In this document: positions 1 to 60,425 of the stretch, one piece after another
How positions within the stretch are numbered: position 1 is the stretch's first letter
Layout of the letters: every line of letters begins with the position of its first letter
Assembly: GCA_026014515.1 (NCBI GenBank)
Contig: JAOZIG010000286.1
Coordinates: forward strand, 1-60,425
Length of the DNA: 60,425 bases
Source of the DNA: Candidatus Bathyarchaeota archaeon
GTDB taxonomy: Archaea; Thermoproteota; Bathyarchaeia; TCS64
Direction of reading: 5' to 3'
Translations under genes and position numbers: made by a program
The notes under the pieces: generated by a model
The model's database searches: none
Seen by the model: the letters and a program-made list of their open reading frames with translations, nothing else
Told to the model about the DNA's origin: nothing

Positions 1-801
1 TCCATGCATGTCGCCCCAGAATAGCTTGTACTTGGGCTCTTCCGTGAGCATCATTACTGGGTTTGACTCAGCTTTGTGCCCCATGTTATCCTTTATCTTG
101 ATGGTTTGCAGTCCTTTTTTATCCAGTTTGACACTGAACCTATGGGCTCCAATATCTGCTTCAGTGAACCTATAGGGATGAACATCAAGGCCATCAAAGC
201 TTACCGCTCCACGATAATCATCACACCTGTTACCATAACTATCCACAGCCCTGACAACTACCTCAAAGGGCTCTCCAACCGGGGCACCAGAAGGAGCTGA
301 GACATCTATTCTATCAATGTCACCGCCGATGATCTTGATCCTTGGAGATTCCGTTATCTCTTCAAAGAGCCCAGTCCCGAAAGGATCAACGAGAACCTTG
401 AAGATATGCTCCTGTTCCCTGAATGTCTGGGCTCGTAAACCGGGTGAGCCCTTGCTTTTATCACCGAGAACAATTGTAATAGTGTCTCCCTCATAGAGGC
501 TGCCGTCACGTACATCAACCTGAATGGCTGCCCTGAAGGGACGAATATGACCTCTCCTACTATACCTGTATTCTAAGCGTACCTTTCGGCTCGCAGAGAC
601 CGTGGTATACCCTGACCCCGATGGATCTGTGAACTGTGGTGATTCAATATCGCTGACACTTCTATGCGCGATCCTAATGCTGCCCCCATCATCAATACCA
701 TACTTCCCCACATGATACACAAGCGTCCATGACCCATAACCCCCAGCAACTACCCTGCTTGCTGGTGTTATCTCTGCGTCTCCAAGCCATCCTCTATCCA
801 T
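1..801 (-). CDS. Partial CDS (first 267 codons, continues past the left edge): hypothetical protein, possibly a PHP/DUF3604-like metal-dependent hydrolase
   Basis: Absent from the ORF track because no stop lies in the window. I checked every + strand triplet in phase over 1..801 and none is TTA/CTA/TCA, so the minus frame is open from ATG (801-799) to base 1. Translation: MDRGWLGDAEITPASRVVAGGYGSWTLVYHVGKYGIDDGGSIRIAH...EEPKYKLFWGDMHG. The terminal FWGDxHG resembles the first metal-binding motif of PHP-type hydrolases, but the family call is weak. Confidence 0.55.
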   Translation of the reverse strand, partial: MDRGWLGDAEITPASRVVAGGYGSWTLVYHVGKYGIDDGGSIRIAHRSVSDIESPQFTDPSGSGYTTVSASRKVRLEYRYSRRGHIRPFRAAIQVDVRDGSLYEGDTITIVLGDKSKGSPGLRAQTFREQEHIFKVLVDPFGTGLFEEITESPRIKIIGGDIDRIDVSAPSGAPVGEPFEVVVRAVDSYGNRCDDYRGAVSFDGLDVHPYRFTEADIGAHRFSVKLDKKGLQTIKIKDNMGHKAESNPVMMLTEEPKYKLFWGDMHG

Positions 802-855
802 AATAATCAGTAAAAGAAATGACTGAGAAGTATCTAAAACTAATCAAAAAAGAGG

Positions 856-2307
856 TTAAAGAGTCCTGCTTGGACCCGGACGGAAAATATCATGAGGCGC
901 AGCCTCAGAAGCACCACGCTCAGTAACAAGCGCCAGCTTCGCCTTCTCCCACACCTCTGGGATCGTAGATGCTCCTACATAGCCCATGGCTGCCTTCAAG
1001 CCGCCTGTGAACTCACCGAGAATCTCCTTGACTGGTCCCCTGTAGGGTACCCAGCCTTCTACTCCCTCGTTGATGGATTTGCTTGGTTTGCTGTATCTGT
1101 CCATGACGAAGCGTTTCTCACGAGCCTTGGCGCTGCCCATGCCATAGTATTCTTTGTAGTATCGTCCTTCCATAGCGACTAGCCTACCGGGGCTCTCGCT
1201 ACACCCAGCGAAGACGTTTCCCATCATGGCTGCACTTGCGCCTACCGCCATGGCTACTGCGACGTCACCGGGGTTTCTCATACCGCCGTCAGCTATTACT
1301 GGAATATCTGCACCATAGGTCTTGACTGCGTCAGCTACTTGGCTTGTGGCGTACATTGTGGGCGCTCCTGCACGTGTGACTACACTTGTGCTACAGATGC
1401 TACCGCTGCCTATTCCGACTCTGAGTCCAGCTACGCCATCAAGTTGTGTGATAATATCCTCGGCTGCCTGATAGGTACCGATGTTACCAACGATGACATC
1501 CGCCTCGACGTTCTTGATTATCTCCTTGGTTGCCTCGAAGCAGTTCTTGTTATGGAAGTGGCTAACATCAAGAACAAGGACATCAACGTACTTGTCCAGT
1601 GCCTTAGCTCTAGGTAAGTCAAAGGGGCTTGTCGCTGCTGCACAGAGCAGTCTGCCTTCCTCGTCTCTGACTGCTTCTTGGAACTTGCCTTTGAGGGTGA
1701 TGTCTTTCATCGTGATCAAGCCTTGTACTCGTCCATCCTTGTCTACGATGGGGAGTTTCTCGATCCTGTGGTCGTGGAGTATCTTCATTGCCTGCTCAAG
1801 GTCTGTGTCCTCGGTGCCTGTGATGACTTCCTCAGTCATCACATCACGGATCAATAAGTTGCTCTCAGCGAGACGAACGTCTCTCCAAGTCACTATTCCC
1901 TGTAGCTTGCTATCATCATCTACTACTGGGAAGCCTTTGATGTTATGCTCCTCCATGTGTTTTAGGAGCTCCTCTACTGTACTATCAGGGCTTACTGTTA
2001 CTACGTCCCTGATGATTACTGCCTCTGCGCGTTTTACCCTCCTCGCCATCTCCACTTCCTCTTTGGCGCTACAGTTCCTATGAAGTACTCCGAGGGCTCC
2101 TTCCCTTGCTAGGGCGATTGCCATCTCGGCTTCTGTTACTGTGTCCATGGGGCTTGCTATGAGTGGAATATTGATCTTGACGTTCTTTGTGACATTGGTC
2201 ATCACGTCTGCTTCGTTCGGTTCAAGTGTTGTCCAACCGGGAAGAAGAAGAACATCATTAAAGGTGAGGGCTTTTTCCGCATTCTCGAATTTTGAACGGA
2301 AACCCAA
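856..2307 (-). CDS. guaB: Inosine-5'-monophosphate dehydrogenase
   Basis: 483 aa. Catalytic-Cys loop [20 protein letters not shown] phosphate-binding motif, and a tandem CBS pair (..[12 protein letters not shown].. and ..[13 protein letters not shown]..) inserted in the barrel. Confidence 0.95.
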
Positions 2308-2460
2308 TTCATTTACACCATTTTAAACCCCTAACTCTGTTACGCGCTTAATATAGTTTCTGGTTAAAGAGAATTGAAAATTAACCATTTTATGCAACTA
2401 ATCTGGGGATACCTCTTTTTAATCATGGAGCCCTGAATAAGATATTCTGGTGTCCCTCCG

Positions 2461-4401
2461 TTGAAGATAGTAAAAACCATGTGCACCCGCGACTGTCCAG
2501 ACGCTTGTTGGCTAGATGTAACCGTAGAAAACGATACTATCATCAAGATAGAGGCAAGCACCGAGAACCCATTCACCAACGGAATAACATGCCCCAGAGC
2601 CGCAGGAGACCCCCTAAGAGTAACAAGCATGGAACGAGTGCTCTACCCATACGTCAGGAAACCAAGTCCAGAAACAGGCTACAATAAGGTAGAGCGGAGT
2701 CAAGCACTGGACCTAGTTGAGGAGAAGCTCAAAAACACCATCAAGAATCATGGACGAGAATCAGTTCTACTGCTTGACTACGCCGGGAACACAGGGTACC
2801 TAACCATTGGATACAGTAAACGCCTCTGGAACGCCCTCGGAGTCACCATGACAGACTATACCGTCTGTTCTGCAAGCGGTCATGCTGGTATAGGGCTCCA
2901 CTATGGGTTGACCTATGGTCAGAGTCCACTGGATTTGGAGAAAAAGAAAAACATAGTCTTCTGGGGCTTTAACGCGAAAACCAGTAGCCCCCATCAATGG
3001 GCACTCGCTACTAGGGCTAGACGTGTAAATGATACTAAGATTATCGTGGTTGATCCCCGTGAGTCTGATACCGCTGAACTTGCCAATCTATGGATATGTC
3101 CTAAGCCGGGAACCGATGTGGCGCTTGCCTATGGTATAGCACATTATCTGATCACCAATGACATGGTTGACCTTGATTTCATCGAGAAACACACCCAAGG
3201 ATACGCAGATTACAAGGAAGAAGCCCTAAAATGGACGCCTGAAAGAGTCCAAAAAGTAACAGGGGTAAGCTGGAAAGGCGTAGAGGAAATTTGTTTGATG
3301 CTACGTGGGTCTCCCACCGTATTCATGATTGGATTAGGCTTGAACAAGAGCCAGACCGGGGCAGAGTCATGCAGGGCAGTCTCACTCCTACCAGCGTTAC
3401 TGGGAGAACACAGGGGATTCTATTACACTAACAGCCGTGGAACCATCATAGACGGAGACATCTACGGAGGCTCACTGACGGAGAAGAAACCGAAAGTAGT
3501 GAGCTTGATTAGCATAGGAGAGAGGCTTGCTGCTGGAGAGTTCAAGTTCGTATACGTCGTTGGGATGAACCCAGTATTGACACTACCCGACAGCCATAGG
3601 CTCATTGAAGGATTCAAACGAGAAGACTGTTTCCTAGTTGTCCACGACACTCATCTAACAGAGACAGCACAGCTAGCAGACGTCGTGCTCCCAGCCACAA
3701 CATACCTTGAAAAAACCGATGTTATCGTCTCAGATTGTCACCCATTCGTCAGGTTAGCCAATAAAGCCATCGAGCCCTTGGGTGAGAGCATGGACGAGTA
3801 TCCGTTGATGCTGGAATTATCCAATAGACTTGGGGTATCCGAGTCTTGGGTTCATATTGATCCATGGAAAGACATGGAACATAACTTTAGAGACGCTTTC
3901 ATTGATGGAGATTTCAATGACTTGCTCGATGGAAAGAGCCTCCAACTATACTACAGACCCATAGTCGAGTATCAGACCCCATCAGGCAAGATAGAGTTCG
4001 CATCAAATTCGGTTTCGGGGAATATCTCTTCTCTTCCAAAGCAGCTTGAGGTCACAGTTGATGATGACGAGTTCATAATGCTGAACAGCTCCTTACCACA
4101 GTATACACACACCCAGTTCAGAGACGTATACAATGACATCCCATGCACCGTATGGGTAAACCCAGTAGACGCAGAGAAACACAGCATCACCGATGGCGAA
4201 AAACGCATCATCTACAACGAGAAAGGCGAACTAGAGGTCACAGTAAAGATAACAGACCGAGTTATACCGGGGGTAATCTGGGCACCAAGAGAGCTTATTG
4301 ATGAAAAAGGAAACCCCCAGAACGGGTTAGCACAGGGAACACCACAGCTCATAGGCGGTGGACCCATGTTCAATACAATAAAAGTCAGGTTCAAGGAGTA
4401 A
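2461..4401 (+). CDS. Molybdopterin-dependent oxidoreductase (MopB superfamily), cytoplasmic
   Basis: 646 aa. N-terminal CxxCxxxC...C [4Fe-4S] motif (CTRDCPDAC...CPR). Length and layout are typical of bis-MGD enzymes. No signal or Tat motif. TTG start at 2461, with an alternative ATG at 2479. Confidence 0.85.
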   Translation: MKIVKTMCTRDCPDACWLDVTVENDTIIKIEASTENPFTNGITCPRAAGDPLRVTSMERVLYPYVRKPSPETGYNKVERSQALDLVEEKLKNTIKNHGRESVLLLDYAGNTGYLTIGYSKRLWNALGVTMTDYTVCSASGHAGIGLHYGLTYGQSPLDLEKKKNIVFWGFNAKTSSPHQWALATRARRVNDTKIIVVDPRESDTAELANLWICPKPGTDVALAYGIAHYLITNDMVDLDFIEKHTQGYADYKEEALKWTPERVQKVTGVSWKGVEEICLMLRGSPTVFMIGLGLNKSQTGAESCRAVSLLPALLGEHRGFYYTNSRGTIIDGDIYGGSLTEKKPKVVSLISIGERLAAGEFKFVYVVGMNPVLTLPDSHRLIEGFKREDCFLVVHDTHLTETAQLADVVLPATTYLEKTDVIVSDCHPFVRLANKAIEPLGESMDEYPLMLELSNRLGVSESWVHIDPWKDMEHNFRDAFIDGDFNDLLDGKSLQLYYRPIVEYQTPSGKIEFASNSVSGNISSLPKQLEVTVDDDEFIMLNSSLPQYTHTQFRDVYNDIPCTVWVNPVDAEKHSITDGEKRIIYNEKGELEVTVKITDRVIPGVIWAPRELIDEKGNPQNGLAQGTPQLIGGGPMFNTIKVRFKE

Positions 4402-4434
4402 TCGTTTTACCATTTACCCCTCCTCTATTGTGGC

Positions 4435-5589
4435 ATGAAGATACTTGAAGACATACGAGTACTGGACCTAACACAGTTCTGGTTCGGACCATTCTGCACC
4501 ATGATGCTAGCAGACATGGGAGCAGAAGTAATCAGAATCGAGCCACCATGGGGCAGCGTAGACCGCCTCGCAGACGCTTATATCGCTGGGGGAAGCAGCT
4601 ACACGTTCCATCAACTGAACCTGAACAAGAAGGGTTTGACGTTGAACCTGAAAACAGAGGAAGGACTTAGAGTCTTCAAAGACCTAGTGCCAAAAGCCGA
4701 CATTGTTGTACAAAACTTCAGACCTGGAACCATGGAAAGACTCGGACTCGGCTACGATGTACTCAAGGAACTAAACCCCAAGCTAATATACGCAGCATTA
4801 AGCGGCTTCGGGCAAACAGGACCATACACAGCTCGACCATGTTTTGCTCCCATAGCTGAAGCCATGAGTGGTCACACAAGGTTGACCGGTGATGGTGTTG
4901 ATCCAAATGGTCCACCCATCGAGATGGCGCAAGCATATGGTGACCTTGGACCCGGGTTATTCGCCGCCATGAGTATAATCGCGGCTATCAGACACAGGGA
5001 CCAGACTGGTGTAGCTCAGATGATTGATGTCGCCCAGTTTGACTGCATGACCGCCCTAAACATGGCGATAACCGGCTACAATCTATCGGGGATGCTTCTT
5101 CACGAGATACAAGACAAGTATCCTATGGCAAGGGGATTCGGTGGGCTCTTCAAGGCAAAAGACGGGTACATCAGACTAGCCAGTTTTAGCCCCAGACTCA
5201 TCGATGATCTACGAGAATACATGGGCGTAGATGAGGTAACCGAGGACTTGATCGAGGAAATGGTCAAAGAGATGACCCGAGATGAAGCGGTTGCATACTT
5301 TGTGGCTGCTCGTGTCCCTGTTGCACCTGTTTACAAGCTCAATGATGTCGTTGAGGATGAACACCTTATCGAGAGAAATATGTTCACCACGGTACAGCAC
5401 AAGAACGCTGGACCAGTGAAGGTAGTAAATTTCCCAGTTAAGTTCAGCGAGACCCCTATCCAAGTTGAGAATGCTTCCCCAATCATCGGAGAACATAATG
5501 AATCAGTACTCAGAGGCCTACTTGGCTACGGCGACGAGGAGATAGATGCCTTGAAGAAAGCTAATGCAATCGCGGAGAGATCACAATGA
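4435..5589 (+). CDS. Family III CoA-transferase (CaiB/BaiF family)
   Basis: 384 aa. The N-terminus LEDIRVLDLTQFWFGPFCTMMLADMGAEVIRIEPP and the segment VVQNFRPGTMERLGLGY are characteristic of the family. Confidence 0.9.
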   Translation: MKILEDIRVLDLTQFWFGPFCTMMLADMGAEVIRIEPPWGSVDRLADAYIAGGSSYTFHQLNLNKKGLTLNLKTEEGLRVFKDLVPKADIVVQNFRPGTMERLGLGYDVLKELNPKLIYAALSGFGQTGPYTARPCFAPIAEAMSGHTRLTGDGVDPNGPPIEMAQAYGDLGPGLFAAMSIIAAIRHRDQTGVAQMIDVAQFDCMTALNMAITGYNLSGMLLHEIQDKYPMARGFGGLFKAKDGYIRLASFSPRLIDDLREYMGVDEVTEDLIEEMVKEMTRDEAVAYFVAARVPVAPVYKLNDVVEDEHLIERNMFTTVQHKNAGPVKVVNFPVKFSETPIQVENASPIIGEHNESVLRGLLGYGDEEIDALKKANAIAERSQ

Positions 5590-6290
5590 AATACGATATA
5601 ACAGGAGTCCTGTCCACGTACCCGGAAATCCACATAGGCGTTCTTGTAGGGCGAGGCATGGATAACAAAGGCCAAGTTCCAGAACTCTATGGACTACAAA
5701 AAGAAGCCATCAAATCAGCTCAGAAACAGATTGGAGACCAACCACCCACCAAACACCCCCACATAGCATCATGGCGAGAGCTCTACAGAAGCTTCGGAAC
5801 AAAAGCAGGAGATTACAGGCCATCAGCCGAGGCACTAGTCCGACGCTGCATCAATGAGGAGAAACTACCACGTATCAATAACGCCGTAGACCTCTACAAC
5901 GTAGTCTCAGTTAAACACGTTATACCCATGGGTGGCTTTGACTTGGAGCATGTTGAAGGCGATATTTACCTCAGGTACAGTGAGGGTGGAGAAACTTTCA
6001 TACCCCTTGGACCCGGAACACCAGAGGAAACCTATGATGGAGAAGTAGTTTACGCCGATAATCAGCGGATACTGACTCGTCGCTGGAACTATCGTGACGC
6101 TGATGCCACCAAGATCACTGAAGAAACCACGAATTTAGTGATGTTTCTTGATGCCTCACCTGTGATAAGCGTAGAAAAAGTAAGAGAGGCAGTAGAGGAG
6201 CTACGGACCCTTTATGAAAAACACTGTGGCGGAGAATACACCATAGAAATAGCGTGTAAAGAAAACCCGGTAATAGAGTTGGGAGGCTAA
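5586..6290 (+). CDS. B3/B4 tRNA-binding-like domain protein
   Basis: 234 aa. HIASWRELYRSFGTKAGDYRPSAEALVRR and INNAVDLYNVVSVKHVIPMGGFD match stand-alone B3/B4 (PheT-like) domain proteins. ATGA overlap with the upstream CoA-transferase stop suggests translational coupling. Confidence 0.7.
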   Translation: MKYDITGVLSTYPEIHIGVLVGRGMDNKGQVPELYGLQKEAIKSAQKQIGDQPPTKHPHIASWRELYRSFGTKAGDYRPSAEALVRRCINEEKLPRINNAVDLYNVVSVKHVIPMGGFDLEHVEGDIYLRYSEGGETFIPLGPGTPEETYDGEVVYADNQRILTRRWNYRDADATKITEETTNLVMFLDASPVISVEKVREAVEELRTLYEKHCGGEYTIEIACKENPVIELGG

Positions 6291-7438
6291 GCCTCCACGT
6301 TATACTTGTCGTATAGCTTGTGTAGTAGCGTGTTCAGCTCCTTGGCTCTTTCCTCAGACTCACTTGGTTTAAGCTCTGGGCACTCATAGCCAACAACTTC
6401 ACGCATATACTCGACATTCTTCTCACAGAAGACGACGGTACCATCATCCTTGATCTTCTCAATACCATCAATCTTTCCGCCCTCCTCATTGATCCTGATA
6501 GCCTCCTCACGACTGATACCCGGTAAAACCACTTTTGCACCACTTCGACCTAGCTGCGTTGGGTAACCTCCCGGCAAGCCTTCGACACCAGTAACACAAG
6601 TGTGGACCTCATTGGTATCATAATATATCGCCAATACGTGCTTCAGGAAGCTGCTTGCAGTCCTCATCTGGTCTACAAGGGCACTCTTGTACTGAGTCAC
6701 TACACCGTAACCTGCTTCTTGGTAGAGTCGTGTGATTTTCTCGTTTGGCCATTGATCCGAGACATCTTCCCCATCAACTATGACCTTCACGTAGTATGGT
6801 CCGTTCATTCTCGCTGTATAATATGCTCCATGGTGTCCTACACCGTAAAGCTGTACAGATCTGAATGGTACCTTCATGGTTCTAGCGATAACACGTTTAA
6901 CCCGTCCTAGTCCAAGGTCCATGTTACCGCCACCACATGTAGGCTCTAATCCTAGTTTGCTGAGCACCACGTTGGTTGCGTCTGGGAAGGCACCGTTCAC
7001 TACATTGGTCTCGATACCTGATTTCTTCACCGCTAACATCAGCTTATGAGCTAGTGTAAGGTGGTTTGGAAGCCATGGTCCCACTGGACCTACCTTCTTG
7101 TAATCCTCTGGCGGCAATAGTCTTGTTATCCACCATGAACCCAAGCTGGCTAGGTTGCATATGACCTTTGGTTGGTGTACCTTGAGGAACTCAGCTGTAC
7201 CGTTGATATCGAATAAGTTGATACTCTCAAAGCTTAGATCAGGGTAGAACCCAAAGTTGTGAGCCGTATGAAGCGCCTCCTCTACCTCAAAACGACCCTT
7301 TTCTTCGTCAACATCAGCGCCAATAACCTTAATGGGCGTACCCATACTGGCTATCTGATACATCATATCGTGACCCACGCTACCCGCGGACCCGATTAAA
7401 AGAATGCTGTCAAGCATGACACATCCAATAGTATCCAC
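6287..7438 (-). CDS. NAD(P)-binding Rossmann-fold dehydrogenase, saccharopine-dehydrogenase-like (tandem paralogue 1)
   Basis: Glycine-rich N-terminus ILLIGSAGSVGHDM. Collinear with the neighbouring paralogue over the whole length. Comparison with that paralogue (MDSILLIGS) suggests the true start is the internal Met at 7417 (MLDSILLIGS). Confidence 0.8.
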   Translation of the reverse strand: MDTIGCVMLDSILLIGSAGSVGHDMMYQIASMGTPIKVIGADVDEEKGRFEVEEALHTAHNFGFYPDLSFESINLFDINGTAEFLKVHQPKVICNLASLGSWWITRLLPPEDYKKVGPVGPWLPNHLTLAHKLMLAVKKSGIETNVVNGAFPDATNVVLSKLGLEPTCGGGNMDLGLGRVKRVIARTMKVPFRSVQLYGVGHHGAYYTARMNGPYYVKVIVDGEDVSDQWPNEKITRLYQEAGYGVVTQYKSALVDQMRTASSFLKHVLAIYYDTNEVHTCVTGVEGLPGGYPTQLGRSGAKVVLPGISREEAIRINEEGGKIDGIEKIKDDGTVVFCEKNVEYMREVVGYECPELKPSESEERAKELNTLLHKLYDKYNVEA

Positions 7439-7468
7439 CTAGTAACGATAAAAAATTTGAGATGAAGC

Positions 7469-8596
7469 CTACTTCGCCACATTATACTTGTCGTAGAGCT
7501 TCTTCAAGAGACTGTTTAACTCACGTGCACGTTCCTCGGACTCGCTAGGCTTCAACTCTTTACAATCGTAGCCCACTACCTCACGCATATACTCCACGTT
7601 CTCGTCACGGTAGACTACGGTTCCATCGTCCTTGATACGCTCAATTCCGTCACATTGAGCACCAGCCTCGTTGATCTTGATGGCTTCCTCAAGACTAAGA
7701 TCAGGTATTGTAACCTCTGCACCATTTTCTCCAAGTCTACACGGATATGCCCCGGGTAACCCTTTAGGTGCTGGCACACACTCCATCATCTCATTAGTAT
7801 CATAGTAGACAGCCAAGACATTCTTCAGGAAACTCGCACTGGTTCTCATCTGATCAACCAAGGCTCCAGCGTACTGTGCGCTTTTTGCGTATCCTGCTTC
7901 AGCATACATGTCTCTTAGCTTCGTATTTGGGTACTTTTTCGTAACGTCTTCCCCATCCACCAGTATCTTAACCCAGAAAGGAGCATCCATACGCTTCGTA
8001 TAGAAAGCACCATGATGACCCACACCATATATCTTAACACTCCTGTATGGAACACCAAGTTCCCGGGCGATAATCCGCTTAAACCTGAAGATACCTAGGT
8101 CCATGTTGCCACCGCCACAGACAGGAGCCATACCAAGTTTGCCGAGTACCACGTTTGTCGCGTCAGGGAACGCTCCGTTCACCACTTTAATGTCCAATCC
8201 TGTCTTCTTAATCGCCTGCATAAGCTTCATCGCTAAAGTCAAGTGGTTAGGTAACCAAGGACCAATGGGGCCAATCTTCTTGTACTCCTCATCAGGAAGA
8301 AGCCGAGTAATCCACCATGAACCGAGACTCGCAAGATTACATACTACCTTAGGTTGAAGAATCTCCAGCTTCTCAGCTGTACCTTCTATATCAAAGAGAT
8401 CAATCTTCTCAAAGCTCAGGTCAGGGTAGAACCCGAAGCTATGGGCGATGTGTAGGCTTTCCTCTATCTCGAATCTGCCTTTTGTCTCGTTTACATCTGA
8501 GCCGATTACCTTGATGGGGAGCCCCATGCTGGCTATCTGGTACATCATATCGTGACCTACACTGCCAGCCGAACCGATAAGCAATATACTGTCCAT
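7469..8596 (-). CDS. NAD(P)-binding Rossmann-fold dehydrogenase, saccharopine-dehydrogenase-like (tandem paralogue 2)
   Basis: 375 aa. By eye, most positions are identical to the 6287..7438 product (for example NLASLGSWWITRLLP, GPWLPNHLTLA, VVNGAFPDATNVVL, CGGGNMDLG, YGVGHHGA, ELKPSESEERA.ELN.LL.KLYDKYNV). Confidence 0.85.
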   Translation of the reverse strand: MDSILLIGSAGSVGHDMMYQIASMGLPIKVIGSDVNETKGRFEIEESLHIAHSFGFYPDLSFEKIDLFDIEGTAEKLEILQPKVVCNLASLGSWWITRLLPDEEYKKIGPIGPWLPNHLTLAMKLMQAIKKTGLDIKVVNGAFPDATNVVLGKLGMAPVCGGGNMDLGIFRFKRIIARELGVPYRSVKIYGVGHHGAFYTKRMDAPFWVKILVDGEDVTKKYPNTKLRDMYAEAGYAKSAQYAGALVDQMRTSASFLKNVLAVYYDTNEMMECVPAPKGLPGAYPCRLGENGAEVTIPDLSLEEAIKINEAGAQCDGIERIKDDGTVVYRDENVEYMREVVGYDCKELKPSESEERARELNSLLKKLYDKYNVAK

Positions 8597-8726
8597 TATT
8601 CCTCAGTGAGGGTTAGATCAAGAAGTATTAAAAATTTCAATATTTGTTGAAATAATAATCATACATATAATATTCAGTAAATAATTCCACTAAGTAATAT
8701 ATAGTTAAAATAACCATATTCAAAAC

Positions 8727-10013
8727 ATGCTCACCAAAAGAACCCTACTGGTTACTCTACTTATCGCAACACTCGCTCTCCCGACAGTATATGGTCAGGA
8801 GACAACGCCCACATCTCTAGACATTACGGTGTACAGTGACGGAACAGCGAAAACAGTATACGATCTAGAAGCAGACCCTACAGAGGTTCGTGTATCCGTT
8901 GAACTCTTTGGACCCCCCTATAGCAATCTGGTTATCAGAGATGAAGATGGAAACCCTCTTGGTTATGCAGTTGATGGAGCTAACGTTACTATAGACAGTA
9001 TTGGAGCCCTTGAACTGAATATCCAGTACATAACCTCCTCTCTTACAGCAAAATATGGCAGCCTCTGGGAGCTAAACGTATCTGCTCCCACAGAAACAAG
9101 AATTATTCTTCCCTCTGGGGCATCAATCGTTGACTTCTTAATGCTCCCAATAAATATCGGAGTAGTAGATGGTAAGACCTATCTCGACTTTGAAGCCGGG
9201 GAACTTTCCCTCTACTATCTACTAGGATTACCTAGTATCGCGGTTGACGCGGATGAAGCCATAAACACCGCAGATGAATATATCACAGATATGGCTGGAG
9301 ACGGATATCAGTTGGAATCAGCTGAATCAATGCTAAGTCAAGCCGAAACCCTCTACACCCAAGGATCATATCTTGAAGCAAAAAATCAGGCAGAAGCAGC
9401 ACTACGATCAGCTCAAGACACTGTAGATGACGCTGATAACGCTGAAAACGCAATTTTACGCGCCGAGACCGCTATAAACGAAGCCGTTGCCGAGGAAAGG
9501 ACAGTAAATCTGGCTGCCGCTGAGACCGCATATGCTTCTTCTGTTGATCTATTTGATGAAGGTAATTACGTTGAAGCTGAGAATGTAGCAAATCAGGCAT
9601 ATCAGCTTGCATTACAGGCTGAAACCGAGCCCAGTGGAGGAAACACCATGCTCTACGCTGGTTTACTGGTGCTATTATTGGCAGCTGGAGGCGGTGGATA
9701 CATGTATATGCAGAAAAACAAGATGGGTGACGATGGTATTGTTCCCCATACGAAACAACAGGCCGAGATAGACCTCGATAAAATACTCAATGAACATGAC
9801 TTGAAGTTGGAAGACAGGGAGGTTTTACGGTTTATAGCCGATTCTCAGGGAGAAGTCTTCGCTTCAGAGATACGAGACCGCTTTGAGATGCCTCGTTCCA
9901 CTACATGGAGGCTCATTCAGAGGCTTAAAGACCTTGAAATTATCGAGGAAGTGAAGATCGGGAACCAGAGTCTTCTCCGGATCGATGCCCGGTATCATCG
10001 GGAGGTTGAATAA
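8727..10013 (+). CDS. Membrane-tethered winged-helix transcription regulator with a large extracellular domain
   Basis: 428 aa. Signal peptide (LLVTLLIATLALPTVYGQE), a beta-rich then helical A/E/N-rich ectodomain, a TM helix (MLYAGLLVLLLAAGGGGYMYM), and a cytoplasmic C-terminal wHTH (REVLRFIADSQGEVFASEIRDRFEMPRSTTWRLIQRLKDLEIIEE). Confidence 0.75.
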   Translation: MLTKRTLLVTLLIATLALPTVYGQETTPTSLDITVYSDGTAKTVYDLEADPTEVRVSVELFGPPYSNLVIRDEDGNPLGYAVDGANVTIDSIGALELNIQYITSSLTAKYGSLWELNVSAPTETRIILPSGASIVDFLMLPINIGVVDGKTYLDFEAGELSLYYLLGLPSIAVDADEAINTADEYITDMAGDGYQLESAESMLSQAETLYTQGSYLEAKNQAEAALRSAQDTVDDADNAENAILRAETAINEAVAEERTVNLAAAETAYASSVDLFDEGNYVEAENVANQAYQLALQAETEPSGGNTMLYAGLLVLLLAAGGGGYMYMQKNKMGDDGIVPHTKQQAEIDLDKILNEHDLKLEDREVLRFIADSQGEVFASEIRDRFEMPRSTTWRLIQRLKDLEIIEEVKIGNQSLLRIDARYHREVE

Positions 10014-11276
10014 ATGTTCCAAATCGTTCCGCCGTGTTCTTCTAATAAAATGAAAATATTACAATGTCCAGTGAATAAAGCAATGAAGTTGAAAGTAATC
10101 TCAATTACGTTATTAATGATATTACTACTAGCTCCAGTTGGGCAACTTGTTTACGCCCAAGACACAGGAGACGGTGACACAGGTGACGACGGTACCGGTG
10201 ATGGTACTGGAGAACCCGGTGATACTAATAGCACTCTTCCCGACACAAATACCACTATTCCAATACCTGATGGTGACGAGAATAGCACCGACACCGATGG
10301 TGAAGACGACGGTGGAGATGGTAATATTGACTCCTTAGTCGTTGAGCAGATAAGAACAACGACCCAACTTAGATACCAAGAGTTATATCAGTTAATGTTT
10401 GGAACACTAGCTCCGGCACCTGATGATGGAACAGATGGGGAAAATGTCACAGGTACTGAATCGGAGCTTCCCGAAGATAACACCACCTACACGGGACCAG
10501 TAATTCCAGAGGATGCTGACCCGGCCCTAAGAAACGCCTTCATGCATGCATGGCAGGCAATGCAACAGGGAGAAGATGAGGATACCAACCCACAGGCAGC
10601 AGCAAACGCCTATATGAGGGCATTGAAGCAGTTGAGAAACGCGTATAGAAAATTCGAGAAAGACAATCCAACGGTAGTCGATAGTTTGACCGCTACAAAC
10701 GACACAATACCTGACGACGAGATACCTGATGAACCAACAGATGATGAACTAAATGAGATCCAACAGCAACTTGTTGAGCGTTTCCAAGAACGTTTCCAAG
10801 AAAGATTGACCTCAATGTATGAGAACTACAATAATGTGTCTAGTGGTCTTTCACCTGATGATGCGGTAAAGGCGTTGAACGCTCTAACCAAGGCAGAGCA
10901 GAAGCTACTACGAATACAAGCACGAATCGATGCAGGAAACACGACAGGTGCCTTAGATGACCTTGACAACGCTACTGATACTCTTGATGATGACTTTGAC
11001 TCCTTGGATGACGCAGCTGCCAGACAAATGTTCAAGACCATGAACAAGCTGGAAGAGCGCATACAAAAGATGGAGGAGAAGGCGGCTAGGAAGGCGGCTG
11101 CTGGTGAGGACACTTCAGAAGAGGATGCGCTACTTGCTGAACTGAAAGGGAACAAGAACAAGACAAAAGACGACTACAAGACCAATAACGGTAACTCTGG
11201 TAACAGTGGTAACGACAAGGAAACAGGTAAGCCAGATAAAGAAGAAAAAGAGAAGAAGCCTAAGAAAAACGAGTAG
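10014..11276 (+). CDS. Secreted acidic low-complexity/coiled-coil glycoprotein-like protein
   Basis: The start abuts the stop of the upstream gene. Signal peptide MKLKVISITLLMILLLAPVGQLVYAQD (the true start may be an internal Met). D/G/T-rich region, many NxS/T sequons, helical Q/E/L-rich middle, and a K/E-rich tail (KPDKEEKEKKPKKNE). Confidence 0.7.
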   Translation: MFQIVPPCSSNKMKILQCPVNKAMKLKVISITLLMILLLAPVGQLVYAQDTGDGDTGDDGTGDGTGEPGDTNSTLPDTNTTIPIPDGDENSTDTDGEDDGGDGNIDSLVVEQIRTTTQLRYQELYQLMFGTLAPAPDDGTDGENVTGTESELPEDNTTYTGPVIPEDADPALRNAFMHAWQAMQQGEDEDTNPQAAANAYMRALKQLRNAYRKFEKDNPTVVDSLTATNDTIPDDEIPDEPTDDELNEIQQQLVERFQERFQERLTSMYENYNNVSSGLSPDDAVKALNALTKAEQKLLRIQARIDAGNTTGALDDLDNATDTLDDDFDSLDDAAARQMFKTMNKLEERIQKMEEKAARKAAAGEDTSEEDALLAELKGNKNKTKDDYKTNNGNSGNSGNDKETGKPDKEEKEKKPKKNE

Positions 11277-11294
11277 TCTTTTCTCTTTACCTCC

Positions 11295-11310
11295 TTTTTT
11301 TCCATTTTTT
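11295..11310 (+). terminator. Putative archaeal oligo-T terminator
   Basis: A T7 run (11295-11301) and a T6 run (11305-11310) lie 19-34 nt after the stop codon at 11274-11276. Archaeal RNAP terminates at oligo-T tracts. Confidence 0.4.
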
Positions 11311-11436
11311 AAAACTTGTTTATTCTTTGGGGCTGCGTCCTCTGAGATAGAATCCTATTCCGGCTACTATTATGAATCCTGCTATGAAGTATAACCATTC
11401 CATATTTGAGAGGATGTTGGAGAAGTATTTGAACTC

Positions 11437-11940
11437 TTACTCGGTTTTGGTCCGCATATATACCACTAAGCTTGAGATTATTCCTATTACTAGCATGCCG
11501 TAGCCAAAGTATCTGTACGGGTAATATGTTGCTGTCTCTGGTTCAAGGAGTCTGAGGTAGTAGAAGCCCGCGTTGATATCAGTTGCTTCGCCTTCGATTA
11601 TGTTGCCTGTTATCTCGATGGTCCAGTCTCCGGGTCCGGGTAGTAGTAACTCTGTTGGGTTGTCTGTGATGTTCCATGGGATTGTTTCTCCCATTCCAGT
11701 GACGGTGAAGCTTGTGTTCAGGGTAACCATGCTGTTGCTCCAGACTTTTACGTATGGTGATACTCCATCATCTACGCTCTGGGTGCCTGTGTTGAAGCTG
11801 TATGTTGCTCCGTTTGATGTGTCTTCCCAGAGGGTTACTTGTTCTGGTGCTAGGTGGATTGTGTATGTCTGTGGTAGGAATATGAAGGCGACGCCTAGTA
11901 TTGTGACTATTAGTGTGATTGTGAGATAGTTTCTCTTCAT
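11437..11940 (-). CDS. Small membrane protein with N- and C-terminal TM helices, unknown function
   Basis: 167 aa. N-terminal TM/signal anchor (LTITLIVTILGVAFIFL), a beta-rich middle, and a C-terminal TM (GYGMLVIGIISSLVVYM). Confidence 0.6.
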   Translation of the reverse strand: MKRNYLTITLIVTILGVAFIFLPQTYTIHLAPEQVTLWEDTSNGATYSFNTGTQSVDDGVSPYVKVWSNSMVTLNTSFTVTGMGETIPWNITDNPTELLLPGPGDWTIEITGNIIEGEATDINAGFYYLRLLEPETATYYPYRYFGYGMLVIGIISSLVVYMRTKTE

Positions 11941-12001
11941 GTGTCAACATATTCTGGGTAATGTTATTAATACTATAGACTAGAACAGGAAATAGAACAA
12001 C

Positions 12002-12259
12002 TTGAACATCAGAGAGTTCCTGAAACCAAGTATCCCAAAGATATTGGTGACCCTAGTTTTACCCGCAGTGGTTTATGTTTTGTTGACTTTTAACTTGGAG
12101 GGTGTACTGGATTTCTACTGGTATCTTTTAACGCCTTTTTACAAGGTCTATGCTGATGTGATGTACAGGGAGTTTAACTGGTTTATCCTGCTCTGGGTTT
12201 CCTTTTACGTATCTGCATGCCTTATGGAAGCCGGGTATAGACGTGGTATGCGAGACTAG
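12002..12259 (+). CDS. Small hypothetical membrane protein
   Basis: 85 aa with a TTG start and two hydrophobic helices. There is no other support. Confidence 0.35.
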   Translation: MNIREFLKPSIPKILVTLVLPAVVYVLLTFNLEGVLDFYWYLLTPFYKVYADVMYREFNWFILLWVSFYVSACLMEAGYRRGMRD

Positions 12260-12717
12260 GTCTTGACTGTGGGCATGGTTGCCTGTATGAGTGCCTTGGC
12301 GTAGTCTTTCTGGTTGTTGTATATGTTGTAGAAGTACTTGTCGCCATCAATTGTTTTGATCTCTAGTGGAGCTAGCATGCCGAGTGTTGAGAAGAATCCT
12401 GTCTTGAAGCTGCCTGATTCGACGTTGCTGTACCAGATCATGTAGTTGTCTTCGTCATTGGCTAATAGTTGGTTTAGGTCATGTTCTTTTTGTTTTTCTC
12501 GGTTGATGTCTTGTTGTGTTTGGTTGTCCATGGAGAAGGCTATTGCGCCTGATGGTCCGCTGATTCCGCTTCCCAGCATGGTTGCGATGAGGCTGCTTGC
12601 ACCTACTTTGACGCAGAGTAGTCGTTGGTCTGTGAATATGAGGTCGCAGCTTTTTTGTGTCCAGTTGCCTGGTGGTTTTGTTTGGACGTTTTCTATTATG
12701 CCTAGGATTTTCTCCAT
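12256..12717 (-). CDS. Hypothetical protein, possible PH/GRAM-like domain
   Basis: 153 aa. The N-terminal CDLIFTDQRLLCVKVG pattern is reminiscent of bacterial PH-like domains. It has a G/S-rich loop. The family call is weak. Confidence 0.55.
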   Translation of the reverse strand: MEKILGIIENVQTKPPGNWTQKSCDLIFTDQRLLCVKVGASSLIATMLGSGISGPSGAIAFSMDNQTQQDINREKQKEHDLNQLLANDEDNYMIWYSNVESGSFKTGFFSTLGMLAPLEIKTIDGDKYFYNIYNNQKDYAKALIQATMPTVKT

Positions 12718-12827
12718 TTCTGGTTCCTTCTATGGGTTGGTGTTTGTTGTGTCCCTTAACTGTGTTGGTGTCTACTGGTGGGTACTTTGGGGAAAAATTT
12801 TTCTTGACTGGGTTTAGCTAGATTGCG

Positions 12828-15800
12828 TTATTCGAGGTATTTTTTGCAGTTGTAGCAGTACCAGCGCTGGTATTGGGGTATCCAAGTGGCTTCTCCGCCG
12901 CATTCGCTGCAGTATTGTTGCTTTGGTTGTTGTTCTTGGATGGGTGTCTGTGGTTGTGTGTTTTGTGGGGTTTTCTTTCTTTGTCGGAGTAGTATGATGC
13001 CTCCTGCTGCTAGTGCTAGTAGTATGGCTGCTCCGAGGAATGGTCCCCACCATTTGTAGCCTGTGAGTGGCTCTGTTACTGTGAATGTCTTTGTGTCGGT
13101 TATTTCCCCGTTTATGATGAGGGTTATTGTCCATGTTCCCTGTGTGTTGGTGTAGTCTGTGAGGTCTAATGCGCTGTATACCCCTGTAGTGGTGGTGTCA
13201 TCCACTATGTATTCGAATATTATGGGTTGGTCTGGTCCTTGGAATATCCAAGTGATGTTGTCTCCTGGTGATGCTGATTCAAATTGTACTAGGCTGTAGA
13301 CGGTCTCTTCGATGGTATAGCTTGTTTTTGTTTGTGGTGTCTCTCCTACGTCGGGTATTGTGTCTGTTGTTGTGTGGGAGTTGAACACTATGCCTGTTGT
13401 GGTGGTGGTTTGTTCTACTGTGAGGCTTATCTGGGCGGTGGCTGTGTTTCCGTCGTCGTCTGATACTGTTAGTGTAATTGTGTGTGTTCCTAGGGTTAGG
13501 TTTGTCTGGACTGATTCACCTGTTCCTAGTACGCCATCTAGGCTGCTTACCCAGTTCAGGGTCGTCAACATACCGTCGTCTAGGTCGTATCCTGCCCCAG
13601 TGAGTGTTACTTCTTGTCCAGTTGTCTCACCGTCTGTGTAGGAGGTTATGAACGCGTTGGGTTGGTTCGTGGGTACACTGAATGTTCCGTATGTGGTTTC
13701 GCTTGTCCTGACGCCATCATGTCCTATGACCTTGATGTAGCAAGTGTCTCCACCGGGGAGTCCCTCGTAGTCGAAGCTGTAACTTGTCCCGGTAACGCCT
13801 ATGTCTAGTGTGATCCAGTTCGCACCATCGTTGCTGAATACAATCGTAGATGTGCACTGGTCGCTGTCAGGGTCTGATATGCTCCAAGATACCGTTGCGC
13901 CTCCACTTTGTTCGTTAAACGAGTCAATGCTTACGTTTGGAGAGTAGCTTGATACAGGTTCAGTTGTGATCAGTACATCGTCCTTGTAGAACTCGATTGC
14001 CGCTGTGTTATCAGGGAATAGCGTGCTGAAGCAGAAGAATGATTCATCCGCGTCGCCTCCAAAGTCTTGTTCATAGAGTACAGTACCCGTTGAGTCCACT
14101 AATTTAGCTGTGAAGCGCCCCTCTGGCCATGTGTCGGGTAGTCCATTGTATTCGATGAACTGTTGATCATATACTCCTGTGCTGTTCACCACGCCTCCAA
14201 TTAGTAACACCGGAACATGTGGTGGGTCTCCCAAAGCCTTGAGTAGCTGAAGATAGGTGTCTTGGCTTACCCATGAACTAAATGAGCCTCCGGCGTTGGT
14301 ACCCATGAAGCATCTGACGCTTGCTGTGTTTATCGTAAAGGCAGAGTGGCGTTCAGCCTCCACATCGAGATCATAGATTCTTCCATCTTTCAAGATTAGC
14401 CCTGTGACTGGGAATCCGTGTTCCGTGATCTTGTACTGCTCCGTCCATCTGTATAATCCTAAGAGGTGTGCCACCTCGTGTGCTGCGACTCCTACGAATG
14501 CTGTTTCCTTTATACCACAGCTTCGGGATGAGATATAGGCTGACGCGAATCCCTGTGTTGTCGTGGTTTCGGGTTTATCCCACCATAATGTTGTCGCAGG
14601 GAGCACAGCTACAAGCCTATTGTTTGATGCCGCTGAGTCCGCTGATAACCATAAAGTCGCCGCAATATATTGCCCAGAATAGGTAACCCTGTGGGATACT
14701 GGCCAGTAAGACCCAATGTTTCGTGGACTAATTGTGAAGGTGAACTTTGATTCTGGTAATGGGTAGACATCTTTGATGAACTCGATGTGTTTCTGGCAGA
14801 AACTGATGTATTCTCTTAGTTCCTGTTGGTCTTCCGGTGTTAGTTTTGTTGGGTCTGTGTTTGCCTTCCACTGCATGTCAACTGGGACGAACATTATTCG
14901 CAGTGGCTCCATTTCGGCTACCCGTACATCCCAGTCCATTCTCAATGATTTCCAGTAATCCTCTGGCATCTCGTAAGAAGTGTATAGGCTGTTGGAGTCA
15001 ATTTGTAGAGATAACTCATAGTCGCCGGGTTGATCTAATTTGAAGATAAAGTCGTGGTTTACTATCTTTGAGATCGCGTTTATTTTTCGTGTCTCAGAAT
15101 ATACTATCTGCCCTTCCTTCTTGGCGATTAACTCCACTTCTATCTCTGGCTTTGTGTATCCACTGGTGCCTCTTCTCGTGGGGCAGTTAAAGGTGACTCT
15201 GACTCCAGCCTCTTTTCCGCCGACAAGCTTGTAGATTTCCTCGTAGGGAATTGTCTCGATGGTCTGGACCAGTGATATTTGCTGGACATCAAACCAGATG
15301 GGCATCACCGAGATTTCTTTCTCCACATCATAATATTGACCGTCTATATCCGCTGTGATCTTTAGCGTCCATTTCTCACGTGTAGCTGTCGTAGGGTCTG
15401 TTACAAAGGGTATCTCGTAAAAGGCATTGTACTTGCCATCGGCTCCTGTGGAGAAACCACTGCTATAGTCGATTATGTTTCCGTCTTTATCGTAAACCTC
15501 GATACCGATCTCGGCGCCATATATCGGTTCACCGTTTTTAGTCACAGAGCCCGTGATATCCACTTTTTCTCTTGTTATGTACTTGGTTTTCGGAATCTCG
15601 GCGCTATGTACTACGTTTGAGTCGATTGTGAAACTGTATCTGTACTCTTGTTCGCTGTCAATCCATACGCTAATAGTCCATGTGCCCGGGTCGCTGATAA
15701 TCTGATTATATGTTGAGTCTGTTTGTTTGATGCTATGAGAAACAATATACTCGCTCCACTGGGTTAATCCCTGTGTGGAAGGGCTTGGAATCTCCACACG

Positions 15801-16724
15801 AGTATTCGTCAAGGTCTCTCTTTCTCTGGGGGTCTCCCACTCAATGTAGACGCTGTGAGTTCCTTTGACTTCCCCCAGTTTCATCCAGAAGATGATGTCA
15901 TCTCCGTATGTGAATGAGGTCTTTCGATCAACGGGTTCATTGTTCTGCAGACCTGTTGTAAAAGCCTGATCTAAAATCGTGTAGCTTGCCTCTTCCTCCA
16001 CCTCGATTGTTTTAACTATGAAATCGGATTTTCCCGTCGAGTCCCACACCTCTAACTCTAATGTATAGGAGCCCATCTGTGACGGAGTCCAGCTCCACGA
16101 CTCTAAATTATCATATTCAGTTCTATGATCGCCATTCAGGTACCATACAAGAGAAGTAATCTCAGCATTAACCACCGTAGAAGTGCTAGAAACCGTAACC
16201 TGATCCCCGGGCTGTGGCTTAGAAGGCGAGTAACTGAAATCAGCGTCCAGTACACTCTCAACGGTCTCAGTGTACCCAATGAAATATTTGACCGCTCCAC
16301 TTTGGGCATGGTATTTCCACCATTGTATCATCTCCATCTCGTCTGTGAAGTAATAGCCATCGTCATAGATTCGTGGCCAGAGCTGAATCTCTAAGACATC
16401 TCCCTGCTCTACGTTGAAGTTACCGCTACCGAACTCAGACTCTCCTTGATACCTCCAGTTTGGTAGCCAAGGACCATCAGTATAACCTGGGTCTTCAACG
16501 TAGAAGTATCCCCATGCATCTTTAGGCGCGGTCCATGTGAATACCTTACTCGGGTTGCTGATGTAAGTCTGCGTATCCGCGTTATACTCATAGACTCCCT
16601 CGGGCCAACTGTAAGTTGTTACAGTGCCGGTTTCCTCTTTGTACTCCTGAGCATGAACGGGTGTAACCAGCATACTTATTGAGAATAGTAAGATAAACCC
16701 GAGAACAACCTTAGACCTATCCAC
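12828..16724 (-). CDS. Giant surface-anchored zinc metalloprotease-like protein with PKD/Ig-like domains and a cytoplasmic zinc-ribbon tail
   Basis: 1298 aa. Signal peptide (LGFILLFSISMLVTPVHAQE), HExxH motif (AAHEVAHLLG), PKD-like repeats (LELEVWDSTGKSDFIVKTIEV; ITLTVSDDDGNTATAQISLTVE), a TM helix (GPFLGAAILLALAAGGIILL), and a C-terminal CSECGG...CYNCKKY zinc ribbon. Confidence 0.8.
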   Translation of the reverse strand: MDRSKVVLGFILLFSISMLVTPVHAQEYKEETGTVTTYSWPEGVYEYNADTQTYISNPSKVFTWTAPKDAWGYFYVEDPGYTDGPWLPNWRYQGESEFGSGNFNVEQGDVLEIQLWPRIYDDGYYFTDEMEMIQWWKYHAQSGAVKYFIGYTETVESVLDADFSYSPSKPQPGDQVTVSSTSTVVNAEITSLVWYLNGDHRTEYDNLESWSWTPSQMGSYTLELEVWDSTGKSDFIVKTIEVEEEASYTILDQAFTTGLQNNEPVDRKTSFTYGDDIIFWMKLGEVKGTHSVYIEWETPRERETLTNTRVEIPSPSTQGLTQWSEYIVSHSIKQTDSTYNQIISDPGTWTISVWIDSEQEYRYSFTIDSNVVHSAEIPKTKYITREKVDITGSVTKNGEPIYGAEIGIEVYDKDGNIIDYSSGFSTGADGKYNAFYEIPFVTDPTTATREKWTLKITADIDGQYYDVEKEISVMPIWFDVQQISLVQTIETIPYEEIYKLVGGKEAGVRVTFNCPTRRGTSGYTKPEIEVELIAKKEGQIVYSETRKINAISKIVNHDFIFKLDQPGDYELSLQIDSNSLYTSYEMPEDYWKSLRMDWDVRVAEMEPLRIMFVPVDMQWKANTDPTKLTPEDQQELREYISFCQKHIEFIKDVYPLPESKFTFTISPRNIGSYWPVSHRVTYSGQYIAATLWLSADSAASNNRLVAVLPATTLWWDKPETTTTQGFASAYISSRSCGIKETAFVGVAAHEVAHLLGLYRWTEQYKITEHGFPVTGLILKDGRIYDLDVEAERHSAFTINTASVRCFMGTNAGGSFSSWVSQDTYLQLLKALGDPPHVPVLLIGGVVNSTGVYDQQFIEYNGLPDTWPEGRFTAKLVDSTGTVLYEQDFGGDADESFFCFSTLFPDNTAAIEFYKDDVLITTEPVSSYSPNVSIDSFNEQSGGATVSWSISDPDSDQCTSTIVFSNDGANWITLDIGVTGTSYSFDYEGLPGGDTCYIKVIGHDGVRTSETTYGTFSVPTNQPNAFITSYTDGETTGQEVTLTGAGYDLDDGMLTTLNWVSSLDGVLGTGESVQTNLTLGTHTITLTVSDDDGNTATAQISLTVEQTTTTTGIVFNSHTTTDTIPDVGETPQTKTSYTIEETVYSLVQFESASPGDNITWIFQGPDQPIIFEYIVDDTTTTGVYSALDLTDYTNTQGTWTITLIINGEITDTKTFTVTEPLTGYKWWGPFLGAAILLALAAGGIILLRQRKKTPQNTQPQTPIQEQQPKQQYCSECGGEATWIPQYQRWYCYNCKKYLE

Positions 16725-16773
16725 ATTGAATCAAACACCTAACAAGCATCCTCCAAATATAGGTTGTTGAAAA

Positions 16774-16849
16774 TGGAGCCGGGCGAGGGATTCGAACCCC
16801 CGTGGAGCCGCTCTGCAGGCGGCCGCCTAAACCGCTCAGCCAACCCGGC
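16774..16849 (-). tRNA. tRNA-Cys (anticodon GCA), CCA encoded
   Basis: The reverse complement GCCGGGT TG GCTGAGCGGTTTAGGC G GCCGC CTGCAGA GCGGC TCCAC GGGGG TTCGAAT CCCTC GCCCGGC T CCA folds as a cloverleaf by hand. It has the U73 discriminator typical of tRNA-Cys. Confidence 0.9.
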
Positions 16850-16890
16850 GCAACAATGAGAGGCACGAACTGTTTTTAATGTTTTGTGAT

Positions 16891-16967
16891 TGGTGGGACC
16901 GCCCGGATTCGAACCGGGGATCACGCGGACCCAAACCGCGTATCGTACCAAGCTTGACCACGGTCCC
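16891..16967 (-). tRNA. tRNA-Pro (anticodon TGG), CCA encoded
   Basis: In the reverse complement GGGACCG..CGCGG TTTGGGT CCGCG TGATC CCCGG TTCGAAT CCGGG CGGTCCC A CCA, the acceptor, anticodon and T stems all pair perfectly. G37 follows the anticodon. Confidence 0.9.
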
Positions 16968-17009
16968 AGTGCAAACCGATAAGGGCTAACCTGTTATTAA
17001 ATGATACGT

Positions 17010-18224
17010 CTACCCATATCGTAGCTTGGAATTCTCAAGAGCAGCGACTACAGGCAGTGTTTCGCCTGCAAGCATGCTGAGCATGGCTCCTCCGCCTGTT
17101 GAAACGTGGCTCATGTGGTCGTTGATGCCTAGCATTGAGGCCATGGCTCCCATGTGGCCTCCTCCTACCACAGTGAATCCCTTACACCGCGCCATACAGC
17201 GTAACAACTCCTTGGTGCCAATATCGAATCCTCGTCTCTCGAACATCCCTAAGGGGCCTTCTGCTACTACTGTTCCAGCTTTCTCGATGGTGCTACTGTA
17301 GTGGGCGATGGTATTCAAACCAATATCGTAGATGTTCTTTTCTTCAGTGATTCTGTCGATAAAGACCTCTACTCTTTCACCTTTGACGTCGAGGGCGACA
17401 TCCATGGGTAACTGGATCTGATTAGGATACTTTTCGAGAATATCGCGACAGACATCAACTTGTTTTAGTTCCTCTTCGTTTAGTTCCTCGCAGCGTTTAT
17501 TCATCTTGCCTCGTGCCATCTGGAAGCTATCTGCGACGAGACCGCCGATGAGTATCTTGTCTGCTATATCGTCTTTGAGTACCCTGTTGATTACTGGTAT
17601 ACGGTCATCGACTTTTGCTCCTCCTAGGAGATATACGCTTGGGCGTTCAGGTTTGTCCAATACCCTGTTGAGTGCTCGTAGTTCTTGCTCCATGAGGCGT
17701 CCAGCTAGCATTGGTACTACGTTGCTGAGCCCTACTAGGCTTGCTTGGCTTCTGTGGGCTGCCGCGAAAGCGTCGTTTACGAAATAATCTACGTATTTGC
17801 TTAGAGTCTGCACGAGTTCTGTGTCTCTGAGTTCCTCCACAGGTGCTTTCTTGTTTTCCTCTTCCATCATTCTGACGTTATTGAGCACCAAGACATCGCC
17901 TTTCTTCAGCGTCTTGATCTCTTTCTGAGCGTCCTCACCAACAATGTCATCAGTGTACTTGACTGGGCGCTCCAAGTACATTTGAAGCACCTTACTATGA
18001 CTTTCAAGGCTTGTGAAGTCGTATTTTCCGGGGCGGCTTTGATGTGCCCCGATGATGAGTTTTGTGTCTTTGAGACTTCTGACTGTGGGTATGACCGCTT
18101 GTATCCGCGTGGCATCCAGTATCCTCTTGGAGTTAGGGTCGAGGGGGCTGTTGATGTCTGCTCGCAGGAAAACTGTCTTACCTGTTAAGTCTACATCATC
18201 AAGGGTGAGGAAGTCGTAAACCAT
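17010..18224 (-). CDS. pgk: Phosphoglycerate kinase (archaeal type)
   Basis: 404 aa. N-terminal VFLRADINSP, then NDAFAAAHRSQAS, and C-terminal STGGGAMLSMLAGETLP, all typical PGK motifs. Confidence 0.95.
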   Translation of the reverse strand: MVYDFLTLDDVDLTGKTVFLRADINSPLDPNSKRILDATRIQAVIPTVRSLKDTKLIIGAHQSRPGKYDFTSLESHSKVLQMYLERPVKYTDDIVGEDAQKEIKTLKKGDVLVLNNVRMMEEENKKAPVEELRDTELVQTLSKYVDYFVNDAFAAAHRSQASLVGLSNVVPMLAGRLMEQELRALNRVLDKPERPSVYLLGGAKVDDRIPVINRVLKDDIADKILIGGLVADSFQMARGKMNKRCEELNEEELKQVDVCRDILEKYPNQIQLPMDVALDVKGERVEVFIDRITEEKNIYDIGLNTIAHYSSTIEKAGTVVAEGPLGMFERRGFDIGTKELLRCMARCKGFTVVGGGHMGAMASMLGINDHMSHVSTGGGAMLSMLAGETLPVVAALENSKLRYG

Positions 18225-18279
18225 GATGTATCCCGGTGATTCGCATTACACTGTATGTTCTATAAAAAACTGTTCTTCC

Positions 18280-19470
18280 TTATTTTCGACGTTTAATGAT
18301 AGATTTTACCAATTTCTCTAATCCAGTGAAATCAGCTTTCATAAAATCCAATTCATCAACACCATCAAACCACTTAGGAATTACACCAGTTTTCTTTGCT
18401 TCTCGTAGCTCTAATCTGAGTCTAGCTGCTTGACTGATAACCTGTCTCCTCTCTCTGTTGACTTCTGTATCTTGAACCACTTCACTCATCAGATAGGCTC
18501 CATCCTTTGTCCCAATGGGCTTGAGGTAGAATTTCTCGTCTGGTATCTCCCCGAAGTCGCCATGGGGCTCTGTTTGGTACCAGTAGGCTACGCTGCTGTA
18601 GTCTTGTTGTAGCATATTGGCGTGTCCATGCTCTATCTCAACGGATATTGTGTTCTTGAATGGGACTGGATCGGGTATGTGAAGCCTGTAGGCGCTGTAT
18701 CTGCTGTTTACTTCGTCCATCACGGTCAATCCATGATAAGGTGCGTGGAAGGAGCCTTTGTTCCAGAACCATCCTCCTTGAAAATAGTCCTCGGTGCCTG
18801 TTCCTATGATGCTTGGATGGTTCTCGTTATCAACTGTGATGAACTCGTCACCTTGAAGCATCAACAGGCTTCCTTTATCATAGCTCTGCATGTTTAATAC
18901 ACAGCCCGCGTAGTGTCCTCTGCCTGTTGCTTTGAGTATGGTATAGTTTTCATTTATCTGAGTGGGGTTCTCCCTGTTGTATCTGCAGTGGAAGTAGAGT
19001 GTGTCCTCTTCTAGCTCTGTCTCATGATACTCGACGTTATAGTAAAGGTGTGTTACAGGATATTGACTCCTGTTTTCAATCTCTAGAACCGCTTTTTCCT
19101 TGAATGGCATTGGCCAATAACTGAAGAAACCTCCGCTTGTCATCCCATGCATCGCGTTATAGTGGTGTACGTATTCTGCGAATCCTGCTCCAAAGAAGTC
19201 ACCTATAGGCGCATATACGCTGGGTGTTTTTTCATCATCCCAACTGAACCTGAGAAGAAGATAACGTAGGATATGTTCATCCTCTGAGTTTAAAGCGAAC
19301 CATATTCTGCTAATGATTCCACTACCTGTGATTACACCTAGTCTGATGGTCTCTCCGGGTTCAACTGTTACATAGTCAGCGTTTCCATGGCTGGGGTCGT
19401 GACTGCTTATCTGCCTAGTCTTCCAGTCTTTTGCCTTGTAGATAGAATCGGGTGATCCGAGGAGCTTCAT
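18280..19470 (-). CDS. DUF2961 / glycoside hydrolase family 172-like protein
   Basis: 396 aa. GIISRIWF, IGDFFG and GTGTEDYFQGGW motifs are typical of DUF2961 (GH172) proteins. Confidence 0.7.
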   Translation of the reverse strand: MKLLGSPDSIYKAKDWKTRQISSHDPSHGNADYVTVEPGETIRLGVITGSGIISRIWFALNSEDEHILRYLLLRFSWDDEKTPSVYAPIGDFFGAGFAEYVHHYNAMHGMTSGGFFSYWPMPFKEKAVLEIENRSQYPVTHLYYNVEYHETELEEDTLYFHCRYNRENPTQINENYTILKATGRGHYAGCVLNMQSYDKGSLLMLQGDEFITVDNENHPSIIGTGTEDYFQGGWFWNKGSFHAPYHGLTVMDEVNSRYSAYRLHIPDPVPFKNTISVEIEHGHANMLQQDYSSVAYWYQTEPHGDFGEIPDEKFYLKPIGTKDGAYLMSEVVQDTEVNRERRQVISQAARLRLELREAKKTGVIPKWFDGVDELDFMKADFTGLEKLVKSIIKRRK

Positions 19471-19502
19471 GGGAAATATGTGTGTTTTCTTTGGTTAAGA
19501 GT

Positions 19503-20453
19503 TTAGGCTTTGGCGACCCAGCACAATGAGTCTCCGCTGTTCACTGAGTAATGGACGCGTAGGAAGCTGATCACTCCATCCATTGGGGCATAAGCTGTTT
19601 GGATGGTCTCCCCTAACAGGTTACACACAGTGCCTAGCTCCTCACCTTTCTTCACACTCTGTCCCGCTTCTATTTTTCTTCGCCATACTCCCCCTTTCTT
19701 TGCCCACACTCTCTCACTGGGTGGATCAAGAGGTGGATTGTAACTGACGGGGGCTCCTTCAAGCATCTTCAGGTGTCTAAGTAGGTTCAGTGCTCCATCG
19801 TAGTGGTATTGTACGTCTTGCTCTCTGATGGGGTAGGGGGCTCCTGACTCGATCATCAGACACGGAATACCATACTTGTTCACAGCCTCCCCCGTGTTTC
19901 CAGAAATACTCGTGGATTCTATCAATGCTGGTTTGTAGAGTGATGCAAGCTCCACCATCTTATCAAAGAGTTCCTTGTTCTCGGTCTTATAGACGAATAT
20001 ACCCCTTGTCACGTCCTCACCGAGGTCTGCGCTATGAGCATCAATAAGCACATCCGATTTGCTCACAAAGTGCTCAAACACATGATAGGCTACGCGTTTG
20101 GTGATCGAAGCCTCGGCATCCCCGGGAAATACTTTGTTCTGGTTTAAGTGGTCCAGTTGGTTGTGGTATGGTTTTCTGGCGTGGAATCCCTCTGTGTTTA
20201 CGATTGGCGCCAGTATCAAGGTACCCGAAAGCTGATCAGGCGTTATTTTTTCGGCTATTCTGTATATTGCCTCTATTGGGGCGCATTCAACGGCATGAAC
20301 ACCGCCAAGAATAGTTACTGTTGGTCCTTTGTTGACTCCATTTATCACTATATATGGGAGTTTTATCTCGTGGGTTGAGGCATCACCGATCTTCACATAG
20401 CCTCTATGGACTGTTCCTTGTGGGATAACGGTATCTTGTACCTTGAAAGACAT
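19503..20453 (-). CDS. Succinylglutamate desuccinylase/aspartoacylase-family zinc deacylase (DoeB/EutE-like)
   Basis: 316 aa. GGVHAVECAP (H..E zinc motif) and a C-terminal beta-domain (AGQSVKKGEELGTV...APMDGVISF) are typical of the AstE/AspA family. Confidence 0.8.
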   Translation of the reverse strand: MSFKVQDTVIPQGTVHRGYVKIGDASTHEIKLPYIVINGVNKGPTVTILGGVHAVECAPIEAIYRIAEKITPDQLSGTLILAPIVNTEGFHARKPYHNQLDHLNQNKVFPGDAEASITKRVAYHVFEHFVSKSDVLIDAHSADLGEDVTRGIFVYKTENKELFDKMVELASLYKPALIESTSISGNTGEAVNKYGIPCLMIESGAPYPIREQDVQYHYDGALNLLRHLKMLEGAPVSYNPPLDPPSERVWAKKGGVWRRKIEAGQSVKKGEELGTVCNLLGETIQTAYAPMDGVISFLRVHYSVNSGDSLCWVAKA

Positions 20454-20491
20454 GAGTAAACTGAGAATAGTAAGAGTGTAAAAAATTTGGG

Positions 20492-21661
20492 TTAATAGGT
20501 ATAGTTGCAGATGAATGGCTCACGCCAGTCCTTCCACCAGCCAACAACCCTGTTGCCGGTCTCGGTGATAACAAAAACATCCTTGTTCATCAACAACTCA
20601 CCGCCTTCACCATGAACAACTGGGTTGAAGACAACCACCATATCCTCCTCAAAAACCGTCTCATCGGCTCCCGAGATATACGGAGGCTCATAATTGGTCA
20701 CACCAACCCCCGCACCCAAGGTAAGCTTGGGCTCCATGATGATGCCTTTCTCAGCAGCAACCGCTTTCACTGCATCATAGACCTCGCTTGCCTTGACACC
20801 GGGCTTGAGGTTCGCTCTCACTGTCTCCCTCAGAGTCACTAGCTTCTGGAAATCTGCTTTCTGTTCCTCGGTCATCTCACCCATGGCGAGCATACGTGCA
20901 CCGTTACACCAGTATCCTTTCACTGTGGAAACAAGCTCCATCCTCATCCACTCATGATGCTTCGGCACCCTGTCGAACCCTATTCCATACATGGGTGCAC
21001 CGGGCCACCATTTCTCTGTGTTTGTGCCTGTTACTACTTGTGCTACAGCGTGGTGTCCTACCTCGTCAAGTTCTCTTTCGATGGCGTGGATTCGTACATT
21101 CTCTGTGTTGCTCATCTCACCTGATGCCTGAACGACTAACACGTGGTGTGCTTGTCCCGCAATAGTATGATCAGTTTTGCTTGCTACTTCTTCTAGTAGT
21201 TCAAGCTCTCTTGGAGTCTTTTTTATCCTGAGTTCACGTAGCAGATCATCGCATGGTACGAGTTGGAAGTCTTCTAACGCTGATTCAAGCCTGTTGTACA
21301 GGTTCAACGGTATCCTGTTGACGTCAACGCCTATTTTTCCCGTCTTCCTAATGGTGTTCTTAGCAAGCAATACCGCTATCTCAACGATGCTGCTTGGGCT
21401 TCCCGGTTTCTCGTTATATGTCTTGGTTTTATTTACCCACGCTAGGTTTAGGAAGCTGCTCTCCCATTCATGGGGCACTATGGTTGTTGGCAACTCGTCT
21501 TTTGGCCAGAATAGCGCCATGTACCTGTCAGGGAAACTCTGTGGATAGTGGAGATATGCTCCTGTGAGGTACTGAATATTATCATAGCCAAAGACCAGTA
21601 GGGCATCGTATCCGCTTGCCTCTATTGCCTCGTTGACGTTTTCCATTACTTCTTCTTTCAT
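20492..21661 (-). CDS. M24-fold (creatinase/prolidase/ectoine-hydrolase-like) protein, metal ligands apparently degenerate
   Basis: 389 aa. Creatinase-like N-domain plus pita-bread domain. Canonical D..GY.SD.TR reads MELVSTVKGYWCNGAR, and HG.GH...HE.P reads GAGVGVTNYEPP. Confidence 0.8.
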   Translation of the reverse strand: MKEEVMENVNEAIEASGYDALLVFGYDNIQYLTGAYLHYPQSFPDRYMALFWPKDELPTTIVPHEWESSFLNLAWVNKTKTYNEKPGSPSSIVEIAVLLAKNTIRKTGKIGVDVNRIPLNLYNRLESALEDFQLVPCDDLLRELRIKKTPRELELLEEVASKTDHTIAGQAHHVLVVQASGEMSNTENVRIHAIERELDEVGHHAVAQVVTGTNTEKWWPGAPMYGIGFDRVPKHHEWMRMELVSTVKGYWCNGARMLAMGEMTEEQKADFQKLVTLRETVRANLKPGVKASEVYDAVKAVAAEKGIIMEPKLTLGAGVGVTNYEPPYISGADETVFEEDMVVVFNPVVHGEGGELLMNKDVFVITETGNRVVGWWKDWREPFICNYTY

Positions 21662-21673
21662 CCATTATTCCTC

Positions 21674-22831
21674 CTAGTGGGTCGCCCTGTGGCCATAGAC
21701 ATGGTATAATTTGTCCCATGTCCTGTACCAGCTAAGCTTCCTGTTTCCCTCCTCGGTTATCTCGTAGATGTCCTTGCTGTGGATTAGCTCCTGTCTTGGA
21801 CCATACGTGTAGATGTCCAGTGCGAGCACCATACCAGCCTTCAACTCTGTGCTACAGCTCAGGTTCAGGTAAGGTGGCTCATGGTGACTTGCACCTACAC
21901 CGTGACCTATTCCTGGCTCCTTCCAGAAACCTATCGCCTGTTTCTCGGCTGCTCGTGCAACGTGGGCATAGACCTCGTTGCATGCTACTCCTGGTTTGAT
22001 CATCTCTAGAGCGGTTGTCTTGAGTCGTAGGTTCTCCCTGTAGGCGTTCTCTTGTTCTGGTGATGGTTTTCCGACTACTCCCATCCTGCCTATGTTGGTC
22101 CAGTATCCCATGTAGTGGGCGCTTACATCCATCCTGAAGAGTTCGCCCTCTTTCACCCAGCCACGCTGAGGCGTATAGTATATCTGGCCTTCGCTTCCGA
22201 ACGCTGAGTTGAGTAATCCTACTCCGCTTGCCCCGTTCTCGTTGACGTGGACCCTGATCCGTTCAGTGATCTCCGCCACTGTGTAGCCGGGGTTCTCGAC
22301 TGCGCCTTCAAGATGCATCAGAGCATACACTATTCCCCTGTCTGCTTGTTTACAGGCGCGCTCTATGAACTCGATCTCACCCTTGGTCTTTATGATTCTA
22401 AGGTCCCTGATCATGGGGTCCGCTGGCTCCCAACCAACGTTGGGTAGTTTTCCTGATAATGAGTCCATCAATCCCTTTGAGACCCTTGCCGCGTCAAAGC
22501 CGATCTTGTTTTTATCGAGCCCCATTCCCACAATTAGCTCTTCTACTGCCTTGACGAATGCCCCTGTCTCGTATCCCTGGTTTTCGTCGTAAACCAGTGT
22601 TTCTCCCTGCCACCCTTGGTCTTTTACTGCTTGTGACCAGTCTTGAGGTATTACTGCGACTGGTGTACCTTCTTTGGGTAGTAGGACAGCGGCTTTTCTT
22701 GATGGATAATTTTCCGCGAAGGGTAAGACGGTTCTTGTAAGGTAATTGAAGTTGTCTACACCAATCGCCAAGACTGCATCATAGTCGGTTTCTGTGATTG
22801 CAGTCTCGATTTTTTGTTTGAGTAAATCCAT
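21674..22831 (-). CDS. M24-fold (creatinase/prolidase/ectoine-hydrolase-like) protein
   Basis: 385 aa and a paralogue of the adjacent gene. Motifs are MDVSAHYMGYWTNIGR (second Asp replaced by Asn) and GIGHGVGASHHEPPYL. Confidence 0.8.
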   Translation of the reverse strand: MDLLKQKIETAITETDYDAVLAIGVDNFNYLTRTVLPFAENYPSRKAAVLLPKEGTPVAVIPQDWSQAVKDQGWQGETLVYDENQGYETGAFVKAVEELIVGMGLDKNKIGFDAARVSKGLMDSLSGKLPNVGWEPADPMIRDLRIIKTKGEIEFIERACKQADRGIVYALMHLEGAVENPGYTVAEITERIRVHVNENGASGVGLLNSAFGSEGQIYYTPQRGWVKEGELFRMDVSAHYMGYWTNIGRMGVVGKPSPEQENAYRENLRLKTTALEMIKPGVACNEVYAHVARAAEKQAIGFWKEPGIGHGVGASHHEPPYLNLSCSTELKAGMVLALDIYTYGPRQELIHSKDIYEITEEGNRKLSWYRTWDKLYHVYGHRATH

Positions 22832-22953
22832 TTTGGATGCTCCTAAGTGTTTAGAATCTCTATATTGCTAAACTAGGAGATACATTCATAGCATATAAGC
22901 AATTTTCGATAAAACACTGTTTAGTATATAAAGGAAAGGTGTTTGAAGGGGCT

Positions 22954-23400
22954 TTAAGGGATGGGTTCATAGAATTTCTGTATCTCTATGACGTATCCTT
23001 CAGGGTCATGGAGCAGGAATATTCTCAAATTTAGCTCCTTATCATCGTGGGGCTCGTTGATGGTATCGACGCCGTTCTCTTTGAAGTGTTCATACCATGC
23101 ATCAGGGTCATCAACTATCACCGTGAGCATAACCGGCTTTGTGTCACTGTATTTATGGTAACCAACGTTGCCGTCTACGCACCCCATGTAGGCGTTGTCT
23201 CTTACTTTGAATATTTTAGCCCATTTCTGGTCCTGTATGAGTTGGAAGCCCATGATTTTCTCGTAGAAATCAGCTGCTTTCTGTAGGTCTTTGTAGTAGA
23301 AGAAGGTTAGAATCCCTTTTGTCTCTGGAAAACTCATGCTTGATTCTTGCATATTGGGCTTAAAGCAGTTACCATCAGTTTCTCTCAATGTATAAATCAA
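22954..23400 (-). CDS. VOC (glyoxalase/bleomycin-resistance/dioxygenase) family protein
   Basis: The domain begins at GILTFFYYKDLQKAADFYEKIMGF and ends at DPEGYVIEIQ. A more likely start is Met at 23337 (MSFPETKG), which leaves a 91-nt divergent promoter region. Confidence 0.75.
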   Translation of the reverse strand: MIYTLRETDGNCFKPNMQESSMSFPETKGILTFFYYKDLQKAADFYEKIMGFQLIQDQKWAKIFKVRDNAYMGCVDGNVGYHKYSDTKPVMLTVIVDDPDAWYEHFKENGVDTINEPHDDKELNLRIFLLHDPEGYVIEIQKFYEPIP

Positions 23401-23428
23401 GCCCTACCCCAGCGATATTTGATGAATT

Positions 23429-23887
23429 ATGAAAGTTGGAGAAAAAGCACCTGATTTCACTCTGGTAAATCAGGATATGAAAAAAGTCTCACTTAGCGAC
23501 TATAAAGGCAGCAAAGTTGTTCTCGCCTTCTACCCCGGCGCATTCACAGGTGGATGCACGAAGGAAATGTGCACTATTCGTGACGAGATAGCCGATCTGG
23601 AAGAACTAAACGCAGAGATACTAGGTATCAGCGTAAATGATCCCTTCAGTAACAAGGCGTTCCATGAGGAAAACGTCCTGAACTTCCCTCTACTCTGTGA
23701 TTACAATAGAGAGGTTGTGAAGTTGTATGATGTTTACCATGAGGATTTTGCTGGCTTGAAGGGTTACACTGTTGCAAAACGCAGTGTTTTCATCGTTGAC
23801 GTTGATGGAGTTATCAGCTACAAGTGGGTAACTGAAGACCCCCGTGTTATGCCTCCTTATGATGAGGTAAAAGCTGAGCTTGCCTAG
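23429..23887 (+). CDS. Peroxiredoxin (AhpC/TSA-redoxin family)
   Basis: 152 aa. Motif [15 protein letters not shown] contains the peroxidatic Cys. Confidence 0.85.
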
Positions 23888-23918
23888 TCTCCTTCAGCCT
23901 ATCTTTTTCATTTTTTTG

Positions 23919-24479
23919 CTAGGTTTCTTGGTACTTGTTGTGGAAAGCCCATTCTGGTAATGGTTTACGTTCTGGGCGTTTTAACTCGTTTTTCGCTTGG
24001 TCCTCGCTGAGGCTTGGGTGAATCTCCTGCATCTTCTTACCCACGATAATCAAGGTAAGAACCGTGTACTCTTCTGGTATACCAAGAATCTCACGGGTCT
24101 TCTTTGGGCTGAATCCAGCGATAGGGTGAGCTACTAGTCCCAGTTCTGTTGCTCTTAGGATCAATGTGGCGGTTGCCATACCAAGGTCAAACTGATGGTA
24201 TATGCGTTCACGTATCTGGCAGTCATCCTCGGGTTTTGAGAACGCAGCTATAATCATTGATGCTTGTCTCGCCCAAGCGTTCCCCCTTGATAGTGCCTCA
24301 TACATTTCCTCAAGCTTTTCCCGATCATAGACGAAAACGTATCTCCAAGGCTGGTTGTTAAAACAAGATGCGCTGAGCTGCGCATGGCTTGCTAGGTCTT
24401 CAACGAGTTCCCTTGTTATCTCGACTGGCATCAGTGACCTGTATGCTCGTCGTGCGTGAATAGCCTCTGATACGTTCAT
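23919..24479 (-). CDS. Nitroreductase-family flavoprotein
   Basis: 186 aa. AIHARRAYRS and NNQPWRYVFV motifs are typical of the FMN nitroreductase fold. Confidence 0.85.
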   Translation of the reverse strand: MNVSEAIHARRAYRSLMPVEITRELVEDLASHAQLSASCFNNQPWRYVFVYDREKLEEMYEALSRGNAWARQASMIIAAFSKPEDDCQIRERIYHQFDLGMATATLILRATELGLVAHPIAGFSPKKTREILGIPEEYTVLTLIIVGKKMQEIHPSLSEDQAKNELKRPERKPLPEWAFHNKYQET

Positions 24480-24483
24480 GTTC

Positions 24484-24951
24484 TCATCCTTGAAGCTCGG
24501 ATAGTTTTTCCATCACTTTATCGACGTGTCCAGCGACCTTTACCTTGGGCCAGACATGGGCGATTTTTCCCTCTGGGTCTATGAGGTATGTGCTTCTGAC
24601 GCCCCCCATGTATTCTCGTCCATACATTTTCTTCTTCTGCCAGACACCATAGGATTCAAGAACCTCTTTCTCTGTGTCGCTGAGGAGATTGATGGATAAC
24701 TCATGCTTCTGCCTGAAGTTTGTGTGGCTCTTCAGGCTATCTGGACTTACGCCAATGATCACCGCGTTCTTCGCCTTGAACTCATCTTCTGCGGCTGTAA
24801 ACTCTAATGCTTCCATTGTACAGCCCTTGGTGTTGTCCTTTGGGTAGAAGTATAGTACAACCCATTTTCCCTTCAAGTCTTTGAGACACATCTCGCCTCT
24901 ATCTGGGTCTTCTAGACAGAAACCCGGTGCCTTTTCTCCAATATCTAACAA
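24484..24951 (-). CDS. bcp: Thiol peroxidase, Bcp-type peroxiredoxin
   Basis: 155 aa. Motifs WVVLYFYPKDNTKGCTMEA and RSTYLIDPEGKIAHVW. Confidence 0.9.
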   Translation of the reverse strand: MLDIGEKAPGFCLEDPDRGEMCLKDLKGKWVVLYFYPKDNTKGCTMEALEFTAAEDEFKAKNAVIIGVSPDSLKSHTNFRQKHELSINLLSDTEKEVLESYGVWQKKKMYGREYMGGVRSTYLIDPEGKIAHVWPKVKVAGHVDKVMEKLSELQG

Positions 24952-24992
24952 ATGTCCTCACCAGAATGATATAAAATTGAAAAGGGGGTTAT

Positions 24993-26369
24993 TTAAGGGG
25001 TCTCAGGTTCACGGATATTATAGAATGCCCGCTGAACAACCTCTGAGAGCGCTGGGTGGATATGCATGGCATCAATTAACGGGTAAACCGTGCCATCTCC
25101 TGCACTCATCACGTTGATAACCTCCTGAATCAGGATAGGCGCATAAGGGCCAACAATATGAGCCCCCAGAATCTTGTACTCCTCCTGTGTGATGATGACC
25201 TTCACATACCCGTCCTCCTCCGCCATCGCTGCTCCCTTCGCGGTATCAATGTAGTTGTACTCACCGACATAGTAGCTGATGCCCTTGTCTCGTACCTCTG
25301 CCTCTGTGAGACCAACTGACGCTACCTGAGGCCAACTAAAAACCGCGTATGGCACCAGATCATAGTTCATTGGATGGCTATGTCCATGACTGAAGCTGTG
25401 CCAGACTATTTCGGCTTCCTTGTTTGCCACGTGTTTAAACATGGCTCGCCCTATAGCGTCACCCAGAGCCCAGATTTTTGGCTTACTGGTCTGGTACTCC
25501 TCATCAACCACGATGAAGCCCCGCTCATCAACCTCGACACCAGTCTTCTCAACCTTCAACAAGTCCGCGTTACTCTTTCGTCCCGCAGCTAGAAGCAGCT
25601 TCTCAACAACGTACTCCTGTTTCTCACCGTTTTTCACGCCAACGACCTTGATCTTGTTACCCTGTTTCGCTACTTCTGATACCTCGATACTGGTCTCAAT
25701 ATGCATACGTTGCCTCATCCCCATAGTGAGTATCTCTGATATCTCTGGCTCAGCGTGCTTTATGAGACGGGGGCTCCTGCTCAATAGATGTGTCTCTACT
25801 CCCATGCTGCTGAAAAAATGAGCCATCTCACACGCAATAAAGCCACCACCAACAATAGCGATGCTCTCAGGTTTTTCCTCAAGGTCCCAGACAGTCTCGT
25901 TTGTGAGGTATGGTACTTTTTCGATACCCTTTATCGGTGGGATCAATGGTCTTGCGCCGCTTACGAGGAATATGTTGTCTGCTTTGATGGTCTCGTTTCC
26001 TGCCTTCATGGTATAGTTGTCGATGAACTCTCCCTGAACTGGATAGTATGTGAGTCCCTCCACCTGTGTGATGGTTTCCTCCATGGGGTGACGGTCATGT
26101 AATACGTAATCACGGGTTCGCTTCATTATACCAGCAAAGTCAATCTCATCTATTGTCGCCTTTATCCCAAGCTCCTCAGCGTGTCTGATTATATTCACCA
26201 CATCAGCGGGATAGATCACCATCTTAGACGGGATACACCCTGTATTGAGACATGTTCCCCCAAGCTTTCCCATCTCAACCAATGCAACAGTTTTCCCCGT
26301 GTTCACGGCTGCGTCGGCTATCATCATGCCGCTGCCACTACCAACTACTAGGACATCAAAATGCTTCAT
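24993..26369 (-). CDS. Class I FAD-dependent pyridine-nucleotide disulfide oxidoreductase (dihydrolipoyl dehydrogenase/glutathione reductase family)
   Basis: 458 aa. FAD motif VVGSGSGM, redox-active disulfide GGTCLNTGCIPSK, NAD motif VGGGFIACE, and C-terminal HIHPALSE interface motif. Confidence 0.9.
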   Translation of the reverse strand: MKHFDVLVVGSGSGMMIADAAVNTGKTVALVEMGKLGGTCLNTGCIPSKMVIYPADVVNIIRHAEELGIKATIDEIDFAGIMKRTRDYVLHDRHPMEETITQVEGLTYYPVQGEFIDNYTMKAGNETIKADNIFLVSGARPLIPPIKGIEKVPYLTNETVWDLEEKPESIAIVGGGFIACEMAHFFSSMGVETHLLSRSPRLIKHAEPEISEILTMGMRQRMHIETSIEVSEVAKQGNKIKVVGVKNGEKQEYVVEKLLLAAGRKSNADLLKVEKTGVEVDERGFIVVDEEYQTSKPKIWALGDAIGRAMFKHVANKEAEIVWHSFSHGHSHPMNYDLVPYAVFSWPQVASVGLTEAEVRDKGISYYVGEYNYIDTAKGAAMAEEDGYVKVIITQEEYKILGAHIVGPYAPILIQEVINVMSAGDGTVYPLIDAMHIHPALSEVVQRAFYNIREPETP

Positions 26370-26407
26370 ACTTAGTTCATAGAAGCGATGAATAAAAAGT
26401 GGGGGAT

Positions 26408-27745
26408 TTACTCAAGCTTTGATAAGCCATACTTGCTGTAATAGCCTTCCCAGAGTTCCCGCATGTCTTCGTTGAGGCTATCCTTGATGAGGCTGTAGAT
26501 GGTCTTGATGTTCTGGATGCTGTGTACCTTGAGTTTAAGCTCCTTCTCCAGATACTCCACCGCACCCATATCCTCAATGTTATCCTTGTCACCGAGACGC
26601 TCCAATCGATCAACCGCAATCACCAGACCCACGATCTCGTGGTCACCCAGTAATCGCAGCTTCTCAATGGTCTCCACCTTGGTTATGCCCGTGGTGATGG
26701 TGTCATCAACGACCAGTATGCGCTGCCCGGGTTTGAAGTAGCTGGCTCCGACCAAGACACGGTCTGTGCTCAGGTCACCGTACTCCTTCGCCTCTTTGCG
26801 GTCATACATGTAGCGTTTGTCCATGCCGTAGAGCTCGTTCAAGCCTTCACAGGTGAGTGTGGCTAGACTGATGCCCTTGTAGCTTGGGCCGAACACGTAA
26901 TCAAAGTCGGGTATCTCGCCACGCTCCATCAGTAACGCGATATAGCTTGCGAACGCCCACTTGACCTTGGCTAGGCTCTCTCCGTCGGTGAGTGCTCCGA
27001 GATTAACAAAATATGGGCTGGGTCTTCCACTCTTCAATATGAAGGGTTTGTCGGCGCTGGGTGGGAACCGTAGGGCTCCTCCCTTGATGAGTGCCTCTAG
27101 GAAGACTTTCTCTATCTTTGCCTCTGATACAAGTCCTCTGCTCTCGATCTTGAACTCCTCGCTCTTGATCTTCTCCAATATGGAGCCATACCACGTGGTG
27201 CTTCCACAGTAGGTACAGTGGAGCTTTGTCTCCTCAATCTTTTCACCCGTCTCGACCTTAAAGTCGGTAGGTGGAGCCGCGAACTCTTTGTTCGTCTGGC
27301 AGAGAAGATTGGGGCACTGGAATACTCCCTTGATATTCTCTGGAGGCTTGATGACGCGTTTCTCCTTTACCTCCCAGTCCTGTATTATATTCAGTGTGCT
27401 GTTGGGGGCTACGAAGGCGATAATATCAATCTCGCTTGAAGTAAGATACGTACCCTCTATCTTGATGAGGTCTTTCTTACCGAGGCTTCCGCTCACAACG
27501 TTCTGGGCGATAAGGGTCTCTGCGTCGCTTGGCTGCTTGAGTAACTTTAGAACGAGGAACGCCTTCCCCGCGGGGATGTGGTCGATTACTATCCCGTTCT
27601 CTATCTTGCTTACCAAGAGTTGTCTATTTGACAAATGGTTACCCGCATCATTTCGTACAGATGAATAGAAAAAGGTTGCTAATAATGAAAAAATAGGGGG
27701 ATTTTTATGGGTCTGGATGTACCTGAGCACACCACGTGATATCAA
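26408..27745 (-). CDS. pyrI/pyrE: Fusion protein: aspartate carbamoyltransferase regulatory chain (PyrI) plus orotate phosphoribosyltransferase (PyrE)
   Basis: The N-terminal half has VSKIENGIVIDHIPAGKAF, GKKDLIKIEG and the zinc domain CPNLLC...LHCTYCG (PyrI). The C-terminal half has FILKSGRPSPYFVNLGAL, FGPSYKGISLAT, YDRKEAKEYG and ILVVDDTITTGIT (PyrE). The ORF-track start overlaps the upstream gene by 41 nt. A TTG at 27634 (MSNRQLLVSKIENG) is a more plausible start. Confidence 0.85.
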   Translation of the reverse strand: MISRGVLRYIQTHKNPPIFSLLATFFYSSVRNDAGNHLSNRQLLVSKIENGIVIDHIPAGKAFLVLKLLKQPSDAETLIAQNVVSGSLGKKDLIKIEGTYLTSSEIDIIAFVAPNSTLNIIQDWEVKEKRVIKPPENIKGVFQCPNLLCQTNKEFAAPPTDFKVETGEKIEETKLHCTYCGSTTWYGSILEKIKSEEFKIESRGLVSEAKIEKVFLEALIKGGALRFPPSADKPFILKSGRPSPYFVNLGALTDGESLAKVKWAFASYIALLMERGEIPDFDYVFGPSYKGISLATLTCEGLNELYGMDKRYMYDRKEAKEYGDLSTDRVLVGASYFKPGQRILVVDDTITTGITKVETIEKLRLLGDHEIVGLVIAVDRLERLGDKDNIEDMGAVEYLEKELKLKVHSIQNIKTIYSLIKDSLNEDMRELWEGYYSKYGLSKLE

Positions 27746-30700
27746 CGAGCTTGTAACAGATACCCAGGCACTCTGCGTTAGCCTCTACTTGCTCCATCGC
27801 CTTCTGGTAGTTCACATAATAGTCACTGGTCTTGAAGTTGGTCTCAAACCCTGTGCACTCTGTGAAGAGTCCTAGGCATTCAGCCACATGGAACTCTACT
27901 GGGTGTAGGTCGCTATAGTCTATTTCTAGTATGATACTTGTGGTTCCCGGCTGGACGTATTGTAGCCAGTCTAGGAGTCCTCCGCGTAACGCGTAGCATG
28001 CATAGTAGGTGTCTTCCGCTGTGTAGCCGTAGACTATGAAGCCGACTGTCTCGTTGAGGTCCTTGTAGGTGCTGATGAGGGCGTATCCGACATCATCATC
28101 CACTCCGACGCTGCTGTACCATAGTTCATTATCTGGTACGTCTTCCATGGTCATTCCAACATAGTGGTCTAACACTGTGCGTGCCCAGCATCCTGTGGCG
28201 TAGAAGCCGTCCCCGTATTCTGTGAATACCTTGGCGTCTGTGAAGTCGTTGAAGTAATCGGCTGCTAGGTTTGCTAGTGGTCCTCCTACGATGATCATGT
28301 TGCTGCTGCTGATGGCGTATGGGTAGATTGTGTTTCCAGTCCAGTCATCAGGGGTGCACCAATCGTCACGGAAGCTGGTTCTATTGTCGTCAGGTGGATT
28401 CATGTAGTATGGATCTCTTGCGTCTGCGTTTATTGCTGTAAAGTTTCTATGTATCCACGGTATGCTTGGGGCGTTTACTGTTGCCTTTATGTCTAGTCCA
28501 CTGAGCCATACCTCTGTGTTCTTCCAGTCGCACCACGCTGAGCTTAGCATAGCTGCTCCAAGGCTGTCGGATGGTGCCGCGAAGTCGCCTATTACCATCC
28601 ACTCCCATCTTCCTGCATGGAAGCATGAGCCATCCTTGTACATATTCAGCCATGGCGTATCCCAGCTGAAGTTATCTGGGAGTCCACCCCAATTCATTGG
28701 ATAGATCATCTGCTCAGAGCTACTGTGACCAGGCCATGATGCCTCCACATACAAAGCCCACTCAAAGCATCGTCTTTGCATGAAGCCGTATGGGATTCTT
28801 ATCACGAAATAGTCAGGTGCTGTGCCAGTTGGGTCATCCATTCTCATCTCGACTTCTATCTCTGGTGGGAAGTCTTGTTTTATGAATGAGGCGCCGTCCC
28901 AGACATAATATCCTGCAGCTGTGTCTTCTGAGGCTCTTATCTTTACGAGTTTACATCCAGCATTTAGGATTAGGTCTGCTCCTGAGGCCCAGTGCCCAGC
29001 GATGTCTGTCTCGTCAAAGTCTATGATCCATTCAACATAGTCTCGTTGGAATGTTCGTGTCACATCAACTCCGAACATAGTGGTAGTATCCTTGCGTTTA
29101 GCAAAGTCAGTCTCATCGAGTACTAGTTCCCCGGGTAGGAGTAACGTACTGTATAGTACTTTGTATCTATCTGCCCCGTGGTTGTTGTCAATAGTGAGTT
29201 CGTTTGGTCCTGTTATTCTATAGTCGGTGTCTCTTTCTAGCAATACTTGCCCTGAGGGTGTGTATGCTAGGACTTTTTCGGAGTCTTGGCAGTAGTATCC
29301 CCACTTTTCAGGGAACCAGATTATGTGTTCGTCATCTAGACAATCTCGATAGTTACCGTATTTGTCGAATAGGTGGCTTTGGAGAACAATCATGTCTGTC
29401 ATTGTTCCTTTTTGTGCCCATCTGAAAGTGTCTTTATGAGCTATATCGTTCAAGTCTATTGGGTTGAACACTTCATCCAGTTGGTAGAGTACCTCTGAGT
29501 CGATCCTGAAGTAGCCTTCCTCAACTCCTTCAGGCATATCCGGGTCTACTCCGTTATGCAGATCAGTTACTCCATAGACGCTCATGCATCTGAACTGGTG
29601 TGTGCTGTTCTCTGGGTGATCCAAGTCTAGGTCAAAGTCCCACTCTGCGAAGACGTATGGTGTGTCTGGTTCCTCGTTCATTCCGTAGCTGAGAACCGTG
29701 TCTCCGGGCTCGAACAGGGGCTCCATACACTCTAAGGCTGTGCTGTTCTGGGGGGTGTTTCCCTTCATGAATCGCTTGTAGACGACCTTGAAGTTGTCTC
29801 CCCATCCCCACTGGAATGGCTTGATACGTACTGCACCATATGGTCCGATATCAGGTGACCATATCCATTGACCGGGGGTACCGCCTTCCTGTTGTAGCAG
29901 TTTAGCGTATTCACCGTTGGATTCTTCCCTGAACACCCATGGGTCTGTCTCCCATTCTCCTTCTCCACGTGGGTAGGCCACTGGTTCTTTTGGAAGTAAG
30001 ATGACTATCTCCCCAGTTGTATCATTGTAGTATATCCATGGGTCAACTAGGTCATTGGCTGATGTGGGTAACTGTGCCTCATGTTCAAAGGTCTCCATCG
30101 TTGATAACAGGCTTGGAACATCAACGTCATCAGATAGTCTGCGGACGTTGTATGTTTCCGTTACCCATTTTGATATCAACGGTGGCCAGAACGCCGCGAA
30201 TCCCACAAGCTCATTCTCCGATGGGTCACTCGGGTCTCCGATGATCTGGCAGAGATCATAATTAGCTGGGACGCCTCCCTCCGGGTAGTAGAATGGGTGT
30301 TTGATGTACTTGGTTGTCAAGTTATCATAGAACTCTGCGTAGCATCTTGGCGCTGTGCTGAGTCCTATGTCCCACTCTGCTCTTTGGCTGAACTCTATCT
30401 GGAATGGTCCGTCCATCTTGTTGTTGTCGATGCGTTTGACGTCCTTGATCTCAACGACATATTTCTTGACCTTGTTGAAGACAAGCTGTATGGTGAGTTC
30501 CACGAGGGGTACTCCTCCCTGAGCCTTGTCCTTGTCGTAGATGGTTGTGTTCAGTAGGTAGATGGCTTCTCTTTCCCCGTCATAGATGAGCCTGATAGGC
30601 GCTGTTTCCGCGTATCCATTGGTTCTTCTTCCACCGGGTGTATCACTGGGGTCGCTTGCGTCCTTGGTTAGTTGTTCGTTTCTCCATTCGCCTCCTACGC

Positions 30701-31091
30701 CTGCTACTGTTCTGTCTGAGAAGAGGGCGTACGCCCATGTGTTTCTGAGGTATCCTCCTTGTGTGTAGTGGATGTCCATTATCCATCCGCTGCACCAGTC
30801 CTTGATGGGCACCATGCTGTTAGCGAAAACATCAACGCCGTCGTACTTGAGACCGAGTCCCATGTTGTTGTCGATGAGTTCACCGTATTTGCTGAATCCC
30901 ACTTGTAGGCTGGTGTCTTCCCATGGGTAGAGTATGTAGGTGTCGCTGTCTAGTAATCCATAGTCTGTGTATGTGTCGCCTCCTCCCGGGGTTTCGGGTA
31001 GGGCGGCTGTTGCTACTGGTAGCATCCATGTGCTTGATAGTAGAAGTATTGATAGTACTAGTATTGTGAATCTTGGTTTCGTAGTTTTCAT
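27705..31091 (-). CDS. Large secreted protein of unknown function (possible cell-surface/S-layer-like protein)
   Basis: 1128 aa. Signal peptide (FTILVLSILLLSSTWMLPVATAA). W/Y/D-rich with no TM anchor, and I recognise no catalytic motif. Confidence 0.75.
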   Translation of the reverse strand: MKTTKPRFTILVLSILLLSSTWMLPVATAALPETPGGGDTYTDYGLLDSDTYILYPWEDTSLQVGFSKYGELIDNNMGLGLKYDGVDVFANSMVPIKDWCSGWIMDIHYTQGGYLRNTWAYALFSDRTVAGVGGEWRNEQLTKDASDPSDTPGGRRTNGYAETAPIRLIYDGEREAIYLLNTTIYDKDKAQGGVPLVELTIQLVFNKVKKYVVEIKDVKRIDNNKMDGPFQIEFSQRAEWDIGLSTAPRCYAEFYDNLTTKYIKHPFYYPEGGVPANYDLCQIIGDPSDPSENELVGFAAFWPPLISKWVTETYNVRRLSDDVDVPSLLSTMETFEHEAQLPTSANDLVDPWIYYNDTTGEIVILLPKEPVAYPRGEGEWETDPWVFREESNGEYAKLLQQEGGTPGQWIWSPDIGPYGAVRIKPFQWGWGDNFKVVYKRFMKGNTPQNSTALECMEPLFEPGDTVLSYGMNEEPDTPYVFAEWDFDLDLDHPENSTHQFRCMSVYGVTDLHNGVDPDMPEGVEEGYFRIDSEVLYQLDEVFNPIDLNDIAHKDTFRWAQKGTMTDMIVLQSHLFDKYGNYRDCLDDEHIIWFPEKWGYYCQDSEKVLAYTPSGQVLLERDTDYRITGPNELTIDNNHGADRYKVLYSTLLLPGELVLDETDFAKRKDTTTMFGVDVTRTFQRDYVEWIIDFDETDIAGHWASGADLILNAGCKLVKIRASEDTAAGYYVWDGASFIKQDFPPEIEVEMRMDDPTGTAPDYFVIRIPYGFMQRRCFEWALYVEASWPGHSSSEQMIYPMNWGGLPDNFSWDTPWLNMYKDGSCFHAGRWEWMVIGDFAAPSDSLGAAMLSSAWCDWKNTEVWLSGLDIKATVNAPSIPWIHRNFTAINADARDPYYMNPPDDNRTSFRDDWCTPDDWTGNTIYPYAISSSNMIIVGGPLANLAADYFNDFTDAKVFTEYGDGFYATGCWARTVLDHYVGMTMEDVPDNELWYSSVGVDDDVGYALISTYKDLNETVGFIVYGYTAEDTYYACYALRGGLLDWLQYVQPGTTSIILEIDYSDLHPVEFHVAECLGLFTECTGFETNFKTSDYYVNYQKAMEQVEANAECLGICYKLVDITWCAQVHPDP

Positions 31092-31146
31092 TTACGTTTC
31101 CCATCAAAACTCGATTTTTAGTTGATTAAAACACTAAGTTACCAGA

Positions 31147-31165
31147 TGTCACCATCTTGGTGACA
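31147..31165. promoter_or_regulatory. Perfect palindrome TGTCACCA-TCT-TGGTGACA, candidate operator
   Basis: Read directly: 8-bp arms with a 3-nt spacer, 56-74 nt upstream of the start (31091) of the large secreted-protein gene and just downstream of the wHTH gene. Related GGTG(T/A)CA half-sites occur at 31199-31205 and 31213-31219. Confidence 0.45.
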
Positions 31166-31183
31166 CTTGTTTCTAAAGTCTCT

Positions 31184-31196
31184 GGGTTACAGTATT
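31184..31196. repeat. 13-nt motif GGGTTACAGTATT, copy 1
   Basis: An identical 13-mer is also present at 31613-31625. Each copy lies upstream of a minus-strand gene start (31091 and 31559). Confidence 0.4.
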
Positions 31197-31205
31197 TTGG
31201 TGTCA

Positions 31206-31559
31206 TCATGTCGGTGACAGCAGATTGTCTTTCACTGAATCGATCAGGTTCCTAGCCATCAATTCCTTAAACTCATCTTCAGAGTACTGACTATAGAAGA
31301 GAATCCTAAGTCCTCCACGTCCAGTACCCGTATCAAAGGATATGATTTCTTTCTCAGCTAACTCATCAAGAAAATGATAGACGGTTGCCCTTGAGACCCG
31401 TTTATCTAGGTTGTCACATACTTTGTCCCAGATTTGCTTGGTGGTGAATTTTTTCATTGGTTTTGCCCAAAGGCATCTTATTGTTTGTATCTGCCATTCT
31501 CTAAATAGTGTCCTGAGTCCCTTCTTCTCAGGGTCGAATTTGAGTGCAGATTGCATCAT
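31206..31559 (-). CDS. Small winged-helix DNA-binding transcription regulator
   Basis: 117 aa. Predicted recognition-helix region KRVSRATVYHFLDELAEKEIISF, with the wing at TGTGRGGLRILF. Confidence 0.7.
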   Translation of the reverse strand: MMQSALKFDPEKKGLRTLFREWQIQTIRCLWAKPMKKFTTKQIWDKVCDNLDKRVSRATVYHFLDELAEKEIISFDTGTGRGGLRILFYSQYSEDEFKELMARNLIDSVKDNLLSPT

Positions 31560-31612
31560 TATTTTTTCTTATTTATTGGATTAATCTCTACTGAGTTATG
31601 TCAGATTTTTTC

Positions 31613-31625
31613 GGGTTACAGTATT
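31613..31625. repeat. 13-nt motif GGGTTACAGTATT, copy 2
   Basis: Identical to 31184-31196. It lies 54-66 nt upstream of the wHTH gene start. Confidence 0.4.
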
Positions 31626-31641
31626 CTTAAAAATAGAAAAA

Positions 31642-32529
31642 TTAGGGAGATAATCCCATATGGTAAAGGTCAGCCTCAGCAGCGATATAACCGAAACCTG
31701 CCCAGCCTTCAACGGCTACAATGTCTCTTAGAATCTTTGCTGCCTTCTCCTTTTCACCTGTATAATGGTACCAGTTAGCTACTCCATACCCTGTGGTGAC
31801 TAAACCGAGATCGCCCATCTCGTAGGCTTCTTTCATCAAATCTTCTGGAGTGTTTTCTCCTTTATACATCATGAGGCATTTGTGGTAGTGGTGGTTCTCG
31901 ATAACATCCATATCTGCGGTGATCTTTTCTAGAATTTTCTCTGCCTCTGCTTTTCTGCCTAGTCTTCTTAATGTCATGTAGTACCAGTGGGCTGTTGCGA
32001 TGACCTTGTCATCGATCTCTGATGCCTTCATACACATCTCATAGGCGTGTAGAGCCTTCTCAAAGTCAGCCTTCAAGTAGTAAGCAAGTCCCAAATGATA
32101 CCATATGTTGAAGTGGAGGCTACTCACAGGTATTCCACGCTCGTTTGGAATACCGTCGGGCTCGATCTCGTCTGGTTTTCCTTCTATAAGTTCGGCTGCT
32201 TTCTCAAAGTCGCTAATAGCTTGATCAAAGAATCTGAGTGTGATGAATCTATGTGCCCTGTGTCTGTACATTCGTGGGTCTGTTGGGTGTTTCTCTATGC
32301 CCATGCTGTAGATGGCGATTGATTTCCTGAAATCACCGATGTAGGCTGTTCTTCTGCCCAACCAGATGATGTTATCAGCGTCCTCGGGGTCAGACTCATA
32401 GTTCTTCAGTGCCTCATCGTAGAGTTTCTTCTGCCTCTCCAAGATGTCTGCTCTGAGAGGTGTTTTGAATAGTGGCTCACCAAATAAGCTGAAGGTTTCG
32501 GGGTCCTCGGGTAGTTTTATTGTTGGCAT
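31642..32529 (-). CDS. TPR-like repeat protein (paralogue of 53131..53994)
   Basis: 295 aa. Shares FSLFGEPL, WLGR..AY.G..R.AI.IY, RHRAHR, YHLGLAY, TTGYGVAN and GFGYIAAE.DL blocks with the 53131..53994 product. Confidence 0.75.
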   Translation of the reverse strand: MPTIKLPEDPETFSLFGEPLFKTPLRADILERQKKLYDEALKNYESDPEDADNIIWLGRRTAYIGDFRKSIAIYSMGIEKHPTDPRMYRHRAHRFITLRFFDQAISDFEKAAELIEGKPDEIEPDGIPNERGIPVSSLHFNIWYHLGLAYYLKADFEKALHAYEMCMKASEIDDKVIATAHWYYMTLRRLGRKAEAEKILEKITADMDVIENHHYHKCLMMYKGENTPEDLMKEAYEMGDLGLVTTGYGVANWYHYTGEKEKAAKILRDIVAVEGWAGFGYIAAEADLYHMGLSP

Positions 32530-32599
32530 TCTTGTTCACCAGAATAACATTTGATGCGGATGGGCGGTGTTTAAGTTTGCTGTAAGGTTTTAAGGAGGC

Positions 32600-34219
32600 T
32601 TGATTATTCTAGGGGGAAGAGGATTAATATTGACTGAGGGACGCAACTGGAACCGCGTACAGACCACAATGGCGGTTATAATCATATTCATGATTCTTGG
32701 ATTCGCTGGACTCTATTTCTGGGAACCAGATGACGCTGTAAGCTTCACAAAACATGGTACAGTAGGAATAATCGAGGTCTATGGAGTAGTAGACGAGAGT
32801 TATCAAGCGTATATCTTGTCCTCAGCGGTAGAAGAAGCCCTCAACGATAACGATGTAAAAGCAGTTGTACTGGAGATTGATAGCCCCGGAGGCTCAGCCT
32901 ACCTTATAGAACAAGTCTATCTAGACTTATTAGAGCTCAAAACCGAGAAACCAATCGTAGCATCCATATCCATGGCGCTATCAGGAGGATATTATATCGC
33001 TGTAGCAGCCGACCATGTCTATACATTGCCCTCAGCTATGGTTGGAAACGTTGGTGTCATCGGCACTGGACCGGGCTGGATTGTTCCTAGCGAGACCACC
33101 CTTGAGACTGGTCCAAACAAGATAACCGGGTTCAGCCCAGAAAAGTTCCCCTTTGACCTTACTACGGTTCTTCAAAGTTTCAGTGATGCCGTGGAGACTG
33201 GAAGGGGTGATGCCCTGAATATACCCATGTCTACGGTGACAAAAGGTTCTATCTGGATGGGTGTTGATGCTGTTGAGGATGGTTTAGCTGATGAGGTTGG
33301 CTCGCTTCAGACTGCAATCAAGTATGCTGCTGAGTTAGCTAACCTTGAAGACTATGATGTTGAATCACTAGTCGCACGAGTCGCTGAAAGCTATGAAGCT
33401 ATAGAGATAACTTATCCATCAATAGCGGAGTTAAACGAAAAGAATCCTCCGCCAGCAATCTACTATCTATATCTGCCTGAGCAGATTTACGCCCAGAGCG
33501 AGACACCTGCTAACCAGACAGAGTCAATGAACGTGACCAGCATCAGGGGTGACGTATTGGTGGATATGAGTCACGGTAACGCTATCAGTCCATGGATACT
33601 TGATGCCTTCGCTAGACTAGTTACAGAAGAAGGTATGGTAGTCGGGTATTCTGATAGCTGGAGTAATATCGAGGACGCCTTGAACGAGACCAAGGCGCTA
33701 GTAATCGCCTGCCCAACACAATACTACTCCAACGAGGAATATGAGAAGATCAACTCATGGGTAATCCGAGGAGGAACCCTGATACTACTGGGTGATGCAA
33801 GCGCTGATTTCCTAAGCGTCTATACGTTACAGGCTCCACTGAACAGCCTCAGCGAGCACTGGGGAATCCACTATGGAAACGGCTATCTCTACAACCTAGA
33901 GGAAAACTACGGCTACTATCGAAACATCATCGTAGATGACATCAGAGACAGCTTCCTATCTGAAGGCGTCGATGAACTGGTATTCTACACCGCTGGACCA
34001 GTCTACTCAGCGAGCCGAGGCTACATGACCACAAGCACTCACACCTATGACTCAGTTACCGAGAGACCGGGAGAATATGATGTGGTTGCCATCTACAAGC
34101 TTGGAGACCAGAAGGTAATCGCCTTCGGAGACATGACTTGGCTCATGGAGCCATACGTTAACGCAGCCGACAACTATAGGCTACTAGAAAACTTGGTTGA
34201 GGCAATAGCCTCAGACTAG
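32600..34219 (+). CDS. sppA: Membrane-anchored signal peptide peptidase SppA (S49) fused to a C-terminal DUF4350/GATase1-like domain
   Basis: 539 aa. TM helix (MAVIIIFMILGFAGLYFW), S49 motifs LEIDSPGGS and SMALSGGYYIA, then about 250 extra residues with ALVIACPTQYYSNEEYEKINSWVIRGGTLILLGD. TTG start; an internal ATG at 32669 is an alternative. Confidence 0.75.
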   Translation: MIILGGRGLILTEGRNWNRVQTTMAVIIIFMILGFAGLYFWEPDDAVSFTKHGTVGIIEVYGVVDESYQAYILSSAVEEALNDNDVKAVVLEIDSPGGSAYLIEQVYLDLLELKTEKPIVASISMALSGGYYIAVAADHVYTLPSAMVGNVGVIGTGPGWIVPSETTLETGPNKITGFSPEKFPFDLTTVLQSFSDAVETGRGDALNIPMSTVTKGSIWMGVDAVEDGLADEVGSLQTAIKYAAELANLEDYDVESLVARVAESYEAIEITYPSIAELNEKNPPPAIYYLYLPEQIYAQSETPANQTESMNVTSIRGDVLVDMSHGNAISPWILDAFARLVTEEGMVVGYSDSWSNIEDALNETKALVIACPTQYYSNEEYEKINSWVIRGGTLILLGDASADFLSVYTLQAPLNSLSEHWGIHYGNGYLYNLEENYGYYRNIIVDDIRDSFLSEGVDELVFYTAGPVYSASRGYMTTSTHTYDSVTERPGEYDVVAIYKLGDQKVIAFGDMTWLMEPYVNAADNYRLLENLVEAIASD

Positions 34220-34220
34220 A

Positions 34221-35408
34221 TTATTTAGCTAGCTCGTGGACGACGGCAACCCACACTTTAGCCATTTTTATCAAGCTATCAATGTAGACAAACTCGTCAG
34301 GTCCATGTGCTCCGCCGCCTATGGGGCCAAAGCCTATGGTCTGCATTCCTGCTTGTCTGTATAGGCGTCCATCAGTGCTACCAGCCCATGTTACGTATAA
34401 CTCGGGCTCAGTGCCTAACGCTGTTTTTACTGCTTTCTTGAAGGCTTGTCCTAGCTCGGATTCTGGGCTCGTATAGTTGGCTGGTGTATACTGCCAGCTT
34501 CCGTCCTCGTTCTTTGGGGCGATAATCTCCCATTTCCAGTCCGGGTCTCCCTCACCTGCCTTGTCAAGGTCAGCCTTAACCTCGGCTACTACATCATCAG
34601 CTGTCTCCCCGATTATTAGCCGTCTATCTACTGTGATTGTGCATTCTGCTGGGACTTGGTTTGAGACTGTTCCCGCCTGTATGATGTTGACGCTCTGCAT
34701 CGGGTGACCGATCCATTCATGGAATTTGTCGATATGATGCTCCAGCGCCAATACGCCTTTGCTTGCCTTCGCAATAGCGTTGATCCCAGTTACCCTTGAG
34801 GCGGCTGTATGTGCTGCTCTACCATAGAACTTGACTTGGTATCCGAACATGCCTCGCTCAGCGACACGCACCTGTAGATTGCTCTGTTCACCTATCACCA
34901 CATAGTCTGGACGCCTCAACTCACCGGCAACAATCTTGTCAACTACTATCTTGCTTCCAGCTTGTGCTCCTCTTTCCTCGTCGGGCACAAGATGCACCCC
35001 TACGCCGAGAGGTAAGTCCATGTCTTTGAGTATCTCAAGGAGGTGGATCATGGTTGCGCAGCTTGATTTCATGTCGCTTGAGCCTCTACCATAGAGCATA
35101 CCCTCCTCTACTACTGGTTTCCATGGGTCTTTTGTCCATGCGTCGGGCTTCGCGATTGGTACCACGTCTAGGTGTCCATTGAATATGATCTGTTTCTCGG
35201 CTTCTGGGTTGATGCACGCGTAGATTATGGGGCGTTCCTCTGATCCAAGTACCTCTACATGTATTCCCATGTCTTCAAGGAGCTTTACTGCGTGCTCCAT
35301 TACCTCTTTCTCGTTCCCAGAAATGCTGGGAATCTCTATTACTTGCTTCGATAGCTCGATGATACGGTTCTCATCCACGAGCTTCAAGGCATCTGATAGG
35401 CTAGTCAT
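34221..35408 (-). CDS. M20-family metallopeptidase/deacylase (ArgE/DapE-like)
   Basis: 395 aa. Motifs NGHLDVVP, GRGSSDMKS, PDEERG and GSTDGR are typical of M20. Confidence 0.85.
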   Translation of the reverse strand: MTSLSDALKLVDENRIIELSKQVIEIPSISGNEKEVMEHAVKLLEDMGIHVEVLGSEERPIIYACINPEAEKQIIFNGHLDVVPIAKPDAWTKDPWKPVVEEGMLYGRGSSDMKSSCATMIHLLEILKDMDLPLGVGVHLVPDEERGAQAGSKIVVDKIVAGELRRPDYVVIGEQSNLQVRVAERGMFGYQVKFYGRAAHTAASRVTGINAIAKASKGVLALEHHIDKFHEWIGHPMQSVNIIQAGTVSNQVPAECTITVDRRLIIGETADDVVAEVKADLDKAGEGDPDWKWEIIAPKNEDGSWQYTPANYTSPESELGQAFKKAVKTALGTEPELYVTWAGSTDGRLYRQAGMQTIGFGPIGGGAHGPDEFVYIDSLIKMAKVWVAVVHELAK

Positions 35409-35441
35409 GGCTTATTGTCTGTCTTTCGCTGATTTAAGCCC

Positions 35442-37448
35442 TCAGAGTTCAATAATGGTCTCTTTGTCTTTGAACTTCTTGAACGTGCTCTGTTTTCTAC
35501 TCGCACTCTTTCTTATGATGGGCTCCTCTCCCATCGCCCACTTACTGATGAGGTTCCTGTGCTCATAGTAGCGTCTATCCAGCAACCAGTAATGACACCA
35601 GTCATCTCTACCACGAATACCCCTACCGAGACTCTGGTTAGCCGCCCTGAAAGCATCCATAGTATACCATTTGTTACCGAGTCCCTTCTTCTGTTTGTTG
35701 AAGTAGTTCATCTGTGCCTTCACTAGGGGGTCACCGTAGTTTGCGTAGGGTACACCTACGAGGAATATTCCTCTTGCTTGGTCCTCTGGGAAGTTGCTTC
35801 CTTCACTGTTTCTACCCCTGAAAACACAGCATAACACAGCGCCACCGAGACTCACAGACATGTTCTTGTATCTGGTTACCACGTCTCGGTTCTGTGCGGC
35901 GTCTCTTCCCTCCCTGAATAACTGTTTGCCGCCAAGGTATGGTATCCCGTTTTGTGTCTTTACGATGCCTTTCTTGGTCCATGCATCAATACAGTTGTTC
36001 ATGAATCCCCTTTGGGTAAAGAATATGAGGGCTCCTTGGTTTACTTTCTCAAGGTCAGATGCGATGGTTGAACCCATCTTGGCTATCATCTGCTCGGTAC
36101 GTTCATTATACACCGACGAGATGCCCGTGTCGATGGTCATCTTGATCTTTTCTGATTTCTGTATCGGTGGATAGACCTGTTTCTCGGCTTTCTCCTGTCC
36201 AATAATCTCGGCAAATGTATCAATGGGGCTCAGAGTACCACTCATGATAAGCACACCATCAGCATCCTGTACAACAGGCTCTACTGCGAGACTTGGATCA
36301 AGACACCTGTACTCTATTACAGGCGCCCCATAATAGTTGCGCGTATACAATCCAACGTATCTATTCTTCTGGCTCGTCTGAAGCAACTCAAAGAACTCCA
36401 GTAACCCATTCAGATAGCTTACAGGTGGGTTTCGGTTCTGAATCTTAATAGATCTGATTGCGTCAACAAAGGGGGCATGTCCCTCTATGAAGGTGTGAAT
36501 ATCTGTTCGGAGGGCTTTCTCTAGTTCCTCCTCCAATATGCTTGGAGCAACGAGTCTGGGCTTACCGCTATCATTCTTCAACAGATGCTCACCGAGTCGG
36601 TTGATATAACGAGCTGATTTTCCGATGAGCCTCATCTCCTCCGCTGCGGCACTCAAACCACGCTCCGTCAAGGTATCGCTGAGAATCTCTTGACCAACTT
36701 GGTCAATATTATGGCCCTCATCGAGGATGAGTATTTTTTTTTCCAAGTCTAGCCCAGTCATGAGCCGGATCATGGGGTTGAAAATATACGGATAAGGCGC
36801 CACAATCACGTTCACATCCTTTGCAACGCGTCTTGAGAGGAAGTATGGACAGATTTTTCTCTTCTGACCTTCAGCTATGAGTTCTTTTCTCCCGAGAATA
36901 ATCGGTAAGCCCTTCGGTGGGTTCTCTATCTCGTGGATATATGGGCACTCATCGTTTTTTCTAAGAGTATGACAATACTCTTGAGCTTCATTTGATGGAA
37001 GCTCCCTGCATTCAGAGTTTATACAGAGAAACGCCCTGCTTGCTAGGTTCACCGCCGAATACTTTTCACCTGATTTATCGTTGATACTCTCTAACTCAAG
37101 CAATACCTGACGAACCTGCTCATGGGTACGTGTAGCATAGATAATCTGTTTACCCGTTGGAAGAAGACAGCTTAGGGTACTGATGGTCTTCCCGAAGCCG
37201 TTACAGGCTTCCGCAATCAATACACCGCCTTTAGCGACGGTTCTCTGAACATCCTCTATGAACTCTACCTGCGGTTGATATGGTTCATATGGGAAAAGGT
37301 CTCTCCAATCCTTCCTCGGTGCATTACTAGGCACTATTTCTAGGAGTGTTTCACAGTCTCTGCAGAATCTGTCTTCCTCGTATTCTTCTAAACTGTATGA
37401 TTTACCACATTTGGGGCACTGTGCAGAGGAAGCCATAGCAGTACCCAT
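35442..37448 (-). CDS. xpd: XPD/Rad3-family SF2 DNA helicase with an N-terminal zinc ribbon
   Basis: 668 aa. Zn ribbon CPKCG...CRDC, Walker A ACNGFGKT, a Cys-rich FeS-domain region (CINSEC..C..C..C), DEGH box (ILDEGHNI), motif V/VI RGRNSEGSNF and QSLGRGIRGRDD. Confidence 0.85.
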   Translation of the reverse strand: MGTAMASSAQCPKCGKSYSLEEYEEDRFCRDCETLLEIVPSNAPRKDWRDLFPYEPYQPQVEFIEDVQRTVAKGGVLIAEACNGFGKTISTLSCLLPTGKQIIYATRTHEQVRQVLLELESINDKSGEKYSAVNLASRAFLCINSECRELPSNEAQEYCHTLRKNDECPYIHEIENPPKGLPIILGRKELIAEGQKRKICPYFLSRRVAKDVNVIVAPYPYIFNPMIRLMTGLDLEKKILILDEGHNIDQVGQEILSDTLTERGLSAAAEEMRLIGKSARYINRLGEHLLKNDSGKPRLVAPSILEEELEKALRTDIHTFIEGHAPFVDAIRSIKIQNRNPPVSYLNGLLEFFELLQTSQKNRYVGLYTRNYYGAPVIEYRCLDPSLAVEPVVQDADGVLIMSGTLSPIDTFAEIIGQEKAEKQVYPPIQKSEKIKMTIDTGISSVYNERTEQMIAKMGSTIASDLEKVNQGALIFFTQRGFMNNCIDAWTKKGIVKTQNGIPYLGGKQLFREGRDAAQNRDVVTRYKNMSVSLGGAVLCCVFRGRNSEGSNFPEDQARGIFLVGVPYANYGDPLVKAQMNYFNKQKKGLGNKWYTMDAFRAANQSLGRGIRGRDDWCHYWLLDRRYYEHRNLISKWAMGEEPIIRKSASRKQSTFKKFKDKETIIEL

Positions 37449-37492
37449 ACAATGGAATACAATTTAAAGCACATGTTCTCAAAATCAGCGGA

Positions 37493-38488
37493 TTACTCAG
37501 TGCTAAACATGTTCCTCATGCTACGCTTAAACCGAATCCAGACATCTTTTACTCCACTCATACTGATCTTTTGAGGGTTAATCGCCGTCAACCCATTGGG
37601 CTCAATAGCCAATATAACAAACAAGAAAATAATTGGAATCAAACCCTCATAGACCCCGGTATTAACTCCAACATAACTCATCAAAACATAGATAATCACC
37701 TTAGAGCCAAGCGCAGTCATCAGACCACCGATAATCGCGCCAGTGATACTACCAAGCCCACCTAGAACACTCCCCGCCATCACGTTAATCAACAAGGTAT
37801 CACTGAAGTTGACGCTCGTACTCAGCCACATCGATATAATGGAACCTGCTAAAGCTGACAAAGCACCAGAGACAAACCATGAGAAAAAGTGGACAAAACG
37901 AATATTCACCCCCAATCCCTGAGACAAGTCCTCATCCTCAGCCGTAGCCCTCATAGCAATCCCATGCTTGGACCACTTGAGAAATCCCTGTAACACTATT
38001 ACGACCAAGAGAATCGTGCCCGGTGCGATTATACCAATCGCCGGGAAACCATTAATCCTGAAATCATAGTTGTAAAGATTGAAGCCCTGACTCAGAACCC
38101 TATTCTCAATTAGTAACCAGAAGCTAAACATAGCTAGAAACTGTGTGATAATTTGGCTTATGATATAGAAGGTAAAGGTCAACGTGATCTCACTGTACGC
38201 TCTACCCTTAATGGGCTTAACAATCACAACATACAGCACTACGCCTAAAATTCCGCCAACTAGCGCTGATATAGGCCATGTATGATAAGGGTTGAACCCA
38301 TAAAACCTCACCAAATAATAGGTACAAACCGTGCCAATCGAGGCAAAACTCGTATGGGCAAAGTTAGGAAACTTTTCCATCATATAAGTAAACGTGAAGC
38401 CAATGCAAAGCATCACAAGAATGCTGACGTTTAGCGCCACACTGACTATTAGCCCTACATTCACGACAATCACCGAGTCTTGGCACAA
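37493..38488 (-). CDS. Branched-chain amino-acid-type ABC transporter permease (LivH/LivM family), solitary
   Basis: 331 aa and polytopic. It has the FPNFAHTSFASIG motif typical of the family. No ATPase or binding-protein gene is adjacent. Confidence 0.75.
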   Translation of the reverse strand: MCQDSVIVVNVGLIVSVALNVSILVMLCIGFTFTYMMEKFPNFAHTSFASIGTVCTYYLVRFYGFNPYHTWPISALVGGILGVVLYVVIVKPIKGRAYSEITLTFTFYIISQIITQFLAMFSFWLLIENRVLSQGFNLYNYDFRINGFPAIGIIAPGTILLVVIVLQGFLKWSKHGIAMRATAEDEDLSQGLGVNIRFVHFFSWFVSGALSALAGSIISMWLSTSVNFSDTLLINVMAGSVLGGLGSITGAIIGGLMTALGSKVIIYVLMSYVGVNTGVYEGLIPIIFLFVILAIEPNGLTAINPQKISMSGVKDVWIRFKRSMRNMFSTE

Positions 38489-38591
38489 TATAAGAACTAA
38501 GACCTTTAACCCGCAAAATCTGATAATAGTTTATAAAATAACTGAAAAAACGCCCCCCGGTATGGGAATATCTAAAGCCTCATACAGCACA

Positions 38592-38599
38592 ATTTAAAT
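38592..38599 (+). promoter_or_regulatory. TATA-like box (ATTTAAAT) upstream of the FtsZ/tubulin-like module
   Basis: About 40 nt upstream of the TTG start at 38639. A purine-rich AGAAGGGG (38624-38631) could act as an SD-like element. Positional argument only. Confidence 0.3.
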
Positions 38600-38638
38600 C
38601 ACCAATCAAAGGGAAAGTAAACAGAAGGGGCGTTAACA

Positions 38639-39613
38639 TTGAAACAAATTAAGTTACTCTTAGTAGTCACTCTGATATTTTCAACCATACCCATTGCACA
38701 AGCACAGAGCACCCTACCTTGGATAGAAGAATACACCATAACCAATTACAGTACAGGGCAAACAACCCTAGAGTGGAGCTCACAAACAGGAGAAATACTC
38801 CAAAACGCCCCAATACTCGCAGGAGACGAGTACCAGATCACATTCACCCTAAACGTACGGCAAACAGTAGACAACGCCGTACTAACCCTAACCCTAACAA
38901 GCTTCATGACTCAACAGAGCGAGTCAACCTACTGGGAGGTTGGACCAGAGTTCCCACGAACAGCCGACTATAACCCAGCCCAGCGAACCATAAGCCTACA
39001 CCATAATCAGGGTGTATACGAGGTTACAGCCACAGGCAAGATTAGCAGTGACGCTACAATCTATACAGGTGAAGGGCTCACACTTCATAGACCCCTTGAG
39101 ATAACCATCATTGAGCTCGATGGGCCCGTAGGTACTGACTACGATGACATAACGTCTACAGTTATCGATAACAAGATCGATTCATACAGGTTCTTACTCA
39201 ACCAAAAAAAGACGGAGCTACAGAACTATCAAGCCACAGGAGTAGACCCCGCCTATATTCAACTCTACGAGAACTTTGTAGCCCTCAGCGAAGAACAAGC
39301 CGAACAGGGCCTCGTAGACAACGCTATGGATTTACTGAACAACCTTGAGGTGGACACCACGCCAGTAGAAACTGGTCCAAGCTGGATGGAACGATACTTC
39401 CTACCCGCAGTAGGCGGACTAGCATTAATCGCCATACTAGGCGTATTCCTATTCATACGCACTAACAGCAAGTTAGGGTTCGTAAAGATGGTCGTAGAAG
39501 ACCAGATAAGAGAGATGGAGGCACTACAGAGCCGTGCCTCACGCATAGATCGAAACCTCGCACAGAGGCTAGACGAGATAAAAACACGATTGAAGGAGAC
39601 TGAAAACGCATGA
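38639..39613 (+). CDS. Bitopic membrane protein: extracellular domain, one TM helix, cytoplasmic coiled-coil tail (module gene 1)
   Basis: 324 aa. Signal peptide LLLVVTLIFSTIPIAQAQ, a beta-rich then helical ectodomain, a TM helix (YFLPAVGGLALIAILGVFLFI), and a helical tail of about 50 aa (EDQIREMEALQSRASRIDRNLAQRLDEIKTRLKETE). The stop overlaps the next start (ATGA at 39610-39613). Confidence 0.75.
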   Translation: MKQIKLLLVVTLIFSTIPIAQAQSTLPWIEEYTITNYSTGQTTLEWSSQTGEILQNAPILAGDEYQITFTLNVRQTVDNAVLTLTLTSFMTQQSESTYWEVGPEFPRTADYNPAQRTISLHHNQGVYEVTATGKISSDATIYTGEGLTLHRPLEITIIELDGPVGTDYDDITSTVIDNKIDSYRFLLNQKKTELQNYQATGVDPAYIQLYENFVALSEEQAEQGLVDNAMDLLNNLEVDTTPVETGPSWMERYFLPAVGGLALIAILGVFLFIRTNSKLGFVKMVVEDQIREMEALQSRASRIDRNLAQRLDEIKTRLKETENA

Positions 39614-42282
39614 GCGACAGAGGATACAGCAGCATAATACACATGGTGGGACTCGGAGGAGCAGGCACCAACATCGTCGAACAATTCATGAAAGACGAGA
39701 AAACCCTAGACCTCCTCGGACAAGGATCAACACGCCTCAGCATGATGGCCATGGACATCGCCGACCCCGACATAAAGAGCCTAGACGAAACCTACAACAA
39801 GATACTAGACCAGATGAGAAGAAAAGGCGTCCCACAAGACCGTCTGAATCTAATCGCTCGGAGCGTCAAGTTCCCAAGCGCTGAAGCAATGTTTGACTTC
39901 GTCCAGAACAAGTTCGAGGAACACCTACGCAACGAGGGGATACAGATTGAGGAATACAACCCATGGCTACCAAGCACAGTCGCCATCCCCCCGCTAGCAG
40001 GCGGAGCAGGCAGACGCAGAAGCCTAGCCAAGGCAATCTACAACCTCAACTACTACCAACTGGGTATCATCAAGTCCTTCACAAACATGTTCAAGGACAA
40101 CGCCCTGAGCAGTATCAGCAGCCCAATAATACTCCTAGTATTCGGCCTCGGAGGCGGAACAGGCAGCGGAATGGCACTAGACTTCGCACGCCACCTACGG
40201 CAAGCAGTAGGCTCAGGCGTACCCATTATGGCGCTTTGTGTTCTCCCCTGTCCCGGAGACGACCCACCAGCCAAAGGATACTCAGCTTTCAATGGAATAA
40301 ACGAACTAAGTCTACTCTTGAACCGTGAGAAAAACGCTTTACTCACTCATGGAGTGGGCGAGGTCTACAGGAACCCCTTCAACAGCGTCATGTTCCTACC
40401 CCTGATGCCAGCTTACAGCAAGACAGGCAACATCATGTCTGCGCGAGACGAGATCGACAAGATGATCGTCGAGATGATCTATGTCCTCATGGACTTTGAC
40501 ATGGCGGACCTCATGAGCGGAATAGGCACAGAAGTCGGACTCACAGATGACAGCGTCCACACCCTCAGCATGGTCAAAGTCAACTATCCGGTAGATGCAT
40601 ACGTCGAGGCATTCAAGTCAAACCTCGAAAAAATGCAGCAACTCGCCGAGATAAGAAAAGAAAAACTTGAGGTACTCCAGAAACTCCAGAGCGTACTTGA
40701 TCTCAAGAAGGAAGAAGTCGGAGAGATATACAAGGACTACCTCATCAAGACCAACGCCTACAACGCAGAAGATTTCGAGGACAAAGTAAACCAGATTATC
40801 CACGGAAGCCCACGATTCGACGAGGACCTAAACCTCTACGTACGAGGCATCGAGGACCAGATCAACAAATGGATCGATGAAGCAATCCAATTCGTAAACA
40901 CCATCAAGCTAGTCGCGGATGAAGGCACCATCGAGGACAGCGTAGCCAAACTCATCCTATACGATGAGGAAGCCTCCCCAATGGACAGCCTTGAAGGCAT
41001 GATACGAAACATCAGCCGAACACATCCAGAATACAAGGCACAAAAGGCAGCCATATTCGAGCGCCTAGAACAACTGGTACCAAGCAGTCAGAGTCTGACG
41101 CTACGTCAGAAGAAGCTCATTGATGATTTCATGAACCTCGCAAGCATCACAGAGCAAGGCTTGGATATACTCACACTATACAACGAGAACAGGCACCTAA
41201 TTGACGCCATCAGCCGCCGTTACGAGATACTCCCCGAAGAAGACAAGCTAAACGTCAACTTCAAAGACATGAAAGCTGAACTCACCACCATCTACCATCT
41301 CCTGCAGCTCATGATCAAGCCCAGCAGCGACGAGATCAAGATGATAGACGAGCACCTCACATACCTACAGGCACTGATAGTAAAGTTCAGGTCCAGACGT
41401 GAGGAGCTGGAAAACGAACTCATACGGGTTGAGGAAAAGAAGAAACGAATGGAGTTCGACCGTGATAAATACGAGAAAGACTCCAAAGGCTTCAGCCTAT
41501 TCGGCAAGAAAAAATACAACCGAGAAAAACTCAAGGAAATCGAACGCGAACTAGGCAGCGTCAGAGAAGACGAGATACACCTCAACAGTGAACTAGGCTC
41601 AGCAGATACCCTTATCGATTTCTATCAAGAGCTAGCAAAGAAACTGGAAGTCACAAGCGACTACCGTAAACAGCTACAAACCGTGCTTGAGCTATCACAG
41701 GATTACCAGACAAAGCTCAGCGGCATCATCCAGAGCAACCGCTACTATGAGCGAACCACTGAGCTAACAGGCGCCGAGCAAGGCAAGATAATCTACAAGA
41801 TTCTAGCCGAGCAGGAAGACATGCTCAACAGGGAAGGCATCCTTGAAGAGATACTCGACGTAGACCACTTCAAGGATTATATGCGGAGTATCGTCAGGAT
41901 CTACAGAACCCCAAACATCATGGGAATGAAGAGCAGCTACCGCAGCGACTACCTCTGGGTAACAGTCCAGACACCACAGGGGCTCTGGGACGAGGACCTC
42001 ACACAGGAACTCTATACCGCCCTAGCAGGCTACGTCACAGGAGACGTATCAAAGACCATCACTGTTAGGATAGTTGAGTGCCGAGACCCATGGGTCATCA
42101 GAGTAGTTGTAATCGCTGGGCGTGGTCAGATCGAGGACCTTGCACCATATGATGAGATGGAGCGTCTCAACAGGAAGGCAAGCGACTTTGAGAAGAGCCT
42201 GAGCAGGAGCTTCCTTGTAGAGCACAAGGGTACGACTGAAGAGTTGCTTGAGAAGCTTAAGGAGAAGCTAAAATCCGTTTAG
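39610..42282 (+). CDS. FtsZ/tubulin-superfamily GTPase with a very long internal coiled-coil region (module gene 2)
   Basis: 890 aa. GLGGAGTN (aa 14-21), AGGAG (130-134), GGGTGSG (181-187), DFDMAD (295-300), a K/E/L-rich helical region at about aa 330-770, and an FtsZ C-domain-like strand pattern DYLWVTVQTP...TITVRIVEC...VIRVVVIAGRG (aa 780-839). Confidence 0.8.
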   Translation: MSDRGYSSIIHMVGLGGAGTNIVEQFMKDEKTLDLLGQGSTRLSMMAMDIADPDIKSLDETYNKILDQMRRKGVPQDRLNLIARSVKFPSAEAMFDFVQNKFEEHLRNEGIQIEEYNPWLPSTVAIPPLAGGAGRRRSLAKAIYNLNYYQLGIIKSFTNMFKDNALSSISSPIILLVFGLGGGTGSGMALDFARHLRQAVGSGVPIMALCVLPCPGDDPPAKGYSAFNGINELSLLLNREKNALLTHGVGEVYRNPFNSVMFLPLMPAYSKTGNIMSARDEIDKMIVEMIYVLMDFDMADLMSGIGTEVGLTDDSVHTLSMVKVNYPVDAYVEAFKSNLEKMQQLAEIRKEKLEVLQKLQSVLDLKKEEVGEIYKDYLIKTNAYNAEDFEDKVNQIIHGSPRFDEDLNLYVRGIEDQINKWIDEAIQFVNTIKLVADEGTIEDSVAKLILYDEEASPMDSLEGMIRNISRTHPEYKAQKAAIFERLEQLVPSSQSLTLRQKKLIDDFMNLASITEQGLDILTLYNENRHLIDAISRRYEILPEEDKLNVNFKDMKAELTTIYHLLQLMIKPSSDEIKMIDEHLTYLQALIVKFRSRREELENELIRVEEKKKRMEFDRDKYEKDSKGFSLFGKKKYNREKLKEIERELGSVREDEIHLNSELGSADTLIDFYQELAKKLEVTSDYRKQLQTVLELSQDYQTKLSGIIQSNRYYERTTELTGAEQGKIIYKILAEQEDMLNREGILEEILDVDHFKDYMRSIVRIYRTPNIMGMKSSYRSDYLWVTVQTPQGLWDEDLTQELYTALAGYVTGDVSKTITVRIVECRDPWVIRVVVIAGRGQIEDLAPYDEMERLNRKASDFEKSLSRSFLVEHKGTTEELLEKLKEKLKSV

Positions 42283-43407
42283 CATTTGCTCTTTGATGTT
42301 ATCCCATTCATCTTTGTCAACGAGGTTTTGTTCGACATTCATCTTGCTGAACCGTTCGATACGCTGATAGACCTCGTTAAACTTTTTCTTGGTATCATAT
42401 CCACCGACCAATATGATAACATCAACACGATCCCCATACTCATCAACAAACAAAGGCTCACAAATCTGAGGAATATCCACACCTATACTCTCCTGAAGCC
42501 ACTGGGTTACCTCAAACTCAAGCTGCCCCTTCTGGAACTCCTCCTGATAACTCAAGGGAGCCCGCACCAAGACATACACCATCTTCGCTGAGGTGAGTTC
42601 AAGATACATCAACGGCTGCTCTAGGGTGATCTCCAGTATGTTCCTGAAGCTACCGTAGATGTCGAGGCTGCAACCTGTGGCTAGTAGTGGTGAGTAGAGG
42701 TTTACAGCGTAGCTTCTTGAGAGTCTGTCTAGCTCTCTGATGATGTTTTCTTTTTCTAGGAGCATGTCGATGAAGTAATCAATTATGGCGGCGTTCTGAA
42801 GCACGTCACCTTTTCTATGTACTCCGTTGTAGTCTTCCATCAGTCCCTGATCAATCAAGATCAAAGGCGTAGAGTTGTCGATTAGAATCCTCCCAACAGC
42901 GGAGAAGGCGTTATACAGGGCGTCGCTACTGTGGTTCATCGAGGGGAATAAGGCTACTCCGATTGTGCTTTTCTCTTTCTTGGCTAGGAACCGGTGTATT
43001 TCGGGTAGTATTCCTGAGCATGCGCCTTCGCTGATGTTTGAGAGGCTGAGAACCTGTTTATGGTACCCGTAGATGAGGTGTTCGAGTTCCGAATCGACAT
43101 CACTTTTATCATAATACTCCTGCATATCGAACCAGTAGTGGGGCTCGTAGAGGGTATCCGCCATCAGGCTGTATTTAGGGTCGATGTGAATTGTTTTATG
43201 CTGTAAGTCTTTCTTATGGATCACACGAAGAAGCGTATAATAGTCCTCTTCGCTGAGCTTAGGTGAATCCATGAGGGTCTCAAGCGTATACTGTCCTACG
43301 GTAACCACAGCCTTATCAGGGAGAACAGGCGATAATGCCTCTATCTGTTTCCTGAGGCTAGCAAGTAGGTTGATATCAGTGTTCGAGGTCAATGGAGGAT
43401 CAAGCAC
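42268..43407 (-). CDS. Divergent tubulin/FtsZ-like protein with a degenerate nucleotide-binding signature (module gene 3)
   Basis: 379 aa. VVTVGQYTLETL (compare tubulin GQCGNQ), SEGACSG in place of GGGTGSG, VALFPS, ALYNAFSAVGRILIDNSTPLILIDQGLMEDY (compare tubulin PYNA..S.HQL.EN.D....IDNEALYDI), and a C-domain pattern MVYVLVRAP...RVDVIILVGGYD. By-eye motif alignment only. Confidence 0.6.
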   Translation of the reverse strand: MLDPPLTSNTDINLLASLRKQIEALSPVLPDKAVVTVGQYTLETLMDSPKLSEEDYYTLLRVIHKKDLQHKTIHIDPKYSLMADTLYEPHYWFDMQEYYDKSDVDSELEHLIYGYHKQVLSLSNISEGACSGILPEIHRFLAKKEKSTIGVALFPSMNHSSDALYNAFSAVGRILIDNSTPLILIDQGLMEDYNGVHRKGDVLQNAAIIDYFIDMLLEKENIIRELDRLSRSYAVNLYSPLLATGCSLDIYGSFRNILEITLEQPLMYLELTSAKMVYVLVRAPLSYQEEFQKGQLEFEVTQWLQESIGVDIPQICEPLFVDEYGDRVDVIILVGGYDTKKKFNEVYQRIERFSKMNVEQNLVDKDEWDNIKEQMLNGF

Positions 43408-43429
43408 CTAGCACCAATAGGATGGATAG

Positions 43430-46090
43430 ATGGATATGAGTTTCGCGCTATTTATGGACGGGGACATGGGTGAACAGACCGGAAAACTGGTCACATTCAT
43501 CATAAACATGGTCTCAATGTCCCTCGGATTCATACTCATACCCCTCTTACCAATGCCGTTACCATATATCGTGGCTTTCCTTGTCGCATACGCGACCTAC
43601 AAGGACAAACCATACGGAATGATGACAGGCAGTCTACTGATTAGCCTCGGTTTGATTTACCATCTTTCTCGTATCGGGTTCTTCCAGATATTCCAGAGCC
43701 CAATCATGAAGATATTCATTTTATCCATTATTATCGCACCTTTCGCAATATGTCCAGCTATTATCTCGAATAACTTGCACATCATCGCCATTGATATGGG
43801 GATAATTGCTGTAGCTTTGCTCTTCTTTGAACAGTCATTCTATCTAGCGATCCCCTTAATCCTAGTTTTTGCTACCATTTACCGGGGTAGAGGAATCGCA
43901 TTCACATTCATCTACTATGCATTCATTTCGATTCCTCTTCAGACAATTCAGTACCTAAAAACCTTTGAAATGGGAGTTTTTCCTCCCCTTTATACTCCTC
44001 TCACTTTGATCTATCACGAGATTCAGAGTAGTTTAAGTTACATCAATTTAGATGAACTCACAAAAGTCTTTAACAGCATTAGCGAGATTTTTCTATCCCG
44101 TGGATTCGAACGATATGTTACAGAGATACCCGATTATATCGTTGAGGACTTTAGCACTTACCTCGTAACAGATTATATCGAATATATTCGTTCGATTGTG
44201 TTACCGCCTTCCTTTGCTCCAAGCTATGTGATTGATAGTTTCATGCAGTTCGTCGCCACATACATACCTACATACGAGAACTCAGCTGTCCAGACCTATG
44301 TAAACTCAACACTGCCCGGGTTTATGACTCAGAACCTCGATCCAAGTGTTTGGGCTGCTCTTCCCTCCGTAGGTTCAGGTGTGCTTAAATTACAGGTGGA
44401 GGAGTTGTTTCCGCTTTATGTGAATCAGGTCTTTCAAGCATATTTCCGTGAAGCTACCGGTCAGTTGTTGAACTCGGTGCCTGGTATAGTCTTCTTCTTG
44501 GTGATTATGATGGGGTTCATCTCGGCGATCACTTTGCTGAATATGAATATGCCTGACCCTGTGAAGGAGTCTGTAATACCCGGTAAGTATGTCGATGTAG
44601 TGATCTATCTCTTACCCATCTTTGTCGCAGCTGTTACTAACCTCATATTCTTTGTAGCGATTGACAAACTGCGGCAACCACTAGCATTCCAAGCCACCGT
44701 AAATCAAGCCATCATCATAAACAGCACCATCTTTACTGTGCTTTTCTCGGCTCCTGTTAGCTTTAGTAAGTATCTCTTTGATCTTAGGGAGGTTAAGACT
44801 GTTAGAACCGTCTCCTTGCTGGAGGAATGTGATTATCAACAGAAAAAGTTGGAACGTTTGATTTATTTGGTGAATCGGATGCGGTCACCTGTGCCTGATA
44901 ACTTCATTGACCTCAAGACAAGGATGCTCATTGCCTTAGACGAGGTAAAAGAGATAAAATCAAGCACTGAAAGCTCAAAGGAACTTAAAGAGATAGATGA
45001 AAACATCAGACGCATCTACAATGGGTTAAAGGAAAGCGTGGAGAGCTTCGAGACACAGCTTGACGTAGCCCTCAGAGACTATTATATCAAAACAAAGTTT
45101 GAGTATCTTGAAGCCGCCGGAGAGATACTTGATCTTGGACTCGGCGTAGATGCACCCATTCTACCCGAGCTTGATTTTGACGCCCCACTTGAGGAGAAAC
45201 TGGACCATATTGATGGTGTTATTGAGGCTGGACGCGTACTTGTAGAGGCACTAATCGACACTAGTGACAAGATCTACGAGATCATCAGCAGCCTCTTCGA
45301 ACCAAACCTCCCCAAGGATAGTGCCACTTTAATGATCAGCAGGGAAAAACTGGAAGAAGACGAGCCATGGGTAATCATTGACGCGATATTGATTAGCTTG
45401 AAGAACTGGGAGAAACAGTACAGCGCTGACATTGTCAACGCTACACGCCCAATCAATGATAGCGTTGAGACTGTCGTACAACTCAGCAAAAGACGAGGCA
45501 GTCTAAGTAGCCTCCTCGGGGAAAAATATGAGGAGATCAGAGCACTCTCCGAGCATGTAGAGGCACGTAACTTTAGCGCAGATAACGAGAACCTCAGAGT
45601 ATTGAAGGTTATTCTCATCAGGGACACGATCCTGAACACTGTTGACGTGGTGGGTAAAATTATTGGAATCCTATATTATCATATCAAGGACCTTGAGTTC
45701 AACATCAACCTGTTATTACCGCGTGAGGATTTTGAGTGGAACAGGAACCTTACCCTCACGGAGCGTATGAGTCAGAGCTTGGATGTCATCAACAACTATG
45801 AGCAGTACCGGATTGATGAACTCATCAGCCACCTTTACAGGGTACTCAGCTATATCGATGAAGCTGTAGATACCATCGAGTATTATAATGAGCGCAAGGA
45901 GATGCTTCTCAACTACCCGGTGTTTGAGAAAAAGATCACCCGAATACTTGATGAGAAGGATGAAGTGAAGCTTGATGAACTAGGGGTCTCTGAGAAGTAT
46001 GGACGCGAGTACCTGAAGATGTACATCAGAACCACGTATAGTCCACTGCGGCTTGAGGAGACCGCGGACAGCATAAGGAGGAGCATCTAG
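43430..46090 (+). CDS. Large polytopic membrane protein with a helical cytoplasmic C-terminal domain of about 430 aa (module gene 4)
   Basis: 886 aa. Multiple hydrophobic helices in aa 20-200 and 345-445. The C-terminal half is E/K/L/I-rich and helical. I recognise no catalytic motif. The choice among Met 1, 3, 9 and 13 as the start is uncertain. Confidence 0.7.
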   Translation: MDMSFALFMDGDMGEQTGKLVTFIINMVSMSLGFILIPLLPMPLPYIVAFLVAYATYKDKPYGMMTGSLLISLGLIYHLSRIGFFQIFQSPIMKIFILSIIIAPFAICPAIISNNLHIIAIDMGIIAVALLFFEQSFYLAIPLILVFATIYRGRGIAFTFIYYAFISIPLQTIQYLKTFEMGVFPPLYTPLTLIYHEIQSSLSYINLDELTKVFNSISEIFLSRGFERYVTEIPDYIVEDFSTYLVTDYIEYIRSIVLPPSFAPSYVIDSFMQFVATYIPTYENSAVQTYVNSTLPGFMTQNLDPSVWAALPSVGSGVLKLQVEELFPLYVNQVFQAYFREATGQLLNSVPGIVFFLVIMMGFISAITLLNMNMPDPVKESVIPGKYVDVVIYLLPIFVAAVTNLIFFVAIDKLRQPLAFQATVNQAIIINSTIFTVLFSAPVSFSKYLFDLREVKTVRTVSLLEECDYQQKKLERLIYLVNRMRSPVPDNFIDLKTRMLIALDEVKEIKSSTESSKELKEIDENIRRIYNGLKESVESFETQLDVALRDYYIKTKFEYLEAAGEILDLGLGVDAPILPELDFDAPLEEKLDHIDGVIEAGRVLVEALIDTSDKIYEIISSLFEPNLPKDSATLMISREKLEEDEPWVIIDAILISLKNWEKQYSADIVNATRPINDSVETVVQLSKRRGSLSSLLGEKYEEIRALSEHVEARNFSADNENLRVLKVILIRDTILNTVDVVGKIIGILYYHIKDLEFNINLLLPREDFEWNRNLTLTERMSQSLDVINNYEQYRIDELISHLYRVLSYIDEAVDTIEYYNERKEMLLNYPVFEKKITRILDEKDEVKLDELGVSEKYGREYLKMYIRTTYSPLRLEETADSIRRSI

Positions 46091-47013
46091 TGGCACCCAT
46101 CAAGGGGCGCTTAGGAGATAGGAAAAACGCTACTATGGAGCTAGATGGTCGAGAGATCAAGCTTGTTGTTAAGGGCGGGTTTTTTGGCGGAAAATCAAGT
46201 AACCGTGTAATCAAGCTCGATGATGCAACCTCAATCAAACACGGAACCGGTGAGAAACCCTTTCCCGATGCCATGATGATCAAGATCCAGTACCCTGAAG
46301 AAGAGTTATCCTTTTTTAGCATCAATAAAGCGCCTCTTGAGGCTTTGGCTGTCGAGATGGAGGCTTTTATTGAGAAACGTGACAAGCTTCTTGTCGAGAT
46401 GGAGAAAGAGTTTGTGAGAGACCGTGAGGCTCATGTTGCCCTGCTTTATCTTAACCTTGAGTTTGTTGAGGCTCTTATGGAGCTAGTTACTCGGATTAAT
46501 GGCTCCGTTGATTGGGGTGCAGTTGATACAATGTATCATCAGGTGGAGCGAGTTAATCTAGATAGAGATAATCTAACAGTCACCCGTCCTTCACATCTTA
46601 GTCTTGAGCGCTTGAGTATTGGTATCGATACGCGAAACGTTGACATAATCAAATCCGAGGTTTATGACCTATTATTTGTGTTACGTGAAAGCTGCGCCGA
46701 GAAAGCCAGACATGTTGAGCCTTGGTTCAATAACGTGTTTCATAGGTTGTTCCTCGACTCATTGTTTTCTTTCTGGGGTAGGCATCTTGAGTCTTTAACA
46801 GGGGCGTTCAGCGGTGAGTCTGTTGAGAACTCTGAGATAAGGCTTCAAGAACTAGGCAAACTAGTTCACAAAGAGATAGGAGAAGACGATAAACAACTCA
46901 CAACCAGTCAAGAGTATAGCGAGAACCATAGGATTCTCTTTGAATGGGTTGAGGCACTTCAAAACGTTGAGTTTGAACCAAGTGAAGAACTGGAGAAGCG
47001 TTTAGCTTCCTGA
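46090..47013 (+). CDS. Hypothetical protein with an N-terminal PH-like beta domain and a helical C-terminal domain (module gene 5)
   Basis: 307 aa. The GTG start shares a base with the upstream TAG (46088-46090); ATG at 46135 is an alternative. N-terminus: MELDGREIKLVVKGGFFGGKSSNRVIKLDDATSIKHG...MMIKIQY. Confidence 0.6.
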   Translation: MAPIKGRLGDRKNATMELDGREIKLVVKGGFFGGKSSNRVIKLDDATSIKHGTGEKPFPDAMMIKIQYPEEELSFFSINKAPLEALAVEMEAFIEKRDKLLVEMEKEFVRDREAHVALLYLNLEFVEALMELVTRINGSVDWGAVDTMYHQVERVNLDRDNLTVTRPSHLSLERLSIGIDTRNVDIIKSEVYDLLFVLRESCAEKARHVEPWFNNVFHRLFLDSLFSFWGRHLESLTGAFSGESVENSEIRLQELGKLVHKEIGEDDKQLTTSQEYSENHRILFEWVEALQNVEFEPSEELEKRLAS

Positions 47014-47742
47014 TGCCCACTTGATCATGTTATTCCAGAGTATACCATAGCCATCCCATTCAGCGAACTCTACCGGGCACCAGTGGGGTCCTATGTCAGT
47101 TGTGTATGCCACTGTTCTGCCTTTACCATATTCTCCGATGACTAGGAACGCGTCATCGTCTACTTTAGCTAGTGTTTCTGCTTCTGTTTTTGCTTCTACG
47201 TACTGGTATCCAAGGATGTGGGGCCATACATCAGGCAATCCTTCTGTTATCTGGTGTTGCGTGGTTTTCTTTGGTTGTACTCCTTCTGGGCGTTCGCATC
47301 TATCATCAGATGACAGCATTTTAATTGGTAGTACTTCTGCGATTGGTGTGCGTTGGTACATGGCTGCTCCATTGATGCCTTGGAAGCTCATGTATCCGCC
47401 TGCCATGATGAGTCCGCCGCCGTCTGCGACGTATTTTTGGATGGTTTTGAGGCGGTTTGGTGTTCTTTCTCCGTGGAGCCATGTCTTAGGGTGGAGTAGG
47501 AATGTGTCTGCGCCTACGTCACTGAGGATGATACAGTCATAGTCTAGTTCCTCAGGGTTGAATGGGAAATCGTTTGCCGCTACGTGTGCTGGCATGTGGA
47601 CTAGTTCGATGCCGTGTTTTTCCATAGCTTTTTTGAACCATTCTAGCCCTGTCTCGTAGACTCCTGTAACGAAGCTGTTGAATCCCTTGTAGTGGGTGGT
47701 GATGGCGGTCCAGCTCTCACCCACGAGTAATACCTTAGTCAT
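47002..47742 (-). CDS. Class I glutamine-amidotransferase-like (ThuA/DUF1355-like) protein
   Basis: 246 aa. KVLLVGESW, DCIILSDVGADTF and IQKYVADGGGLIMAGG are typical of non-catalytic GATase1-like proteins. The family call is moderate. Confidence 0.65.
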   Translation of the reverse strand: MTKVLLVGESWTAITTHYKGFNSFVTGVYETGLEWFKKAMEKHGIELVHMPAHVAANDFPFNPEELDYDCIILSDVGADTFLLHPKTWLHGERTPNRLKTIQKYVADGGGLIMAGGYMSFQGINGAAMYQRTPIAEVLPIKMLSSDDRCERPEGVQPKKTTQHQITEGLPDVWPHILGYQYVEAKTEAETLAKVDDDAFLVIGEYGKGRTVAYTTDIGPHWCPVEFAEWDGYGILWNNMIKWASGS

Positions 47743-47781
47743 AGGGTAGTATGGGGGTGTTTTTGTTAATGGATTCTTCGA

Positions 47782-50100
47782 TTAACCCTCTGTGATGTGG
47801 AGGATTCCCCATACTTCAAGGTCTGGTAGTGTCACTGTTAATGTGTCTCCTTCTAGTTGGTGTTCTATTGTTTGCAGTGTGGTTTCTGGTGTTATGTATG
47901 TGACTGTTAGGATGGTATCTGTCATTTCGGTTGGTATCTTTATGTTTAGGGTCTTGTCTTGTACGGGTTTTACGGTGTCCTGCATCCAGTCGTATCTGTT
48001 GTTTACTATGTGGATCACTATTTCTGAGGCGGTGCTGTACATGGTCTTGCTTATGGTTCCCTCTGTCATCCCAGTGATGGTTGATGTTATGCCTGTTTGT
48101 TCGACCATTCCTATGAAATCTAATAGTATTGGATGGTCTGGGGTGTCGATGTATTGACTTCCTTTAACTTGGTCTATTGTGATGAGGTTACCTGTTCCAA
48201 TGGTAGCATCCCTTTCTCTTAGGTAATTGAGTAAGCTGTTGGTGGCTGGGTCTGCTCCTCTCTGGTTCTGAATCGTGTTTATGTTGGATGTAGTTGTGAA
48301 TACTAGTAGGGTTCCTCCTTGGTTTACATAGTCTAGCATTATCTGGGCGTGTGTGGGTGTTACATCTGTTAGCTCAGGTATGATCACTAGGTCGTAGTCA
48401 GTGATTTGATCTAGACTCAAGGGGTATTCGGGTGCAGGGTACTTGTTGACTTCTCCCAAGAGGTCATATTCTTCGGCTCCAAAGACTACATCGTACTGGT
48501 ATCCTGCATCTGCTAGTAGGCTACATGTACCGTAATATGCCTTTGACTGGTAAGAGTCTAGGTTTTCCCATAGGTGCAGAACGCAGACGTTGTTTGTGTT
48601 TGTGTCTATATTGAATAGCTCTGGGTAGGTTGTTGGCATCCTGTAGTATGGCTCTAACGCGTCTAGGTCTACCTGTAATCCGTGTCCTCCTTCTTCTAGG
48701 TACATACAGCCGCCTGAGGCTGTGACCTCTGCTATCATGAGCTTGTACAGGGTTCTGGTTTCTTCCTTGCTTTTTTCAAGTATCATTGATCGTGTCTCCA
48801 TTGATGTTAGTACACTGGGTCTTAGTCCAAGTCCTAATGCTAGTTTGACTGGGGCTGTGGCTCTTGTCTGTGGGTAGAAGCCTTCAAACTTGTTGAATGT
48901 GCATTCCATGTCTAGGAAGTCCACTAGGTCTGCTATTATGAGGGATTCTGGGCTGGATAGGTCGTTGACGTTGATGGTGAAGGGCATCTCTTTGCCTTGT
49001 TCTTCGGCGTAGTGTTTAGCCTTGGTTATGATGTATTCTGCTGCTTCCCGGTTCTTGATTCTGAGGAATCGTTGGTAGTGTTCGTAGAGGGGTATGCTCT
49101 GCTGTATATCCCAGTTCCTCCAGTCGTCATAGGTTAGCTCTGTCCAAGCCGCTGGGAGGGCGTTTCTTACTTCCTTCGCATAATCTAGATCATCCCATGA
49201 TGAGAGCCCAAACTGGTTCTTGTATGTGTTTTTCTCGTTCTCTGTGAGTGCTTCATCCAAGTACTGTTTGAACTGTGTCATGGTGTATTCGCTAAAATCT
49301 GGTTCTAGCACTGCGCTGTAGCAGAGTTCATCCACCAGATACCCGTCTACTCCTGCGTCGATGTTGAGTTTGATGCCTTCGAGTAGGTATTCCTGCCAGT
49401 CTGGGTGGATCAATGTGTGAACATACCAGACTGATTCTTCTCCAATGGTGCCTGATAGTCCATAGTTGCTTGCCCACTTGTTGCCATAGGGGTCAAGGCA
49501 TACTGATGCGTCATGTTCTGGTGGGTCAGGGCCCATCTTCCATGTGGTGATCATGCTGTCGCAGCCTACAACGTAGATGCCTTTTTCGTGCATGAGTTCG
49601 ATGTATTCAGGCCATTCGTCGTTGTTGATGGGTTTCCACATATAATCGAACCAGCTCATCACCGAGACATCCATCTGGTCTATTATCTCTAGGTAGTGTT
49701 CCTTGGTGTATTCACTTGTTGGGTAGGGTGCTCCTGTGACCATTACTGTGGCTAGGTTTGAGAACATTGGTGTTTGGCGTTCTTTCCACCATTCTGGTTC
49801 TGGTGTCCAAGCGGTTTCCTCTTCTTCAGGCTCAGTTTCTTCCTCCTCTTCTTCCTCTATAGGGGCATCGGGGTCGCTTTCTTCCACAAGCTCTACTGTG
49901 CCGCCTTCGAGTTCGGATAAGCCTTCATCCTCAGTTGGCGTCTCTTCGCCTGTTGTTGAGGGCGTTTCTGTTTCTCCAGAGTCAGGCTGAGATGGCGCTC
50001 TTTCTAGGGTGCCCATTTTCATGAATGCGATTCCGCCTATGGCGATTGCTATGATTATCACTATGATGATGTTGCGCATTGAGGAAGCCATAATTATCAA
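47782..50100 (-). CDS. Membrane-anchored extracellular protein with an acidic linker, possible glycoside-hydrolase-like barrel plus a GATase1-like C-domain
   Basis: 772 aa. N-terminal TM (IIIVIIIAIAIGGIAF), an E/T/P-rich linker (aa 34-97, including IEEEEEEETEPEEEE), and C-terminal YDLVIIPELTDVTPTHAQIMLDYVNQGGTLLVF. The function call is weak. Confidence 0.65.
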   Translation of the reverse strand: MIIMASSMRNIIIVIIIAIAIGGIAFMKMGTLERAPSQPDSGETETPSTTGEETPTEDEGLSELEGGTVELVEESDPDAPIEEEEEEETEPEEEETAWTPEPEWWKERQTPMFSNLATVMVTGAPYPTSEYTKEHYLEIIDQMDVSVMSWFDYMWKPINNDEWPEYIELMHEKGIYVVGCDSMITTWKMGPDPPEHDASVCLDPYGNKWASNYGLSGTIGEESVWYVHTLIHPDWQEYLLEGIKLNIDAGVDGYLVDELCYSAVLEPDFSEYTMTQFKQYLDEALTENEKNTYKNQFGLSSWDDLDYAKEVRNALPAAWTELTYDDWRNWDIQQSIPLYEHYQRFLRIKNREAAEYIITKAKHYAEEQGKEMPFTINVNDLSSPESLIIADLVDFLDMECTFNKFEGFYPQTRATAPVKLALGLGLRPSVLTSMETRSMILEKSKEETRTLYKLMIAEVTASGGCMYLEEGGHGLQVDLDALEPYYRMPTTYPELFNIDTNTNNVCVLHLWENLDSYQSKAYYGTCSLLADAGYQYDVVFGAEEYDLLGEVNKYPAPEYPLSLDQITDYDLVIIPELTDVTPTHAQIMLDYVNQGGTLLVFTTTSNINTIQNQRGADPATNSLLNYLRERDATIGTGNLITIDQVKGSQYIDTPDHPILLDFIGMVEQTGITSTITGMTEGTISKTMYSTASEIVIHIVNNRYDWMQDTVKPVQDKTLNIKIPTEMTDTILTVTYITPETTLQTIEHQLEGDTLTVTLPDLEVWGILHITEG

Positions 50101-50204
50101 TTGAGTCTAGCGGATAAACCGTAATGAGTTTTACCCTCATTTACCGGTGAACCTGTTCTGATAGATGTTTTAAACCCGGGGTATTGTTTGATAGTTGATA
50201 GTTT

Positions 50205-51251
50205 TTGGTCGTAAAGATTGGTTTACTTGGATGCGGGGATATCGCATGGTATCATATGAGACAGATACAGGCGCATGATGACGCTGTGTTGTCTGCTGTT
50301 TATAATCGTGGTAGGGAACGGCTTGAAAAGTTGGGGGCTGCCGCTGGGTTGACTGATGATAGTTTGTTTACTGATGTTGACCGGATGTTTGCTGAGGCAG
50401 AATTGGATGCTGTGGTGAATTGTCTTCCTAACCGTCTTCATAGTACTGTATCGGTGGCTGCGTTTAACGCTGGTTTGCATGTTCTCTGTGAGAAACCCAT
50501 GGCAACGAGCCTATCAGAAGCAAAAGCAATGGTTGATGCAGCCCGTAAGAATAAACGTAAACTGCTAATCGGATTAACAAAGCGCTTCCAAGGGGATTCC
50601 ATAGCTGCAAAACAGCTTGTAATGAATGGGACTCTTGGTGATGTCTATTACAGCAAGGCTGGTTGGATGAGGCGTAACGGTATCCCGGGGTGGGGTAGCT
50701 GGTTTACACGTCGCGAGCTTGCTGGCGCTGGACCTATCTATGATATTGGTGTGCATGCGTTGGATTTGACTTGTTGGCTTGGCGGTAACTTCGATGTTGA
50801 TCAAGTGCTGGCATCTAGTTATGCCGAGTTTGGTCCTGAGAAACGTGGTTATGGTGACTGGGGTACAGTCAATGAGTCCGGTTATTATGATGTTGAGGAC
50901 CTCGCCTCTGCTTTTATCAAGATGAAGGACGGCTCCACTGTGGCCTTTGAGGTTAGCTGGGCAGCAAATGTGCCTAGCTCTGAGTTCAGCGTCATGGTTC
51001 TCGGTGACAAGGCAGGACTTGATATGAGTAAGTTGATGATTCACAGCACTAATGGGTCCGAGGTGAATGCACCACTTGAGTACAAGGAGACGGATTCCTA
51101 CTGGGAGGAGATGAGTCACTTTATCGACTGCATCGTGAATGACCGTGAGCCTGTTACCAAGCCTGATGAGATGCTTGGGCTTCAGCGGATGCTTGACATG
51201 ATACTATTGAGCGCAAGGGAGAACCGGGTGGTAAAAGCGTCCGAGGTCTAA
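50205..51251 (+). CDS. Gfo/Idh/MocA-family NAD(P)-dependent oxidoreductase
   Basis: 348 aa with a TTG start. N-terminal KIGLLGCGDIAWYH Rossmann motif and the EKP motif (VLCEKPMA). Confidence 0.85.
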   Translation: MVVKIGLLGCGDIAWYHMRQIQAHDDAVLSAVYNRGRERLEKLGAAAGLTDDSLFTDVDRMFAEAELDAVVNCLPNRLHSTVSVAAFNAGLHVLCEKPMATSLSEAKAMVDAARKNKRKLLIGLTKRFQGDSIAAKQLVMNGTLGDVYYSKAGWMRRNGIPGWGSWFTRRELAGAGPIYDIGVHALDLTCWLGGNFDVDQVLASSYAEFGPEKRGYGDWGTVNESGYYDVEDLASAFIKMKDGSTVAFEVSWAANVPSSEFSVMVLGDKAGLDMSKLMIHSTNGSEVNAPLEYKETDSYWEEMSHFIDCIVNDREPVTKPDEMLGLQRMLDMILLSARENRVVKASEV

Positions 51252-51289
51252 GAGTAAAGCATATCACAAGGGCTGTGGTTCATTGGGTT

Positions 51290-51578
51290 GGTGAGCTGGG
51301 GGGCGGCTGTCGGTCGAAAGGCTGAGGAAACTCCATCCACCGAGTAGGGCTGCGACGCTGTGAGGCGTAAGGGGAGACCCTTGGCAATGGACAGAAACGA
51401 TACCTCCCGTGGCATGCGATGATTCATTGGATGATGAGGTCGCTACGGGCAAGGGTGAGACGACTAACCCGCAGGGTGCAAGGGCGAATAGGCGCCGATA
51501 CCCTCCTACAGGGGGCGCGGGTAGCCCGCATAGCTGAATGCCGCCGAAGAACAGGAGATGGGTTACACCCAGCACACC
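51290..51578 (+). ncRNA. rnpB: RNase P RNA (archaeal type A-like)
   Basis: The terminal helix GTGAGCTGGG (51291-51300) pairs with CCCAGCACAC (51568-51577). It has a CR-I-like GAGGAAACTCCATCC, an ACAGAAA element, and a CR-V-like AGAACAGGAGATGGGTTAC. It is GC-rich and structured, and the only ORF over it is an antisense 103-aa low-complexity artefact. The boundaries are accurate to about 20 nt. Confidence 0.8.
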
Positions 51579-51674
51579 TTTACCTCTAATCGTCTTCTCA
51601 ATATGCTTGATGGGTTTTGTTGGGACTTATAATTTATAGTAAATTAAAATTAGTTAATATAGTATGAGTTTACA

Positions 51675-52475
51675 TTGGTATTCATGAATGTTAAAACAAT
51701 CTTAGCCTATACTTTAGCTATTCTTCTACTAGGAGGTTTTCCCATGGCTTTCGCTCAATCTATCACTGTAACCGATTATACCAGTACCTTCGAGGAGTGG
51801 GATGACTCCGACTGGTACGATGGAGTTATAGAAAACATGGGTGAGACCACTGTGGTTTTTCCAGATGTTACCATCTCATACTATGATGAGGAACATACTC
51901 TTATCCATTCCAAGACAACATCCGCTGAGCTTTCCTATCTTGGACCCGGTGAAAAAACCCCATTCACCATCATAGTTGACCATATGAACTTTACCTCCTT
52001 GGAGTTCAGCGTTGAATCCTCAAGTATGAACTCGTTGCCTTACAGGGATTTTTCGATTACTGAGGTATCTCGTGGAACTGATATATGGGGTTTAAACACA
52101 GTTGCATATGATGTGAAGAATACGGGAGAAATTGATTTGGATCAGATTACCCTGTATGGTATCCATTTCGATGCAAATGGCGACTTTTTAGATTACTCAA
52201 TGAGTTACCTTATTGAAGAGTTAGCTTCTGGGGAGACAGTCTCCATAGAACTTGATACGATTCCTTTAGAGACCGCAGATTCCTATCTCATTATTGATGT
52301 TTTAGAAACGCAGTCAGAGACTTTGACTGGCAGCGATACCACGACATCTAGCCCTACATCAAACACAGACGCTGAACCAGATTCCGGTGGAGGAATTCCC
52401 GGATTCCCCGTTTATGGTCTACTTATGGGGATACTTTTGGTAACCATTCTACTCCAAAGGAAGCCCACATTATAG
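51675..52475 (+). CDS. Secreted protein with a PGF-CTERM-like anchor
   Basis: 266 aa. Signal peptide (ILAYTLAILLLGGFPMAFAQ; the probable ATG start is at 51684), a T/S-rich linker (GSDTTTSSPTSNTD), then GGGIPGFPVYGLLMGILLVTILLQRK. Confidence 0.75.
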   Translation: MVFMNVKTILAYTLAILLLGGFPMAFAQSITVTDYTSTFEEWDDSDWYDGVIENMGETTVVFPDVTISYYDEEHTLIHSKTTSAELSYLGPGEKTPFTIIVDHMNFTSLEFSVESSSMNSLPYRDFSITEVSRGTDIWGLNTVAYDVKNTGEIDLDQITLYGIHFDANGDFLDYSMSYLIEELASGETVSIELDTIPLETADSYLIIDVLETQSETLTGSDTTTSSPTSNTDAEPDSGGGIPGFPVYGLLMGILLVTILLQRKPTL

Positions 52476-52521
52476 TAGATGGGTTACATCCAGCTCACCA
52501 TTTTGCTATGAGTTTTATATT

Positions 52522-53100
52522 ATGAGTCGTTTTTTGGTATTGATGAGCCTAGAGTCCTCTTATAGAGATCTTATTCCGTTGTTTGATGTCTTTAATGAGG
52601 CTATGCTGATTTATGATAGTGAGCAGATTCACTGGGTCAACGATGCACTGGTCGTATTACTGGAATACAATTCAATGGAAGAAATAATCGGAAAAAACAT
52701 AATCTCTTTTCTACACCCAGAATCTCAGCAAGAGGGAACCCATCAGCTTAAACGCCTATATCAGGGCGTGAAACGAACTGGCGGCATCTATACTGCATTA
52801 AAAAAGAATAGGACTCCGGTTTCTGTTGTCTCACGTGGCACTCAGCTTCCCGGTACAGATGAAACGTTACTTATCTCGATTGTAAGACCCGTTGAAGAGG
52901 ATCCAGTTGAGGAAGGGCGTATCTGGTCGGATTTCAAATTCAAACACGAGGTATCAACCTCGATCACTGTCATCAAGGGCTACACTGAGTTGATACAGAA
53001 AAGAGTAGAATCTCACGAGGGATCTGAACTAGGTAAATGGTTTAAAACCATTTTCGAGAACATTGAAAGGATAGAAAAGATTCTCCTTGAACTTACGTAG
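52522..53100 (+). CDS. PAS domain protein with a histidine-kinase DHp (H-box) segment but no ATPase domain
   Basis: 192 aa. PAS-like core (FNEAMLIYDSEQIHWVNDALVVLLEYNSMEEIIGKNIISFLHPES). H-box-like FKHEVSTSITVIKGYTELI. The ORF ends about 45 aa later. Confidence 0.65.
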   Translation: MSRFLVLMSLESSYRDLIPLFDVFNEAMLIYDSEQIHWVNDALVVLLEYNSMEEIIGKNIISFLHPESQQEGTHQLKRLYQGVKRTGGIYTALKKNRTPVSVVSRGTQLPGTDETLLISIVRPVEEDPVEEGRIWSDFKFKHEVSTSITVIKGYTELIQKRVESHEGSELGKWFKTIFENIERIEKILLELT

Positions 53101-53130
53101 TTTAGGAACTATGTCTTTTGAAACGAGATG

Positions 53131-53994
53131 TTATCCTTTGATTCGTTTGAGGTCAACCTCTGCTGCGATGTAACCGAAGCCGCTCCAAGCATTCGTGGAA
53201 ACCACTCGTTCTAGGATTTCAACATACTTATTGTAGTCTCCTCTGAACTTGTACTCGTTGGCGACGCCATACCCTGTTGTTACGAGGCTTAACTGGTCTT
53301 CCTTGTCTCCTATGATGTCCTCTGGTTCCAGTTCTCCTTTGAACATCTTGAGACACTCATAGTATCCAGCGCTTACTGGGCAGTTCATATCCGGCTTGAT
53401 ATGTCCCAGCACTTCCTCTGCTTCGTCATCGTAGCCGAGTCTCTTGAGGATGAGATAGTTCCAGTAACAGGACATGATGATATGGTCATCATTCACCGCT
53501 ACATCAAGCAAGTCATCAAACGCTTTCCTTGCGTTCAGTAGATCTCCCTTGAGCATGTAGGCGAGTCCAAGATGATAGTAAGTGTTGGTGTAGAAGGTAT
53601 ACTCGGTTGTCTCCTCTGCACCAGCTAAGCCACTGGGCTCCATGAAGTCGGGTTTCTCCCACATCAAGTCAACAGCTTTCTCAGAGTCGGCTATGCTGTA
53701 ATCGAACATTCTGAGGCTCAGGTATCTGTGGGCTCTGTGTCTGAGAAACTCCGGATCATCCGGGTAGAGCTTCAATGCCTCTGTGTAGATGTGTATCGCG
53801 TCTCTGTATTTCCCCATGTAGGCATGTTGCCTGCCTAGCCAGAGGAGTTTTTCTCTGTCCTCTGGTTCTCTTTCCCATTCCTCATAGGCTTTGTTAAACT
53901 TGACGAGTTGCTTGTTTTCTGGGTCTGGGTAGCTAACAGGATTGTATAGTGGTTCTCCGAATAGGCTGAATCCCTCTGGGGTCTCGATCTTCAT
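53131..53994 (-). CDS. TPR-like repeat protein (paralogue of 31642..32529)
   Basis: 287 aa. Shares the conserved blocks listed for 31642..32529. Confidence 0.75.
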   Translation of the reverse strand: MKIETPEGFSLFGEPLYNPVSYPDPENKQLVKFNKAYEEWEREPEDREKLLWLGRQHAYMGKYRDAIHIYTEALKLYPDDPEFLRHRAHRYLSLRMFDYSIADSEKAVDLMWEKPDFMEPSGLAGAEETTEYTFYTNTYYHLGLAYMLKGDLLNARKAFDDLLDVAVNDDHIIMSCYWNYLILKRLGYDDEAEEVLGHIKPDMNCPVSAGYYECLKMFKGELEPEDIIGDKEDQLSLVTTGYGVANEYKFRGDYNKYVEILERVVSTNAWSGFGYIAAEVDLKRIKG

Positions 53995-54029
53995 AACTCA
54001 AGCATCTATAGGACGGTATAAGAAAGCTC

Positions 54030-55259
54030 TCATAGCCCCTTGAGCCGCGGTACAGCCACATACATCACTGCTGCGATTATCACCATTATACCACCGAAGA
54101 CACTCTGGGCGAAAACCGCTCCATATGCTTCAGCCAAAGTGCCCAATGTAAAGCTGCCAACGACACCGAACCCTATGCTGAGCTGCCATATGCCCATAGC
54201 CCTACCTCGTTGCTCTTCATCAACGTTCAACTGTAATAGTATCTGTGACATGGCGTCATGACCTGCTGCAGAGACCCCTACTACTCCAATGAATATCAAC
54301 GCAAGGGCATACACTGGAGTGTTTGCGTAGAGGACTAATCCTACTCCGAACATGAGGAACATCCCGATGAGGAGTTTTCCCTTGTGTTTGAAGTCTCCAA
54401 GGCTGGCTAGGGCTAGACCAGCTAACAAGCCTCCTCCTGATCTGAATGCGTTTATCATTCCGTTTCCAACTGCGCCTACCTTTAGTATATCTCGGGCGAA
54501 AACCGGTACAAGTACTGGGAATGAGAACCCGAACATTTCGCATGTTGCTGCCATCACCATTAAGGCGAGTATGATCCTGTTTTTCAGGACTAGTTGGATT
54601 CCTTCCTTTAGGTTTCTCCATATTGATAGCTGCTGGGCGGCTCTCTTGGTTTCAATGTCTTTGATTAATCCTACTAGGAGGATTGCGAAGATGAATAACC
54701 CTGAGAGTGCATAGAATGGGTATTCTTTTCCAAAGAACTCGATTATCAGTCCTGCCATGGCTCCTCCGAATATGCCTATTCCTCTCATTCCTACTGCGTT
54801 GAGGGATATGCCGTTCATCGCGTTTTCTCTTCCCACAATATCCACGATGAATGATTGACGGGATGGGTTCTCGAAGGTTCTTATGATTCCCCTTATGAAA
54901 ATCAACGCTAATGCATGGTATAACTGGATTAACCCTGTTGTGATAAGGAACCCGAAGAGAAGACCACAGATCGCGTATAGAATATAGCATAATATCAGCA
55001 ATCTCCTGCGGGCCATCTTATCCGCTGTCGCTCCACCTACCATCCCGAATAATAGGTTCGGGGAGGAACGTACCGCCCAGAACAACCCTAAGGAGAGCGG
55101 TGAGTCTGTTAATTCGAGAACAAGCCACCCAGATGAGACATCCATGAACATGTCTCCGAGAGATGCTGTTATGGTGGTTAGAAATAGCAGCGAGAAGCTC
55201 TTGTTTTTGAAGGGCGTGTACATTTGCCTCAAACCTTCAATCCGCTTCTCTTCTGTCAA
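54030..55259 (-). CDS. MFS transporter
   Basis: 409 aa with about 12 hydrophobic helices. The GGATADKMARRR loop between TM2 and TM3 is typical of MFS. Confidence 0.85.
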   Translation of the reverse strand: MTEEKRIEGLRQMYTPFKNKSFSLLFLTTITASLGDMFMDVSSGWLVLELTDSPLSLGLFWAVRSSPNLLFGMVGGATADKMARRRLLILCYILYAICGLLFGFLITTGLIQLYHALALIFIRGIIRTFENPSRQSFIVDIVGRENAMNGISLNAVGMRGIGIFGGAMAGLIIEFFGKEYPFYALSGLFIFAILLVGLIKDIETKRAAQQLSIWRNLKEGIQLVLKNRIILALMVMAATCEMFGFSFPVLVPVFARDILKVGAVGNGMINAFRSGGGLLAGLALASLGDFKHKGKLLIGMFLMFGVGLVLYANTPVYALALIFIGVVGVSAAGHDAMSQILLQLNVDEEQRGRAMGIWQLSIGFGVVGSFTLGTLAEAYGAVFAQSVFGGIMVIIAAVMYVAVPRLKGL

Positions 55260-55377
55260 TAATTCTCACCTAGAATAGAACCTGATACAGTGTTGGGTGA
55301 TTAAAAATACAACGATTCGTTTTGACTGATCTTTAATACATCTAACATTATTATCCCTTAATTTCGAGTCGAGACAT

Positions 55378-57123
55378 ATGAAAGACAGGCATTTACTGGT
55401 TGACGTGGCGCTTGACAGACTCCATGCAGACAAGGTTGTTGTAAACGGGGAGTTCCTTGACGTAGCCACTGGACGTATCAGAAAAGACGTGAACATAGCC
55501 ATCAAGGGAGCACGCATCGCTAAGATAGGCAACGTTGATGACACCATTGGACCAGAAACAAAGGTAATTGATGCAACTGGAATGACGGTTACACCAGGAC
55601 TCGTTGACAGTCACTACCACATCGAGTCATCAAGACTGAGTCCAAGAAGACACGCCCAGCTAACCCTCCCCTATGGCACTACATCCCTGTTTGAGGGCAG
55701 CCACGAGTTAGCTAACTGTCTTGGTCTCGACGGAATCAAGTACTTCCTTGATGAGGCAAAAGACCTTCCACAGAGAATCTATATAGCATTGAGTTCTGCC
55801 ACTCCCCCTACACCCTTTGAGCGTACAGGCGGATACATTGGTGGAGTGGAGGCTCGTGAGGCGCTCCAGTGGGAAAACGTGGCTGGCATCGGTGAGATCA
55901 TGGATTACACGAACCTGTTTGGTCACGAGGAACGATTATGGGAGGTTATGAAGGCTGGTTTGGAGGCAGGAAAGCTTCTTGAAGGACACGGTACCCCGTT
56001 GCCGCCTGAGGCTGATGCCTTCATGGCGACTGGTATCACCTCCACTCACTTCAGCGGTGATCCTGAGAGGGCTTTGGAGCTTCTTGCGCGTGGCTGTTTC
56101 CTTGAGGTTAAGGGTAGGGATAGTCAGGATGCTATCCGTGGACTTGTTGACGCTGGTATCGATTGGCAGATGGTGGGTATCTGTGTTGATGACCGTCCAG
56201 CTGAGCTTACCCGTAAGATTGGTTTGCTTGATTATGAGATGCGTAAGGTGATGGAGGCTGGTTTAGACCCTATTACGACTTATCAGTTGGCTACTATCAA
56301 TAATGCGCGTCACTGGCATCTTGAGCATGATATCGGTTTGGTGGCTCCGGGCAGATACGCTGACATGCTCTTCATCTCTGATCTTGAGAAGATCAAGATC
56401 GATAAGGTCTTCACAGGCGGAGAGATGGTCGCTGAAAAGGGTAAGCTTACCGTTGATATCAGCATTCCACCGGCACCAGCCTATGTGCGACACAGCATCA
56501 AGATACCTAAACCATTGATCGCTGAAGACTTCAGAGTCAAGTCACCATACAATAGAGATACTGTTAATGCTGCTGTCTTGCCTGCTCGATACTTCAGCGA
56601 TGACCTAGCGCCAATCACGACAACGCTACCTGTGAAAGATGGTATTGTTCAACGTGATCTGAGCCGGGACATCAACAAGATCGCTATTGTCAATAGACAT
56701 GGCAAGGGATTGGGTGTCTCATTCTGGAAGGTTGGTTACCAGAGAGGCGCAGTTGCAACTAGTGTTCTTCATGACAGTCATAATATCTCGGTTATTGGCG
56801 CGAATGACGCTGATATGGCGGCTGCCGTGAACCGCGTCGCTGAGATCGAGGGCGGTATCGTAGTGGTTGATGATGGGAAGGTTATGGCTGAGATTTCATT
56901 GCCTATCGGTGGCATCATGACTGATCGCCCGCTGGATGAGGTGGTTGCTGCTTTGGACAAGATAAACATGGAAGCAGACAAACTGGAGCCCGGTGAGCTT
57001 GGAGACCACCCTGTGGACTCACAGACGTTTATCTTCCTCACTTGTTTCCCTTGGGGTATCGTCTTAACTGATCTTGGGTTATATAATGCCCGGACCGGTG
57101 AGAAGATTCCAGCAGTATGGTGA
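55378..57123 (+). CDS. ade: Adenine deaminase (amidohydrolase superfamily)
   Basis: 581 aa. PGLVDSHYHIESS metal-binding motif, and a length and C-terminal domain typical of Ade. Confidence 0.85.
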   Translation: MKDRHLLVDVALDRLHADKVVVNGEFLDVATGRIRKDVNIAIKGARIAKIGNVDDTIGPETKVIDATGMTVTPGLVDSHYHIESSRLSPRRHAQLTLPYGTTSLFEGSHELANCLGLDGIKYFLDEAKDLPQRIYIALSSATPPTPFERTGGYIGGVEAREALQWENVAGIGEIMDYTNLFGHEERLWEVMKAGLEAGKLLEGHGTPLPPEADAFMATGITSTHFSGDPERALELLARGCFLEVKGRDSQDAIRGLVDAGIDWQMVGICVDDRPAELTRKIGLLDYEMRKVMEAGLDPITTYQLATINNARHWHLEHDIGLVAPGRYADMLFISDLEKIKIDKVFTGGEMVAEKGKLTVDISIPPAPAYVRHSIKIPKPLIAEDFRVKSPYNRDTVNAAVLPARYFSDDLAPITTTLPVKDGIVQRDLSRDINKIAIVNRHGKGLGVSFWKVGYQRGAVATSVLHDSHNISVIGANDADMAAAVNRVAEIEGGIVVVDDGKVMAEISLPIGGIMTDRPLDEVVAALDKINMEADKLEPGELGDHPVDSQTFIFLTCFPWGIVLTDLGLYNARTGEKIPAVW

Positions 57124-57191
57124 TCCATACTCACATTTTGTGATTGCCATTGTTGAGTCTATATTATAAACAAAATAGCCTCAGATAGACT

Positions 57192-58961
57192 ATGGACCCT
57201 GATGTTTCACCCCTAATATCCGAGCTAGAATCAACAATACCTAAACTAATGGATGAGAACAAGATCAACGGATACAGCGTAGCCATTGTGGGCTCTTCTG
57301 GGCGATTATGGTCCAAAGGTTACGGCTACGCGGATCACGCCTTGAACCCTGTCTCATCAAGCACCAGGTTCATGATTGGAAGCCTCAGCAAAGCCTACAC
57401 AGCGACAGCGTTCCTCAGAGCAGTCCAAGCGGGGCTCGTTGGTCTTGATGACCGGCTTATTGATTATTATCCTGAGTTTAACTGGAAGACGAGATACGGT
57501 GAAGATCAGCGTGGAAAGGTTACTTTTCGTCACTTGTTGACTCATTGGGCTGGGCTTCAGCACAACGCTGATACTAGGTTACCAACAGGAGGCTACTGTG
57601 ATTACCCTGAGTACATGGCTAGAGTCAAACATATGTGGCAAAAGTATCCTGTTGGCACCCGATTCTCCTACTCCAACATAGGATTTGACTTGGTTGCCGC
57701 TGCTCTCCAAGAGATAACGGGAATGAGCTTTGACGACTGGATGCGGGAACAAGTCTACAAGCCACTAGGGATGAAAACGAGTACGACAAGCTCGGTTAAG
57801 GCTCTCAAGGGCTCTGATGTGGCTTGGGGGCATTTCGGTGAGTCCGAGTTTAGCTATATGGACACGATTACTCCTCAGATAGCATCGGGGGCTCAGTACT
57901 GTAGCGTTGATGATATGTCGGGTTTCATCGCTATGCATCTGAACGGCGGCATAGTTGATGGTGAACAATATCTTGATCCCAGTCTTCTCGAGGAAGTCTA
58001 CACCATCCCATACCGAGATATGTACCAGTTGATGGCTATTGGAATGGGTATTGGGGTCAGGCGTTTCAAATACCATGGAGAACTTTTCCTCAGCTTCTTT
58101 GGAGATGGACCGGGGTATCTCTCGCTTCATCAAATGTTCCCTCGTTTAGGCGTCGGTTGGGTGATGTCCTGTAACCAGTCGGTTGACTCTTTCCAGTTGC
58201 TTGGCTCTGTAGCCTCAAAAATTGAGGAGTATATGGTTGAGGCTAAGCTCGGTGAATTACCGCCTAACGTGAATGCTGGTGATCAGATTCCTCAACGTGA
58301 CTCTGTAGTGGTTGATCCTATCCCTCTAGATCGGTTATCTGGGCGATACGTATCGAGGATGAGCAACATCAATGTACAGCATCAGGATGGAACTCTTGGA
58401 TTCCAGTGGCAGGGAAAACCATGCAACCTGAAACCATACTCAGCCACAGAGTACACATCAGAGACAGTTCCACTAATCACCTTTGATTTAGACGAAACGG
58501 GAAGACCATTAACGGTCAAGGTTCTACCCGAGAACGGCTACACCACTGTGTTGGACTATGATGGCGGTCCATCAGACCCAGTTGGACCCGATAAACCAGA
58601 GTGGAGCCAGTACCTTGGCTACTATATGTATGATTACGGTGTTCTCTGCTGGTATTACTCGGTGCAGGTGGTTGATGGTTACCTGTTCCTCTTCACGGGA
58701 CGAGACGGGTTCAGGTTACGAGAACACGAGCCAGATCTCTTCTTCACATCAGACAATCAGAGCGTAGAGTTCACCTCGAACGCTATGATTCTTCCAGACG
58801 GAGTCTACAGACGAGAGAATCCATCATTGGAGAAGCTCATGGAAGCTAAACCAGATGAAATCAGGCTTCACACCTCCAGTCTCAATAGTCTAGTCGGGAT
58901 TCTTACACGTACTGGGCGTATTGAAGAGGCTGAAGAGATCAAGAATACCTTCAATCTTTAA
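57192..58961 (+). CDS. Serine hydrolase, beta-lactamase/PBP (class C-like) family with a C-terminal extension
   Basis: 589 aa. SxxK motif (GSLSKAYTA) and YSN motif (FSYSNIGF). The extra C-terminal domain is about 230 aa. Confidence 0.8.
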   Translation: MDPDVSPLISELESTIPKLMDENKINGYSVAIVGSSGRLWSKGYGYADHALNPVSSSTRFMIGSLSKAYTATAFLRAVQAGLVGLDDRLIDYYPEFNWKTRYGEDQRGKVTFRHLLTHWAGLQHNADTRLPTGGYCDYPEYMARVKHMWQKYPVGTRFSYSNIGFDLVAAALQEITGMSFDDWMREQVYKPLGMKTSTTSSVKALKGSDVAWGHFGESEFSYMDTITPQIASGAQYCSVDDMSGFIAMHLNGGIVDGEQYLDPSLLEEVYTIPYRDMYQLMAIGMGIGVRRFKYHGELFLSFFGDGPGYLSLHQMFPRLGVGWVMSCNQSVDSFQLLGSVASKIEEYMVEAKLGELPPNVNAGDQIPQRDSVVVDPIPLDRLSGRYVSRMSNINVQHQDGTLGFQWQGKPCNLKPYSATEYTSETVPLITFDLDETGRPLTVKVLPENGYTTVLDYDGGPSDPVGPDKPEWSQYLGYYMYDYGVLCWYYSVQVVDGYLFLFTGRDGFRLREHEPDLFFTSDNQSVEFTSNAMILPDGVYRRENPSLEKLMEAKPDEIRLHTSSLNSLVGILTRTGRIEEAEEIKNTFNL

Positions 58962-58995
58962 TCACAGCCTTTTATCTGACCCAGACTAACCATAT

Positions 58996-60351
58996 TTGGT
59001 GTCTAGTCTGCGGATCAGAGAGTTCTTCGTACTTGGTTTGTTACTGTTGGTGTTTACTCCCGTTGTTAGTGGTGGTTATGTTCCATACCGTGAGGAGTAT
59101 GGCATCTACAAGCTTGATATCGAGACCGGTGAAACGCAGCTAGTCTACTCAAGCCCACAGGAGATCACTAACATCGACCTGAGCCCAGATGGAACCAAGT
59201 TTGCGTTATGCATGTACCATGGAGACGGCTACGAGTACTCCGAGATATACACCATGAACATCGACAGCACAGGACTCACACGCCTCACTGATAACACAGG
59301 CTGGGACCTATACCCAAACTGGAGTCCAGATGGCTCCGAGTTCGTGTTTCTCTCATGGCGAGACTCATCCCTTGACATATACAAGATGAACTCAGATGGA
59401 AGTAACCAGAGACTTCTCTACGACTCAGGTGGACATGACGCTGACCTAGACTGGGTTGGCGACCACATCGTATTCACCCGTGACAGCCAGATATGGATGA
59501 TGAACAGCGACGGCTCAGACGTACATCAGCTCACTGATCCCCCGAATGCAGGGGTTTGGGGTGACTCTGTGTTGCCTTTCGGTGACTATGATCCCCGTAT
59601 CAGCCCTGATGGCTCGTTGGTTGTGTTTGAGCGACTGGTTGATGATATGACAGAGCATGGGAACTATGAACTCTTCATAATCGGCATTGATGGTGAGGGC
59701 GAGCATAATATTACTGGTACTGGTTGGACTCAGGGAATCGCCCAGTGGAGCAGCACCGGCGAGGAACTGATCTACTTGGTTAGCGCTATGGGTGAGGAGG
59801 GAAGATACGATATTTTCAAGATTAATGTGGATGGCAGTGGAGTGACTGATCTTACCTCTGAGCATTATCCCCCGGGATTCATAGCACACCACCCGATTTA
59901 CGCTGGCGACGACTCCAATGTATATTTCGTTGGACAGTGGTGGAACTGGGCGGTATTGGACTCAACTTTGACCTGTTCATTATCCAAGAGTACAGCGACT
60001 TTGGGCGATTTCATCATTATATCGTCTGAAGTCCAGCCAGAGATCCACGGTATCGAAGCAAAGATAACCATAACTGAGCCCGAGAGCTCCAAGACAATTG
60101 ATACAGTCATCTTTGAGGATGGCACGTATCAACTCACCTATATTCCCGAGAAGGTGGGTGAATACAGTGTTCAAGTTGAATGGGAAGGCGACCTTGGGCA
60201 CCATGGCTCAACAAGTGCTGCTGTTGGGTTTACTGTTGAGGAGAGACTTCCTTCTGATGAAGGGATTCCCGGATACCCAGTAACCGCTTTACTTCTGGGG
60301 TTAGCAATGTATCTAGTTTCACGTAGACACTCTTATCAGCGGAAAAAATAG
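58996..60351 (+). CDS. Secreted TolB-like beta-propeller protein with an Ig-like domain and a PGF-CTERM-like anchor
   Basis: 451 aa with a TTG start and a signal peptide (FFVLGLLLLVFTPVVSGG). PD40-type repeats (LSPDGTKFAL, WSPDGSEFVF, ISPDGSLVVF, WSSTGEELIY). C-terminal EGIPGYPVTALLLGLAMYLVSRRH. Confidence 0.8.
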   Translation: MVSSLRIREFFVLGLLLLVFTPVVSGGYVPYREEYGIYKLDIETGETQLVYSSPQEITNIDLSPDGTKFALCMYHGDGYEYSEIYTMNIDSTGLTRLTDNTGWDLYPNWSPDGSEFVFLSWRDSSLDIYKMNSDGSNQRLLYDSGGHDADLDWVGDHIVFTRDSQIWMMNSDGSDVHQLTDPPNAGVWGDSVLPFGDYDPRISPDGSLVVFERLVDDMTEHGNYELFIIGIDGEGEHNITGTGWTQGIAQWSSTGEELIYLVSAMGEEGRYDIFKINVDGSGVTDLTSEHYPPGFIAHHPIYAGDDSNVYFVGQWWNWAVLDSTLTCSLSKSTATLGDFIIISSEVQPEIHGIEAKITITEPESSKTIDTVIFEDGTYQLTYIPEKVGEYSVQVEWEGDLGHHGSTSAAVGFTVEERLPSDEGIPGYPVTALLLGLAMYLVSRRHSYQRKK

Positions 60352-60425
60352 ACTATCTTCTAAGTTGTCTGAAGGTAAACCCAGAATACCCCCAGCGCTG
60401 GTACTATTCCTACTATCCCCGGCTA

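What the first reader, a model, noticed from the sequence alone, without database searches (positions are those of the whole stretch)
39610..42282. 890-aa FtsZ/tubulin-superfamily GTPase whose fold appears split by a coiled coil of about 440 residues
Seen directly, the N-terminal part carries the GTPase motifs. Aa 14-21 GLGGAGTN (nt 39649-39672) is a G1/T1 glycine box like FtsZ GxGGxGxN. Aa 130-134 AGGAG is a T3-like GAG. Aa 181-187 GGGTGSG (nt 40150-40170) is the exact tubulin/FtsZ signature loop. Aa 295-300 DFDMAD (nt 40492-40509) resembles the FtsZ T7 synergy loop NxDFAD. From about aa 330 to 770 the sequence is K/E/L/Q-rich with heptad-like spacing (for example KMQQLAEIRKEKLEVLQKLQSVLDLKKEE and RSRREELENELIRVEEKKKRMEFDRDKYEKD). 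Aa 780-839 (nt 41947-42126), DYLWVTVQTPQGLWDEDLTQELYTALAGYVTGDVSKTITVRIVECRDPWVIRVVVIAGRG, then reproduces the strand-helix-strand-strand pattern that closes the FtsZ C-terminal domain (GVLVNITGG.DL.L.E...I...A.VI.G...D...I.VTVIATG). My inference is that the coiled coil is an insertion inside the C-terminal domain rather than a tail. FtsZ, CetZ and tubulins are roughly 350-450 aa, and I do not recognise an architecture like this one.
Basis: partly seen in the sequence, partly recalled or inferred. Interest (0 to 1): 0.9.

Follow-up and report, generated by a model that had tools for sequence, protein, structure and literature searches.

The report
Split tubulin-like GTPase, Bathyarchaeia gene module
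This gene encodes a member of the little-studied "FtsZ-like 1" branch of the tubulin/FtsZ family, in which a 430-residue helical module is inserted between two older parts of the protein; it sits in a conserved five-gene cluster with a second, degenerate tubulin-like protein and two membrane proteins.

Summary

The protein belongs to the tubulin/FtsZ superfamily. It matches Pfam Tubulin_2 (PF13809) with E 1e-16, above the curated cut-off. A confident AlphaFold model (pLDDT 92, pTM 0.80) matches CetZ, TubZ, FtsZ and tubulins in Foldseek.

The claim that the helical region is an insertion rather than a tail is supported:
- Homologues of 470-590 aa align to residues 1-335 and 767-880, with a clean gap over 336-766.
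- The model's element order matches FtsZ: S7, then the insert, then S8-H10-S9-S10.
- I could not inspect how the two halves pack in 3D. There is also no sequence-level match to the FtsZ C-terminal domain.

The architecture is not unrecognised. It matches FtsZl1, a family named in 2010 and apparently never studied experimentally.

New here, as far as I could find:
- The split C-domain reading.
- A five-gene module conserved across Bathyarchaeia, also found in a Dehalococcoidia and (at least three of the five genes) a Nitrososphaerales genome.
- That module includes a second tubulin-family protein whose GTP signature is degenerate in Bathyarchaeia.

Likely function (inferred): a membrane-tethered, GTP-driven cytoskeletal or membrane-remodelling complex.

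The parts
38639..39613 (+). Upstream partner ('anchor', 324 aa). It has a signal peptide (aa 4-22), an extracytoplasmic domain of about 230 aa, one TM helix (aa 255-273) and a cytoplasmic helical tail of about 50 aa. Its stop codon overlaps the start of the GTPase gene (ATGA).
   Evidence: ORF list and translation; hydropathy scan. A homologue lies directly upstream in 81 of 85 Bathyarchaeia loci. Homologues are also present in the Dehalococcoidia and Nitrososphaerales loci, with blastp E 1e-14 and 1e-16. No Pfam, NCBIfam or PADLOC hit.
39610..42282 (+). 890-aa tubulin/FtsZ-superfamily GTPase of the FtsZl1 / Tubulin_2 type (the finding).
39610..40614 (+). aa 1-335: GTPase domain (S1-S6) carrying T1 GLGGAGTN (39649-39672), the T3-like AGGAG (39997-40011) and T4 GGGTGSG (40150-40170). 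It continues with core helix H7 (aa 275-294, 40432-40491), the T7-like DFDMAD (40492-40509), H8 and strand S7 (aa 316-325, 40555-40584).
   Evidence: Pfam Tubulin_2 covers aa 13-339. Secondary structure of the pLDDT-92 model. Foldseek hits to CetZ, TubZ, FtsZ and tubulin. hhalign puts the T7 residues in register with FtsZ.
40615..41907 (+). aa 336-766: helical insertion module of about 430 aa. It contains about 15 helices, the longest 53-55 residues, with a heptad-like amphipathic pattern. It is absent from the short-form homologues.
   Evidence: Clean gap in 39 short forms. Model secondary structure. Heptad statistic. No significant match to any solved structure.
41908..42249 (+). aa 767-880: C-terminal module. 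It comprises S8 (781-788), H10 (795-808), S9 (817-823), S10 (829-839) and then conserved helices carrying the motif DL..Y.EM...(F)E..LS.SFL.EHG. Long and short forms share it.
   Evidence: Short-form second domain: P0151 iE 1.4e-13, P0167 iE 2e-6. C-module HMM hits. Model. Covariation supports S8-S9 and S8-S10 pairing.
42268..43407 (-). Convergent partner (379 aa): a second tubulin/FtsZ-superfamily protein. Its T4 signature is degenerate: SEGACSG at about 43012-43032 in the window, and S.WDG[VI]GS[AG] in most Bathyarchaeia. Its 3' end overlaps the GTPase gene by 15 nt.
   Evidence: blastp E 1.6e-18 to the Dehalococcoidia 458-aa protein. That protein carries GGGTGSG and scores 42.7 bits on Pfam Tubulin, above the cut-off of 33. 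The family profile hits CetZ 3zid (E 1.4e-6), Asgard tubulin AtubB2 (6e-6) and TubZ (5e-4). hhalign against the FtsZl N-domain gives E 5e-5. Motif table. Present in 81 of 85 loci.
43430..46090 (+). 886-aa polytopic membrane protein. At least 6 TM helices lie within aa 20-445, followed by a soluble helical C-terminal domain of about 440 aa.
   Evidence: Hydropathy scan. Homologue in 78 of 85 loci in the same position and orientation. Dehalococcoidia homologue at E 3e-11. No family hits.
46090..47013 (+). 307-aa soluble protein. Its start overlaps the stop of the membrane-protein gene by one base. It is a frequent fifth member of the module, though its position varies.
   Evidence: Found in 31 of 88 loci by jackhmmer, sometimes upstream of the anchor gene. 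hhalign against the Dehalococcoidia 323-aa neighbour gives E 5e-6.

Best explanation
**Shown.**
- The gene encodes a Bathyarchaeia-wide orthologue group within the FtsZl1 / Tubulin_2 branch of the tubulin/FtsZ superfamily.
- It has a complete set of nucleotide-binding loops (T1, T3-like, T4).
- It has an FtsZ-type T7 loop, D295-x-D297-x-x-D300, in register with FtsZ N207/D209/D212.
- A helical module of about 430 residues lies between two ancestral parts of the protein. Short-form relatives lack it.
- The gene is the most conserved member of a module of four to five genes. The other members are a single-pass membrane protein with a short cytoplasmic helix (translationally coupled upstream), a second tubulin-family protein with a degenerate GTP signature, a polytopic membrane protein with a long cytoplasmic helical domain, and a small soluble protein.

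**Inferred.**
- The insert sits where H9 and the S7-H9 loop lie in FtsZ and tubulin. That is the lateral face of a protofilament, so the longitudinal GTP/T7 interface stays free.
- The protein therefore most likely assembles head to tail in a GTP-dependent way, either with itself or alternating with the degenerate paralogue as alpha/beta-tubulin and BtubA/B do.
- The helical stalks would project sideways and dock onto the cytoplasmic helical parts of the two membrane proteins.
- The result would be a membrane-tethered cytoskeletal or membrane-remodelling machine that works alongside the Cdv and canonical FtsZ systems of these archaea rather than replacing them.
For: **Family.** Pfam Tubulin_2 scores 61.7 bits against 27. 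Foldseek matches CetZ2, TubZ, FtsZ and tubulins at E 1e-6 to 1e-3.

**Model quality.** pLDDT 92.0 and pTM 0.80, from a 132-sequence alignment.

**Insertion.** The short forms align to aa 1-335 and 767-880 only. The model's element order is S7, insert, S8-H10-S9-S10.

**T7 register and conservation.**

**Module conservation.**
- The anchor and the second tubulin-like gene are each in 81 of 85 loci, and the polytopic membrane protein in 78, always in the same order and orientation.
- The genes flanking the module differ in three distant Bathyarchaeia lineages.
- All five genes recur in a Dehalococcoidia locus. A Nitrososphaerales locus has the GTPase and the anchor (blastp E 1e-16) and possibly the second tubulin-like gene (hhalign E 0.004), followed by genes of similar size whose homology was not shown.

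**Second tubulin-family member.**

**Membrane topology of the partners.**

**Core chromosomal gene rather than a mobile one.** Relatives occur in 305 GTDB species genomes, and 78 of the best 80 records are titled Bathyarchaeia/Bathyarchaeota or related archaea; the two titled as bacteria are probably mis-binned. There are no relatives in IMG/VR and no PADLOC hits.

**Literature.** Bathyarchaeia also encode CdvABC and FtsZ1/2-type proteins (PMC9723716). Makarova & Koonin proposed membrane remodelling for FtsZl1 from different operon partners.
Against: - No biochemical or imaging data exist for any member of the family.
- I could not inspect the 3D packing of S7 with S8-S10, or of the C-module against the N-domain, because no coordinates or PAE were returned.
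- The Foldseek TM-scores (0.4-0.54 of the target) can be explained by the N-domain alone.
- The C-module has no detectable sequence similarity to the FtsZ or tubulin C-domains.
- My crude covariation test gave no S7-to-C-module signal.
- The T7 acidic residues are not conserved in the short forms.
- Contacts between the stalk and the membrane partners, and heteropolymerisation with the 379-aa paralogue, rest on gene linkage only.
- The insert shows no detectable relationship to the helical domain of the polytopic membrane protein.
Confidence: 0.5

Rival explanations
1. It is a GTP-regulated dimer or switch, not a filament former. The tubulin-fold GTPase would dimerise head to tail, or pair with the degenerate paralogue. 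The inserted helical bundle would act as a lever or stalk, functionally like dynamin-type or atlastin-type membrane remodellers, without forming long polymers.
For: - A GTPase with a long helical bundle, linked to membrane proteins, is the general layout of dynamin-like proteins (my own knowledge).
- The module pairs one intact tubulin-like protein with one degenerate one, which could form a closed heterodimer.
Against: - Conservation of both T7 aspartates in all long forms is the hallmark of polymerisation-coupled hydrolysis in FtsZ and tubulin.
- The insert sits at the lateral position, not the longitudinal one, so nothing obvious blocks polymerisation (inference).
Confidence: 0.25
2. The C-terminal module (aa 767-880) is an unrelated domain specific to this family. 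The protein would then be a truncated tubulin GTPase domain plus helical and accessory domains, as FtsZl1 was described in 2010. The fold would not be 'split'.
For: - There is no profile-level similarity of the module to FtsZ (E 0.28). Adding it to the N-domain raises the hhalign score by only about one unit.
- There is no FtsZ_C or Tubulin_C Pfam hit even on a spliced sequence.
- Covariation gives no S7-to-C-module signal.
- Makarova & Koonin found no similarity between the FtsZl1 C-terminal domains and those of FtsZ or tubulin.
Against: - The beta-alpha-beta-beta order directly after S7 and the insert is exactly that of S8-H10-S9-S10.
- The 10-residue strand 316-325 is predicted with pLDDT of 90 or more and needs pairing partners.
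- pTM of 0.80 for 890 residues argues for a fixed arrangement of the domains.
- The spliced profile aligns colinearly with FtsZ through S10, and with the compact 379-aa paralogue through its C-terminus.
- The N-domain and this module co-occur in every long and short form.
Confidence: 0.15
3. It is the main cell-division ring protein of Bathyarchaeia, a functional replacement for FtsZ.
For: It is present across Bathyarchaeia and is the most conserved gene of its module, at 50-92% identity across the class against 25-35% for its neighbours. It is linked to membrane anchors.
Against: - The literature reports that Bathyarchaeia encode a full CdvABC set and FtsZ1/2-type homologues (PMC9723716).
- The same module occurs sporadically in Dehalococcoidia and Nitrososphaerales, which have their own division systems.
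- Makarova & Koonin made the same argument for FtsZl1 in general.
Confidence: 0.08
4. It is part of a mobile element or an anti-virus defence system.
For: The neighbours are uncharacterised, and the module occurs patchily in bacteria, which suggests horizontal transfer.
Against: - No PADLOC hit for any of the five proteins.
- No relatives in 2.9 million viral contigs.
- The module is conserved class-wide and embedded among housekeeping genes.
Confidence: 0.02

Closest known systems
FtsZl1 family (Makarova & Koonin 2010; Pfam PF13809 Tubulin_2)
   Same: - It matches PF13809 above the curated cut-off.
- It has the same three-part layout: an N-terminal FtsZ-like GTPase, an extended coiled-coil or helical region, and a C-terminal domain.
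- It has family-specific inserts between T1 and T4.
- It coexists with canonical division genes.
- It has predicted membrane-associated partners.
   Different: - A profile of this group finds only 207 proteins in 1.84 billion cluster representatives, so it is a narrow, distant sub-branch.
- H7, a T7 loop and a beta-alpha-beta-beta C-module can be identified here. The 2010 analysis could not find T6-H7 and described a mostly alpha-helical C-domain.
- The operon partners differ. There is no vWA protein, P-loop GTPase, OmpA or protein kinase. Instead there are a second tubulin-like protein and two membrane proteins that match no known family.
CetZ, TubZ and FtsZ (solved structures 4b45, 2xka, 1fsz)
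   Same: They are the best structural matches to the model, with E 1e-6 to 2e-5. They share the T1 and T4 glycine loops, the H7 core helix and the T7 acidic loop.
   Different: - Identity is only 11-14%.
- NCBIfam FtsZ scores 21 bits against a cut-off of 295.
- None of them has the 430-residue insert between S7 and S8.
- There is no FtsZ-type C-terminal peptide and no SepF or FtsA context.
- There is no TubR/tubC partition context.
alpha/beta-tubulin and BtubA/B (co-encoded paralogue pairs)
   Same: Two tubulin-superfamily paralogues are encoded together, and one has an altered nucleotide site. This is the genetic logic of obligate heterodimers.
   Different: - Here the two partners differ greatly in size (890 against 379 aa).
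- The degenerate partner has lost the GGGTGSG signature altogether in Bathyarchaeia.
- No interaction has been shown.
Short-form Tubulin_2-like proteins of Actinobacteria, Paenibacillus and other bacteria (470-590 aa)
   Same: They share the N-domain and the C-module with the window protein (25-30% identity).
   Different: - They lack residues 336-766.
- The T7 aspartates are not conserved.
- They are found next to a tandem paralogue and small genes instead of the membrane module.

Membership tests
Tubulin/FtsZ superfamily | N-terminal Rossmann-type GTPase domain with the T1 glycine loop and the T4 signature GGGTG(S/T)G | tested here: met
   GLGGAGTN (aa 14-21) and GGGTGSG (aa 181-187) are invariant. 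Pfam Tubulin PF00091 scores 37.5 bits against 33. Foldseek hits CetZ, TubZ, FtsZ and tubulin.
Tubulin/FtsZ superfamily | Core helix H7 followed by a T7 loop with acidic residues that complete the active site of the next subunit | tested here: met
   The model has H275-294, then DFDMAD, then H298-305. hhalign aligns D295/D297/D300 with FtsZ N207/D209/D212. D297 is invariant and D300 at least 90% conserved in the long forms. Catalytic function was not tested.
Tubulin/FtsZ superfamily | C-terminal domain: a four-stranded sheet (S7-S10) with helices H9 and H10, packed on H7 | tested here: inconclusive
   The element order matches: S7 316-325, insert, S8, H10, S9, S10. Short forms join the two halves.
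Tubulin/FtsZ superfamily | GTP-dependent polymerisation into protofilaments | not testable with these tools
   Needs biochemistry or EM.
FtsZl1 (PF13809 Tubulin_2) | Match to the family model above its curated threshold | tested here: met
   61.7 bits against 27, covering aa 13-339 and model positions 3-350 of 356.
FtsZl1 (PF13809 Tubulin_2) | [quoted passage not shown] | tested here: met
   The C-domain here is alpha/beta rather than mostly alpha.
FtsZl1 (PF13809 Tubulin_2) | Operon with a vWA-domain protein, often with a divergent P-loop GTPase, OmpA-like proteins or Ser/Thr kinases | tested here: not met
   None of the four linked proteins hits vWA, a P-loop GTPase, OmpA or a kinase model in Pfam or NCBIfam. 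This is a typical context for the family, not a strict defining feature.
FtsZ proper (TIGR00065 equivalog; Pfam FtsZ_C) | Full-length match to the FtsZ model, and an FtsZ_C domain | tested here: not met
   TIGR00065 scores 21.4 bits against a cut-off of 295.2. There is no FtsZ_C hit, even for the spliced sequence.
TubZ-type partition systems | A tubulin-like GTPase next to a TubR DNA-binding adaptor and a centromere, on a plasmid or phage | tested here: not met
   The context is chromosomal, with housekeeping genes around the module. No DNA-binding family was detected among the neighbours. There are no viral relatives.

The most novel reading that the evidence does not exclude
Bathyarchaeia, and by transfer some Dehalococcoidia and Nitrososphaerales, possess a previously undescribed membrane-anchored cytoskeletal machine built from two tubulin-superfamily proteins. 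One keeps an active GTP site and carries a 430-residue helical stalk inserted at the lateral (S7-H9 / M-loop-equivalent) position of the C-terminal domain. The other is a compact pseudo-GTPase. Together with a single-pass and a polytopic membrane protein they would form GTP-driven filaments that shape or remodel the membrane. This would be a third archaeal tubulin-type system beside FtsZ and CetZ.
Probability: 0.35. Interest if true: 0.8.

Novelty: new variant of a known kind. Interest (0 to 1): 0.6.

Why it matters
FtsZl1 proteins are the most divergent branch of the tubulin/FtsZ superfamily. They have been treated as an outgroup with an "irregular" architecture and no C-terminal domain.

If the C-terminal domain is in fact retained and merely split by an insertion, these proteins keep the full equipment for polymerisation-coupled GTP hydrolysis. 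That changes how the early evolution of the superfamily is read.

Bathyarchaeia are among the most abundant archaea in sediments and have very few cultured representatives. A class-wide, membrane-linked module with two tubulin-like proteins would therefore be a concrete and testable entry point into their cell biology. It would also add a further case of paired tubulin paralogues outside eukaryotes.

Tried and rejected
1. **First AlphaFold run.** With 28 close orthologues it gave pLDDT 60.8, with both globular domains below 50. I discarded it and rebuilt a 132-sequence alignment of long and short forms.

2. **Sequence and profile search of PDB with the full family.** It gave only weak T4-loop hits to CetZ and FtsZ and generic coiled-coil noise for the insert. 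No structure of this family has been solved.

4. **Pfam on a spliced sequence and on the short forms.** No FtsZ_C or Tubulin_C hit.

5. **Home-made mean-field DCA on 392 sequences (Neff 88).**
   - It supports S8-S9 and S8-S10 pairing.
   - It gives nothing above background for S7 against the C-module.
   - Known N-domain strand pairs were also weak, so the test lacks power.

6. **Foldseek output.** It does not report the aligned query ranges, so it cannot show whether the C-module takes part in the match.

7. **Helical insert against the partners.** I tested whether it is related to the helical domain of the 886-aa membrane protein, the 307-aa protein or the anchor tail. It is not (E 0.065 or worse).

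8. **Defence and mobile-element hypotheses.** PADLOC and IMG/VR were both negative.

9. **Canonical FtsZ.** I looked for it in the window and in the fetched loci and found none, which is uninformative for such short stretches.

10. **BFVD Foldseek.** It gave one phage FtsZ-like hit. It also gave weak RusA-like hits (four-stranded sheet plus two helices) that probably reflect the C-module but are not significant.

Full report
**1. Observation**

The window holds an ATG-initiated ORF at 39610-42282 (+) of 890 codons.
- GLGGAGTN, aa 14-21
- AGGAG, aa 130-134
- GGGTGSG, aa 181-187
- DFDMAD, aa 295-300
- the quoted segment aa 780-839

In an alignment of 28 orthologues at 52-89% identity, the glycines of these loops and F296, D297 and D300 are invariant. 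Most of the glycines stay invariant in a 132-sequence alignment that reaches 21% identity.

The central region is E/K/L/I-rich and has a heptad-like hydrophobic pattern. 57% of residues 330-770 lie in strong a/d windows, against 9.5 +/- 8% in shuffles. It is not one continuous coiled coil. The confident model shows about 15 helices separated by loops, and the region carries many invariant non-heptad residues.

**2. What the protein is**

- Pfam assigns aa 13-339 to Tubulin_2 (PF13809; E 1e-16; 61.7 bits against a cut-off of 27). It assigns aa 170-234 to Tubulin (PF00091; 37.5 bits against 33).
- NCBIfam's FtsZ model scores only 21 bits against a cut-off of 295, so this is not an FtsZ.
- PF13809 corresponds to the "FtsZ-like 1" (FtsZl1) family of Makarova & Koonin 2010. 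[quoted passage not shown]
- Later work used these proteins only as a divergent outgroup (PMC9871819).
- Another paper noted that Bathyarchaeia carry "non-canonical FtsZ-like sequences" of undetermined role, beside CdvABC and FtsZ1/2 homologues (PMC9723716).
- I found no experimental study of the family and no solved structure.

**3. Distribution**

- More than 700 close homologues exist. All those listed are 870-900 aa when complete, and every one that carries a source name is annotated as Bathyarchaeota.
- A scan of one genome per GTDB species found 305 genomes with a relative. Of the best 80 records, 78 are titled Bathyarchaeia/Bathyarchaeota, uncultured archaeon or Thermoproteota; the other two carry bacterial names and are probably mis-binned.
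- The window itself is 91-92% identical to uncultured Bathyarchaeia MAGs.
- An exhaustive profile search of 1.84 billion cluster representatives returned only 207 proteins at E <= 1e-3. The group is therefore a narrow, distant sub-branch.
- About 14 further full-length clusters at 26-36% identity include proteins from Dehalococcoidia/Chloroflexi bacteria and Nitrososphaerales.

**4. Is the helical region an insertion?**

Two lines of evidence say yes.

First, the profile search uncovered short forms of 470-590 aa in Actinobacteria, Paenibacillus and other bacteria.
- Their N-terminus matches aa 9-290 and their C-terminus matches aa 754-877. The second-domain values are iE 1.4e-13 for P0151 and 2e-6 for P0167.
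- In the joint alignment all 39 short forms occupy window residues 1-335 and 767-880 and are gapped across 336-766.
- A more distant 1069-aa protein also carries the C-module after a long insert.

Second, a first AlphaFold run on close orthologues failed (pLDDT 60.8). A run on the 132-sequence alignment gave pLDDT 92.0 and pTM 0.80. Its element order is:
- S1-S6 with their helices
- H7 (275-294)
- DFDMAD
- H8 (298-305)
- a 10-residue strand (316-325)
- helices from 328 to 771
- strand 781-788, helix 795-808, strand 817-823, strand 829-839

This is the FtsZ order H7-T7-H8-S7-[H9]-S8-H10-S9-S10, with the insert taking the place of H9.

Further support:
- hhalign of the spliced profile (1-335 plus 767-880) against FtsZ runs colinearly from T4 to S10. 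It places D295/D297/D300 on E. coli FtsZ N207/D209/D212.
- Foldseek against PDB returns only CetZ, TubZ, FtsZ and tubulins in the top 50 (E 1e-6 to 1e-3).

**5. Limits of that conclusion**

- The tool returned no coordinates or PAE, and Foldseek did not report query ranges. I therefore could not see that strand 316-325 pairs with the three C-terminal strands, or that the module packs on H7.
- The TM-scores (0.4-0.54 of the target) can be explained by the N-domain alone.
- The C-module alone has no profile similarity to FtsZ (E 0.28) and no FtsZ_C or Tubulin_C Pfam hit.
- A crude covariation analysis supports S8-S9 and S8-S10 pairing but gives no S7-to-C-module signal. It was also weak for known N-domain contacts.
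- The split-fold reading is thus well supported by topology, by the short forms and by the high pTM. It has not been shown directly.

**6. Genomic context**

The gene is the second in a conserved module.
- **Anchor, 38639-39613 (+).** Its stop overlaps the GTPase start (ATGA). It is a 324-aa protein with a signal peptide, an external domain of about 230 aa, one TM helix and a cytoplasmic helix of about 50 aa.
- **Second tubulin-like gene, 42268-43407 (-).** It is convergent and overlaps the GTPase gene by 15 nt. It encodes 379 aa.
- **Membrane protein, 43430-46090 (+).** It encodes 886 aa, with at least six TM helices followed by about 440 soluble helical residues.
- **Small soluble protein, 46090-47013 (+).** It encodes 307 aa.

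None of the four hits Pfam, NCBIfam or PADLOC.

Conservation of the module:
- Across 85 Bathyarchaeia loci the anchor and the 379-aa gene are each present in 81, and the 886-aa gene in 78. Order and orientation are the same throughout.
- The flanking genes differ in distant lineages.
- The 307-aa protein is detectable in 31 of 88 loci, sometimes in another position.
- The GTPase is by far the most conserved member, at 50-92% identity against 25-35% for its neighbours in distant lineages.
- A Dehalococcoidia locus contains all five genes in a different order.
- A Nitrososphaerales locus has the GTPase and an anchor homologue (blastp E 1e-16), followed by genes of 746, 348 and 250 aa. Of these only the 348-aa product shows any similarity to a window partner (the 379-aa family, hhalign E 0.004), so their equivalence rests mainly on position and size.

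**7. A second tubulin-family protein**

- The 379-aa product is 23% identical (E 1.6e-18) to the Dehalococcoidia neighbour of 458 aa. That neighbour has an intact GGGTGSG and passes Pfam Tubulin at 42.7 bits against 33.
- A nine-sequence profile of the family hits CetZ 3zid (E 1.4e-6), Asgard tubulin AtubB2 (6e-6), TubZ (5e-4) and many tubulins and FtsZs.
- It aligns with the T4-H5 region of the 890-aa protein (E 5e-5) and colinearly with FtsZ residues 95-315 (E 0.014).
- In Bathyarchaeia its T4 signature is degenerate: SEGACSG in the window, and S.WDG[VI]GS[AG] in most lineages.
- The module therefore pairs an intact tubulin-type GTPase with a probable pseudo-GTPase paralogue.
- The short-form loci likewise carry a tandem paralogue (E 5.5e-20).

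**8. Mechanism (inference)**

- In tubulin, the S7-H9 loop (the M-loop) and H9 lie on the lateral face of the protofilament (my own knowledge of tubulin structure). An insert there leaves the longitudinal interface free.
- Together with the intact nucleotide loops and the conserved T7 aspartates, this favours GTP-dependent head-to-tail assembly, either with itself or alternating with the paralogue.
- The helical stalks would project sideways to engage the cytoplasmic helical parts of the two membrane proteins.
- This agrees with the membrane-remodelling idea that Makarova & Koonin drew from different operon partners.
- Bathyarchaeia also have Cdv and FtsZ1/2 systems, so a role other than primary cytokinesis is more likely.
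- Rival readings are listed separately with my estimates. They are a non-polymerising GTP switch with a stalk lever, an unrelated C-module, a primary division protein, and a defence or mobile system.

**9. Verdict**

- The superfamily assignment is supported, and so is the reading of the helical region as an insertion rather than a tail.
- The claim of an unrecognised architecture is not supported, because the family was named in 2010.
- What appears to be new is the evidence that the FtsZ-type C-terminal half (H7, T7, S7-S10) is retained and split, and the conserved five-gene module with a second, degenerate tubulin-like protein.
- I rate it a new variant of a known kind, interest 0.6.

Noticed in passing
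L086:15079-16455 and L087:13894-14940: The bacterial (Dehalococcoidia) and Nitrososphaerales counterparts of the 379-aa tubulin-like partner begin with a CxxxxC...CxxC zinc-ribbon-like motif. The Bathyarchaeia proteins lack it. The Nitrososphaerales protein is only weakly similar to the family (hhalign E 0.004).
   Followed up: partly
L088:7163-8623 (Pseudonocardia locus): The short-form Tubulin_2-like gene is preceded by a 486-aa tandem paralogue (blastp E 5.5e-20 to window aa 100-262) and followed by three small genes. Paired paralogues therefore also occur in the short-form lineage.
   Followed up: partly
L037 (DATGZD010000090.1) and L069 (DATHCJ010000009.1): Two contigs deposited as 'Candidatus Sulfotelmatobacter sp.' and 'Candidatus Limnocylindrales bacterium' carry the complete Bathyarchaeia-type module at 52% identity. 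This is probably mis-binning rather than transfer.
   Followed up: no
window 46090-47013; L086:14105-15076: To my eye, the N-terminal 80 or so residues of the 307-aa protein and of its Dehalococcoidia homologue look like a small beta-rich, PH/GRAM-like membrane-binding domain followed by helices. No family model hits it.
   Followed up: no
window 35442-37448 (-): An XPD-type helicase (DEAD_2, HBB and Helicase_C_2 domains) has a weak TFIIB-type zinc-ribbon match at its N-terminus (aa 10-38, E 0.005).
   Followed up: no
window 32600-34219 (+): A 539-aa protein joins an NfeD/S49 ClpP-like protease domain to a DUF4350 / ABC-transporter-auxiliary-like domain.
   Followed up: no
L005:2175-2762: In one distant Bathyarchaeia genome a CdvA gene lies about 7 kb upstream of the module. 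The linkage is not conserved in the other loci I inspected.
   Followed up: no
window 38000-42000: This stretch has a strong positive AT skew (+0.29 to +0.33). It coincides with the anchor and GTPase genes and is presumably caused by their K/E-rich, A-rich codons.
   Followed up: no
BFVD hits of model m55ead259a0d2: Several weak Foldseek hits to RusA-like resolvases appeared (70-130 columns, probability up to 0.96, E 0.15-0.3). RusA is also a four-stranded sheet with two helices on one side, so these hits probably reflect the C-terminal module.
   Followed up: no
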